In this document: positions 1 to 64,000 of the stretch, in pieces
How the letters are laid out: each line of letters starts with the position of its first letter
Position numbering within the stretch: position 1 is the stretch's first letter
DNA from: Ginglymostoma cirratum
Lineage: Eukaryota
Length of the DNA: 64,000 bases
Direction of reading: 5' to 3'
Assembly (NCBI GenBank): GCA_024137785.1
Contig: JAHRHZ010000223.1
Span: 27,621,919-27,685,918 of the forward strand
Translations under genes and position numbers: made by a program
The notes under the pieces: model-generated
The model's input: the letters and a program-made list of their open reading frames with translations, nothing else
Told to the model about the DNA's origin: nothing
Databases searched by the model: none

Positions 1-120
1 GGGTCCAGACCCGAAACGTCAGCTTTCCTGCTCCTCTGATGCTGCTTAGCCTGCTGTGTTCATCCAGCTGTACACCTTGTTGACTCAGATTCTCCAGCAT
101 CAGCAGTTCCTACTATCTCT
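1..120 (+). mobile_element. Short Penelope-derived element, family A (truncated at window edge)
   Basis: gggtccagacccgaaacgtcagctttcctgctcctctgatgctgc...cctactatctct, shared with 8 other copies in the window. Confidence 0.7.
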
Positions 121-446
121 GGATTTAGAGTTGGTGCTTTTCCTACGAGTACTGTTGTAAAATTATGAATTTGCTTTGGTTCAGATAGACTTCAATTCTG
201 CTGAAATGTATTTGTATAAACACTAATTTAAAATCCTCCTTAAATGAATGCAAATAGGCCATGTAACAGAATGTAATTTTTACTTTTTTTAAACTGTTTC
301 ATTATACTTGTTGATACATTTGAGTGATAAGCAGGTGCCAGTTACATTAATACAAGCAAAAATGGTTTAACATCTTTCACCTGAGAGTAAGCTGCTTTAT
401 GAAGACCTAAAAATAAGAGAGTAGTTCAATATTTTGTAAACCCTAG

Positions 447-580
447 CCTTCTTCAGAAAAGGATCTAGGCCCGAAACGTCAGCTTTCCTGCTCCTCTGAT
501 GCTGCTTGGCCTGCTGTGTTCATCCAGCTCTACACCTTGTTATCTCAGATTCTCCAGCATCTGCAGTTCCTATTATCTCT
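447..580 (+). mobile_element. Short Penelope-derived element, family A, with inverted 5' remnant
   Basis: ccttcttcagaaaa (reverse complement of the element head) is joined to ggatctaggcccgaaacgtcag...attatctct. Confidence 0.7.
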
Positions 581-3500
581 GGTACAAAAAATGTTTTTTT
601 AATGTGTACCTATAAGTGGAGGTAAGAAATTAATGCAATTGGAAGAACATTCTTGACACAACACAATAGGTGGCAGCTCATAATTTTGACCCAAGACGTG
701 GCTAGCTTTGTGGAAGGGGCATGACTGAGGTTAACTGAATTAGTATGAAGTACATGTACATTTTAAAAACGGTAATGACTGATTGTCACCTGTCTGAACT
801 CCTGAAAAAAAAAACTTGTCATGCAATCAATGTCAAGATGTTACACTTGTCAATTTATCGAATCAGCAAAATTCAATATTGATCACACAACCCTAAATCC
901 AGATTACTTAGGCATATAGTTAGTAAGGGCAGCTTGTACCGTAAATCTGTCATTTACCATTAAATCAAGTAACACAGTAGGATGTAATCTGATGCAACTC
1001 AGATGTTGAGTTTATCCTATTCAGAAGCTGTCAATATCATAAGAACAAGATTTGAGATGATTATGTTTCAAACTACCTCTTTTAATTCAAGGCAAAATGG
1101 AGTACGTGACCTCCGACTAGCTCTGCTTGGCATTAAACCAAAGTTGTCACTGGGACCAGGGGCCCAGATTAAATCCTGGTGAAACTCAAGTGATAGCTTT
1201 CACACCTGAAGAAAGGCAGAGACATTTGGCCTGGTTTTATGGAGGCAGGGTAAACAGCCTCAGCTGGAGAAGAAGCTGGTCTCTGAGGTACCAAAGTTCA
1301 GAGACAATATCTTTCAACAAGTTTAAAGACACTGGAAGATTTGTCCTGGGGAGGCTTGAAGGAGTCATTTCCAGAGTAGGTATTATTTCTGAAAACCAGT
1401 TCAGGGATCTCCAAAGATTGAAGTACACAAACTTAATGGACACTGGATGAAGACAATTGAGCCTGTTGGAAGCAACAAATCATTTTGAACTGGTTGTTGC
1501 AAAAACTACAATTCCGCAGGAGTACAGGGCAATATAAAAAGTATTTGCATGTGGTCCTTGGGTGTTCTAGGAAGTTAAACCTTTTCTGTAGTTTTGCGCA
1601 TGTATGAGTCGTCATGTAAGTAATACTTAGTTGATGTAGACGTTAGAACAGAAGTCTTAAAACATGAAATATTGTCAAGTGATCCTTTGAGCCAGTCACT
1701 GGGAGTTCAAAACTCTTCTTAAAAGATGCCAGTCTCCTCAGCAATCACAATGATAAACAAGTGCCAGACGGAAATATGTCTTCCTCCACCTTTTCCCTCT
1801 AAATAAGCAGACTTGAAGTGGTTAGCAGAAACAATAGCAAAAAAACCTCAAGCACTCAAACTGAAACAGATTGATTCCAGGGTGTGCGGCAGAAAGAACA
1901 TGTTGACAACAAAATCTGAATTACAGGCTGTTGCTGTCTGGTAAGAAATAATCCTGCTGAAACCAAGGCTAACACAAGTACTTGTATAAACTGCATCAAT
2001 ATAGCCACATGAGGCATCTTTAATAACTTTAAACTTGCACAATGAATAATTTTAAAAGGGTCATCCTGATCAGAGACTTCTTCGAAAAAAAAGTTTCAAG
2101 TTCTTCTCAATTTTGTAGCTTTGGCTTCAACCAGCATTTTAGGACATACATTTAATAAAGAATTCGAGTGAATGCCAACAAGTTCTAATGCTGCTTCAAG
2201 GCATGTCTGTCAACTTGAAGCAATATTATGAATAGACCAAAAATCTATTTGGGTCAACAACGGCTTGAGGGTCAGATGTTCATCACTTGGCAGACTGGTG
2301 TGCCAATTGCAACACTTGCGAAAGGCATTTAAGAAAAACTCAAATATTCCAGCAAAAAAAAATGTGATTAAAAAAATCCAATGCAAAGCAAAGAAGACAG
2401 CACTGAAATTTCACAAATTGGAAATAGTTTCTTCCTCAACACAAGAGTTTTCTCAAGAATTCTCAACAATGCTAGAGCAAAAATGGACATTGCATTTTTT
2501 TCTGTACTCTAGAGTCATGAAGAATTGACAGCTAGCACACAAATAGAGTTCTTAGGCAAAGAAACAATGTAGAAACTTAATTAGGTCTATAAAGCAGATC
2601 TGATTGCAAGGTTGAATAATAGATGTATTTTTAATCATTTGAAGCAAAATGTCAAGATTCTGTGATTTTACAAGTAGTTACATATATCCTTATAATTTCA
2701 AGTCTGAAATCTATCCAATATAGGTTCCAAGGTAATTAAGTGCCATTTCAACCAAACCTCCTACCAACCAATTCCCAATTAAAGCTTAGGAGTCTTAAAT
2801 TGTCAAAGCATTAATAACATCTGGGTGAAAATGCTCAATGGCGCACTTGGAAATCCACATATAACAATTTTTCAGGAGCTAATGCAAGGAGTACATATTA
2901 AAGTGAACAAGTAACTTTTTTTCAGAAAAGAGCCTCTTATCAAGATTATCAAACGATTACCATTTGTTCAGTGCACATAACGATGGAGAAACTTATATTT
3001 CTTATGACAGGAGTTCTGATAAAAAGATTATGAATTAGAGGTATAAAGAGGCAATATGACTTGAGAGGGAGAAATTGATCCACTTACAGCAATTTCACCA
3101 GTATTATGCTGTTTGAAATGTATCAGTGGTATCAGTTAGACTTCCACTAATGGCACCAATATCTGGTTTTGCCTTGAGATTAACACCTGTAATTTTTCCC
3201 AAGGCACTTTAAAAGTACTTTTAAAAACAATTCACTGGAACTCATACAAACTTGCTTTAGGTTATGAAATACTCCCACATATTTGCCGACTCCCTGAAAA
3301 CGTCCTTAGGCAGGAGAATGGATCTTTTTCCACTCTTCAATGTCAACTACCTCACCAACTAAATATTTATAGAGTTGCCTTCAAAAAGTAATTATAGATG
3401 CTGCATCAATCACTATTCCTTGAAAGACAATCCATATATTAAATGAACCTGCAATGTAAAAATAATTCTAACTGCCCCATTTTCCTTTGGTGACAATCAG

Positions 3501-3814
3501 ATTTGTGGGTGGTGGAATCAGAGACAATCAAGAGTTTCAAAAGAAAGCCAGGTAAGCACTTGAGGAAAATACATTTACAGATTACAGGGATAGAGTACAG
3601 GAATGGTACTGATTGAGCTCTTTCTTGCAATCAATCTTAACTTTACACAGCTTCCAATCCTGTTTCCAGATCTTGTTTTAAAAATCGGCCTGTTCAGCCA
3701 ATCTACGACACCTCTAGAAACAATGAGACGTGAATCCAGTTGTCTGGCATTTAGGTAGTGATACTATGAGCCCTCGGTTGAGGGGAGCTCAGATGCTGGG
3801 AATCCTGCAGTGAC

Positions 3815-4335
3815 TAACTCATCTCCTGACTCCCCAAGGCCTGTCCACCACCTAGAAGGCTCATGCCAAGAGTGTGATGGAATAGTCCTCAATTATCTGG
3901 ATGAATGCAGCTCCAACAACAGGCAAGAGGTTTGACACCGTCCAGAACAAAGCAGCCTCCTTAGCACATTGATTAACATCCACTCCCTCCACCACCAATG
4001 CTCAGTAGTAGTGTGTACTATCTACAAAATGCACTGCAAAAATTCAAAGATTCTAGGCAGGTCCTTCCAAACCCATAGCCACTATCATCTAGAAAGACAA
4101 AGCGAGCAGATACATGGGAACACTACCACCTCCAAGCTGTCCAAGTCATTCACCATCCTGACTTGGAAATATATCATTGTACCTTCAGTGACACCAGGTC
4201 AAAATCTTGAAATTCCCTCCTTAATAGTATTGTAGGTCAACCTACATGGACTGCAGTGGTTCAAGAAGGCAGCTCACCACCACCTTCTCAAGGCAATAAA
4301 TGCTAGCCCAGCCATGTCCCATGAGTGGATAAGAA
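3815..4335 (+). mobile_element. Decayed non-LTR retrotransposon 3' end (CR1/L2-superclade RT C-terminus and tail)
   Basis: Encodes HSLHHQCSVVVCTIYKMHC-type C-terminal residues. The tail gactgcagtggttcaagaaggcagctcaccaccaccttctcaagg recurs at about 13060 and 37530. Confidence 0.65.
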
Positions 4336-4479
4336 AACATCTCTAAAGTGAGCCAGAGGGAGATCAGGCAAATGGCTTCCTTCTATGCACAATGGACTAC
4401 GTCTTTCAACCATCATTTCACTCTGTCAAAAATCTTAGTTTTGAATATCTCTTCCTATGAACTCTGCGCCTCTATTTAT

Positions 4480-4980
4480 GAACTATGTACTCCTGCCTTT
4501 TTAAGCAGCTTTCTCAATTGCTATCTTCAAAGATTTGTGTACATACATCACCAAGCCTCTCAGTTCTTGGTTCCCTGTTAAAACTGCATTGTTGAGTCAA
4601 TACTGCAGTGCTTCACATTTCCTAGCAATATGAAGTCATTTACACTCACTTGCATTAAAGTTTATCTGCTGGGAGCCTACCCAGTTCATCAGTATATTAG
4701 CATCCTGCTTACCATTTGTTACTTTTCCTAGTTTCATGTCACCTGCAAACTTGAAATTATATTCTGTACACCCAGGTCTTGGCCATGCCATTAACATATT
4801 CAAAACAGCAGTCATCCTAACAGCAACCCATTTGGAAATATCACTGCACACTATGGTCTGCTCTCCTTCTGAAAAAAGTGATCATCCAACATAACACTCT
4901 GCTTTTGTCTCTCATCCAATTTTGTATTTACACAGCTACTGCCCTTTAATTCAAGTGTTTAAATTTGGCGAAAAGGTATT
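4480..4980 (-). mobile_element. Old CR1-type LINE RT fragment
   Basis: The ORF remnant KFAGDMKLGKV...FNASECK resembles the CR1 KFADDTKLGG...FNxxKCK motifs. Confidence 0.65.
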
Positions 4981-5894
4981 TGATAGATACACTGGTGAGG
5001 ATGTGGTCAAGTAGACTATTCCTTCATGTTGGCTCTCACCACTGACACAAGTTCCAATTGGTTGTTAATGTCCCTCAGAACTCTAGTAGCATGCCCAAGT
5101 TACTCTTCACCCTGGGCATTGCAGAGGCCCCACTCAAAACTATATGTGCTCTTGTTATAGTCAATGCTTTCTCCATGTGATGTTTAACATGTAACGTAAC
5201 TTAGGTAACAGTTGAGGGAGAGGAGGAAAGTGGATGGTAATAAGTTAGAAGCTGCTTTGTCAATGTTTGACCTGAAGCTAGAGGCTTCGTGTGGTGCAAA
5301 GTCAATGCTGAGGAATTCAAATAGATATGGTACTGGAACAAAGAGTCAAAGAATTTGAGAAATAGAGATAATTTTGAGAGCATAATTATGGCAGTCTGTC
5401 ACTCCACATCCCTGTTATACACCTCTCCCAATTTCACTACCATTCTACAAATTTTGGTGAGGGTGGTTTTGCAGAGTCATCTGGGTGATACTTATATTTG
5501 AATTTGATGCCCAAGGCACAGTATGTCCTATTTAAATTTTCCTTTTTTTAATACAGTGGCTTGAGACTATTGATTGGACTGCCAGGTTATGTTAAGGGCA
5601 GTTAGCATTCAACCTTTAATTCCATAATGCAAGGATGTATCAAGGTCAGAGCAAGTAAGAACATGTTTCGTCAGCTAAATAACATATTCAACATCAACAC
5701 AATTTTTATAAGTAACTTCCACTTGTCAGACATAACTTGCCTTTTGCAAATCTACAACTGGTCAAAATGTTCATCATCACTGAACAACAACTATGTCATG
5801 GAGTTACTGTAATGTTCATGTGACACACTAATTTATTAGGCTAAAATCTTTTCCACACAAATTTAATGTTCAGACAGGCTCCTCACAAACACTA

Positions 5895-6123
5895 AAATAA
5901 AACAAAGAACTGTGTGTGCAGGAGATCTGAAACAAAGGCAGAAATTGCTAGTGAAATTCAGGACTGGCATCATCTGTGGAGAGAAAACAGTAAACGTTTT
6001 GCATCCACTGACTGACTCTTCATCAGAACTCCTGAAGAAGAGTCACTGGACCAGAATCATTAACTCTGCTTTCTTCCCACAAATGCTACCAGACCTGCTA
6101 AGTTGTCAGCAATTTCTGTTATT
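5895..6123. mobile_element. Palindromic Penelope-derived element, family B
   Basis: Inverted arms meet at ctcttcatcagaactcctgaagaagag. Degenerate flanking duplication at 5878-5894 and 6124-6140. Confidence 0.65.
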
Positions 6124-6242
6124 GCTCCTTATAAATAGTACGGTTTTGAAATTCTGTTTAAAAAAGTTAAAGCAGCCCTTATAGTGATTGGTAGCTTAAT
6201 AATGGTTTAGAAATTTTAATATCCTTTTTGTTTAAAACTTCT

Positions 6243-6755
6243 TCAGTATTGGAAGGATATGATTACGCTGGAGAGAATGCAGAGGAGATTCACCAGGCTC
6301 TTACCTGCAATGAAAAGTCTCAGTTATGAGGAGAGACATGATAGGCTGGGTTAGTTTTCCCTGGAGCAGAGAAGGCTAAGAGGGAATCTGATTAAGGTAC
6401 ACAAAATTGTGAGCCTAGACAGGGTAGATCGTGGAAATTTTTTTCCACATGGTAGGCCAAGAACAGAGGCTACAAGTTAAAAGGCGATGAGCAAGTGGTT
6501 TAGAGGAGATCTGAGAAAAAAAAAATTTCATTCAGTGGGTGGTAGAAGTGTGGAACATGCTGCCTGAGAGGATGGTGGAGGCAGGTACTCTCTCAACATC
6601 TAAGCAGCATCTGGATGAGTACTTAAAATGCCAGGGCATTTAGGCTATGGACCAAATGCAAGTAAATGGGACTAGTGTGGTTTGGTAGTTCTTGGTTGGT
6701 ATAGACATTGTGGACTGAAGGGCCTGTTTCTATGCTGCATGTCTCTACTACTCTA
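6243..6755 (+). mobile_element. CR1/HER1 LINE 3' fragment
   Basis: LERMQRRFTR / SYEER.DRLG..SLEQRRLRG.LI motifs and a HER1-type 3' tail (gaagggcctgtttctatgctg). Confidence 0.85.
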
Positions 6756-7538
6756 GATACTCCACAAGGGGTTACAGTGATTTGGAGATGGAAACAGCAA
6801 ATGCTAGTAACACAATTTCAGTTTAGAAACTTCCATATTTTACTGTGAACATGGAATATCAGATAGATTTATATTTCCCTGAACAATTTATGTTCAAAAC
6901 ATCAAATTATTTCACTGGCAATCCAAAAACATTTGATGTTTCACAGTCACAGTTTGATAATCTACAAAATCAAGCCTACAAAATCAATGTGAAAATGTAC
7001 AACGAACAAGAAACATTGACTAGCAAGAGAAAACACAGCTACCTTTTGTCAGCTATCTGCCACCATTAAATGTAGATAGTCAAGTTTCATCTGTGTCAAC
7101 ATATTGTACTATTAACATGTTTGTGTCACTATATATTTATTAGCTTGCGTTCCATTTGTTTTCTGTTTATTGCTTCCTAACACAAACAAAACATATTATA
7201 CACTGCAAACAAGTACACTTAGTTCATACATAGTATTCAAAATTTTATTTGGTTTAAAAAAATATTCATAATTAATAGACATTCTGGAAGGAAATGTGGA
7301 AAAAAAAGAGTTGTCGGCATATTGTGCAGGAGACCAGAGAGGTTGAAGAGATGAATCTCCAGCAAAGGGGAAAGGAGTTGAAAAACGCATTGGTTTACAT
7401 TTGTAAACTATTATACTACATATTAGTGTAGGATCATAAAATACGGCAGTATTTAGGTCATTAAGCTGGAACTTGTACGATCCAAAGTCTAAACTGTAAA
7501 AAAAAGAGATGAAATTGATAACAGTAGCATCAAATTAC

Positions 7539-7670
7539 CTTCACTATAAAAAGGACTTGATGTATCACAGTCTGCTGATTCATCGTGGACTGAAGCTGCT
7601 GCTTCTCTTTCAGACATATTGTTGTCATCAGTTAGATTCTCCTCGCCTTCCTCCATTTCATCAGCGGAAC
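7539..7670 (-). CDS. ZFPM1: ZFPM1 coding exon 2 (132 nt, phase 1-1), acidic N-terminal region
   Basis: Acceptor tttcttttgtttaaag|GT and donor GAAG|gtaat. Splicing to exon 1 gives C+GT=Arg, then SADEMEEGEENLTDDNNMSEREAAASVHDESADCDTSSPFYSE. RSADEMEEGEE resembles human FOG1 RSLGDMEAREE (from memory), with Met19 in register. Confidence 0.85.
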
Positions 7671-8202
7671 CTTTAAACAAAAGAAATTCCTTTGATAAAT
7701 CAAAGAAAAACTCAAAGTAGCAAGTGAGGGATTTCCTTGACTCAAAATCAAGTTTCTTCAGCTAACATATTGATCCCGACTACTGGTCATCCACATAAAT
7801 CAACTTAAGGCTATTTTCACAAAAAATATTACTTCCACAAAAGTTTTGTCAGCATCTGATCATGGAAATGACAACACAGAATGAAGTCACTGAGTGCTTG
7901 CATCTGTGCTCATGCTAACTTCTCAACTGAATATATCTATGAGCAGATTATGTAAATTTTACTAGTGAGAGAACAACATACATCGTCAGGAATAGGGTTA
8001 CAAAACAGAGTGAATACTTACGAACGTTAGGTGCTATTTGTTTCATATAGTCATGCATTTCTTTATTAAACAAGGTTATTTTTTAAAAAATTAATGTTAA
8101 AACTCTAAATTTCCTTTTTCTGCACAGAAGCTGGCGTGCAACAGCTGGGAGAATTTAGCTTTCAGTTAGGGTCATGCTTGCAAAACACAAGCCAGATAAT
8201 CT

Positions 8203-8300
8203 CCATTTCTGATGAAGGGTTTAGGCCCGAAACGTCAAGTTTTCCTGCTCCTATGATGCTGCTTGACCTGCTGTGCTCATCCAGCCCCATGCTTGTTATC
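8203..8300 (+). mobile_element. Short Penelope-derived element, family A, intact minimal hammerhead core, 11-bp TSD
   Basis: CTGATGA-agggtttaggccc-GAAACGTC at 8209-8236. ccagataatct is duplicated at 8192-8202 and 8301-8311. Confidence 0.8.
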
Positions 8301-10079
8301 CCAGATAATCTACTGTTAGGTGTAATTCCATAATTCGCAACACTTGCTCAACAGTTTGAGTGTGCTGGTAGTTACACTAACAATCAATTTAACTTAACTA
8401 GTCAAACACATAACACAAGTTATTTAATCTTTTTAGAAATGATATACATTCATACACAGGTAACCTCTGCTCTGTAAACAAAGGAACATGTTCATGCCTC
8501 ACACATTTTTTGAACTACCAGAGGGGTTGGGAGACCCTATAATTTCCTGATGTTTTCACCATGACAATGTCTTCTTTAGAGTCAGTGCCAATCAGTTAGC
8601 ATCCCCTTCTTCAGTAGCATAAATTGTTGAGATTGTTTGAACATTCTGGTGTTTGCCCTGATGAGTGTAAATAAAAGAAGTTTCAGCGACATATTCTCTT
8701 TCCAGCAATATAACAGAGTCTTCATATTTTTGGTTAAGCTTGTTCTGAACATTCAAATTAAAAATATTGATCCATAATGACTAACAAATACACAGTCTCT
8801 GATGCAGCAAAAAAAAGGGATTGCTCAACTTGGAGCTGCAGAGTTTCTTTTTGCCAAACAATCACAGAATGAATATATCACAAAAAGAGGGTTACATTTG
8901 TCTTGTCAAACCCATGGCGCTTCACAAAAATAATTTAGCCAGACTTACTTCCCAGTCCCTTTGCTGTAGCCCTGCATTGTTTTCTCTGTAGCAGCCTATC
9001 CAATTCCATTTTGTAAACCATTAAAGTGGTTATTAAATTAAACAAAATATGATCATGATTTATTACAGTCACAGAAATGCTCTTACCATTTTCGGAAGGG
9101 TGAAATACTATATTTTGCTCAATAGCAAAATACATAATTCCAAGGATGCAATAGAAGTCAAGGCAAATTTCAGTTGTTGTTATAATAACACAGATCATCA
9201 AAATATGCCAAGTTCACACCTGAAAACATTTGATAGAGGTTTTAAAACATCTCATTATTTAAAATGTGATTTGGTAGATCCATTTTGTAATCAACAACAG
9301 GGCTGCTGAGAGAGATAATGTGAAACACAATGTTTGTGGTTTCCTAATTAAATGACTTCTGTAACAGGTGTATTCCTGCCATCAAGGAAAGAAAGATGAT
9401 TTAATGTTACTGTCAATTTTTGTTAAGAATGGGAGCACACAACGAACATTTCCATGCTGTTTGACCAACGGGATCATCTTATTAAATCCTGACCCTGTTC
9501 TCATCCAATACCTACAAGTGTGCACTTTCTAGTAAAAGGCATGGCTAGCAATCAAGATCAGAAAATACAAATTGCTCCATCCTTACTTCCTTTGCCTGAC
9601 AGGCACTCAAGGTAATTGCCACAACCCTGCTTAGACCTTGCTTGGGAGCAATTAACTCATGACCTGCAGAATGCAATTTTCCAAGTTCTTATGTTGAATG
9701 GCACAATTTCACATTAGGCATTTCTAGTATTAGGTCACAAGAACTTAAATGTTAAAAAATGCAACATTGTCATATATTCAAAACATCTCTACTATGACAT
9801 TTTTGTTCTTTGACTAAAAAGCTAATGGACAGATTGCCCCAAGTGAGGAACAGAGAATTCTTGGCGAAGTCCTCCAGTGCCCTCATGAAATATGCAATCT
9901 CTGGACAGTTTATTGTATTCACTCATTTCATATAGTAGAAATTTTATTTCTTCTTAATATTAATATACCAGTGACACTGACATGGGATTCCTATTTATTT
10001 TGGGTAGAATCAGCACGATTTCAAAGTCATATTCCTCTATCCATATACATAAGCTCATCTAAAATTTCTGCTGCCAATA

Positions 10080-10440
10080 TCCTAACTTATACAGTCTGCT
10101 CATCCATCACATTGCATTCACTGATGTATGCAGACTTCCAATTAAGCATAACGATTTTAAAACTCTCATCCTTCTTTTCAAATACCTCTGATAATTTCAC
10201 CCCCTGAAACTCTGCAACCTCTTCCTAATCTACAAGCCTCTGAGAAATTGGCAGTTGTCCAATTCTGGCATCTTGCAGGTCCCTGGTTTTAATTTGCTCC
10301 ACCATTGCCAGTTAGGCTTTCAGCTACGTAGGTCCTGGAATTCTTTCCCCAAATTGCTATACCTCTTTTTCCTTCTTTTAGATACTGTTTAAAACCTACT
10401 GCTGTGGTCAGTTGTTCTAATGTCCCTTTTTGTGATCCAG
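10080..10440 (+). mobile_element. Decayed L2-type LINE 3' end
   Basis: gattttaaaactctcatccttcttttcaaatacctc...ttcagct...ctggaattc pattern, homologous to 18000-18245. Confidence 0.55.
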
Positions 10441-11299
10441 ATGTTGAAATATTCTAAATATCAAATAACCAATTGGCTTGCGGCTTGAAGTGATACAATG
10501 TTTTTACTTGATAAAGCTCTTGTGAAATGTCTTGTCTTTTTTAAAAGTAGTAAATTTTCCAAGAGAAATGCAAGTTGCTGTGTAGCTATAACCTAAGCAG
10601 TTTGTTTTGAAAAAAGTACTTTCTTTATATACTGAGAATTCCATAAGAGACAAAGTATAAGATTCGTTAGCCACAAGTAGGTTCACACAATAACAAAATT
10701 GGAAAGTCACAACCGACGGATATACATGCACCACATACAATTTGTTCCCTGGTCTTCACATACTGTTAAATCAATATAAATATGTGGTTAAATATAGGTT
10801 TGCATGGAACTGTACATTTCTACAATGCTGCAGATTATGAACTGCTTCACTGGTTCAATGCCACTTGGAACAGTTAAAACGTTGCTGATTGTTGGAACTT
10901 ACATGAATGTTCATCTATTCTGCCTTGCTGGTTGAGACTATTCACATTTTAAGTGGCAAATTAATTTTTTTTTAGTAAGAAATGAATATCAATTTCTCAA
11001 AAAATGCCATATTGACCAAAAGTCAGAAAACAGTGTAAAAAAAATTAGAGCAGAAATCAAACTTACTAGCCTGTCATATTTCACAGCAAATTTTACTGAA
11101 GCCATTGCAGGTTTTAGAAGTGAACTAAATTGCATTCCTTTGTCAGGTCAGTTATTTTATTCATTTGTCAGCTCTTTGGCACTTGTTGTTTATCCATGTA
11201 TTGCTCACTCAGATTTATCGGTTGACCATTAACTACAATTTAACAGCACTGGGAAAAACAAATCTTTTAGGGCAAGATGTTTACAGAAAATGCATGAAC

Positions 11300-11945
11300 A
11301 TACGTAGAACAGTGACAACCATGGTGCCATTCTAAGTTAATCCCATCTGCCTGCATATAGTTCACAACCCGCTATTCCCCACTTATTCATGTGTCCATCT
11401 AAATGCCTCTTAAACACTACTATCAAATCTGTTTCTACCACCTTCCCTGGCACTACCTACTCTGTGAAAAAAAACTTGCCTTGCACAGCTCCTTTAAACT
11501 TCCCCTGCTCACTTTAAACCTATGCCCCTAGGATTTGACACTTCCACCTGGGAAAAAGACTCCAACTATCCATGCCTGTCCTAATTTTATATACTTCTAT
11601 CAGGCCGTCCCTCAGCCTCCAACTCTCTAGCGAGAACAGTACAAGTTTATCCAACCTCTCCTTGTGGCTTATACACTCCAGTCCAGGCGGCATCCTGATG
11701 AACCTCTTCGGCACCTTCTCCAAAGCCTCCACGTCCTTTCTAAGGTGTGGCAACCAGAACTGCACACAAGACTTCAAATTTCTGAAGAAGGGTCTAGGCC
11801 CGAAACATCAGCCTTCTTGCTCCTCTGATGCTGCTTGGCCTGCTGTGTTCATCCAGCTCTACACCTTGTTATCTCAGACTCCCAATGTGGCCTGGCTCAA
11901 GTCTTATACAGCTGCAAGATGACTTGCCAATGTTCACACTCAATG
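11300..11945 (-). mobile_element. CR1/HER1 LINE 3' fragment interrupted by a family A element
   Basis: ORF remnant CVQFWLPHLRKDVEALEKVPKRFIRM...RLRDGLIEVYKI. Confidence 0.85.
11780..11875 (+). mobile_element. Short Penelope-derived element, family A, nested in CR1
   Basis: ttctgaagaagggtctaggcccgaaacatcag...ttatctc, flanked by agacttcaaat and agactcccaat (9/11 match). Confidence 0.75.
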
Positions 11946-13339
11946 CTCAATGGATTTCAAAATAATTCCATACATAGACCCACAGTTGCACTTCATTTTT
12001 AAATGGAGATTAGAATTGAACAAAACACAGAAATACAAATAATTTACACAGAGTTATGAGAAATACTCACATTCGAGAGGTGGTTTATCTATATACCCAG
12101 AACATTAAATACATCAGTTTATTTTGGAACTTTAGATATTATAGTTTAAGAGGTCTTCAGTCAAGTAAATGTGTAAGTCCTCATTTGTTTGGAGGAAGAT
12201 AGGGAAAATGTGTTGTTTTGAGGTTGAGAACTCTGAAAGAACAGGATTTCCTCTGACTGGCGAAGTAAAAAAGGCTTGCTTTAACTTGATTAAAATTAAA
12301 ATGGAGATTAAATCTGAGGCACATAACCTCATTATAATAATGAAATATTTATCTTTGTTCCACCTCTGTTAAAATCAAAATGTTCAGGTTCAAAGTTGGT
12401 TAGGTTCAAGTTTGATATCTCCATTTTCTTTTAATGTCTCACCCCACCCAAACCAAGTCATTTATTGGGCAGCGCACAATTGTTAATTTTACCCTTATCT
12501 ACTCAGATCTAATTTCACTTCCATTTTCCCTATATTCTTCCTTTCAAAACACCCAAGTGACATTATAATGCCTGTTAAAATAACTAGTAGCAAAAAATAT
12601 CACTTCTTAATGTTAAATAAGATGGTGAAATTGTGCCTATGATTTTTTTTTTCCCTGACTATGCTCATCTATGCTTCTTGTAACTGATTCAACTAGTAAA
12701 AATAATCTTTCACTATTTTTATTTCTCTGTTACAGTAAAGGAAAAAAAATTTCAACTTTTTGAGTTGATCATGAATAAAACTTCCAATAGGCACTGAACC
12801 CCGTCGCCGCACAGAGGCAGCAGTGTGTACATTGTTAAGATGTGCTGAAGCAAATTACCAAAACTCCTTCAACTGCAGTTTCCAACTCTGCAACTTCCAC
12901 CAGAGAATAACATGGGCAGCAGACACATGGGAATGCCACTTCTTGAAAGTCATATGCCATCCTTACTACAAATATTACTGCTCTTATACAGCTATTAGTC
13001 AAAATCCTGGGGCTCCCTTTCTCACAGCAATATGGGTGATCTTATGGGCAATTTAAAATGGACTGTAGCCGTTCAAGAAAGCAGCTCACCACCTCCTGTT
13101 CAAAGCAATCAGCAATAGGTAATTATTGCTGGACTCGTCAGCAAGGCTCACACCTCAAGAAAAAACTGTTTCAAATGATTTTCAAAGGATGAAGGGAATA
13201 GATTCTATCCTTTATTATAGATTATATGATATGGATAAAAGAAACAGGAGGAATAATTATGAAAAAATAGTGACTAGATTTTACAGTGAGTGGTGAAGAC
13301 TGGTGCTTGTTGATTAAGTCTGCTGACAGTGGTAGGACA

Positions 13340-13780
13340 GATATCCAGCAACAATGAGTCAGAATAAAGAAAGGAGACAAAGGGCTTCGTGACATAGTGC
13401 AATGAGAACAACCTCCCCCTCAACATGGGCAAAACTAAAGAACTGATCGTTGGCTTCAGAAAGAAAGGAGGTGAACACACCCCCATCTACATCAACAAAG
13501 CTGAGGCTGACAGACTGCAGAGCATCAAGTTCCTAGGAGTGACGACAACCAACAACCTGTCCTAGATTTCCCACATAGATGCGACAATCACAAAGGCACA
13601 AGAACACCTCTTCTTCCTCAGGTGGCTCAGGAAATTTGGCATGTCCATAAGGTCCCTCACCAACTTCTATAGATGCACCATTGAAAGCATACTGTCTGGG
13701 TGCATAAAGGCCTGGTATGGCAACTGCTCTGCCCAGGACTGTACTTAGGTACGCATGACAATAAATAAATCAAATCAAAT
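13340..13780 (+). mobile_element. Rex1/Babar-type LINE 3' fragment
   Basis: Reads C.ENNLPLNMGKTKELIVGFRK...HTPIYIN...SIKFLGV...FYRCTIESILSGCI.AWYGNC, with tail catgacaataaataaatcaaatcaaat. Confidence 0.8.
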
Positions 13781-15979
13781 ATTTTAAGCTCAAAGACTCT
13801 GTACAGGCTTTTGAATGGTCATTTTATGGTTTTTAAGAGAACTGTTCCAGTACAGCATCCTCTATAGACATATATACGTTGGAAAACAATTGCATGGCTC
13901 TTCAACCCCATTGAAGAACTTTATATAACACAGACTCTGAACCAAGAACATAATTTAGCACACTGTATTCACTCAAGTGTAAAATCATATACTGAAAGTA
14001 GCAGAAAGGAAGATAAAGATAGAGGGAGACAGAGCAAATGAAAGAGATGACAGCAGAAAGAAAACTAGTTATATTCGGGAGGTGAGAGTTCGTGCTTTGA
14101 TAATTAAATAATCAGATTTTTCATCAACAGCATTATTTGGCAGTAATTGAGATATCACTCCACTAAAAATCTTACCTACCCTTGATAGAATAAACACCAG
14201 CATTTTCTAGTGTGTTCGATGGGTGTTGTACAAGGAGGGCAATTTCAAGGTCAAACGTGGCTTTCAACGTGCAGTCTGATATTGAATTACCAACGTTGTG
14301 GGAAAATTGGACATAACATAGGCATTTGACCACACACATAAACTTGGGAAGTTTCTGCACAACTTATTCTATAATTGCACATCAGGCACTGACAACGCCA
14401 TACTTAATGTGAATGTCAAGTACAGGTTTTCTTTGTGTTTCGCCACTCCTAGAAAGGGCAGGGGTCTTGATGCTGTGGATGCCCTTGTCAGTATAAGCAA
14501 CACTCAATAAGTTTCTTATAATATTCTCAACTTTCTTTCTAAATGATCACACATTGTAAGCCTGAAGGATACACTCAATCTTGGAATTGGGCTGAACCAG
14601 TGCCTACAAACTGGGAAAACTACGGGAACAATCTGCAAAGACAAAGACAAAGTTTCAGAGCATCAGAATGTGCAGTAAACAGACTTCAGGAGAGGGAGGT
14701 TATGTTATAGTGATAATGATATTGAATCCTAATAATCCAGAAGTCCAGGCTGATGCCCCGGGGACAAAGATTCATATCTCATCACGGACGTTGGTGGAAT
14801 TTGAATTCAATAATGGTTTGAAAATTCTGCAATTAAAAGCTAATTTTAGTACTGATGACCAAGTGGAAACCCATGGAGGCCAGCAAGGACAAAGGTAAAT
14901 GAAAATGGGTCATAGAATAGGACAGGATATGTGCAACAGTTATTAATCAGCACATTTAAAGATGCGCGCAAGGAAACAGGTCAAGGAAACGTTGGAACAA
15001 TCAGGTCTGGAGATGGAGGCATGAATGAGAGAATGAGTTCATGTAGACCAAGAGGTATGGTACCAGAGGTCAAGTAGACACTCTTCATCTTGAAAAAGTA
15101 TGAAGAAAGTGCAATTTCATAGTCCTATTCAATCTTAAGGTAAGATTATCTGTATCCCCGACATCATAAAGACTACCTTCCTCCATCTTTAAATCCACAA
15201 CTGCGCCACTAACTCACACTTCCCTCCAGCTTATTCCACTTACTGAGTGGTCTCAGACTACTTGTTCAAGTTCCAGGCTTGGATGAGATGCAACTTCCTT
15301 AAGCTAAAAACTGAAAAGACCAAAGCTACTCACTTCACCCCAAGACTTAGAAAGCCAGCATTCATGTAGTACTGATCCACATATATGTGGATGTTGCTGT
15401 AAATGGACAGCGCATTCAGGAAAGGGGATACTTGAAATAACTTCTGACATTGTGGTGCTCTGTTGGGAAGTTGAAACATTGGTAGATAAATGCTGGCTTT
15501 GATCTATTAGGTGAGAATACAAGAAAATACAGACAGTTCTGCAACCTGGATAACAAAGGGAAGAAGGTGTAACTAACCAGATCAAAGACTGCAGGAAGGT
15601 TACAAAATGCAAGGAGGGTGAGCACAATGTCAGACAACATGACCTAGGATTTGTAAGGGCTATAATGGTGTTGGGCTATGTTTAGTTGGTTCTACCTTTG
15701 ATTAATCCTTTTGAGGTGAATAATGATAGGCTGGTATAACTTATTTTGCACAAAAGCAAGCACAGGAGCTGTTTGATATACGAAATAAAAACAGAAAATA
15801 CTCAAAATATTTAGCTGGACAAGCAGCATTTATGGAGATAGTTAACATATCGGGTACAGACCTTGCTTGGTTCTGAGTGCTTTTTACTTATGGCTCATGA
15901 TGTCATGGTTGGAAATTTAACCATGAAATTTCATGTATGATTATGAACTACAGTACAACTTATTGAAGCAAGGAGGCTT

Positions 15980-16135
15980 GGAACTTACAGCACCCTTCAT
16001 GACCGTAAAGTCTCAAAGCACATTACAGCCAAAAGAATGCTTTTTGAAATGCAGCCACTGTCATGTAGAAAACAAGGCAGCTGATCAGTGCTCAGCAAAT
16101 CAACAATAAGCATCATCACTAAAACAGCACATCTC
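15980..16135 (-). mobile_element. DeuSINE (SacSINE1/AmnSINE-like) 3' part
   Basis: The reverse complement resembles the Deu-domain/tail (...cagtggctgcatttcaaaaagcattcttttggctgtaatgtgctttgagac...gaagggtgctgtaag). Confidence 0.55.
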
Positions 16136-16202
16136 ATTAAGTGGTCTTATGGGGCCAGAGGGTGAGTGAGTTTCTGACAGGCCAACCTTCCTCCAGTCCT
16201 GC

Positions 16203-16393
16203 ACAGTGTGGAGCTGGAGGAGCACAGCAGGCCAGGCAGCATCAGAGGAGCAGGAAAGTTGATGTTTCGGGGCCATTTCTGAAGAAGTGTCCCGACCCAA
16301 AATGTCAGCTTTCCTGCTCCTCTGATGCTGCCTGTGCTCCTCCAGCTCCACACTGTTATCTCTGACTCCAGCATCGGCAGTTCTTACTATCTC
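16203..16393. mobile_element. Head-to-head palindromic family A element
   Basis: Minus arm 16203-16275 and plus arm 16276-16393. Both arms share the variant ggagctggaggagcac / gtgctcctccagctcc. Confidence 0.75.
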
Positions 16394-18261
16394 TGGCCTT
16401 ATTTTCATGCTCACTTCCCGTATGGGCCTGTACATGGATAAATCCAAGTTCATTTTAATTCAGCATTAAAACTAATTCACTTTAAATTGTCACAAACTTT
16501 CAAAACAGAGAAAACAGGCATTAGTCATTTAAACACAAATAGAAGCAATGTTTTGAAGCATCATCATGTTGGACTCAAAACGTTAACTTTGTTACTCTCT
16601 CCACAGATACTGCCAGGCCTGCTCAGCTTCTCCAGCATATTGTGAATTAATAAAAATAATGTTAAATGGAATTCAGAATTAGATGTTTAAGATGAGTGAG
16701 AAGTGAGAATAACCAGTGTGGAAGCAATTTTATCTTACAAAATGAATAAAAGGAACGCAAATTCATATTTTGTGAACATTATCAATACATTCATAGGGAA
16801 CTGTTAGTGATCTTGCTTTAATAGATTTTCCTTCATATCGATGTCAATGCTGTACAAATTGTACTTCTACTTCAATAAAATCAAACAGAACATGTCCTGG
16901 AGTCCAGCCTCACTGCCTGAAATGTTCACAGGACAGGACTGGTTTACTCTGTGCTGGTATGAGAATACATTGTACAGCCCGGGGATCTTAAAACATACAA
17001 TATTATAAAAGTCCAAAGCAGCTTTAAAAAGGAAACTATCCTAAAGAATTGTGCTAGAACTGGTAGATATTGTTTGCAAATAATGGGTGCCCCATTTAAG
17101 ATGTCAAGACTTCTTTTCCCCTGAGTTTTGAGTGTCATTGGAATTCTCTTCATAAAAAGCAGTGGAGGAAGGGCACTGAATTTTAAGGCAAAGGTGGATG
17201 GGGATTCTTAGCTAACAAGGGAGCAGGAGGAAAAGTGTGGAGTTGGGCCCATGATCTGATCAGACACGATTGCGACAAATGGTGGGAGCATTCTCAAGGG
17301 GCCAAATAGGGTACATCTGCTCCTACTATCTTATGTTTACATGCATGAAATACAATGACTAAAACTGATCTTGAGCCAAAGCGGAAGTTGACAGCATTTA
17401 ACAGTATGGCAAAGCAGGCAGGTTGAAACAGCATGAACTGAGAAAATGATAACCTGCTCGAGGAATTGGAAGTGAGAGTGGCTGGAAAGGATTACTAATT
17501 TTCAAGAACACAACAGGTTGAAAGTGGGCTTTTTGGATAAAGGGCAAGATGAAAGTGAAGGGGACAGCGTGTTATTTAGTCTGCACAGTGGACTGGAAGG
17601 TAAGCTGTGGTATCTTTAGTTTAGTGGGAAAGAGAGTCAACAGAATAGGGGCTCAAGGACAGGATGCACTCAAGAGAGGGATGAAAGGAAAATAGGGGTG
17701 AAACTACGGGAGGATGCAGGTTCAGCGCAATGGTGGGGGAACAATTGGACCATGAGATTTAGGAGCAGAATTAGGCTATTCAGCCCATTGAGTCTGCTCC
17801 ACCATTCAATGATGTTTCACAACCCCATTCTCTTGCTTCTACCAATAACCTTTAACCCCTTTTCTAATCAAGAACCTATTTATATCGGCCTTAAATATAC
17901 TCACAGCCTTCAATGACAATAAATTCCACAGATTCAACAACCTCTGGTGAAAAAAAATTCCTCCTTATCTCAATTCTAAAAGGTCCTGATCTAGCAATGC
18001 CTCAATTTTAAAAAGAAAACTTTCATCCTCATTCTTTAAATCACTCCACTGCCTTATATGCATTCCCATATATGCAGCCTCCTTCAGTCCTAGAACTCTG
18101 GAGCATTCTGCAATCCTTCAGTTGCGGCACCTTGTGCAATCCCAATTTCCTCAGCCCCTCCACTAACGGCTGCACCTTCAGTGGTCAAGATCTCAATGCT
18201 GTGGATTTTTCTCCAAAAACTTCTCCACCTCTTGCTTTCTCTCTGGGATCATACAATCCCT

Positions 18262-18572
18262 AGAATCACAGATTCCCTACAGTGCGGAAGCAGGCCTTTT
18301 GGCCCATCAAGTCCACACTGACCCTCCAAAAGGGCATCCCACTCAAACTCACCCCCCCTCACCCTATCCTTACAACGCCCATAGTCCCTATGGCCAATCC
18401 ACCTAGCCTGCATATCTTTGCACTGTGGGAGGAAACCAGGGCACCCAGCGGAAACCCACACAGACACGGGAAGTATGTGCAAACTCCACACACATAGTTA
18501 CCCAAAGCTGGAAGCAAACCCGGGTCCCTGGTGCTTTGTGGATGCAGTGCTAAACACTGAGCCACTGTGCAG
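18262..18572 (-). mobile_element. HE1-type V-SINE nested in an L2 3' end
   Basis: The minus strand begins gcacagtggctcagtgtttagcactgc (tRNA-like head), has a V-domain (gtgtgggtttccgctgggtgccctggtttcctcccacagtgcaaagat) and a HER1-like tail. Confidence 0.85.
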
Positions 18573-19034
18573 CCCCAAAAGTGCAGCCATCACTCCACAC
18601 AGCACTGGAGGAGCAGCTTGGATTTTATTGTGCCCAGGTCCCCGGGACAGGACTTGTACACAGAACCTTCTGATTCAGAGGCAAAACCACTAGCAACTGG
18701 GTCACAACTCTCTCCTCCTTTAAGATGGTCTTGAAAATCCACTTCCTTGATCCGGCTTTTGGACACCTATCTTAATAACTCATGCAGGTCAAAGTCAAAA
18801 TGTGTCTGAACTTGGGACATCTACTGTATAAACTATATAAATGCAAGTCATTCTTGCAGTTATGCACTTGTCCCAGATTTTGTAGCTGTTCTCCATTTAT
18901 AGAAGAATTAAAAAGATCAAGCCCACTGATAAATTCTCAAAGGTCTCACAAATAAATATTTCAGTTTATTTGGTAACCCAGAACTGGAGTGTTACTGTAA
19001 GAAAAACTTGGTTAAAGATGTTTTCTACATGTAA

Positions 19035-19925
19035 ACTCTTTCACAAGGTCCCTCACAGCGGACTGGTACAAAGGGTGAATTAGGGGTGACCTAGCAAGAT
19101 GGATAAAGAACTGGATAAGTCATCGGAGACAGAGCATAGTGGTGGAAGGATGTTTTTCGGAATGAAGAATTGTGACTTAGTGGTGTTCCACAGGGAACAG
19201 TGCTGGGACCTCTGCTATTCATGGACCACAATAATTAATTTGGAAGAAAGCGTGGCTGGTCTAATTAGTGAGTTTGCAGGTGATACAAAAATTGGAGGAC
19301 TGTCAGAGGATACAGCAGGATATAGATCAGTTGGAGGCATGGGCAGAAAAATAGCAGATGGAGTTTAATCCGGGAAAATGCGATGTGATGCATTTTGGAA
19401 GGTTAAGTACAGATGGAAAATATACAGTAAATTGTAGAACCCTTAGGAGTAATGATATGCAGAGAGATCTGGATGTGCAAATTCATGGATCACTGAAGGT
19501 GGCAGTGCAAGGAGACAAAGTAGTAGAAAAGGCCGACAGCATGCTTGCCTTCATTGGAAGGGGTACTGAGTACAAGGATGGGCAAGTTATACTACAGCTT
19601 TCTAGAACTTTAGTTAGGCCACACTTAGAATATTGCATGTAGTTCAGGTCACCAGAAGGAAGTGGATGCTTTGGAGAGGGTACAGAAAAGGATTACCAGG
19701 ATGTTGCCTGGTATGGCGGATTTTAACCATGAAAGAAAGATAGATTGTTTTCAATGGAGCGCAGGAGGTTGAGGGGCGACCTGATAGAAGTTTATAAGAT
19801 TTTGAATGGCAATGTAAGTGAATAGAGTTTTAATGTGGAAGGGCAAACTGTGTCGGCACAGGCTTGGGGGTGGGGGGGGTGGGCGAACGGTCTGTTCCTG
19901 TGCTGTATTGTTTCTTGTTCTTTGT
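19035..19925 (+). mobile_element. CR1/HER1 LINE RT fragment
   Basis: ISEFAGDTKIGG; MEFNPGKCDVMHFGR...RTLVRPHLEYC. Confidence 0.9.
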
Positions 19926-20129
19926 TTGTTCTTTTCAGTCAGTCATCATCTATCTGGTGCTTTCTCCATGGCAACGCCTTTACCAATCAATCAGCACTCT
20001 CTTCTCATACAGTATTTTAAAAAGTCATTCTCTTTTATATTTGTATCCTTGTGAATGTCCCGAATGCAAAGATTTTCACTAATTTAAAAAAGAATCATAG
20101 GATTAGCTTACTCAGATTTGACAATGACA

Positions 20130-20520
20130 TTGGTGCACCAGCGGCTGAAGACAAGGTGGGTCCAGGCCCGGCATTCAAACAGGTTGGGTCGGGTCCTTGA
20201 GTCCACAGCTATGAAATGGACTAGGTGGACATTGTCTTAAACTCTTCTCATTATTTTATATTATTGTTGAAGGACTGTTATTTTGAAGTCTTTATTTCTC
20301 TATTTCTACATTTTTCTAATTTATTACTATTATATTGTGTACTTTTGAAGGTTTGTAATGCTGGGCTTTTTTTATTTTCGTTTTCTCTAATTTTGTTTTC
20401 CCTGAGAATTTGTACCAGGGTACCTTTGTACCTAAGATGGCACATAAGTAGCAACTTGTAAACTTTTTACTGTACTCATGTGAGCACATGTAAGAATAAA
20501 ACTATTTCAGTTCAATTCAG
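20130..20520 (+). mobile_element. Non-coding interspersed repeat with Rex1-like 3' tail
   Basis: Homologous to 25040-25490 (gaaggactgttatt...gtaccagggtacctttgtacctaagatgg...actgtactc...catgt..aataaa...ttcaattc). Confidence 0.6.
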
Positions 20521-22599
20521 TGTATGATACAAATAATAATACAACTTAATAATGGTAACCACCGTATTAGTGGCATCTACAAAAATGGAAGTTAATTGGC
20601 ACATTAAATTAAAACTCAACACTTAGATCAAAACTTTATCAATGATCTGCAGTTCACTGCATCCAGATCAAGGCCATTCACCCCATTTTAATTAGATACC
20701 CAAAAGAAGCCAACTTAAACTGAAAGAACAATTTTTCAAAATTTTATTTACTGTGCTGTTTTGTTAAATCTAAATTGTTTCCAGTTCCAGAAGCTAGTCA
20801 GTTACAATGCCAATGCCATTGTTAATAAACCCTTTAATTTGTACAATATGTAGTTACTAAATCTCTTCTCCTGCTGCACGTTTTGGTCTATCTTTTTAGA
20901 ATTCTAACTGAACAACAAAAATAACTTTTAAGTGGTTAGGAGAAAGGAATGCAATAAAACAGCAATATGTTCTTGATTTCCAATTCATTCATCCTACTGC
21001 AATTACATTTACACAATGCTTCTGCCAAAAAGGTAGTCAGTTCATTGTTGTATTGGTACAGTATACCACATTGTAAAAGTCACTTATTTCATTTGGTTCA
21101 ACTTCACCAGGAAGAGTAATCACTTGGAATAATATTAGCATCAATACATGTTTCTCTTCCTGTGTAGGCAGGAAAGTCTAGGGCACTTAACTTCATTGCT
21201 GTCATAGATCAACTAACTAATGCTCCACATCCAATCATGAGAAGAGTCCCTGCCAAATTCAATCCAATCAGTTCAAGTGCAAAAACAGTCTCTGAAATGA
21301 GAGGTGAACTCTTATTCCATTCACAATTTTGAAAGGAAAAATAAATGAAAACATTTAGTTTTGTAGTTTAAATACTGAATCTACTCAAATATAATTTTCC
21401 AAGAAGCTGGCAAGTTAACTTGATCTTCAAAGGATTCAGAACATTTTTTGCATATTAAATTTATTTTAATAATTTGTTGCCTTTTGCCCGACAGTGACTG
21501 TAGGCATATATATTTACAGCAAGAGAACAAAACAGCTGGTAATCTGTACATAACACACAACAATATCTATGAATAAGGAGGCTCCAAGCAAGAGAAGGTA
21601 ATTTTTCTAATTCAGTTAATTTCAGCTCGACTGCAATTAAAATAATGCCTGATAATATTCTGAAACAATTGGTGCCTGATAAAGAGCCATCCCATGTATA
21701 TGAAATAGCAATAGGCTCATCTCTCCTTGCACAGCTTCACAGCTCCATGTTTCCCAGATAAAATTAAGCCAGCACTTAAGACTGATTTGACTAGTGGCAT
21801 CATTTCTGCGGATTGCTGGAAGCCTCGCTTGGTTATCAAGTCGAACAGGCACAGCCAAGCAGTCAGATCTTTCTATTCTTCATTAAGCAAATACGCAGGA
21901 ATGAAAATGAAAACATAATAGCTATTTGATTTCCATCAAGATATTTTGCATATTGGTTCAGGACTGATAGCGGAATTTCATCAACTCTTTTCATGCTTTA
22001 AAAAAATTGCATCACTGAGCTGAGGCATCCGCTGATTTCTTTACAACACAAGATGGAGCTTTTTAAGCAAAGAGGACAACTTAATGATAAAATGTCCCTC
22101 TTATAATACTTCCCAAAAACTCATAATTTAAGGTCAATGTAATCACAGTTCAACATTTCTAAACGAATATTCGAAAAAAACGTACACATGGCCAAACGGA
22201 AAATTCTCTCTCAAAACTAGATTGTTAATGCACAGTAATAATAACTGTTTCTGGACAAAAACTGTCACCCTCAATCACCCGCAAAAGAATTAAGAATTCA
22301 GCAACATAAAAACTTGCAAAAGGTTTTTAAGAAAATAGAAACGTTTGCTCAATTTGGTAACATGGCTGTAATAGTAACATAATTTGTTAATAGCAGTTGA
22401 TTTGTTAAGTAATTTAAGTTGATACATCAATAAAAGAAAACTAAAAAGGACTGCAGACTGTGAGATATGACCACATCGCTGATACTGAAAGCAGAAATTT
22501 TCAGAGATTCAGGAAAACAGAGCAGTGGGACAAACTGGATTGCTCTTTCGAAGTGTTAGCACAGACCTAGAAGGCTGAATGGTCTTATTCTGTGCGAGA

Positions 22600-22697
22600 G
22601 AGATAACAAGGTGTAGAGCTGGATGAACACAGCAGGCCAAGCAGCATCAGAGGAGCAGGAAAGCCGACATTTCAGGTCTAGACCCTTCTTCAGAAAA
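22600..22697 (-). mobile_element. Short Penelope-derived element, family A (sense to ZFPM1 pre-mRNA)
   Basis: Minus strand ttttctgaagaagggtctagacctgaaatgtcggctttcctgctcc... Confidence 0.75.
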
Positions 22698-23419
22698 TGA
22701 GCGACATGTCTGTGGTTACAGTTCTAAACTTGCCTTATCCCAGTTCAGGGCGAACTATGTTCCCTTGTCATCACGGTTAAAATTGAAGCATTTATTCAGA
22801 TTTACTTATGCTATTCCACGTATGTAATTTGACATCATTAGAAGTCCATTTTCACAAAGTTCGTTTCAGAAGTGTTTCTCATCTGTCCTCATAGTTCACG
22901 CCCTCCAGCAACATGCAATTGCTCACAGACATTTCCGACGTGATCTACAGGGCTTTTAAGATAAAACAGAAATACCAGCGACTGGAATTGAATGCAGTAC
23001 TTCTTAAGCAGGGGACCCAATGCTGCCACACTTGCACACTACCAAAATGGCAATACTGCTTATAACTTTACTGGCTTCATTGGTTACGGATTTTTCAGTT
23101 CAGCTCTGTTCATTGAAGAATTCTTGATCGAGCATTTATTCCAAGTATACCAAATGATAATACGTGACCATATGGAATTTCAGCTGCCATGGTTCTAAAC
23201 AATTGTTTAGCTCCTATAGTTCTATGGATACAGAATCAGTTTTGACTGCATGTTTGCTTTCAATGTTCATTTGAATTTTGAGAAAATTAATTTTCACTTC
23301 CGAATCCAAATTGTTTGAGTATTTTAAAAGAAGGAATTCTAGAATCAAGTCAGGGTATACCCAACTTAAATCAATCACTCAGCACTTACCACCACCCAAA
23401 CGAGGGTGGTGGTTAGCCA

Positions 23420-23453
23420 GAAATAGTAGGAACTGCAGATGCTGGAGAATCTT
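23420..23453 (-). mobile_element. 34-bp family A end fragment with 7-bp TSD
   Basis: atagtaggaactgcagatgctggagaatc lies between ttagcca (23413-23419) and ttagcca (23454-23460). Confidence 0.65.
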
Positions 23454-25039
23454 TTAGCCATTTGCATTTGGAGGCCTCAGCATAAACAGCTATTGGTTTG
23501 AACTTGTGTAACAGCACTTCAGCAAAACTCTATGGCTCAGATTTTCTGACATTTTTTCGAAGTGTAAGGGCAAGCATGCTAGTTAATGACACACCCACCG
23601 AAAAGATAACTCGACCTATTGCATGCCTATCAGCTCATTAAGAGCCCAATGGGTGAAACACTCTCCTGCACTTTGCTGGGTCATCAGTCCTAAGGGCTTC
23701 TGGTCAAAAAGATCCATTGGTGGGAAGTACTTTTCTTCTTGTGGGGTGGAGATCGAGGGGAAGAGGCATCGGAGGGGGCCTTAATTGCCAGTGAGCGGAT
23801 AAAGTTATTACTGAGCAATACCTTATTGTTGACCATTTAACTGAAGAGGTGGCAGGGTTCTCATCAGGGCAAACCTGCCCAATTTTTCTGTGTACATATC
23901 CTATTGCCAACTTGGAAATAATAACCCTTCAAGGTAAGCTAAGAGTCTGATCAGGAACAATCACCCCCTTTAGAAACAAAGCTATTGGCTAAATACTGGA
24001 TTCATGTCCATTTCGCAATTGTAGATTTATCCTGGTTCACAATTCGATGAGAAGTACAACTCATGCATGTTGTTTAATTTAGTTATAGACATCTTTCTTT
24101 CTCTCCTTGCACTTCCCTTTATGATAGGGGCTCTCAGACAGCCCCCGAGTCATTCAAAATATGGTCTTCCTTATCTGCAAGACTGCATGAAGAGACATAA
24201 GGAGTAAATACAAAATATTGGACTTCTAATCTTTCGATCTTCGAACTTAAAGTCAACAGGCCTGCTGCTTATGTGTAGAATAAACACCGAATGTATAACA
24301 CTGCATAAAATGCACTTCGTATGATGTGATTTGATTACCATTTGCTTGTTCTTTGGTGTTGCTTAAAAGACAAGTTAGGAGAAATGTTTTACATCTAACT
24401 GCCCTTAAGAACCACACAGAGTTGTTTCCTAAAATCCGCAAGCTTGAACAAAGACATTCAAAATGCTGGCATCAAGCTTCAGTTTTGATGCAGAGGAATG
24501 AAGGGTGACAGGAGACATCAGTAGCTACAGAGCTAGCTTTCTTTATAATAAAACAATTCTGTAAAGTATACTTTTAAAAAATTCAATAAAAGCAAAACAA
24601 AAAACAACTTGGCAGTACAGTATTTAATTATTGCTTAAAAGAAATATATCTTGCCATAGATTTTCATCTTGCACTCATCAGGACAAATGCAAGAATGTCA
24701 AATTTCAATTGATCATAATAGCTTAAACTACAACAGAAAGGTAAACTGAATAGTTCACAGGTCAGCTCTTATTGGCTGAGATGTTGTCATTGAAAAAACA
24801 ACAGGGAAATACAGGATCCCTAAGTTCCCATCTTTTAAGGCTTCCATGCTTTAATACTAATGCTGGAAAAGCACTGCTGTTGCAAAATTGCAGCACCATT
24901 AAACCAGGAGAAAGGAGACAAGAATGCACAATTTACATTGATTGAATTTTTGGATAAACATAATTGGACGCTTCTGTCAGAGCTCATCCGCTCTGTCCAT
25001 TATTTTTCTTTTTATACCCCGTGTTTTTCTGCTCTCTCT

Positions 25040-25490
25040 TTTCTTCTCAGTGACACTGCCAACTCCCAGCCTCTGGGCCTGGCGTGGTGATCTACTGATG
25101 GCTCGTAGTGGTCTTTTGACCCAGCGTGAACTTCTGGCCTCAAGGTGATTCCATAGCGATCTCCCAGCTTCGACTGCCTCTAGGTGAAGTCCGGTGTGGT
25201 CTGGTGTCAAGGCTCGGTGCGGACTAGAGGCTGGGTGCCAGAGTGGACTCGGCTGGAAGGACTGTTATTCCCAACTTTCTATTTCTCTATTTTCTAATTT
25301 ACTCCTAAGATCTGTATTGCTGGACTTTTTGTTTCTTTATTTTTCTAATATTTTTCCTCTAAAGAACTTGTAGTGAAGAACCTGTACCTAGGTACCTTTT
25401 ATCTCAGATGGTGCCGTAAATGGTGACTCGTAAATGTTCCACTGTACTTATCTGAGTGCATGTGACAATAAAACTGATTCAATTTAATTC
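25040..25490 (+). mobile_element. Non-coding interspersed repeat with Rex1-like 3' tail
   Basis: Homologous to 20130-20520; ends catgtgacaataaaactgattcaatttaattc. Confidence 0.6.
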
Positions 25491-26667
25491 AAGTTTTATA
25501 CTGACATTATTTTACACCAGTCTAGTGAAAATGCAGGGCCCAAGTAGAATTCACTTCGAAACTCAGTTCATTTTTCGGGTAGACAAGAGCCTGTTATCTT
25601 CTCCCTACCACCGTGTTCCTGATTCTAGGAAAGGTCATGTTTGGTTCAAATCTGTACATACTTTAACATTATTGATATGCTTTATGAGCTTATATTCTTG
25701 AATCAATTAGCTCTTTATCATCCCTAGAAGAACCAATACTACACTTTTGCTAAAGTTTAACATCATTCTTTTAAAAAGGTGAATGGATATATCTACAAAA
25801 AAAAATACCTTAACTACTAAAGTATTGCACAGGAGAGAGGTAGATCAGTAATATTAATATGCACTGGTCAAACAGAAACAAAACTTTAAAATAGCAGAGA
25901 TTAGAACACTTGACTTGACCTGTTCTGATAGCTGTCTCAGATGCACATACTTCTTTTTAAAATGGACACTGTGTACTAATAAAGAGACTGTATTTGCAGC
26001 AATTTTAAACAAAAAAACAACTGTAAGATTCATTAACAACTGTTAGATTTCATTAATGCAATTGTCATGTACATAGATGATGAAAACTTAGTCAAATCTC
26101 AATCTACAAAATCCAAGGTAAATAAATGTTTACCAAGGCAAGTTTTGTTCTCAGCTTAGTTAACTGCCCTTTGCTGTAATAAAGAACTTGTGGCCAATTG
26201 AACATACATAACAAATTTTGCGCAGTACTATTTTTCATTTAGGTTAACATAAATATTACATATCATATTACACACATCATGCTGCAGTTTATCACATTTA
26301 AATGGGACTAATGATGTACGTGATGACTTTCAAAAAGTTAGGTCGGCAATGACAGGCATTGATTTAGACCAAAGAAACTTAAAAAGATAACCATAAATCA
26401 GAGCTAACAGCAAGATAAGCATATATGTTATATTATCACTTGGTAAAACACACTCATCGGTCTTTATTTGAAAACGAATGTGGTCTCTGACCACTGCAAG
26501 TAAAAAATATGCCAACACCAAGGTCAATGAACCAGTGACACAATGCAACTTGCTATTTTCATTCTAAAATCTCAGCTTTATGAAGCACAGGAAGTATTGC
26601 AAAAGAACATTTCACTGGGGTCATGCAATAAAAGCTGTGTTCATTCCCAAGACTGATATCACCTAAG

Positions 26668-28750
26668 TCGTGGATCTTACAGTCATGGAGATCCACAGTA
26701 CAGAAAAAGGCCCTTCAACCCATCATGTCCATGCTCATCAAAAACAGCCATCTAACAATTCTAATCCCACCTTCCAGCACTTGCTCCATAGCCATGTATG
26801 CCTTAGCATCGCACATGCCCATCGAAATACTTCTTCAAAATGTGATGAGGGCTTCTGCCTCTTTCACCCTTACAGGCAGTGAGTTCCAGATTCCCACCAC
26901 CCTCTGGGTAAAAACATTTTTCCTCACATCTTTGCCAAGTCTTCTGACCCTTACCCTAAATCTATGCCTCCTAATCATTGATCCCTCCATCAAGGGAAAC
27001 GATTTCTTCCTGTTTACCCTATTATGCCCCTCATACTTTTATGAAGCACAATCATGTCCCTTCTCAATCTTCTGCACTCTAATGAAAACAACCCCGATCT
27101 GTCTAATCTCTCTTCCCAACTGAATTTTTTCTGCCCAGGCAACATCCTGGCAAATCTCTTCTGCACCCACTCCAATGCTATTACATCCCTCCTTTAATGT
27201 GGATTCCAGAACTGTGCATAATACTCTTGCTGTGGCCAAACCAACATTTTATACAGTCCCAGCGTAAACTCCCTGCTCTTAAACTCTATGCCTTGGCTAA
27301 TAAGGGCAAGTATCCCACATGCCTTCTTAACTACTTTATCCACCCATCCTGATACATTAAGGGACAGGTGGACATATATATTAAGGTTCCTCTGAAACTC
27401 AGTGCTTTCCACAGTCCTACCATTCATCACGTATTCCTTTACCTGTTTGCCCTGTCAAACAAAGAACAAAGAACAAAGAAAAAAGAAAATTACAGCACAG
27501 GAACAGGCCCTTCGGCCCTCCAAGCCTGCGCCGATCCAGATCCTCTATCTAAGCCTGTCACCTATTTTCCAAGGATCTGTATCCCTCTGCTCCCTGCCCA
27601 TTCATGTATCTGTCTAGATACATCTTAAATGACACTATCGTGCCCACCTCTACCACCCCCACTGGCAACACGTTCCAGGCACCCGCCACCCTCTGTGTAA
27701 AGAACTTTCCACGCATATCTCCCTTAAGCTTTTCCCCTCTCACCTGGAAATCGTGACCCCTAGTAATTGAGTCCCCGACTCTGGGAAAAAGCTTCTTGCT
27801 TTCCACCCTGTCTATACCTCTCATGATTTTGTAGACCTCAATCAGAACCCCCTCAACCTCAGTCTTTCTAATGTAAATAATCCTAATCTACTCAACCTCT
27901 CTTCATAGCCAGCGCCCTCCATACCAGGCAACATCCTGGTGAACCTCCTCTGCACCCTCTCCAAAGCATCCACATCCTTTTGGTAATGTGGCGACCAGAA
28001 CTGTACGCAGTATTCCAAATGTGGCCGAATCAAAGTCCTACACAACTGTAACATGACCTGCCAACTCTTGTACTCAATACCCTGTCCGATGAATGAAAGC
28101 ATGCCCTATGCCTTCTTGATCACTATCTACCTGCGTTGCTACCTTCAGGGTACAATGGTTTGAACACCCAGATCTCTCTGTGCATCAATTTTCCCCAGGG
28201 CTTTTCCATTTACAGTATAGTTCGCTCTTGAATTGGATCTTCCAAAATGCATCACCTCGCATTTGCCTGGATTGAACTCCATCTGCCATTTCTCCGCCCA
28301 ACTCTCCAATCTATCTATCTTCTGCTGCGTTCTCCGTCAGTCCCCTTCACTATCTGGTACTCCACCAATCTTAGTGTCATCTGCAAACTTGCTAATCAGA
28401 CCACCTGTACCTTCCTCCAGATCATTTATGTATATCACAAACAACAGCGGTCCCAACACGGATCCCTGTGGAACACCACTGGTCACAGTTCTCCATTTTG
28501 AGAAACTCCCTTTCACTACAACTCTGTCTCCTGTTGCCCAGCCAGTTCTCTATCCATTTAGCTAGCACACCCTGGACCCCAGGCGACTTCAATTTCTCCA
28601 TCAGACATTCTCCATCTCACATTTATGCACTGAATTTCATTTGACATTGATCAGCCCATCTGGCCAGCTCCTGTAAATCAAAGGTCACCTTCCTCACTAT
28701 TAACTACACTACCCATTTTTGTTGCACCCACAAACTGACTGATCAACCTC
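26668..28750 (-). mobile_element. Older CR1 LINE split by a younger CR1 insertion
   Basis: CR1 motifs at 26668-27455 (VDKVVKKACGIL...QFWNPH) resume at about 28605-28750. Confidence 0.75.
27457..28603 (-). mobile_element. Relatively young CR1/HER1 LINE 3' fragment (about 1.15 kb)
   Basis: Well-preserved RT motifs ([14 protein letters not shown]...[12 protein letters not shown]; RPHLEYCVQFWSPHYQKDVDALERVQRRFTRM) and a (GTTCTTT)n tail at 27457-27480. Confidence 0.92.
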
Positions 28751-30454
28751 CTACACTCAAGACTTGATCAACACACATTTCAGGTACATTGGGTCCTATT
28801 GATGGCCACTCTTCCATTGCCTTTCAAAGCTGACATTATGCCCCTCCATTCTCAAAATATTCACCCATGTCCCTCCTAAATAAGAGTGAGAAAGACTGTG
28901 TGACACACTTATGTCGAAACTAATGTTTTAATGAACTGCTATCTAGTAATGGGGAACTCCGCTACTCTCTATACAATGAGTTCCTGACATTGACCTTGCT
29001 TTAGCAAATGCAAACTTGGCCATCTGTTTCTCACTTTCCATGCACCTTTAGTTAGCCAACTAAAGAGGAGCCCGGACATATGCCCATTTTCGCAGCTGGC
29101 GAAGGCTAAGAAAGGACTGATTAGTAGTTACTGCAGTCTGTTCATATTTCACTATGGTGAAAGAAAAAACTTGGAGAAATTGTACTGGTGCAAATAAAGG
29201 AAACTGTGCCAATGACTGGAGGTAGAAGTACAAACTTTAAAAACTCATCTAAGCCGCACTACTATACGCCAACCAAGAAAGAGTAAGGACTTGCCATACA
29301 TATAACTCAGGTTGAACCATCCTCGTCGTGTTGCCAGAAAAATGGTTCAGTTGGTAAGTTATTTAATGATTTTGTAATTATTATATTTTTCTTTACACAG
29401 CCCTTTAGGTAAAGGAAATCATAAAATCTTCCAACATTTGCACTTTAATGCTTAGCTCCTCTTAACTATTCTAGTTTAATCACTTCTGCTAAAGCAAAAT
29501 ATAAGCACAGTCTGCCAGGACTCAAAGCACGAGTTATCCAGCCAAGTATGTAGACAAGAGTTCCATGACAAGCATCCTGATAACAGATAGAAAATAGCAG
29601 CATATTCGAACTTTCCCACAATCCAGAAATCTGGAGACGAGGCAACTAGCCTATCAGCCCACTAACCCACTCCTGAAAGTTTCCAGCCGCTCACCAGCTC
29701 CCTTCCTGAACTTGACCATGAAAGAGCAAGGGGAGCGATTGTGATGGAATGAACTTGCCACAAAACAGGTCCCCCCGCAATTCACTGAACTTGATATAAA
29801 ACAGATAATCTCTTTGTCCTTCAGACTGTTATCTAGTCTATGACCCTGAATTCATCTTCAAAACTGAAGGAAAAATAACAAACTGCAGATGTTTTTTATT
29901 AGTTGAAAAGCTCCTGAAACCACAATGTTTAATGGCACAAAATCAGACCCATTATCAAGGGAGGTTGGGCTGTCACACATATTTCTATAGCCAAATCACT
30001 TCAACAAAGAACAACTTTTTTTGCAAAACAACGGCAACATTCACTACTTGGAAAGGAAGTCGCATCCTATGACATCAAGACTAAGTGTGCAAAATGCAAA
30101 TAAGCATCCAAAGTTTAGCCAAAGCTCAACATAGCATCACAGGCTTTCAGGTTTAACCGGTTTACCATCAAATGCTTGTAAATCACTAACTGAAGTTATA
30201 AAGTAACTTGTGGTTTTATTGCATGCTTTTTGAAGGTTGTGTGAAATTAGGCTGAAACAAAAAGAATAATAATTTAAAGCACCGTTATATTCATAAACTT
30301 CAGCCAAAGAATCAAACTATTTGCATATCACAATAAATTAGAAAAAAATCAATACTACATAAGCACTGTTTTAGGTAAAACACCATATACATGGAAAGCA
30401 AATTGTAGCTCCAAAAGACCGAAGCAGTTTTGAAAATGCTTGCTCTCTGATCTA

Positions 30455-31040
30455 GTCATAGAGTCATACAGCATGGAAACATTCCCTTCGGTCCAACTGG
30501 TCCACGCCGACCATGTTCCCAAATTAAGCTGAACCCACTTGCCTGCGTTTGGCCAATATTCCTCCAAACCTTTCCTATTCATGTACTTATCCACATGTCT
30601 TTTAAACATTGTAACTGTATCCATATCCACCACTTCCTCTGGCAGTTCAATCCACACACAAACCATTCTCAGAGTTAAAAAAGTTGCTCCTCATTCCTTT
30701 TTAAAATCTTTCTCCTCTCACCTTAAAAATATGTTCCTAGTTTTGAACTCCACCACCCTAGGGAAAAGATCTTTGTCACCTTATCTAGGTCCCTCCTGAT
30801 TTTAAAAGCCTCAGTAAAGATCACCCCTCAACCTCCTGCACTCCAGAGAGAAAAGGTCTCAGCCTATTGTTATAACTCAAACCCTCCAATTCCGGCAACA
30901 CCCTGGAAAATCTTTTCTGAATTCTCTCCAATTTAATAATATCCATCCTATAGCACAGTGACCAGAACTGTGCACGGCACTCCAGAAAAAGGCCTTACAA
31001 CCATCCTGTGCAACCTCAACATGACGTCCCAGCTCCAATA
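30455..31040 (-). mobile_element. CR1/HER1 LINE 3' fragment
   Basis: W.ELPEEVVD..T...FKRH.DKYMNRKGLE.Y.PNAGKW and a (ctatgact) tail. Confidence 0.85.
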
Positions 31041-31854
31041 TAGCAGATGAGTGAGAGGGATCGTTAAGCCATGACTAGAAGCTAATGGAAGAAGCCAAGA
31101 GTTGAGAACTGGCTGAACGGGGGGGGGTAAAATCCACCTTCAGCTTTTGATGAAGAAAGAATGTGGTTCTCAGCGCGACAATAAACATCTAACACGTGCA
31201 ATGAAATCATGCGCTAAGTTAGGATGTTGTCTATGACTTGATGTCAGTAACAATCAGACAATTTTAACAACTGAATTAAGTAATGGAGTGGTAATGACAT
31301 AAATCTGGCTAACTGAAACACAAATAAAATTACATCACTCTGGCAGATCACATTGTTAAGGTGTAACAAACAAGAATAAAAGAGGAAATCACGCTACATA
31401 TTGTAGGTGACTGTAATGCACAGGAGAAGCATACACCGATACAAAAATAAAAGGGCTGAGGAACAAAACGAACAAATGAGAGTGTGGAAGTAAACACTGC
31501 AGTCAGATGGAAGAGCACTTATGACTGAAAAGGGGAAGATAATAATGCAGCAGTCACACAAATTGTCACTGAGTGACCTCAATCCTTTGGATAGAATGTG
31601 TCAAACTGAAGAAAGCAAATCAAGAAGAGAGATAGATATAAGGTATTTCTCAACAACTGCAATTCTGGGAGATCAGTGGTGTTGTGGAAGATGGACATGA
31701 CAGAGGGCCATGGACACTGCACTTACAGCAGCTTTGAAAGTGGGCTAAAACAATCCACCACGAGTGTCAGCAAATAACAATATTAACTATCTTAAGTTAT
31801 TCGTCAGAAAGTACCGCAGGGAAGCATTTGGTAGTTCTTAAAGGACATTAAAAG

Positions 31855-32790
31855 GAATTTGCATTTAAGTTACACTTTTCATGTCTTAAGGATGTCTAAG
31901 ATTTTCCACAGTCAACAAAATCATTTTGAGATGTTGCTATTGTATAAATAGGAAAAGGTGAGAATTCTTTGGAGATAGCAGAATGCCACAAACAACAATG
32001 AAGTAAATGACCAGTTAATGTCTTTTGACAAGAGTTGATTGAACCAATGAATTATAGAATGGTCATAGGAGATTCTTGTGGTGCAGTGTTAGTGTCCCAA
32101 ACTCCGATCCAGGAAGCCTGGGTTCAAGTCCCATCTGCTCCAGAGGTGCACATTAACATCTCAGAGCAGATTGCTTAGAATGGTTACTGCATTTGGCCCA
32201 GAGAGTCTTACCGTGTCTCAGAAGAAGCAAGTCACAAAGAGCCATTTCCGTGCCTTAATCCCTACCCTTTTGACAGTCATTTTTAGGAATTAGCCCAATC
32301 ACCTCAAGTATCTTCAATGAACTTACCTCCACCATACACTCAGGCAGAATATTTCAAATCCTTATCATAGAGAAAATACATTTTCCTGCCATTGATTGCT
32401 TCTTTTGCAAATGACATCAAATCTGCATCCTCTGGGTCTTGATCTTTCCCCCAAAGTTTCTTCGGATCTACTCTGTTCAAGTCCCTCGTGATTGTGAATA
32501 CCTCTATCAAATTTCTCATCCTCCTCTTCTTATGGAAAACAGTCCTATTTTTCTAATTTGTATGAATAAAATACTTTATCCCCGGAATCAGACTCGTGTC
32601 ACGGAAAGTTTTTCGTGAACGTGAACATGCAGTTTAGGCTTCCAGTTTAAAATGTCACCTAAAACAAGACACTTCTGACAATGCAACTCTTCTGGCACTC
32701 CTTTGAAGTACAAGTCAATGCTGATGTGGTCAAATTCTCAATTAGGGCTCCAATGCAACAGTGTTAGACTTCAGTGAAGACTTTATACAT
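31855..32790 (-). mobile_element. DeuSINE-like element split by a CR1 fragment and a tRNA-SINE head
   Basis: Deu tail at 31855-32040, CR1 3' end at about 32050-32600 with a + strand tRNA-like head at 32066-32180, and the SINE 5' part at about 32620-32790. Confidence 0.5.
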
Positions 32791-34074
32791 CCTCTTGAAA
32801 CCCCTCTAATATTGTGAGCTAAAATTGGGGCAGTTGACCTGCAAATTTGTGGGAGGATGAGACAGGAAAATTACATTGTCAACTTTAGAAATAAATAATT
32901 CTATCAGCTCTTCTCAATAGCTGATGCGAAGCTCAATAGGGACAACAGGCACCCCTCAAAATCAGGCATTTTGTTGAGGAACAGTTTGACACCTAAAAAA
33001 GGTGATCCTGCCAAAATCCAATGCCATTGCCTTTAAAAAAAGAAGTGTTATATTTGTGCCCCAATTTTCAATTCAAATGATGCATTCAGCATTATATTAT
33101 TCCCATATATGGAATAAAACTCTTCCAACACGTCCTTTTTTTATTGTGATAATTCCAAGTTCAGGTCCCTTTATTACTGATTCACAGCCAAAGAAATTAT
33201 CTTCACATTTTACCATTTCAAAATCCTAACATTGCTGTTACAGTGATCAAAATAAATCACAACTGTTTCAAGTTTTTCTTTTCAATGTTTATCTCTCAAA
33301 CTGGTAACATACTAGCAACTTCACTGCAATGAATGACCTTTCCTGGGCTCCATAACTCTTCCCATGACGCAAAGTCCTGAGCAGTACAAAATACATCAAG
33401 TGTGGCCTAACCAGTGAGTGTATTATTCAACATCACCTTTGGGGTTCTGCATTTAATGCCACTATATACAAAATTCATAATCTCATTTCATTTTTACTAC
33501 CTGCACTGCCTCTTCTAAAATAAAATGTGTGTTTCTGTATCAGAGGATAAGTCTACTCTTCATTCCCTAACCATTTAGGATACAACATTTCTTAATGATC
33601 TTTGCCTTGAAATATACTCGTCTCTCTGTTTAAAATGCCCCAGCCATCCACCCCCACCCTAACAAACATGTACATACCCACGTGTACTCATTGCAACTTA
33701 CCAGGTTCTCTGATTTTGCATTTTATCAATTTCAGTCTTATTCATCTTCAGATGTTTTCTATAATTGGCAAGTTAAGCCTGCCTTTGGTATACAAGGCCT
33801 AAGTCAGGGGTTCGATGCAATACTCTTTCCATTTGTCAGCTTGAGTACAGTTCCAATAACACTCAAGTAGCACAATACCACACAAGACAAGACAAAGCAA
33901 CCTATTTGATTTGCACTCTAATCACCATATTAAACAGTCATTCCCTCCATTGCCAATTTACAGTGGTAGCAGTGTGTATTACCTACAAGATGCATTGCAG
34001 CAACTCACCAAGACTCCTTTGACAGCATCTTCCAAAGCCACTACATCGACCACCTAGAAGGACAAGGGCAGAAG

Positions 34075-36075
34075 CAAAGAAAATCGGAGCAGGAATAGTG
34101 CACTCAGCTTTTCAAGTCTGCTCCACCATTGATTATGATCATGGCTGCTAATCCAACTCTATAGCCCATTCCTGCTTTCCCCCAGCCTCGATATCTTTTG
34201 GCCCCTTTAGCCCCAAGTGCTATATCCAACTCCGTCTTGAAATCATACAAGGTTTTGGCCTTGACTGCTTTCTGTGGTAGCTTGTTCCACATGAACATCA
34301 CTCTTTGGATGATGAAATTTTGATCTGTACATCCTTTGCTTACTATGATCTGCCTACACCACTCGTAAACAAAGCTCTTCACGGTATTTCGGTACACATG
34401 ACAATAAATAAATCAAGCTCAGCTCTACATGGTTTACCCCATATCCTTAGACAGTGATCACTGGTTCTGGATTCCCGGCTAGCAGGTACATCCTTCCTGC
34501 ATCTATCCTGTCTAGTATTGTTAGAATTTTAGAGATTTTAATGAGATGCTCCCTCTTTCTTCTGAGCTCCAGTGTATATAACCCTAACCAATTCAAGCTC
34601 TCCCTATACATCAATGATTCCTGGGACAGTGGCAGTCTGGTAATCTTCGCTGAACTCCATCTATCACAAGAACCTCAGATAGGGAGGCCAAACCTGCACA
34701 TGATATCCCAGGTATAATCTCACTAAGGCCCTGTATAATTGCAGCAAGACATCCTTGCTCCTGTACACAACCTTCTTGTTATGAAGGCCAACATACAGGT
34801 TTGCTTTCTTTACCACCTGCTGCATCTGCGTGCTTACCCTCAGCGACTGGTGTACAAGGACACCCAAGACTCATTGGCTATAAAGTGGCATTCAGATAAC
34901 AATCTGCTTTCCTGTTTTTGCCTCCACCATTTACCCAAATTATACAGCATCTGCAAAGCTTTTGCTTACTTACTCAGCTTGTCCAAAACATACCAATCTT
35001 TACATCCTCATAACATATCACCTTCCCATGCAGCTTTGTGTTATCTGCAAATGTATTGACATTACATTTAATTCTCTCATCCAAATCATTAATACATATT
35101 GTGAATTACTGGAGTCCTACCACTCATCCCCGAGGTACCCTACAAGTCACTGTCTGCCATTTAAAAACAACCTATTTATTTCTAATCTTTTCTTCCTGTC
35201 TGCCAGTTTTCTATCCATCTCATACACTAGCCCCAATCTCACACACTTTAAACTTTACATATTCTCTTATGTGGGACTTTGTCAAAAGCCTTATGAAATT
35301 CCAATAAACCACATCCACTGGCTCTCTTTCATTAACTCTACTATTTATACCCTTGAAACATGCCAGTAGATTTGTCAAGCATGACTTCCCTTTCGTAAGT
35401 CCACACTGACTCCCTCCGAAACTGCCAATGTTTTCCAAACGCCCAGCTATTAATTCTTTCATAATGGACTATAGCATTATCCCCATTTAGTGACGTTAGA
35501 CTGATTGGTCATTCATTCCAGGTTTTGACTCGACGCCCCTTCTTAAATAGTGGGGTTACATTAACTATCCTCCAATTTGTAGGAGCTGTTCCAGAGTCTA
35601 TAGAATCTTGAAAGATGACCACCTACGCATTTCTAGGGCCACTTTCTTAAGTACTCTGGGCTGTAGATTATCAGGCCCTGGTGATTTATCGCCTCAATCC
35701 TACAGATTTCCCTAACACAACCTCCCTCTCACTAAACTCTGTGTTTCTCAGCACTTCTGGTATGTTATTTGTAAACAAAGAACCAAATAATGTATTTAGT
35801 TGGTTAACCATTTCTTTGTTTCCCATTATAAATTCCCATTTATGACCATCAGGGACCCAAAAGTACCTTTGCCAATCTTTTTCTCTTCATATACCCATAG
35901 ACAGTTTACCCATTTTTTATGAACTGGGCAAGCTTACTGTCATACTCTATTTTCACTCTCTTAAATTAATCCCTTTGTCCTCCTTTGCTAAATTCTAAAC
36001 TGTCTCCATTCCTCAGGTCTGTTGTGTTTTTCTGGACAACTTATATTCCTCTTCCTTGGATCTAATACTATCTCT
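34075..36075 (-). mobile_element. About 2-kb CR1 LINE RT fragment containing a short Rex1 tail (34322-34415, +)
   Basis: QCGLTKGKSCLTNLL..F..I..RV.E.EPVDVVY; DVLLQLYRALVR. It interrupts another LINE 3' end (33880-34072, resuming at about 36090). Confidence 0.85.
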
Positions 36076-36209
36076 AATCAAAGGGAAGTTAGAGATAGCA
36101 GATGGTTGGGAACAGCACCACCTGCAAGCTCCCCTTCAAGCCACACACAGTGTTGGCATAACATTGCCATTCTGTCACTGTTGCTGTGTCATAAACCTGA
36201 AATTTCATA

Positions 36210-37470
36210 TAAACATGCAAATTAGGAGAAGCAGGCTACTTAGCCCCTTGAGTGTGCTCTGCTATTCCATAACAGCATGCTTGATTCAGTTACTCCACAA
36301 TACTATGTACCTTAAATAAACGTTTCCCCCCCTTGCTTATCAAGAATCTATATTTAACACCATGTTTTGCAGAAGCATTCCAAAGACTCCCAATTCTCCA
36401 CGAGGGAAAAAAAGTCCTTGTCTGTGATCTTTGAAACAGGGACCGCTAATTTCAGATTATCCCACCAGACAAAACATCAATTCCACAAGCATCCTTCAAG
36501 ATCACTTCAAAAGTCTCATAAGACAACCAATTCATTCCAAGTATTAGTCCGGCAAGTGCTCTTGAACTAATTCATAGACATTTACATCCTTTCTTACATA
36601 AAGGAGACCAACATCGTGCAGAGTATTCCAGATGCGGTCTCACAAACGCCCTATATAACTGAAGCATCACCTCTCAACTCTTGGATTTAACTCCCCTCAT
36701 ATTAAAGGATGACATTCCATTAGCTTCCCTAAATAATTGCTGTACCTCCATACTAATGTTTTACTGATTCATACATTAGGAAACCCATACTCCTCTGCAT
36801 CTCAGGACCCTTCAATCCCTCACCATTTGTATAGCCTACTTCTTTCTTATTCTGACTGCCAAAATGGACAATTTCACATTTTCCCACATTATACACAATT
36901 TGCCAATTCACCTATCTATATCCTTTTGTACTGTCCTTATATCCTCTTCACAACTTACTTTCCTACCTATCTGAGTCATCAGCAAATTTAACAATTATAT
37001 ATTCTGCCTTTTAATCCAAGTCATTGTTAAAAGTTGAGGACTCAGCACTGACCGCTGTGGCACATTACTAGTTACATCTTGTCAACCAATAGTAACCTCT
37101 TTAGGCCTGTTCTCTGCTTCCTGTCAGCCAATCATCTATCCACGTCAAAATGTTATCCCATACAACATGAGCTTTTATTTACCACAATAACCTTGAAGCG
37201 TAATCTTAGTAAATATCATCTGTAAATCTAAATGCAATAGACCAATCAGCTCCCATCCATCTACAGCATGTCGCTTCCTTAAACAACTCCAAAGATTGAT
37301 TAAACACGATTTCCCGATCACAATGCATGTTGGTTCCGACCGATTACCTTGAGTCTTATGTCCTTCTACAACGTTTTTAATAATAGCTTCTAAGATGCTA
37401 CTTAAACCTATGTTAAGTTAACTGCCCTGTAGTTTCTTGCTTTCTGTCTCTTTCCCTTTCTGAATAAAGG
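36210..37470 (-). mobile_element. Old CR1 LINE fragment
   Basis: Degenerate CR1 RT and 3' tail homologous to 53590-55250. Confidence 0.7.
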
Positions 37471-37879
37471 GAGAAAGACAGATAACTGTCCTTCCCAAAT
37501 GCACTGTGCCTGCGTCTACAATCAGGCAGACTGCAGCGGTTTCACATGATCGCTGATCAACATCTTGCCATGGGCAATTTTTGACGAGAGATACTCACAT
37601 CCCATGAAATGTTTTAACTATGACCACATTCCTTTCAACTCTACTAACAGCTTTGAAATTTTCACTTCAATGTATCCGACAGAAGCTTTTCTTTACTGAG
37701 AAAGATCAAACTGGCCAACAGTTTAATGTGTCATCCTCTTCATTTTTCATGAAAAAGATGTCAATATAGCCATTCTTGGCACAATTATTTCACAAAATTA
37801 TGTTTAGTACTTCTCCTCTCCATAACCTCCACGAAAACTCAGCAATGTATTTCAATGCTTTAAGTTAAATTCCACTACA

Positions 37880-38170
37880 AACATTGAAAATAGGAATGGT
37901 AGCAGGCCATTTGGTGTTTCACATCTGCTCCGCCATTCAATATGATCATGGCTGTACCCTGGACCTGCTTTCTTCCCATACATTTTGCACCCATTAGCTC
38001 TAAAAATTATATCTAACTCCTTGAAAATATTCAATGTTTTGGTCTCAACCACTTGCTGTGGCACAGAATTCCACAGGTTCATCACTTTCTGGGTGAAGGC
38101 TTTTCCCTCATCTCAGTCCTAAATGGCCCAACCATATCCTAAATCTGTGACACCACCCACCCAGTTCTCC
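37880..38170 (-). mobile_element. CR1 LINE 3' end
   Basis: MNLWNSVPQQVVETKTLNIFKELDI motif. Confidence 0.75.
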
Positions 38171-39184
38171 CGAACATAACTTTTCTTTCAAATAAATAGT
38201 TTTCTTTGAACAACTTTTCTCCACTCGTGTTCTCATCACCATCCTTTGAGTCTCTACAGATCAGAATTTCACTTTCCTCTCCAATATCAGTAAAAATAAT
38301 TAATAAACATCACCAATACTTTGTTATTCTCAAGTAAAATATTACCACTTTCACCTTTAGATGACCTCATCTGTTTTTTGACTATGCTTTTATTTCTTAG
38401 AGATACTTGCTCTGAAATATGCAGACTGCACTGCTTCATTAATTTTCTTAATCTTAACATTACCAATGTCACTTTCTCAATCCTTGTTTAAATTTTATTT
38501 TCCTATTTTTCTTGAGTTTTTGCTTCAAACAATTTATTCTTGAAAGCTCAACCCTAGATGAGTTTTCTTCAGTCAGACTATATTACCTTGCTCTGCTTTC
38601 AACTGGTATTAAAACATTTTCCACTGTTAGTTCATTATTTGAACTCTTTTTTGAGCCGATAGATTTGATTAGTTTTTTTTAAAAATGATACCACCAAATT
38701 AACTAATTTTCATCCCTGTACCTTCAACTTCCAGTACTCTGTCTGTTTTGACCGGAACCTAATTTGGCCACTACTACCATGTCTTAAGTGTTGAACCTTC
38801 ACCTTCAAGTCATTCACTTGTTCTGCTTTATCAGCTAGAATCATAATGGAAAACATTCCACATCAGACATACAAAATGCTGATCAACAAACAGTCCCAGC
38901 TGTGCCCCTAAAAACTTTTTTCATTTGTTGTCTACTGAGAACAATTGGTGTTGTGCATTATCTTTAGGTAGTTACTACTTCAAACCTCTCCAAGTTATCT
39001 ACATTCTGTATTTCATCTTCCTTAATTTTCCACTATTTAGCAGCAGGTCAGGCAGCATTTGCAAGTGAGAAAGGTAGATTTAACATTCCAGATTTATGAC
39101 TTTTTTCCAGAATGCCAAGACTTTACAGTTGAACAGCTTTAAAGGAAGAAGTTGGTCAAGGAAAAGAAGAGAGGAGAGTCAAAG

Positions 39185-40385
39185 AGTGATAGAGTCATAG
39201 AGATGTACAGCACTGAAACAGACTCTTCAGTCCAACGCATCCAGGTCAACCAGATATCCTAAATTAACCAAGTCCAGTCTGCCAGTATTTGGCCCATAAC
39301 CCTCTAAACTCTTCCTATTCATATACCTATCCAGATGCCTTTGTTTCATAGAATCCCCACCGTGTGGAAAAAGGCTACTTGGTCTAACAAGTCCACACCG
39401 AACCTCCAAAGGGCATCCCACCCAGAAACATGCCCTCCCCACCATCCCTGTAACCCTCCATTTCCCATGGCTAATGCACCTAACTTACACATCGCTGAAC
39501 ACTATGGACAATTCAGCATGGCCAATCCACCTAACTTGCACATCTTCGGACTCTGGGAGGAAACTGGAGCGCCTGGCAGAAACCCACGCAGACACAGTGA
39601 AAACTCCACACAATCGCTGGAGGTTGGAATCGAACCTGGGACCCTGGGGCTGTGACGCAACAGTACTAACCACTGAGCCACTGTGCCACCTTAAATGTTG
39701 AAGTTGTATCAGCCTCCACCACTTCCTCCGGCAGCTCATTCCATACATGCACCACTCTGTGTGAAAAAGTTGTCCCTTTTAAATTGCTCCCCTCTCACTG
39801 TAAACCTATGCCCTTCAGTTTTGGACTCCCCCACCCCAGGGAAAATACCTATCAATTTACCCTATCCTTGTCACTCATGTTCCTCTAAACCTCTATAAAG
39901 GTCACCTCTCAGCCTTCAACTCTCAAGAGAAAATAGCCCTAGCCTACTCAGCCTCTCCCTGTAGTTCAAATCCTCAACCCTGACAACATCTACGTAAATC
40001 TTTTTTAAACCCTTTCAAATTTCACAACATCCTTCATGTAGCAAGGAGGCCAGAACTGCACCCTGTATTCCAAAAGTGGCCGAACCAATGTCCTGTACCG
40101 TTGCAACAAGACCTCCCAACTCCTATAGTCAATGCACTGACCAATAAAGGCAAGCATGCCAAACACCTCCTTCACTATCCTATCTACCTGCAACTCTACA
40201 TTTAAGGAACTGTGAACCTGCACACCTTTGTTCAACACCACCACCCAGGATCTAACCATTAAGTGTACAAGTCCTGCCCTGATTTGCCTTTCCAAAATGC
40301 AGCACCTCACATTTATCTAAATTAAATTCCATCCGCCACTCCTCGCCCCAATGGCCCATCTGATCAAGACCATGTTGGACCCTGA
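39185..40385 (-). mobile_element. CR1/HER1 LINE 3' fragment interrupted by an HE1 SINE
   Basis: VDRIVKEVFGMLAFIGQCIDYRSWEVLLQRYRTLVRPLLEYRVQFW. Confidence 0.88.
39342..39690 (-). mobile_element. HE1-type V-SINE
   Basis: Minus strand ggtggcacagtggctcagtggttagtactg...ggttcgattcc (A/B boxes) and a V-domain; inserted within the host sequence agatgcctt|ttaaatgttg. Confidence 0.88.
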
Positions 40386-41090
40386 GAAAAGAAAGGTCTT
40401 TTGAGATCAAGGCCAGAAATTGATCAAATCACAGAAATGGTCATGGTGCAACAAAAGGAAGCAAGATTAATATCAATAAATGATGGATCTAAGGTCCAGA
40501 GAATTTGTAAATGGTTGCAACAAAGCAGCAAAGGAGGAGGCATGGTAAGTCTGGTGATGTAGAGAAGGTTACAATGATCCAGACACGTGATGGAAGAAAG
40601 AGGCAAGAAACATGGGGGATGGGGGCACAGCTGATAGCTTTTTGTTTCTAACAATTCACAGTTTTTCCTTTCCCAAGCCCAAGTCCAAAAATTCCCTCTA
40701 CTCTACATTTTCAAAATTGACTCCAGACAGTTCTGTCTTATACATTAGTTACACTGTCTCTCAAGTCTTCAAACCTGATCAAGTCAATTTATAAAAGGGC
40801 AATGGACCCAGCAGTGGCACTGAATTCCTATCACTGCTGCTGTCAGTTTCACTCCTTCAATACTGACAACTCTTCATTCTGAAGGTCAGCTCCAGTGTGA
40901 AGTTCCACTAACAATTTAAAACTGGAGAAGGTCCAGCAGGATAGATAAAGGGAAAAGCACATTCGGATTTACTGTGAAGCTCAGAACTAAGGCCGAGAGA
41001 CAGTTGTTATTTAATTTCTATAATGCTAGAGATCAAGTTTAGTTATTGGATTTTCAGGTTTCCGTTTATATGGCTATAAATGATGAATTG

Positions 41091-41093
<3 letters not shown>

Positions 41094-41139
<46 letters not shown>
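41094..41139. repeat. (AC)n microsatellite, about 23 units
   Basis: Uninterrupted AC repeat. Confidence 0.98.
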
Positions 41140-41142
<3 letters not shown>

Positions 41143-41869
41143 TAATAAACATCGTACTACATTGTTTCTGTAAGTAAGCTGCACTACACGGATAGTTATT
41201 GCAGCAATAAGTTCTCGACAACTGTACACAAATTAACAAATTCCATGAGGCCCTGATAATGGCTGCCAAATGAAGTAGTAATTTCTGTGAGGAGTTCTAT
41301 ATACTCCATCCATCTTGGTCCTCATGTTAATCACAAAATGTTTGACAATTCATCCATAATATTGGCAAATTAACTTTTAAAATATCAGATATCTCCAAAC
41401 GCCCATTACAATAAAAACTGCTCATCCACTGGACCTAATGGAACCACAAATAAGACTCACAGACGATGTCTGCTGAATTCCTTTTGGCATGTTAATTAAT
41501 GCTAGAATCCAAATTAATATTTGTTGGGAAGGGAAACTATGAATAGACGACCAGATTACTTTGTACTAAACATTCTTCATACTTCATTTTCATTGCTTTT
41601 TTTTGATGATCAGCACCACAGCTCTCATATTTTAGCAGGCATAATGTATTCCTCAAACTGCAAACATAAAATTAAATAAGAAAAAAGTTAACATAAAAAG
41701 GACTGTAAAATTGTGTTTATAGGGCAATTGATGTCACAAATAAACAAGTTCCCATACTGCCCAAAAAGGAAATCCCGACTTCTGAAGGGTCAACCTTTGG
41801 TCTCCAGTAAGAACAGGATCTAAATGTGTCATTGTGACGCTCCAACATTCTCATCATTGTGTTCTTTAT

Positions 41870-42225
41870 TCAACTCACTGAAACTCACAAAATTCCTAAA
41901 AGGCATGTCAGGTAGATGTAGAAAGAACTTTTCCTCCATTGTAGGGTTCCAGAACAAACAAACCTAGCGTCAAAAAAAGGAAAAGTCATTGAGGAGTCTG
42001 ATAAAGAGGAATTTCTGCAATCAGGAGGCAGTGAATTTTAGGAATTTGTTACTCCAGAGGACTGTAGAAGTCATTGAGTACATTCAAGATAGAGATGAAT
42101 AGATTTCTAGATGGTAATAACATCAAGCACAGAAAAATGGCATTGAGATCTGTGATCAACCATAATCTAGAACGGCGAAGCAGCATCAAAGAACTAAATG
42201 AACAACTCCTGCTCTTATGTTCACA
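41870..42225 (+). mobile_element. Old CR1 LINE 3' end
   Basis: gtcattgagtacattcaagatagagatgaatagatt...ctcctgctcttatgttc tail. Confidence 0.65.
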
Positions 42226-42754
42226 TTTAAAATGTGATCATGGAAATACGTAAACGATCTCTAACTCATCTTTTTGGAGCTACTTGAAAGTACACCATTA
42301 TACGTTAGAAGATAGACAGAAACAGGAGACATCTAGGCCATCAGTGTGGCCAAGCTCCCAAATCTTTCTGGTTAACCATTGAGCAAAAAAGTGTTGTGTT
42401 GTAGTGTCCATATGTATTTATGCATTTGTGTACGTAGACTGTAATACAGCTTGCACATGCACAAAGCATTTGCAGCATAAACTGGCATAAATGAAACGAG
42501 AAAAAGAGTTTCACAACAGTTTTTTTTTGCTGTATGGCAAGAAACAATAATTGTCGACAAAAATCTGTTCCGGTTCATTATTTTTCAAATTGCTGACCTT
42601 CTCACTGTGAATTCAAAATCATCTTGCATAAACATCAATTTACAGATTAAGCAGCACATGCCCTTATTCTCAAGTCTCATGGAAAGCCTGTTGCACTTAA
42701 TTATTTAAAAGGGATACCGGAACCTAAATATATTCATTTACCAAATATGAGCCA

Positions 42755-43735
42755 CGTTTCAGTGGGTAGCTTCACAAGGTTCAGAGTTCAAGTTGTATCC
42801 CAGGACTTCGGTACAAAATCTATACTGACATTGTAGTACTGTAGGCATATTGCAGTCTGAGGTAGTGTCCTCTCAAAAGGGAAGCTTAACGGGGGCCCCA
42901 TCTGCCTTCTTGGCTGGAAGCAATCGAGTCCCTTTTCCTATTCAAAAAAAGCAGAGAGATGCTTTCGCTGGTGTTCTGCCCAATATTTATTCCCCAAACA
43001 ACATGCCAATCAAAACGTATCTGAAGATTTTTCCAGAAGGTATGTAGCTCAGGTCGTGGATGAGGTTGGAGACTTGCCCGCCGAGCCAATGTGTTTGATT
43101 GTAGACATTTCGTCACCGCGTCTCCGGTAAAGCATCAGTGTTCTGTCCCACTTGTTATTTACGTGCCTCGGTTGGCTCGGGTGGTTGGCATTACTTCCGG
43201 TTCTGGTTCTCAGTGGATGGTACACAGGGTCCAGTTCAATGCATTTGTTGATGGAGGTCCGGTCGGAATGCCAGGCCTCCAGAAATTCCCTGGCATGTCT
43301 CTCTTTGGCCAAACAGAGACATGCCAGGGAATTCCTGGAGACCTGGCATTCTAATCAGAACTCCATCAACAAACACATTGAACTGGACCCTGTGTACAAA
43401 CCACAGAATCAGAACCGGAAGTATTGCCAAGCACCCCAGCAAACCGAGGCATATAAATAACAAGTGGGACAGAAACCAATGCTTCACCAGAGGCGCAATA
43501 ACGATGTTACCTAGCAGTGTGACAAAACGTCTGCAATAAAACACATTGGATCGGCGAGCAAGTCAAAATCTATCTAAACATTATCATATTACTAATTGTG
43601 GAAGTTTACTGTCCACATCTTGGCTGTAATTTTTGCAACATTACAACAGCAACTACACTTCAGAATTATTTCACTGGCTATAAAACCCTTGAGGGTGTTC
43701 ATTAAAAGCACAACGTAAATTCTGTCATATAAGCA
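42755..43735 (+). mobile_element. DeuSINE (SacSINE1-like) split by a Penelope insertion
   Basis: 5' part ends ...ctggtgttctgcccaatatttattcccc (to about 43020). The 3' part cattacaacagcaactacacttcagaattatttcactggct follows 43565. Confidence 0.65.
43023..43564. mobile_element. Penelope-like element 3' end (GIY-YIG endonuclease C-terminus plus terminal repeat) as a spacerless inverted duplication
   Basis: Both arms encode RHAREFLE(A/T)WHS...SINK(C/H)IELDPVY, and the symmetry centre is tttgg|ccaaa at 43308/43309. Confidence 0.85.
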
Positions 43736-44169
43736 GGCAATGTCAACCACTGCCAAAATGTGGTTGGATATAGCTGTCACCATTTTTATTTTCTACACAG
43801 CCTATTTGGTCTAAAGTGGAAGAGGAAAGCCACTGGATAGTCTGCAAAGAGACTCTCGTCATAAAAGAGATGTAGTTTATAGCATGATAGTAATCAGTTA
43901 CACTTACATTAGTAAGATAGACATTGTTACTAAGTCTATTCAGAGACATAGGATAACAGGTTTGCTACTTTTGAGATCCTAAGATTGTTCTGACATTATG
44001 TGCAGCTCAATGCAGTCTTCTGCATTAATTCTTTCAGAACTATTACCTTCTACATCATGTCCCCCCAACTTATTTCTACATAATTAACATTTACCCATTG
44101 ATGAAACATAATTATATCTAACTTTACCTCATGTTCCTCCCTATACCAAGTCTCTGATTTCACATATTC

Positions 44170-45235
44170 AAGAGTCATAGAATCGTAGAGTTGGACACCA
44201 TGGAAAACAGACCCTTCCGTCCAATTCATCCATGCCGATCACATACCTGAAATGAATCTAGTCCCATCTGCCAGCATCTGGTCCATATCCCTCTAAACCC
44301 TTTCTATTCATATAGCTAACAGATGCCTTTTAACTGTTGCAATTGTACCAGTCTCCATTACTTTCTCTGGCAGCTCATTCCATACACGCACTACCTCTCC
44401 TGTGTGAAAAAGTTGCTCCTTAGGTCCTTTCTAAACCTTTCCCCTCTCACCTGAAACTTATGCCCTCTAGTTTTGGATTCTCCCACCCCGGGGAAAAGAC
44501 CTTGGCTTTCAATGTATCCATGCCCTTCAGGATTTTATAAACCTCTATAAGGTCACCTCTCAGCCTTCGATATTCCAGGCAAAATAGCCCCAGCCTATTT
44601 AGCCTCTCCCTATAGCTCAAAACCTCCACATTCTCGTAAATCTTTTCTGAACCCTTTCAAGTTTCCTATAGCAGGGAGGCCAGAGCTACACGCAGTATTC
44701 CAAAAGTGGCTTAACCAATGTCCTGTACAGCCGCAACATGACATCCCAACTCCTATACTCAAGGCACTGACTAATAAAGGCAAGCATACCAAACGCCTTC
44801 TTCACTATCCTGGCTAGCTGTGACTCCACTTTCAAGGAACCTGCACTCCAAGGTCTCTATGTTCAGCAATACTATCCAGGACCTTACCAATGAGTGTATA
44901 CGTCCTGCCCTGATTTGCCTTTCCAAAATGCAGAACTTCACATTTATCTAATCAAAATTCCATCTGCCACGCCTCGTCCCATTGACCCATCTGATCAATG
45001 CCCTGCTGTATTTTGAGGTAAACCTTCGTTACTGTCCACGACACCTCCAATTTTGGTGTCATGTGCAAACTTACTAACCACACCTCTAATGTTCACATCC
45101 AAATCATTTACATAAATTACAGTAAGCAGTGGACCCAGCACCAATCCCTATGGCACTCCACCAGCCGCAGGGCTCCAGTCTGAAAAGCAACCTTCCACCA
45201 CCGCTTTTCGTCTTCTACCTTTGAACCACGTCAGT
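44170..45235 (-). mobile_element. CR1/HER1 LINE 3' fragment
   Basis: LSYRERLNRLGLFCLEYRRLRGDLIEVYKILKG; upstream SKFAHDTKIGG. Confidence 0.88.
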
Positions 45236-45619
45236 TTAGATGTTTCATTATTCTTCCAGACTATGTTCTCTTTGGACTTGAAAAATTGATAAGTCTTCAG
45301 CTTGAAGACAGTTGACCTCAATTCAATTCAGAAACCAATGGGATTGGTAAAGTCTTTCCATTGCAAGAAATCTGATCTCTTGAAAGGCCTTCATGGAGGA
45401 CACTATTCCTGCTAAACTGGCAATGGTCCATTACTTTAATGGACCTTAATCTCCTGTATTTCTTTCACAGAGCAACTCGTTCCCGCTTAAAGAAGTATTT
45501 GCCTTATAACGTCATCGGGGTAGTCTTTAATTTCACTAATTTTCTTAATGGATAGTGGCTGATGAAACAAAAACTATCTTCTTTTTCACAGTATCCTGGA
45601 TTGGAGACAGGTAATTTCT

Positions 45620-46020
45620 TTTCACCACCCTCCATGTCTATTACCTACTCCCATAACCGCAGGTCCGGTTATGAAATGGGTTGCTTTTAACACAGCCAAC
45701 CCAGTTTCACCTATTCACAGCACCATTATCACATATACAGGTTCTCGTCTCCTGTAGCTTATTATCAATAACCCAATTGTCTGCCTACTTTTTGTCGTCT
45801 CTGGGCTCTGCCTCCACCCATCCACTCCTTACTTTACCATCCCCCACCCTTTCATCAGCGTAAACACCAACATTTCAGAACTGAAAGCAGCTTGGAAAGG
45901 TCCCTGGACTCGAGATACTCACTCTGCTTTCTCCCCACAGGGGCTGCCACACAAGTTTCTCCAGCAATTTCTATTCTTGTTTTTTTCTGGTCTCCAGCAT
46001 CCACAGTTCTTGGTTTTATC
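45620..46020 (+). mobile_element. Longer Penelope-type 3' terminal region, family B
   Basis: A pyrimidine-rich segment runs into ...ggtccctggactcgagatactcactctgctttctccccacaggggctgcc...ctccagcatccacagttcttggtttta, homologous to 5895-6123. Confidence 0.55.
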
Positions 46021-46584
46021 TTCTCAAAAGTATCTTGATCTTTTTTGTTGGGTAATTTCTTCTTGGCCATATCCTGAAGTTGTGGACATTGTCCATCTCA
46101 GCTCAGTAGTGGCTTCCCTGGAGTCCTGTGCAACTCATCTTCAATCCTTGCAGGCAAACATCATCATCTGCCAGACGAAGTACGTACATTCTCTACTTAA
46201 ACTTGTTGATTAAGCTGGATGCTTGTAACTGCCCTCTTTGGTTGCTTTACTGCTAAATCCAGTTGTGCTACTTAAGGATTGCCACTTACTTGGTATGATC
46301 ACTGTCACTGGTGTTGATGATGCTTCACATTACAAAAACAGACTTGTATTTGTTGAATAGGATATTTACTCAATGTGAAAGTTTAGTTTCAAATAAAAAG
46401 AAATCTAGCTCCTGGGGCTTTACTGTTTGCCTGATTTAAATTTGGTACGGTATTAATGGCTAAATAATGATTCGTTCAAACTATCAAAATAGCTGTTCAA
46501 ATTTTCCAACAACTTTGAAACATGACAGACAACGATGAAAAACAAAATCATTTGACAATTACAGCAATGTGCAATTATACAACA

Positions 46585-46900
46585 TTTTTATTCATTCACA
46601 GGATCTGTGTGTTGCTTGCTAGGCTAGGAATTATTACCCATCCCTAACTACCCAGAAGCCAGTACCAGGCCAGCACTTATTGTCCATTCCTAATTGCCTG
46701 GAAGCCAATAAAGAGTCTCCATGTGGGTATAAAGGCACATGTAGACCGGTCCAGGCAAGGACAGAGGATTTCTTTCCCTAAAGGACATTAGTGAGCAAGA
46801 TAGGTATTTACAAAAATCGACAGTGGTTAAACGGTCAGCGTTAGGGGTCAGATTTACTCTGACAGGTATGCACTTCATCCCCTTCAAGTTCTGATGAAAG
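46585..46900 (-). mobile_element. tRNA-derived SINE fragment sharing a LINE tail
   Basis: ...ggcaaggacagaggatttctttccctaaaggacattagtgagc...; the tail is complementary to the LINE tail at 4290-4335. The head of this family probably lies at 14690-14870 (+). Confidence 0.5.
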
Positions 46901-47739
46901 GTTAATGACATGCACTATTAGCTTTGCTTCTTCACCCCCCACCCCACCCTCACAGATGTTGACTGCTTTCTTCCAAGTGTTTGCAGTACTTTTTGTTTTG
47001 ATTTCAAAACATTCTTCCAGTATTGTTGTACTTGAAATTGAACAAAGTACTCCAGACGAAGTCAAACCAAGTATATCCATCTCCCCTTTATTTATATCTG
47101 AAATAAAGGAAAATATATACAAGTATTTTACGTACCCGTCTGCTGGTTATTAATCATTTACGTTTGTCAATTCCTAATTGTTTTGTTACTCTAGAGTTCT
47201 CATTCATCAATCATTAACAAAATAAAGTTCATTTTTCTTTGGTGCAAAATGCATAGCATCACTGTTACTATGGTTTGTCCACTCAATTTGTTCATGTCCC
47301 TTTGTCATTTTCTGCTCTCTGTTGACTACTTACTGATATTCCTGATTTATTGCCATATGCAATCTTGAACAACTTTCTATTTCTTTATTCAAGTCAGTAA
47401 TAAATACTATGAAAATCTGAGGCTCCAAAACAGACCTCAGGATAGACGCGGCAGGTGACAGTCCCCAGAGTGCCTAACCACTACCATCACAGAATGTGTC
47501 CCACCACCCAATTAATTTCCAATCCAACTCACAATGTTAGCTTCAATTCTGCATATTCTCATTTTAGCTTCCTAATTTCTCATATGAACCTAATCAACTG
47601 ACGTGCATATAGATGGCTTCCATAGACACTTTCTTATTAGTGACAGCTTCAAAATATTCAACTCAATTAGTTATAATATACACTTGTTCACAACTGATGT
47701 CAAAAAACGCACACATTAAGAGGGTACTATGCAAGTAAA

Positions 47740-49000
47740 GGGGCACAAATATTCAGGGAGAGAATTCTAAAGAATGAAGACTGGATGGTTGAAGACAGTG
47801 GAGTGAAGAGTGAGAAATGCACAAGTGGACAATCAGAAAAACTGAATTTTGAACGAGTGGTACCAGCTGCTGGAGATTAAAGGATACTGTGCATCAAGAA
47901 CATGCACAAAAACAAAAAGATAGGAATTTTAAATGCTGGAGGAGCCAAAGCAAGTCAGCAAAGACAGAGGTTACAAGTGGAGTATTGGTGCAGGATGGTA
48001 AAAAAGCTGCAGAGTTTCAGGTGAAGTAAAGAATACTAAAAGGTCACGAATTTGAAGTCTGCCATCGCACTCTGGACAGCAGGAAAAGTTTAATGGCTAG
48101 CAGTTTGAGATTGGTGAAAATAGACTTAAGCAAACAAAAAAAAACACTTCTAGAGATTGGATTTATTGGAGGTCTTCTTGAGACAGGACAATAATTACTG
48201 TAGCATGAGGGATCCAACCAGGACTACAGAGTGGGTGAGAGCAATACAAGCAGCTAAACAGTCTCAAACCTTAGTAACAAAAATGGTACAGGGATGAGGA
48301 GAAGCACTTAAAGACACAGTTGGTGAAAAGAACTTTGTTGTTTTGACAAGGTGGACCAAGGTTTGTTGCTGCTTGTTATGGTCCAGACAGATGTGGTTAT
48401 GGATGGTCAAATCATGTGTACACAGTTCAAGTCTATGCCTGGATTTGACAGGCTAAGTAACAGGAAACAGCAAGAGGAAAAACAAGATGGCAAAGATTAA
48501 AAGATTTAATTGGAGGAAAATGAATTAATAATGATAATGAATGTTTGAGCAGATCAAGGGTTGCATGAATCCCATAGCACATGGAAGGCACTAGGCAAGA
48601 ATATGACATATGGAAGTATGTGGGACAAAGAAAGATGGATAGAGGGAGCAGATGATGAAGGAAACAAGGAAGAAGTGTGATAAACGGTCACATTTATGAT
48701 TGAGGGCATAAGCGTACAGAGCCCACAGCAACGCCAAGGATGAACGAGGGCTTACACGGAAGAGGAGATGCAGGAAGCACAGGAGAACTGTGAAATCAGA
48801 AGGCAAGGGCAAAGTGAATGGAGATTGAGGAGAAAGACTTTGTCAGTACAGAAGCTAAAGAAGGAAAGCAGGGTGATATCACAGACAGAAAGATAATTTT
48901 GATAAGGTAGGAGAAATTGAAGATTTCACAAGGTGAAGTTATGGGTGGAACCTCGAGACATGCTTGAAGGAAAAGTTGCCAAATGAGTTGGAGAGTTTCT
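47740..49000 (-). mobile_element. Highly decayed L2-like LINE body
   Basis: Long purine-rich + strand stretch, typical of antisense L2. No intact motif was recovered. Confidence 0.35.
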
Positions 49001-52000
49001 CTGATTTCTAAGTCACTGACCCAATGCATCAAGCACCTTGTTATGCTAATTAATGATGTCAGCCAGTTACATTTGCATACTTTCAGCAGCAAAGCTGCAA
49101 ATGAGATCCAAAGAATATTTTCTGCAATTTGTAAATTGATTCTTGGATTCTAAAAATTCATGCCACCAATTGGTTAAACTAAGCTGGTGTTCCAAAAAAA
49201 AAAGTACTGATTGGGGTATAGTTGCAATTCACTACACAAAAAGCATTCATTCAATTTCAATCACACCATTTGGGAAGGCACCAACAAAACAGACTCTAAG
49301 CAAAAAGACATTTGTTCTCATTTTATCAGACAAAGAGTTTCTCAGGCAGTGTTTTTTGTTAATTACAAATAAAATGAAAAATTACATTTAGAAGGAAAAT
49401 TGCATGTGGAATAAGGAGTTCATTTTAATAAAAACATACCAATTCCTTTTATGCACTCATTTACCACAATCACTGGCTGACTTGTTAAAGCATAATCAGA
49501 TAATGCTGATATAAACAATTAGGTAGCACAAGTTATTTTAACATTACAATCTAATTCTGTATGCAACAATAAGATGGAATTTCAAGTGCACACAGCTGAA
49601 TTTCAATCGTGCTTGTGGAGAGGGAAACGGCCCTCAGACTGCTTTTCCACATACACCTATGATCTTTTCAAAACAGCAATGGCAGAGAGGAGATTACAGG
49701 CCCACCATTTCAGCCACAGTTGTTACAGTAATCAGGGAAAAAATACATCAGAAGTGTACATCATTACCAAAGACAAACATGATAATACAGATTGTTGCCA
49801 AGTCTAACATTCGCCCTCTACCTGCGAAGTAACATCCTTTTTGTTAAATGTAACAAATTATTTCCCTAAAATGATGTCAGTAAATGATGTTTGACTTTAG
49901 ATTTACACCACAAGCAAATGAGTTCACATTATCTCAGTTCAGCTGCATTAGGAATAGGCACTGAGCAGATGCACCTTGACTAAGAAAGGGAAAATCTGGG
50001 AGGAAGTTTCTCTTGCAGTATCAGATTATGAGGTTTCGGTACAAATCACTTACTGTGGTAAATTGTAGAACAGGTGTACAAACAGAAATAACATCTCTAG
50101 ACTACTTTCATGCAATTCTAAGGCAATTCATTTTAATCTTAATGGTTAAAAATAACCTGGACATTAGTACATGCAATGCAAAAATTAAAGCAGACTCACT
50201 TCAAGTTCGACTAATCTCAATTTTGAAAAGTGATTTTTCTTTTACAATGGTGGATGTAAATTAAGCCTACTTGATTCCTCCCTTAGAAGCCCTTAAATTT
50301 AAGTGATTCAATGGTTATCACTTTTCCATTAACTTACTGCCCTGCACAAAACAATAACCGGTGAAGTCTTGTCATCATAGAATGGACAGAGACATGCAGA
50401 CAAAAATTGCTAGTTCTGGAGCAATCTGGACACAAAATGCTGAAGTTCTGTACATTTTGCAAGCTCCTAAATATTACATTCAATGTTACAGGTCTAGAAA
50501 GGATAAGTATTGAAAATTGTGTTTCATTTCATAGCTCCTTTAATTTGTGCAAAGTATGCAGTTTAATAAATTAGCAACCATTTATTTTTTGTGAACTGGC
50601 AGTTTAGTTTATTTTGAAAATGGGTGTGTAGAAAGGGTGTTGCATTGATAAGGCCTTTTTTAAAAAAATCAAACTTGTTGAGAGTTCATCATCTGTCATC
50701 TACAACTGACTGTTTCAAATAATGGCTTACAAATGGACACAATTGTTGAACTTTTTATTACAAAAATGCTACTCCAACTTATGCCATTTTAAATTGCAGA
50801 AAATCTCAGATTTATAAGACACAAAAAAAAAATCAGCATTAACTTCACTTTGTATTTAGGAAAATAAGAACTAAATAACATTTGCAATGCTTTGAATGTC
50901 TTAAAACAAATCATGGTAGCATTTTTCTCAACCTCTGCAGTCTCAACTTAAAACAGCACATGCATTAAATGCCTCTTAACAGCTAACACCAGATGCTTTC
51001 AGCTTACTCGTACCTTCAGACACTTGAGTTAATTTTAATATTACACTGGTGTGTATCATGGACATGAGTACAACTGCTGTTAGACTTTGCCAATCCAATA
51101 TCTATCTCTAATTAGTAACTGTCCACATCGTGATAAGGTAAACTCGGTTTGACCTTTTCATCATGTATCTATAGCAACCAAGCCATTTAGTTTATTTTTA
51201 AACTGATGAAATAGCAAATAGTAAAAAATCAAATTTGATATGAGTGATTAATCAACACATTTTGATTGGAATAAACATTTCTTCTAACGACTGCACGAGT
51301 CAATAGTGTTAAAGGACTATTGTTGAAAGGAAATCTGAAAAAAGCCAGTGATTAAGATGCAGAGTAGCTTAGTTTCAAATACCTAGTTCTTCTGCCAAGT
51401 CCATATCCTATCTAATGAGGGTGTAGTTACTTAACATTCATCACCAGTGAACTCTGTAACTTTATCAGCTTACAAGCATGGCGCCATTGCAAGGCCAGGC
51501 CATTTTCAGTTCTCAGATAGTACAGATAAAAGTGTGATAGATTACAATAGATTGTTTCACTTGAGAATATGTGGCTCCCAGAACACATAATATAGTTCCC
51601 ATCAGTTGGTTGGGGGAGGAAAATGAATGAAAATAAAGAGGAACAGGATAAGGAATGAGTGCTACAGCAATAAGAATGATTAAGAAAGAATGTATTATAA
51701 AGAATAAGTAAGTAAGAAACTAAATTTAAAACAGCTATGAGTAAGAGAAGAGAGAAAGAGATATGTATTTTATGAGTGAGAAGAAAAAAGCTGTAAAGGA
51801 GGAATGGGAAAACAAAGAAGGAAAGAAATAACAGGATGATTGTAAGTTATCTAGGTACAGGGAGAAGTGGACCAAAGAATCAACAGTAAAAGAAAAGGGG
51901 GAATTGGTTGTGATGCAATGGAAATGTGCCATGAATCTCATCCTCAAGCTCAAGCTCATTAACATTGCACAATAGAAATTAATTTGAGCTGACTTATTCA

Positions 52001-53589
52001 AGGAATAGAAGTAAAATTATCAATTCCTTATTTTAATTTGCATAAAATATTGTAGGAAACCTTGTATACTTCTGGAATAAGTTCAAGCTATTTTGGTCTT
52101 TTTGACAGGAATATTTTCATACAGGTCAATTGTGGTGAACCAGATCATTAAAAAGAGATCTGACAATGTAACATGCATTTCAGAAACAATTTGCAGTTTT
52201 AATTATTTTAGAATACCTGCTGTAATCGACGTCGGGCAATATATTTTTATTCATGTTTAGTTTGCAATCTGTGGGGAAATGTAAGTGAATTTAAGATGGC
52301 AGCATTTGGAAACAAAAACATGCTAATATTATGGGGTTGTACACAAAAACAATTTCAGTGCTGCATATTCAGCAGAGGCATTTATTGGAAAGTCATAAAT
52401 TACCAGCAAGTGAGAGCCTGACTGTTGGCTTCTTCGAATGAATGGAGACTCAGCTGGTAGTCAGAATTATCAACAGCACCCCTGCTCTAATGTTGCTGTT
52501 TGTAGAGACAGAAATAACCACTTCTTCAGGTGTTTGGAAATTTAAGCAAAGCACAATCGTTGGCTCTCATCACGGTGTAAACAGTTTAAATGCTTGTGAA
52601 ATCCCAAATGCAGAGTTTGGTTGCCCACATTTTTGTCCCAAGATTTCCTGCTGTGGTACACTTTGTTAGGCACTGACTATTAACCAATATCTTACCCATG
52701 TGTGTACTTGCACATGAACCATAGCCTTGAATGCATTCATGTCTTGCCTACACTATGTTATAAGTGCAGGATACATGGCAGGTTTCATAATTCATATTCA
52801 TTGGTAACCATTGCGATGTTATGAATACTCACTGCTTTCATCAACTGCGTTTTTCAGTTTTGTTCTACATGAAAATACTAACTTGTATGGCCACTTAGTT
52901 GGAACAATGACACAATTTTCAGTACATTTTCAGCAATGGTTGCTGAGGAAAATGGCTAAGAACTAATTCAGCACAGACCCTTTAAGGAAGCAGGAATTTT
53001 CCAGCTTTTATTGACTCGTCTAGTCACTATCTCTGCCAGAGAAGCCATAATAATTAGGTATGAATAGATAATACATAGCACAATAAAAAATCAAAAATAG
53101 TTCCAATATAATTCAGAATGCACCAAATTTCTAAAATAATAAAGACTCGATCAATTTACACAAAGTACGACACCACACAAAATAATCAGCAATTTGATTC
53201 AAGGATAACTTAAAAATGACTGGTGAAATGAAAGATTTCAACTTTGCGAACACAGTTCCATTCCACCAATGAAAAGAAACCTATTCAATAATTTCTGCAT
53301 AAATATACTTTCTGCAAGGGTGCATCATACTAAGCATCAATTGTAAAAAGATATTCAGTTCCCAATATTGAAGTATCTTGCCTTGTGCCTAAAAACCAGC
53401 CCAGCACCAAATACTTATTTTGGAATCCCAATTCCTACTTAGCATGAAATGTTATTTCCTGAGGCAAGATACTGGTAAGTAAACTAATCCCTTGGATTCT
53501 GTGTTCTGAAGGAAATATCAGGACAAGCCAACATAATGTTGCATCTTCCCTGTAGTGAAATATCTCATTCAGCTAATCTTTTATGAGCA

Positions 53590-55250
53590 TTTGAACATAA
53601 AGCAGGTAGGCCATTCAGTCTCTTGGGCCTGCTCTGCCTTTCAATAAGATCATAGCTGATCTGATTGAAATCTCAAATTCACATTCCTACCTAATCCAAA
53701 TAACATTTCCCTTGAACCTTATTCCACAAGAATCTAGCCACCTCTATTTTAAGAATAGTTAAAAACTGCTTCCACCACCTTTTTGGGAACAAAGTTCTAA
53801 AGGTTCACAACCCTTTAAGAATACAAATCACCTGTCTGGTTTAAATGGATTTTTAAAGAGTGACCTCATAGTTCTCGATTCTCCTATAAGATGAGATATC
53901 CTCTCCACATCTTATTTGTCAAGACTCCTCAGGATCTTATTCAATCAAGTTGACTCATTCTTCTGAATTCCAGCAAATTTAGCCGAGCCTGTCCAAACTT
54001 TCACCACCAGGAAACCCACCCATTCCAGGTATTTGTCTCACAAACCTTCTCTGAACGGCCTCCAAAACATTCACATCTTTCCTTAAAAAAGGAAATAGTA
54101 CTTCAGATGTGGTCTCACTAGTGCCCGTATAACTGAAGCAAAAGTGCTCTACCCTCTGCATTCAATTCCTCTTGTGCTAAATGAGAGCATTCTATGAGTT
54201 TTCCTGAACACTAACTATACATGCTTTACCTAATCCCGACACTAACACTTGTGATTCATGCACTAATACATCAAGATCCTTCTGCATTCCTCTCAATTTA
54301 CATAATATCCTTTACTTGCTGCCAAAATGGACAATTTCATGTTTTCCCACATTATGCATTTGCTAGAATTCTGCCCACTCACTTCACCCATATATACCTT
54401 TTTGTGACCTGTATGTCTTTGTTACTATTTTCTTTACCACATATCTTTGTGTTATCCTCAAATTTGCCAACAATACCTTCCTAGCATTCATACAAGCTAT
54501 TTATATAAACTGTAAAAAGTTGAGGTCCCAGCACCAATCCCTGTGGCACACCACACATTACTTTTAAACAAATAAAAAAGTACTGCAGATGTTGTAAATT
54601 ACCGAACTTGAAATGTTAACTCTGATTTTTCTTCACAGATGCTGCCAGACCTGCTCAGCTTTCACAGCAACTCTGTTTTTGTCCTTTATTACTTTTAGGC
54701 AACTTGGAAAAGACCCATAAATACATATTCTCTATTTCCTGTTAGGAAATCTTCTCTGAATGGTAAAATGCTACCAACTAAACCCCATGAGCTTTTAATT
54801 TCCACAGTAATCTTCAATGTAGCATGTACATTCATCATCCACATTGCATGTTACTTCCTCAAGGTAATCCCAATTCATTGTTGAAACAAAATTTTTCCTT
54901 GTCAAAATCATGTTGACTCTGCCTGATTTCCTTGAACATTTCCAAGTGCCTTGCTATAACTTCTTAATAATTTCTAGCATTTTGGCCATGAAAGATGTTA
55001 ATCTAACTAGTAGTTTCCTGCCTTTAATCTCCCTCCCTTTCTGAATAACAGAGTTATATTTACATTTTCCCAATCTAGTGAGACTTTCCCCAAATCAAGG
55101 GAGTATTAGGAAATTAAAACTAATGTATCAATTCTCTCACTAGCCACTTCTTTCAAGACCCAAAGAATGAACAGGACCTGGGTACTTATCAGCCCACATC
55201 TTCAACAATTTGCTCAATATCACTTCTTGGATTATTGTGATTTCCCCCTC
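53590..55250 (-). mobile_element. Old CR1 LINE fragment with a nested family B element
   Basis: LRKDVNVLEAVQRRFVRQIPGM; upstream SGVPQGLVLGPQLF-like motif. Confidence 0.8.
54567..54687. mobile_element. Family B Penelope-derived element with 10-bp TSD
   Basis: attactttta at 54557-54566 and 54688-54697 flanks tactgcagatgttg...gaaatgttaactctg...cacagatgctgccagacctgctcagc. Confidence 0.7.
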
Positions 55251-56202
55251 CTAGTCTTCCTCCTGTTTTTCCTTGTTAGAAGTGTCAAAGAATATGGATC
55301 AAAAAGTGGGTAAATGAAGCAGAGATGAATATCAATCATGATCTAATTGAATGGTGGAGCACTATCAGTAGCTAAATGGCCTATTCATGTACCAAAGCTT
55401 GGTTACTTGAAGACAAACTAAAAATGGGTTCAAACCATATTGCACTATCCAACTGATTTGTTTAGATAATTGACATACATCAGTACCATGAAGAATAAAG
55501 GCATTATTGCCCAACAAAACATGGCACTTTATTACCATATTAAAGTGGGTACTGTTCCAATAATAAAATTGGTTTTAGTGTAGAACCAAACTGAAAAAGA
55601 TACAGAGTCAGAGTCATACAGCATGGATATTGCAAGTAGTCAATTCTCTCACTACCCCCAGTACTTAAATATGCATCAGGAACTCTACCAAACATCTCAC
55701 GATAAATGCAAAGCATGAGCTCCATACATGACTACTCACATGCTACTCAATCAGGTTTACTGAGTGGATGTTTCCTGATTACATCAAACAACTGGATCAA
55801 TGACTTACTTTTTATTCAAATCAAAGGCCAACGATGATACCTGTCAAGTCATAAAATAAAAACTAAGTAAAAGAGCTTTGCTTTGTGATATTAACCAGGG
55901 ATGATTTGATGTTAACAGCTCCCAAAAACATTGTACATGATGTTGCGAAATATTTTGTTCTTACTCCAAACACATATTGTACGTGTGGAATGACAGTGAT
56001 TTAATTTTCAGCAAAATACCATTCATTGCCATTCTTGTTCTCTAGTCAAAACCTGATAACATTATATCATTTAATTACAAACTACTTTTGATCACAAACT
56101 CAGAACTCAAGTTTCAATCTACCCACCTTGATAAACAGGAAAACAAAATGGATTAGATCTATTCCATTTTGTATAATGTTCAGGACAACACACAAAAATG
56201 GA

Positions 56203-56330
56203 GGGGTGGGGGACCAACAGACAAAAATGTGGGGGGGGCAAAATGACAAGTAAAAAGGAGGGATGACAAAAAAGGGGGGGGGTGACAGAATAAGGGGGGG
56301 TAGCGAAAGAAAAAAAGAGGGGGAACAAAA
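56203..56330. repeat. Low-complexity alternating A-tract/G-tract array
   Basis: Repeated A4-7 and G3-10 runs with tgac/gac linkers. Confidence 0.7.
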
Positions 56331-56904
56331 GAAACGTGTACTCCCTTTTGTACCGAGGGTAACCCTATGGAAAGCAGGCAGTAGAACTAGTGTGTGGGTG
56401 GGAGCTAAGTAGCCTTGCATTACTCAGCATTCACGAGGACCAACCAGTCAGTTCATTAAGCTAGAAGTACAAGTGGTTGGCTCACATCCATCACTAAAGT
56501 TTAGACAGTTTTTTGCTTTAAGTAATATCACAAAAAAAAAGGCAGACAGCCACAACTGTACAAGGTTTCCCTTGATCAGGCAGCCAAACTTTTCCCTCCC
56601 CAAAACAGCAGACTGTCAAAGAAGCAGTGCAAGAAACTCTTTACTTTACCCAAAGAAGCAACGTGGATTGACAACAAAATGTCCAGATCACGGTCATTCC
56701 AAAGACTGCTAAACCTTCAATTTTCTTTTTCAGTGCTGATTCAATTAGCACATTCAGTCCAAAATTAATATTTAAAAAGGCAGAGGACAGTATGCTTATT
56801 CTCTTGAAGACAGGCAGTCAATCATGCAGTATCTAATTGCAAGAACATTCACCTTATTTACACAGACCTAATTTGAAAAATTAAAAAAAATACAAAAAAA
56901 AATG

Positions 56905-57444
56905 TTATCATCAAGCAATGAATAATCCACGCAGTTTTTTTTTCCCTGGCATTTTGGTGGAGTGTGATAAGGCTAAAAACAACAGGCTGCTCAGTAAAGT
57001 GAAAAAAAGAGATAGATAACATTGATATGCACTCCTACACAAAACAGACCAATCCTTATCTGTGCTTTTTATCACAGTACCTTTTTTTAAAAAACACAAC
57101 TGGACTGGAGCTCCTTTAATAAAACACCATGAGAGGGAAAAATAGACGTGAAGTTTTAACTCTCCCCCTTTAAAAAAAGGAAACATAATTTATCAAGGTA
57201 TTATCGAGAAATCCAGACACCCTAATCAGCTCCCATGAAGTCAGTATTTCCATTCTTATCTGGTAGAGGAGTGGAAATGGAGAAGTGATTGTCAGAGCTG
57301 TGCAGATTACTGGAGCGGAATGCTAATGGAAGACAAGGCTCGACCATTGGTCGCATAGTACTTGCTATCAGCACCATTATCAAAGCTTATCAATGCAACC
57401 ATCACTTCATAGTAATGGGGCCAGTTCAACTTTCTGCATTATCA
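56905..57444. promoter_or_regulatory. Candidate GATA-cluster intronic enhancer
   Basis: 12 WGATAR matches in about 540 bp of repeat-free intron 1 sequence. Confidence 0.6.
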
Positions 57445-59239
57445 TATAGCAAACCTGCCCAAGAGGCCTACACCAGGAGAATGTTATCCAGCTCAGAAAA
57501 GGAGAGGAAGAGAGGAGGAAAAAGCAGAAATGCAATGATGGCAGCCGCAGGAGCAGCAAATAGTGGAACCAGAGAGGGGTGGATGCATGGGGACGGGGAG
57601 AGAAAGTGGAAATTACAAGGCACATATAGATCACAGAAACACAAGGAACTGGAATAAACAATAACAAAATGTATGAATAAAGAGACTCATGAAAAGGAGA
57701 CAGGGCTGTTAATTTAAAAAAAGAAACAGAGGAGAGAATTCAAAAGTAAGAAACCAGGTAGATAATGTAATTATGTGGAAAGATTAAAAAGTGAAGATCA
57801 GGAAAAATGAAGGACAGGGACTAAAGACTGTGTAACATTAAATAAAAGACAAAAGGAAAATGAGACAAAAAGAACAAAGCACTTGTAAAAGAAAATACCT
57901 AAAAGACACATTGTAAACATTATGAAGAACGTATGATCTCAAGTACATTACATTCTTTACTTTCACAGTGTAACTGATACAAGATACTCTTTATAGTCAC
58001 CACGTAAAGTTTGTTTTAATATTAAAAGTTTCCAATGTTGAATAACAGCTCATAAGGATTTGTGAAATTATTTCTACAAAAGGAACAGTTAAGGCCAAAC
58101 CTTTTCTTTCAGTTACAATATTGAATGTCAAGTCATTAGTCTGAAAGGCTGTATAAAAACAATTAATAATGGTACATTAATCAAAGATATCCAGCTTAAC
58201 GCTCTTAGCATTATCCTTGCAATTAAAAACAAAGACAGTATCTTAACCTTAAGGCCATTTCAAACATAGCATTTGGGATCTAGAAGCCAACCTGAATGCA
58301 AGAATGCACAAACTAGAGGCCAAGAATATTAAAACAATTTTCTTAAATTTGTTCATTTTATAAAGTTTATGTCACCGAAAGAAAAGTACCTAGTAATGGC
58401 TTTTGGACGCAGAGGGAACTGCTCCAATAAATTCTGAATAGCTAACAAACAAACAGTACCAATCCATACTTCCAAATAGGTAGTTTATTTTCACGTTCCC
58501 TTTTGTGAATTATTATATAATTTTTGAATTTCACCTCTTTGTAATCATATGATTGCCTCTGTATTATATAATAACTTGCAATGTGCACGTAATTAAACGA
58601 TGCACCAAATAGCAAGAAAGACACTAGCTGAAGTCCCATTCAAGTTTCTTTCACTTCCCACAAAATCTACACTCCCCTAAAATTGTACATCAGTTTTACA
58701 TTTTTGTAAGCGTGATCCCCTGGCATTCACTACAATGTAAGTTGTGCATAACAGTTCAAGATAAACATTATCCAACAAATAGAGAATCAATCCTAAAAAT
58801 ACATAATTGTGCATTTCCATTGTGCATGTAAATGTTAGTAATAAACTACCAAAACTCTGCAAACTAATGACTGATTTCAAACAAATGGTCTATCTTAACG
58901 TTTTAAAGAGATGCTGCATTTTAAGCAGAACTTATCAAGCATAGAACTTTTAAGTCAAATTGACTGCTAAGTAAGGCATAAGATTGGCCAGTGCAGTGGA
59001 TATTTATCAATTATAAAAATCTAACAGGTTTTGTCTCTTCCATGTGGGGTCCGTTTTCTTGAAACTTTCACCTGTGAATCTACTTTAATTACTATTAGCA
59101 TGGCTTAAAATGGAGTACAGAAGTGGAATGAAGTGGATAAGTTTTACACATCGTCACTCAAACACCTGAACACATTTTAACAACTCAAAATTCTGAATTA
59201 AATATCTATGGCAGTGTAAACAGTTAAACACATCTAACT

Positions 59240-59700
59240 CATAGGAACATAGCAATTACAGGCAGGAGGAGACCATTTAATAAGATCATGGTTGATCTGA
59301 TTTTGACCTCAATTCTACATTATTTTCTGCCATCATAACCTTTGGCCTCCTTGTCAATCATAAATCTAACTGAGCCTTGAATAAATTCAATGACCCAGTC
59401 TCCACTGCTTTCTAGGCAGAGATTTCCACAAACTAACAACCGACACAGAATAAAATTCTTCTTGGTTTTCAAAGAGACTTCATTCATAAACTATATCCCC
59501 TCGCTCTCGTCTCCCCCACAAGAGGAAACATCCTTCCAATAACCATCTTTTCAAGCCCCCTTAGATTGTGTATTTTTCAATATGATCATCTTGCCTTCTC
59601 TTAAACTCCTATGGGTATAGGTCCAACTTGTTCAACTTCCCTTCCTAAGACAAGCCGCTCATCCCAAGTATGGGTCAAGAGAATCTATTCTGACTTGTTT
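59240..59700 (-). mobile_element. Old CR1 LINE 3' end
   Basis: Homologous to the CR1 3' ends at 53590-54000 and 36210-36500. Confidence 0.7.
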
Positions 59701-60330
59701 CTTATGCAACTATACTGGATACTAATGTACAGCTTGTAAGCTTATTTCCCCTATATAGCATGCCCAGTTCTTTGCAATCCAAAAGTGAACATTATGAAAT
59801 TCGCCTGATATACAACTTGCCTTCATGTCCAAATAATCCGCAATATTTAACCAGCTGTTAAACTTTGCTAATATAAAACAGAAACAGAGTAGGTTGTACA
59901 CAGTAAAGCTTTGTGAGCCACCAGTTATGTATTTTTCACACGAGAGAACGATTAGATGTGTTATGTAAGGCTGTACATCCAATTTCATTTCTGGATCAAA
60001 ATAACTTTAGAAAAAAGTGCCACCTGAATCCTATCAGCTGTAAAATATCGTTGCAAATCAAAAGAAGCAGAATCCAATCAAATTAACAAGTGACAAATAT
60101 TTTTAGCCTAATTCCAGTAAGTACAAAGTTGAAAAACAAAGCTATGTACACATGCCGTCTTAGCCTCTCTAAATGCAATGAATTCAATGTTAGACGTAAA
60201 GAAATCAACGGCATTAATAGCTTAACGATGGAATCAATTACATCAGACTTTCTGGGTTTTTTTTCTTTTTTTTTATTTCTTTGTATTTCAATAACCGTCC
60301 TACTCGGTACCTCTCCAGTCTGGTATGAAC

Positions 60331-60610
60331 TGATAAGAACTGTTATCTCACTTGGCAATCTATATCAGGACCTAGATCAAGCCTCCGGCTTATCATGTTT
60401 TCTCATCATCCAGTCTACAGTCAAACAAGCTCCACTTTTGTTCAATGTTTCCTTTACCAGAAAAATAGAGTCGTCATCAGAAAAGAGGGCTCTGTTTTTT
60501 TTTCACAAAAAAGTAAAACAAAAGCAAATCATATAGTGAAAATCAAATAGGGAAAGTCAAGAATGTCCAGAACTGATGATTGTTCCTGCGATATAAAAAT
60601 CACCAGATAA
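60331..60610. promoter_or_regulatory. Proximal intron-1 GATA sites including an inverted pair
   Basis: TGATAA-gaactg-TTATCT at 60331-60348, TTATCA at 60390 and AGATAA at 60605. Confidence 0.45.
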
Positions 60611-60821
60611 GTAAATTATTTTTAACTTGCATTGAGCAAACACTCTGGTTCGCTGACGAGGTCGACTGTGAAAATGTATCCTGTGCCTCCTACTTCTCAT
60701 CAGAAATATGAACACCTGCCTGGAAACAGTCGTTTTAAAACTGAGGAGAGACGCCGCGGCGTTGACAGACGGCAAGAGAGTTTGTGAAGTGAGCAGAAGA
60801 AGAGGCATAGCGACAACTCAC

Positions 60822-60861
60822 GTTTAATCTGCCGGGGGTTACTCTGTTTCCTCCTGGACAT
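60822..60861 (-). CDS. ZFPM1: ZFPM1 (FOG1, friend of GATA 1) coding exon 1, NuRD-binding N-terminal motif
   Basis: The minus strand reads gcagccacaATG TCC AGG AGG AAA CAG AGT AAC CCC CGG CAG ATT AAA C|gtgagt = MSRRKQSNPRQIK plus 1 nt (40 nt, phase 1). It has a canonical GTGAGT donor and an A at Kozak -3. Asn8 and the following R-S (from exon 2) match FOG1 (MSRRKQSNPRQIKRS) rather than FOG2 (MSRRKQSKPRQIKRP). Confidence 0.93.
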
Positions 60862-61145
60862 TGTGGCTGCTGGTTGCCGCGGTTTAGGGTTGTAATGGGG
60901 AAGGGATTGGGGGGGGGGTGGTGGTGATGGGAGCGGGTAGATAGAGGGGTGCGTAAGAGCTGGTGGTTTACGGGTGGACAGCTGTGGTTTGCAGTCGCAG
61001 CATGGCAGCACGATCAGAGAGCGCAGACTGAGCACGGAACTGAGTGATCAGAGAGCCCAGCAGAGCAGCCGCAGCGAGCCATTCACAAGCGCCGCGCGAG
61101 TATCCAGCCAACACTCACCCGATACACTGTATGAACTCCGCCGTC

Positions 61146-61235
61146 TGACGTCATGCCGCTCGCTGCCATAGCAACCGGGCAGCATTGAGCCGTGCGTCGG
61201 GACGCCCCATTGTAAACAATGGCGTGTGACGTCAC
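61146..61235. promoter_or_regulatory. Promoter motif cluster: two full CREs, X-box-like site, inverted SOX pair with FOX core
   Basis: TGACGTCA at 61146-61153 and 61227-61234; GCTGCCATAGCAAC at 61162-61175; CCATTGT-AA-ACAATGG at 61207-61222, which contains TGTAAACA. Confidence 0.55.
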
Positions 61236-61530
61236 CCGCGCCACCTGTATCCCCCTTCCCACGCGGAGTTGAAGGAGTCTTCTGAGGGAAGTGAGCAACT
61301 GGATACTCTGTGCATCTTAGCTTCGACCGGTTTGTTCATGTTCACGAGTACCACCTTCCACCTTCCACCCTCCCTCCCCGCCGCCCCAAGGTCAGTCAGC
61401 TTTTGAAAGTTTGGCAACTTTTTCAAAACCAAAAACACTTTGTTGCAAGATGCCACACCATTTCGAGTCCAGTCTTAACGTTTCCCCAGCACATTTCGTT
61501 TATACGGGATTGCATTGCAACTACTCAGCA

Positions 61531-61627
61531 AAGGGTTTAGGCCCGAAACGTCAAGTTTTCCTGCTCCTATGATGCTGCTTGACCTGCTGTGTTCATCCAG
61601 CCCCATGCTTGTTAACCGAGATTTTCT
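61531..61627 (+). mobile_element. Short Penelope-derived element, family A
   Basis: Nearly identical to 8215-8298 but lacks the CTGATG of the core. Confidence 0.75.
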
Positions 61628-61791
61628 TTACCCGTTTAAGAGTGCGTCCACCCCCCACCCCGCTGGCAGTAAAATATATATATAGTCCCGGTTTAAATAC
61701 AAGGAATCGAGGCACCGGCTGGTAAAGCAATGTGTTCGGGCCCCGCCAACCTGTATAGACAGACATTGTTGGAGTTTAACCAGTTAAATCA

Positions 61792-61914
61792 AAGTAAAAT
61801 ACTGCAGATGCCGGACCTCTGAAACGTCAGCGGAAAGTGTTAGAAATATTCCGCAGGTCTGCAGCATTTGTGGAGAGATAAACAGTTTCGAGTCGATAAT
61901 GACTTCTTCAGAAT
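61792..61914 (-). mobile_element. Family B Penelope-derived element with 8-bp TSD
   Basis: Minus strand ttCTGAAGA-agtcattatcgactc-GAAAC; ttaaatca at 61784-61791 and 61915-61922. Confidence 0.7.
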
Positions 61915-62498
61915 TTAAATCAGCCAAAGCCGTACAACAAAGAAAACTAATAAACTTTTCACTGTCTATTCAACCATGACTTCGACAGGCAGAAGTGCAG
62001 GAATCGAAAATAGCTATTCAGCAGGCAATCCTGGATTTGGATTTCCGCCAGCATACATTGTAGCATGGACTGTACAGCATCGCTAGGCATCCCTATTTCA
62101 TCCGAATGAACTTTGACTTCGAATATCATTGATGCGTGCCTGCTTCCATTGTAACTGCAATGTTCTGTGGACACTGCAATGCACCATGGGATACTGGCTT
62201 TGACACAGCTGGTGGATCTGAAAAGGAATGCAATCGACATTCAGCGAATGTTTGGTAGATATTAAGCACAATACAGCCATCGATATGATCGTCCTGCATA
62301 TTTAGAAATTGCACTTGAACAACTGTCCACATCAAAGGCAGGACAATGGCACTTATCACAACAGTTAAATGATGTCTAGCTCGTGTGTCCTATTCATGAA
62401 TATCTGACATGTGGATAATGGTGTACTGTGCCATCAACAAACATAGTTTGGCATGAACTGGTATCTGTCATCAAAAGGCAACATGATTACAAAGGGAT

Positions 62499-62692
62499 AG
62501 TAGGAACTGCAGATGCTGGAGAATCTGAGATAATAAGGTGTAGAGCTGGATGAACACAGCAGGCTAAGCAGCATCAGAGGAGCAGGAAGGCTGACGTTTC
62601 GGGTCTGGACCCTTCTTCAGAAAAACCCTTCTGAAGAAGGGTCCAGACCCGAAATGTCAGCTTTCCTGCACCTCTGATGTTGCCTGGCCTGC
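62499..62692. mobile_element. Head-to-head palindromic family A element with 17-bp TSD
   Basis: catgattacaaagggat at 62482-62498 and 62693-62709. The arms meet at ccttcttcagaaaaacccttctgaagaagg. Confidence 0.85.
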
Positions 62693-63520
62693 CATGATTA
62701 CAAAGGGATCTTGATCAAATGGGTCAATTGGCTGAAAAATGTCAGATGGAGTTCAATCTGGATAAATACGAGGTATTTCATTTTGGTACAACAAACAAGG
62801 GTAGGGCTTATACAATTAATGGGAGGGCCTTGGGTAGATTTGTAGAACAGAGGACCTAGGAATGCAGGTACATAATTCTTTAAAGTTTGTGTCACATATA
62901 GACAGGATGATTAAAAGGTGTTTGGCACGCTTGCCTTTATCGCTCAATCCTTTCAGTATAGGAGTTGGAAAGTCTTGTTGAGGTTGTACAGGACATTGAT
63001 GAGGCCTCTTCTGGAATACTGTATCCAGTTCTGGTTGCCCAGTTATAGGAAGAATATTATCAGGCTAGAGAGGCTCAGAAGGGATTTACCAGCATGTTAC
63101 TGGGTATGGAAGGTTTGAGTTATAAGGAAAGGCTGGATAAGCTGGGACTTTTTTTCACGATAGAAGTTTATAAAATAATGAGAGGTATAATACAGTTGAT
63201 GGTAGTTGTCTTTTCCCTAACATGGGGAATTTCAAGATTAGGGGGCACATTTTAAGGTGAGAAGAGAGAGATTTATAAAGGACGAGGCAAATTTTTTACA
63301 CAGAGGGTGTTTCGCGTTTGGAGTGAATTTCCTGTGGAAGTGGTGGATGTGGGTACAATTCCAATGTTTAAAAGACATTTGGATGGCCATATGAATAGGA
63401 AAGGTTTAGAGGGATATGAGCCAGGAGCAAACAGGTGGGACCAATTTAGTTTGGGATTATGTTTGGCATAGACTGGCTTAACCGAAAGGTCTGTTTCTGT
63501 GCTGTATGACTCAATGATTT
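62693..63520 (+). mobile_element. CR1/HER1 LINE 3' fragment
   Basis: LQRDLDQMGQ...MEFN; FGTLAFIAQSFQYRSWKVLLRLYRTLMRPLLEYCIQFWLPSYRKNIIRLER. Confidence 0.9.
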
Positions 63521-64000
63521 GAATGGATCCTTAGAACTCAATCAAGAATTATTCGCAGCTATTCTGTGACTTGGGTATTTTTCAGTGATACCATTGCTAG
63601 TTATAAACTGAAAAGACTCAGTCCTTTATTGTTAAGCTGGCACGTGGCACTCACTCTTTTACTTCCTCTGAAATAGCTTCGATTCATGGATCCAGCAGCA
63701 ATCCAGCATATGATGGCTGCAAGTTATGGGCTGTGCATAACAACCATTGTTTTATACAACCTGCACACCCAGGCTGGAAAGTAATAATTGGGTTGGAAAT
63801 TGGTTCACACGAACTGAACAAAATGTAGGGATTAATTCCTGTATCTGAAGTAGACTGAGAGTCATCCGATATCAGGTCTTTTGTATATGATACCAATGAC
63901 TTGCACACAACTACTGGGTGTCCCTGAGCTCATGAGCAAGGAGACCTTCAATATCCTTTAGTATGTGTATTTATTGCCTGTCGTATTGGAGACTTAGTTG

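Follow-up and report, generated by a model that had tools for sequence, protein, structure and literature searches.

EN+ Penelope-like elements (PLEs) integrate as units that combine an inverted pLTR, a tail of 30–40 bp on one end and a target-site duplication (TSD), as set out in the available parts of PMC3846280 and PMC8557442. Pen2a_Av of Adineta vaga (PMC3846280), the general scheme of PMC8557442 and Penelope of Drosophila virilis (PMC2377424) share head-to-head ends, tail and TSD, and the accessible text of the same three sources adds variable 5′ truncation and a hammerhead ribozyme located in the pLTR. The origin of the inverted ends and of the one-sided tail is called undefined in the accessible portion of PMC8557442. 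The Poseidon element of Anolis carolinensis (PAc), a predicted dimer, introduces cuts into both strands and extends each of them, with two internal reverse transcription (RT) starts that span the tail; its ribozyme needs protein and is dispensable for insertion in vitro, and the authors refer to “additional steps yet to be validated” (PMC11167929). Opposite-strand hammerhead motif pairs 100–700 bp apart, together with many solo motifs from truncated PLEs, were noted in 2014 (PMC4209133, available part). Non-LTR retrozymes, as presented in the available text of PMC7229834 and bioRxiv 10.64898/2026.07.22.740005, are small, non-coding units with a type-I hammerhead that derive from PLE ends; they form head-to-tail repeats with the ribozymes on one strand, from which a circular monomer is released.

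The window, i.e., the whole 64-kb stretch of DNA analysed here, contains at 62482..62709 a unit that corresponds to the EN+ PLE insertions in its RT/GIY-YIG terminus, its inverted 5′-truncated copy, its one-sided tail and its TSD of variable length. It differs from the described units in that the two arms end at the ribozyme and leave no ORF sequence, in a TSD of 13–17 bp versus the 8–10 bp given for A. vaga in the available part of PMC3846280, and in a very high copy number. Like the unit studied here, PAc has its hammerhead at the unit front, and its RT starts lie about 100–130 nt downstream and define the tail (PMC11167929); inverted stubs are not treated for PAc in the main text of that paper. 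The resemblance to retrozymes in size, coding content and ribozyme type does not extend to their layout, since the two hammerheads lie on opposite strands here, there is no tandem head-to-tail arrangement, and no monomer is excisable. We are confident that the unit represents one insertion of two short head-to-head hammerhead ends of an abundant Neptune-type PLE. It was likely made by the enzyme of the parent element itself and is likely inert, being unable to copy itself further. The features of the insertion are as follows, with arm positions counted from the hammerhead C3 as +1:

62482..62498, plus strand: left TSD, 17 bp, identical to the right copy
62499..62620, minus strand: long arm, positions 1–122, older “A-type” subfamily
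62499..62526, minus strand: tail, arm positions ~95–122, an optional ~32-nt extension on one side of such insertions
62593..62620, minus strand: minimal type-I hammerhead core with helix II; the cut is predicted to fall between 62593 and 62592
62621..62630, no strand: junction spacer, 10 nt, an A-run plus a short piece copying arm positions ~6–11
62631..62692, plus strand: short arm, positions 1–62, far end cut short (usual end ~94)
62631..62658, plus strand: second hammerhead core, with a C-to-T change at 62655 (helix III, CpG site)
62693..62709, plus strand: right TSD, from direct-repeat comparison
62696..63300, plus strand: 5′-truncated, presumably CR1-type LINE fragment of high copy number, end of the RT region, insertion target

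The original prediction had described a perfect 17-bp TSD and a single insertion event, and both are borne out: the direct repeats at 62482–62498 and 62693–62709 are identical, and one TSD encloses both arms. Fourteen of the 17 nt continue rightward into the LINE fragment, which we take from its motif to be of CR1 type, and LINE homologues match through the TSD. In the left copy, these last 14 nt represent the interrupted LINE sequence, while the last 3 nt are also compatible with the element end; the insertion point lies 14 nt inside the truncated LINE. When the element and one repeat are taken out, a continuous LINE match is restored (TSD 62485–62498, LINE 62696–63300), which lends independent support to a true TSD. 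Contigs of a second organism show 24 differences over 518 nt (4–5% in the flank, window positions 62000–62519) and reach 20 nt into the element; on this alignment, the insertion looks common to both organisms. No empty site was seen in the contigs of the second organism compared.

Between the TSDs, the unit measures 194 bp and consists of a 122-nt minus arm, a 10-nt spacer and a 62-nt plus arm; in full-length copies, the tail continues into the ORF start. The inverted arms (62559–62622 and 62629–62692) are 64 nt long and 91% complementary. Hence, the palindrome of ~190 bp originally described has real head-to-head inverted arms, yet it is asymmetric, with only 134 of the 194 bp being palindromic. 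Its predicted fold is far beyond chance (z = −19 and −13 versus 200 shuffles). In the searched genome, none of the other comparable junctions, 1,627 in all, repeats that of this copy, whose two arms differ at the polymorphic sites 32 and 54.

Two hammerhead cores, one per strand, read as had been proposed, and they are of the minimal type-I form, with the CUGANGA...GAAA..UH core, helix II and a loop-less palindromic helix III. The CUGANGA motif, the extra base before helix II, the G-C pair at the base and the loop-less palindromic helix III are shared with the metazoan PLE hammerheads of PMC4209133 (available part), from which the present ribozyme, known here from its sequence, differs by a helix II of 4 bp and a helix I of only 2 bp in the A-type subfamily. 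Helix I has 2 bp in both window arms, below a threshold of at least 3 bp, and 3–4 bp in the younger subfamily. An Rfam search of the window at the gathering score gave no match. The A/T marker that separates the subfamilies sits on the free N7 of the hammerhead, while position 17 varies between G and A and pairs with U either way; two other hammerhead families have the same core with different stems. Given the position of the marker on N7, the conserved pairing of helix II and a core kept elsewhere, the hammerhead was likely under selection in the source elements.

In the predicted hairpin, both cores are fully paired on either strand (−131 or −118 kcal/mol). A transcript through the window copy is, thus, predicted to form one hairpin of ~64 bp that would bury the ribozyme and leave it silent. 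Cleavage as a dimer, which the original prediction had invoked, is impossible within one transcript of this unit, since each core is on a different strand and the two should, by prediction, pair with each other.

The parent element was searched for in the genome of 4.36 Gb with PF01541 (GIY-YIG), which yielded 22,577 first-look candidates; 150 of these were scored and 30 loci examined. In 29 of the 30 loci, the arm lies downstream of GIY-YIG on the same strand, ending at 90–101 in 15 cases, at 127–130 in 12 and elsewhere in two. The suspected Penelope origin and the autonomous RT plus GIY-YIG partner that remained to be located are, hence, both in evidence: the arm is the terminus of the ORF-bearing element. 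Among 30 loci chosen by ORF start, 21 have the arm directly upstream of the ORF, and the unit measures ~3.5 kb from arm to arm. Being placed both downstream of GIY-YIG and upstream of the ORF, the arm both closes every inserted copy and forms the front of the unit. At four loci (L253, L255, L263, L273), 3′ UTR and arm precede the ORF start, which is the arrangement of a partial-tandem pLTR. The parent ORF matches GIY-YIG above and RVT_1 below the cut-off, and contains the motifs DKG, CX4CxxC and GIY-CxxC-YIG. From the motif, we provisionally place the parent with Neptune rather than Nematis. A CX2-5CxxC motif in the RT-EN linker and two cysteines between GIY and YIG are features of Neptune/Nematis according to the accessible part of PMC8557442, and both are present in the parent ORF. 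PAc, in contrast, is a member of the Penelope/Poseidon clade whose ORF begins within the ribozyme (PMC11167929); in the shark parent, with its Neptune/Nematis CX4CxxC linker motif, the long ORF has its first in-frame ATG ~40 nt past the tail.

The top GIY-YIG matches are mostly of the younger “T-type”, while the window copy is of the older A-type; A-type arms also terminate long copies (L059, L100, L119, L139). One parent copy (L352:1481-4423) has a stop-free frame of 981 codons with an internal deletion and a few masked bases, and frames of 500–800 codons occur in several others. These long stop-free frames indicate that the family was active fairly recently. In most of the long copies L201–L214, a second Pro/Ser/Thr-rich stop-free frame of 330–440 codons overlaps the RT thumb and the endonuclease, probably owing to a preference for C-rich codons. 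Copies of 0.5–0.7 kb with internal deletions or interruptions (L148:2020-2460, L247, L249, L254, L257, L270) keep the front arm and the ORF start and have another arm at the end; they are possible short non-autonomous derivatives, unlike the palindromes. A 3′ UTR pyrimidine tract at L038 ends in CAG at about −27 and resembles a 3′ splice site; a stretch of 6–7 nt there, ~30 nt upstream of the core, is complementary to the core start. In D. virilis Penelope, an intron ends at its hammerhead (PMC4209133, available part). A single-sequence fold of the parent ORF reached a pLDDT of 36, and a sequence search of the PDB gave a single weak, irrelevant match.

The abundance of the family was estimated from 80 random stretches of 10 kb, of which 387 of 800 kb were readable. 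These contained 62 arms and 12 head-to-head pairs, nine of them short and three with arms of 0.4–1.5 kb, which, with a wide error, extrapolates to some 7e5 arms and 1e5 short palindromes. High copy number and a preferred length, both anticipated earlier, are found in these roughly 1e5 short palindromes with a preferred size of ~230 bp. Exact core matches number at least 52,595, and the family makes up about 4% of the sampled DNA; scans for ribozymes or hairpins in such genomes will, therefore, keep finding it. Exact junction patterns were counted genome-wide as 1,627 A/A, 1,014 T/T and 164 mixed (164 of 2,805), with 0 in the reversed controls. Long head-to-head copies (two in L113, and L127, L201, L202 and L206) have one end at ~92–96 and the other at ~128–131.

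For a closer comparison, the first 98 in contig order of the 2,641 A/A and T/T junctions were taken; 32 loci with masked bases were set aside, leaving 66 unmasked palindromes, and the comparisons of subfamily markers and arm differences excluded ten loci that belonged to another family, were duplicated or had their centre misplaced. A TSD flanks 45 of the 66, measuring 13–16 bp in 39, as opposed to 0/66 with mismatched flanks. The ends fall into distinct classes: tail plus short (42), tail plus intermediate (4), tail plus cut short (14, the class of the window copy), short plus cut short (4) and short plus short (2), while tail plus tail is absent. Hence, the tail of ~32 nt is found on one arm in 60/66 and on both arms in 0/66. 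Spacers are diverse, with 77 distinct forms among the 98 junctions, the commonest of which (eight copies) simply joins two template ends and occurs in both subfamilies. In many cases, the junction spacer contains a short stretch templated by the arm start, or additional runs of A or T, as is expected from snap-back synthesis or slippage at the template end. Long and short arms show no allele bias at 12 polymorphic sites; arm-specific alleles, as suggested by L001 and L002, are an artefact of using the window copy as query and are absent from the pattern-picked set.

Copies of this family have a preferred 5′ stop. Among 57 5′ boundaries from the random sample and the window, 24 fall at −8..+3 and none at −19..−9, with 11 further upstream and 22 inside the arm. 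Genome-wide, the next 12 nt upstream are kept in 18,788 of the 52,595 exact cores (36%, a value lowered by the variable length of the upstream C-run, which is exact by eye in 21/29 ORF loci), compared with 35,337 of 43,394 (81%) for a control step of 11 nt in the 3′ UTR. With the variable C-run taken into account, roughly half of the copies end in the 12 nt immediately upstream of the core. A footprint of ribozyme cleavage at position 28–33 found no support, with 5/57 5′ boundaries at 27–36 and far ends that do not pile up; cleavage does not make the stop, as the latter lies 30 nt upstream of the ribozyme cut.

Regarding the cause of the stop near −4, an RNA that begins there is our leading, albeit tentative, explanation. 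The bases at positions −6 to +1 presumably fit the Initiator consensus YYANWYY. Transcription from inside the pLTR is described for D. virilis Penelope (PMC2377424, available part). The reading is weakened by the base composition at −5 (C 22, A 5, G 2, T 1), where no cap-derived G was seen, and 4/30 ORF-start loci that extend past −4 count against it. In the front arm of near-full-length copies, 7/30 stop at −4..+4 and 4/30 run on; front and rear arms have similar stop rates, which a pause or a nick would equally give. Pausing of the RT or nicking by the endonuclease at this point is a somewhat weaker candidate, and some other cause is rather unlikely. In the parent end, the stretch around −4 also includes ATT, the motif cut best by PAc (PMC11167929).

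As to the joining of the two arms, we lean on balance towards a mechanism in which the RT-endonuclease would make a staggered cut and reverse transcription would be primed on both target strands. Synthesis would begin at internal sites of the RNA, at +126 for one side and at +94 or before for the other. Near −4, both cDNAs would come to an end and be linked through short snap-back or A-run fillers. In its more specific form, asymmetric twin priming, an enzyme dimer would use two RNA molecules, one at the tail site and one at an inner site, each copied until run-off just upstream of the hammerhead, followed by joining of the cDNA ends. We put this version forward tentatively; it would follow naturally from the two-strand extension, the two internal starts and the predicted dimer of PAc (PMC11167929). 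The preferred stop, the tail asymmetry and the hybrid arms of a minority of copies suggest that a defined end of the template is where two cDNAs become joined.

Whether one template suffices was addressed in 74 copies with both arms of at least 35 nt. Within copies, the arms differ in 74/695 polymorphic cells (10.6%) versus 186/3,089 invariant cells (6.0%; p = 4e-5), although faster mutation of polymorphic sites may inflate the former figure. Of 62 copies with at least six scorable sites, 11 switch at two or more sites and four at three or more, against about 4 and 0.5, respectively, expected from background by a hand estimate. Linked subfamily markers switch in phase in L165, L176, L179, L180 and L193, and out of phase in L194. 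The in-phase switches imply that some palindromes need two templates.

This bears directly on the main rival, namely fold-back of a single cDNA, which would prime itself at its 3′ end, copy itself towards the target and stop at or before +94, as proposed for such palindromes in the accessible text of PMC3846280. Copies that switch several subfamily markers in phase cannot derive from one template, and long copies join arms of very different 5′ extent with no hairpin between them. Most arms are concordant, as fold-back would have it: within copies they differ less than random pairs (12% versus 35% in the A-picked and 9% versus 16% in the T-picked set), and rare variants are common to both arms in 15/201. 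Similar arms and common rare variants fit one-template fold-back and two templates from one source equally well, and most palindromes cannot separate two RNAs of one source from fold-back. Further points in its favour are the junctions, which often contain short snap-back copies of the arm start, and the far ends: truncation is restricted to the untailed arm (18/66) and is spread over 18–83, unlike what fixed RT starts predict. Taken together, we regard fold-back as the less likely route, although it deserves serious attention.

The original prediction had favoured a protein-free, ribozyme-bearing unit, i.e., a Penelope SINE or retrozyme analogue, which would be transcribed and re-inserted as a whole palindrome. 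The preferred size of ~230 bp, together with a copy number of roughly 1e5 (nine short pairs per 387 kb), would suit such a unit, far-end truncation of one arm fits a cDNA stopping on a palindromic RNA, and non-autonomous PLE derivatives are known from the available text of PMC8557442 and bioRxiv 10.64898/2026.07.22.740005. A self-copying palindrome predicts the opposite of what is found for spacer diversity, uniqueness of the window junction and allele frequencies, which speaks against a separate family: the window junction is unique, 77 of the 98 spacers are distinct, recurrent spacers are simple joins of the template end in both subfamilies, and arm-specific alleles are missing. Likewise, no master with a fixed internal structure, as in a SINE-like family, emerged from the 98 junctions of the 2,641 A/A and T/T set. 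Moreover, the short palindromes form a continuum with ORF-bearing copies, the ribozyme cores are predicted to be buried, and RNA of the anole element must reach well past the RT start at which the inserted copies end (PMC11167929). With the arm being the terminus of the ORF element, long copies having the same layout and junctions that are nearly all different, the separate amplifying unit is very improbable. That the copies might be random truncated ends of a Penelope family had been named as a reason to give up this view; truncated ends of such a family they are, but the truncation is not random. Finally, short inverted arms and direct repeats could also stem from a MITE, from another DNA transposon whose terminal inverted repeats are long, or from a pair of adjacent independent insertions, but these readings are refuted by unequal arms, a variable TSD of 13–17 bp that encloses both arms once, and arms that end an RT-encoding element.

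Two-strand priming with joining of the cDNAs near −4, thus, continues to be the reading that we favour. Inverted end, one-sided tail, TSD and opposite-strand motif pairs are already known; the stop near the core in roughly half of the copies, the absence of two-tailed palindromes (0/66) and the minority with arms of different subfamilies go beyond the cited papers. Subscription journals, Repbase Reports and supplements aside (inverted copies may appear in the supplement of PMC11167929), the open literature searched contained no account of palindromic Penelope stubs in sharks, nor any of twin priming in PLEs. The single window stub is of little importance, as one of roughly 1e5 similar ones. 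The stub population, in contrast, bears on how PLEs make inverted ends and a one-sided tail, and the missing tail-plus-tail class, the hybrid arms and the sharp −4 stop are constraints on any model of PLE insertion. If twin priming holds true, the ~1e5 stubs would be a natural record of the reaction, and it would be clear why, throughout the class, the ends are inverted and the tail is one-sided.

In the window, ten pieces of the same family are present, including five single arms or pieces absent from the original prediction. They are listed here together with a pair from a different family:

1..122, plus strand: tailed arm, same family, cut by the window edge
447..582, plus strand: tailed arm with a 10-nt inverted stub, same family
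5895..6123, no strand: decayed head-to-head pair of a different hammerhead family, “B”
8203..8306, plus strand: single T-type arm (−5 to ~94), same family, with an 11–13-bp direct repeat
11778..11881, plus strand: single arm (−3 to ~97), same family
16203..16396, no strand: head-to-head pair (18–82 / −5–127), same family, older subfamily
22600..22697, minus strand: single arm (−3 to 94), same family
61525..61626, plus strand: single T-type arm (7 to 90), same family

The recurrences reported earlier fare differently. The one at 16203–16393 is indeed a head-to-head pair of the same family, but of the older subfamily and with no TSD found. That at 5895–6123 belongs to another hammerhead family, with arms that are 69% alike and no BLAST match to the window element; at neither site was a direct repeat of at least 10 nt found. 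The supposed remnant at 447–460 turned out to be a nearly whole arm at 452–582 behind a 10-nt inverted stub. Among the loci retrieved from this genome, family “B” gave 80 BLAST matches and no parent element. In its window copies (5895–6123, 45924–46022, 54616–54686 and 16570–16636), helix I measures 4 bp and helix II differs from that of the present element. Several random loci contain a third hammerhead family, “C”, in which helix II is longer and helix I has about 5 bp.
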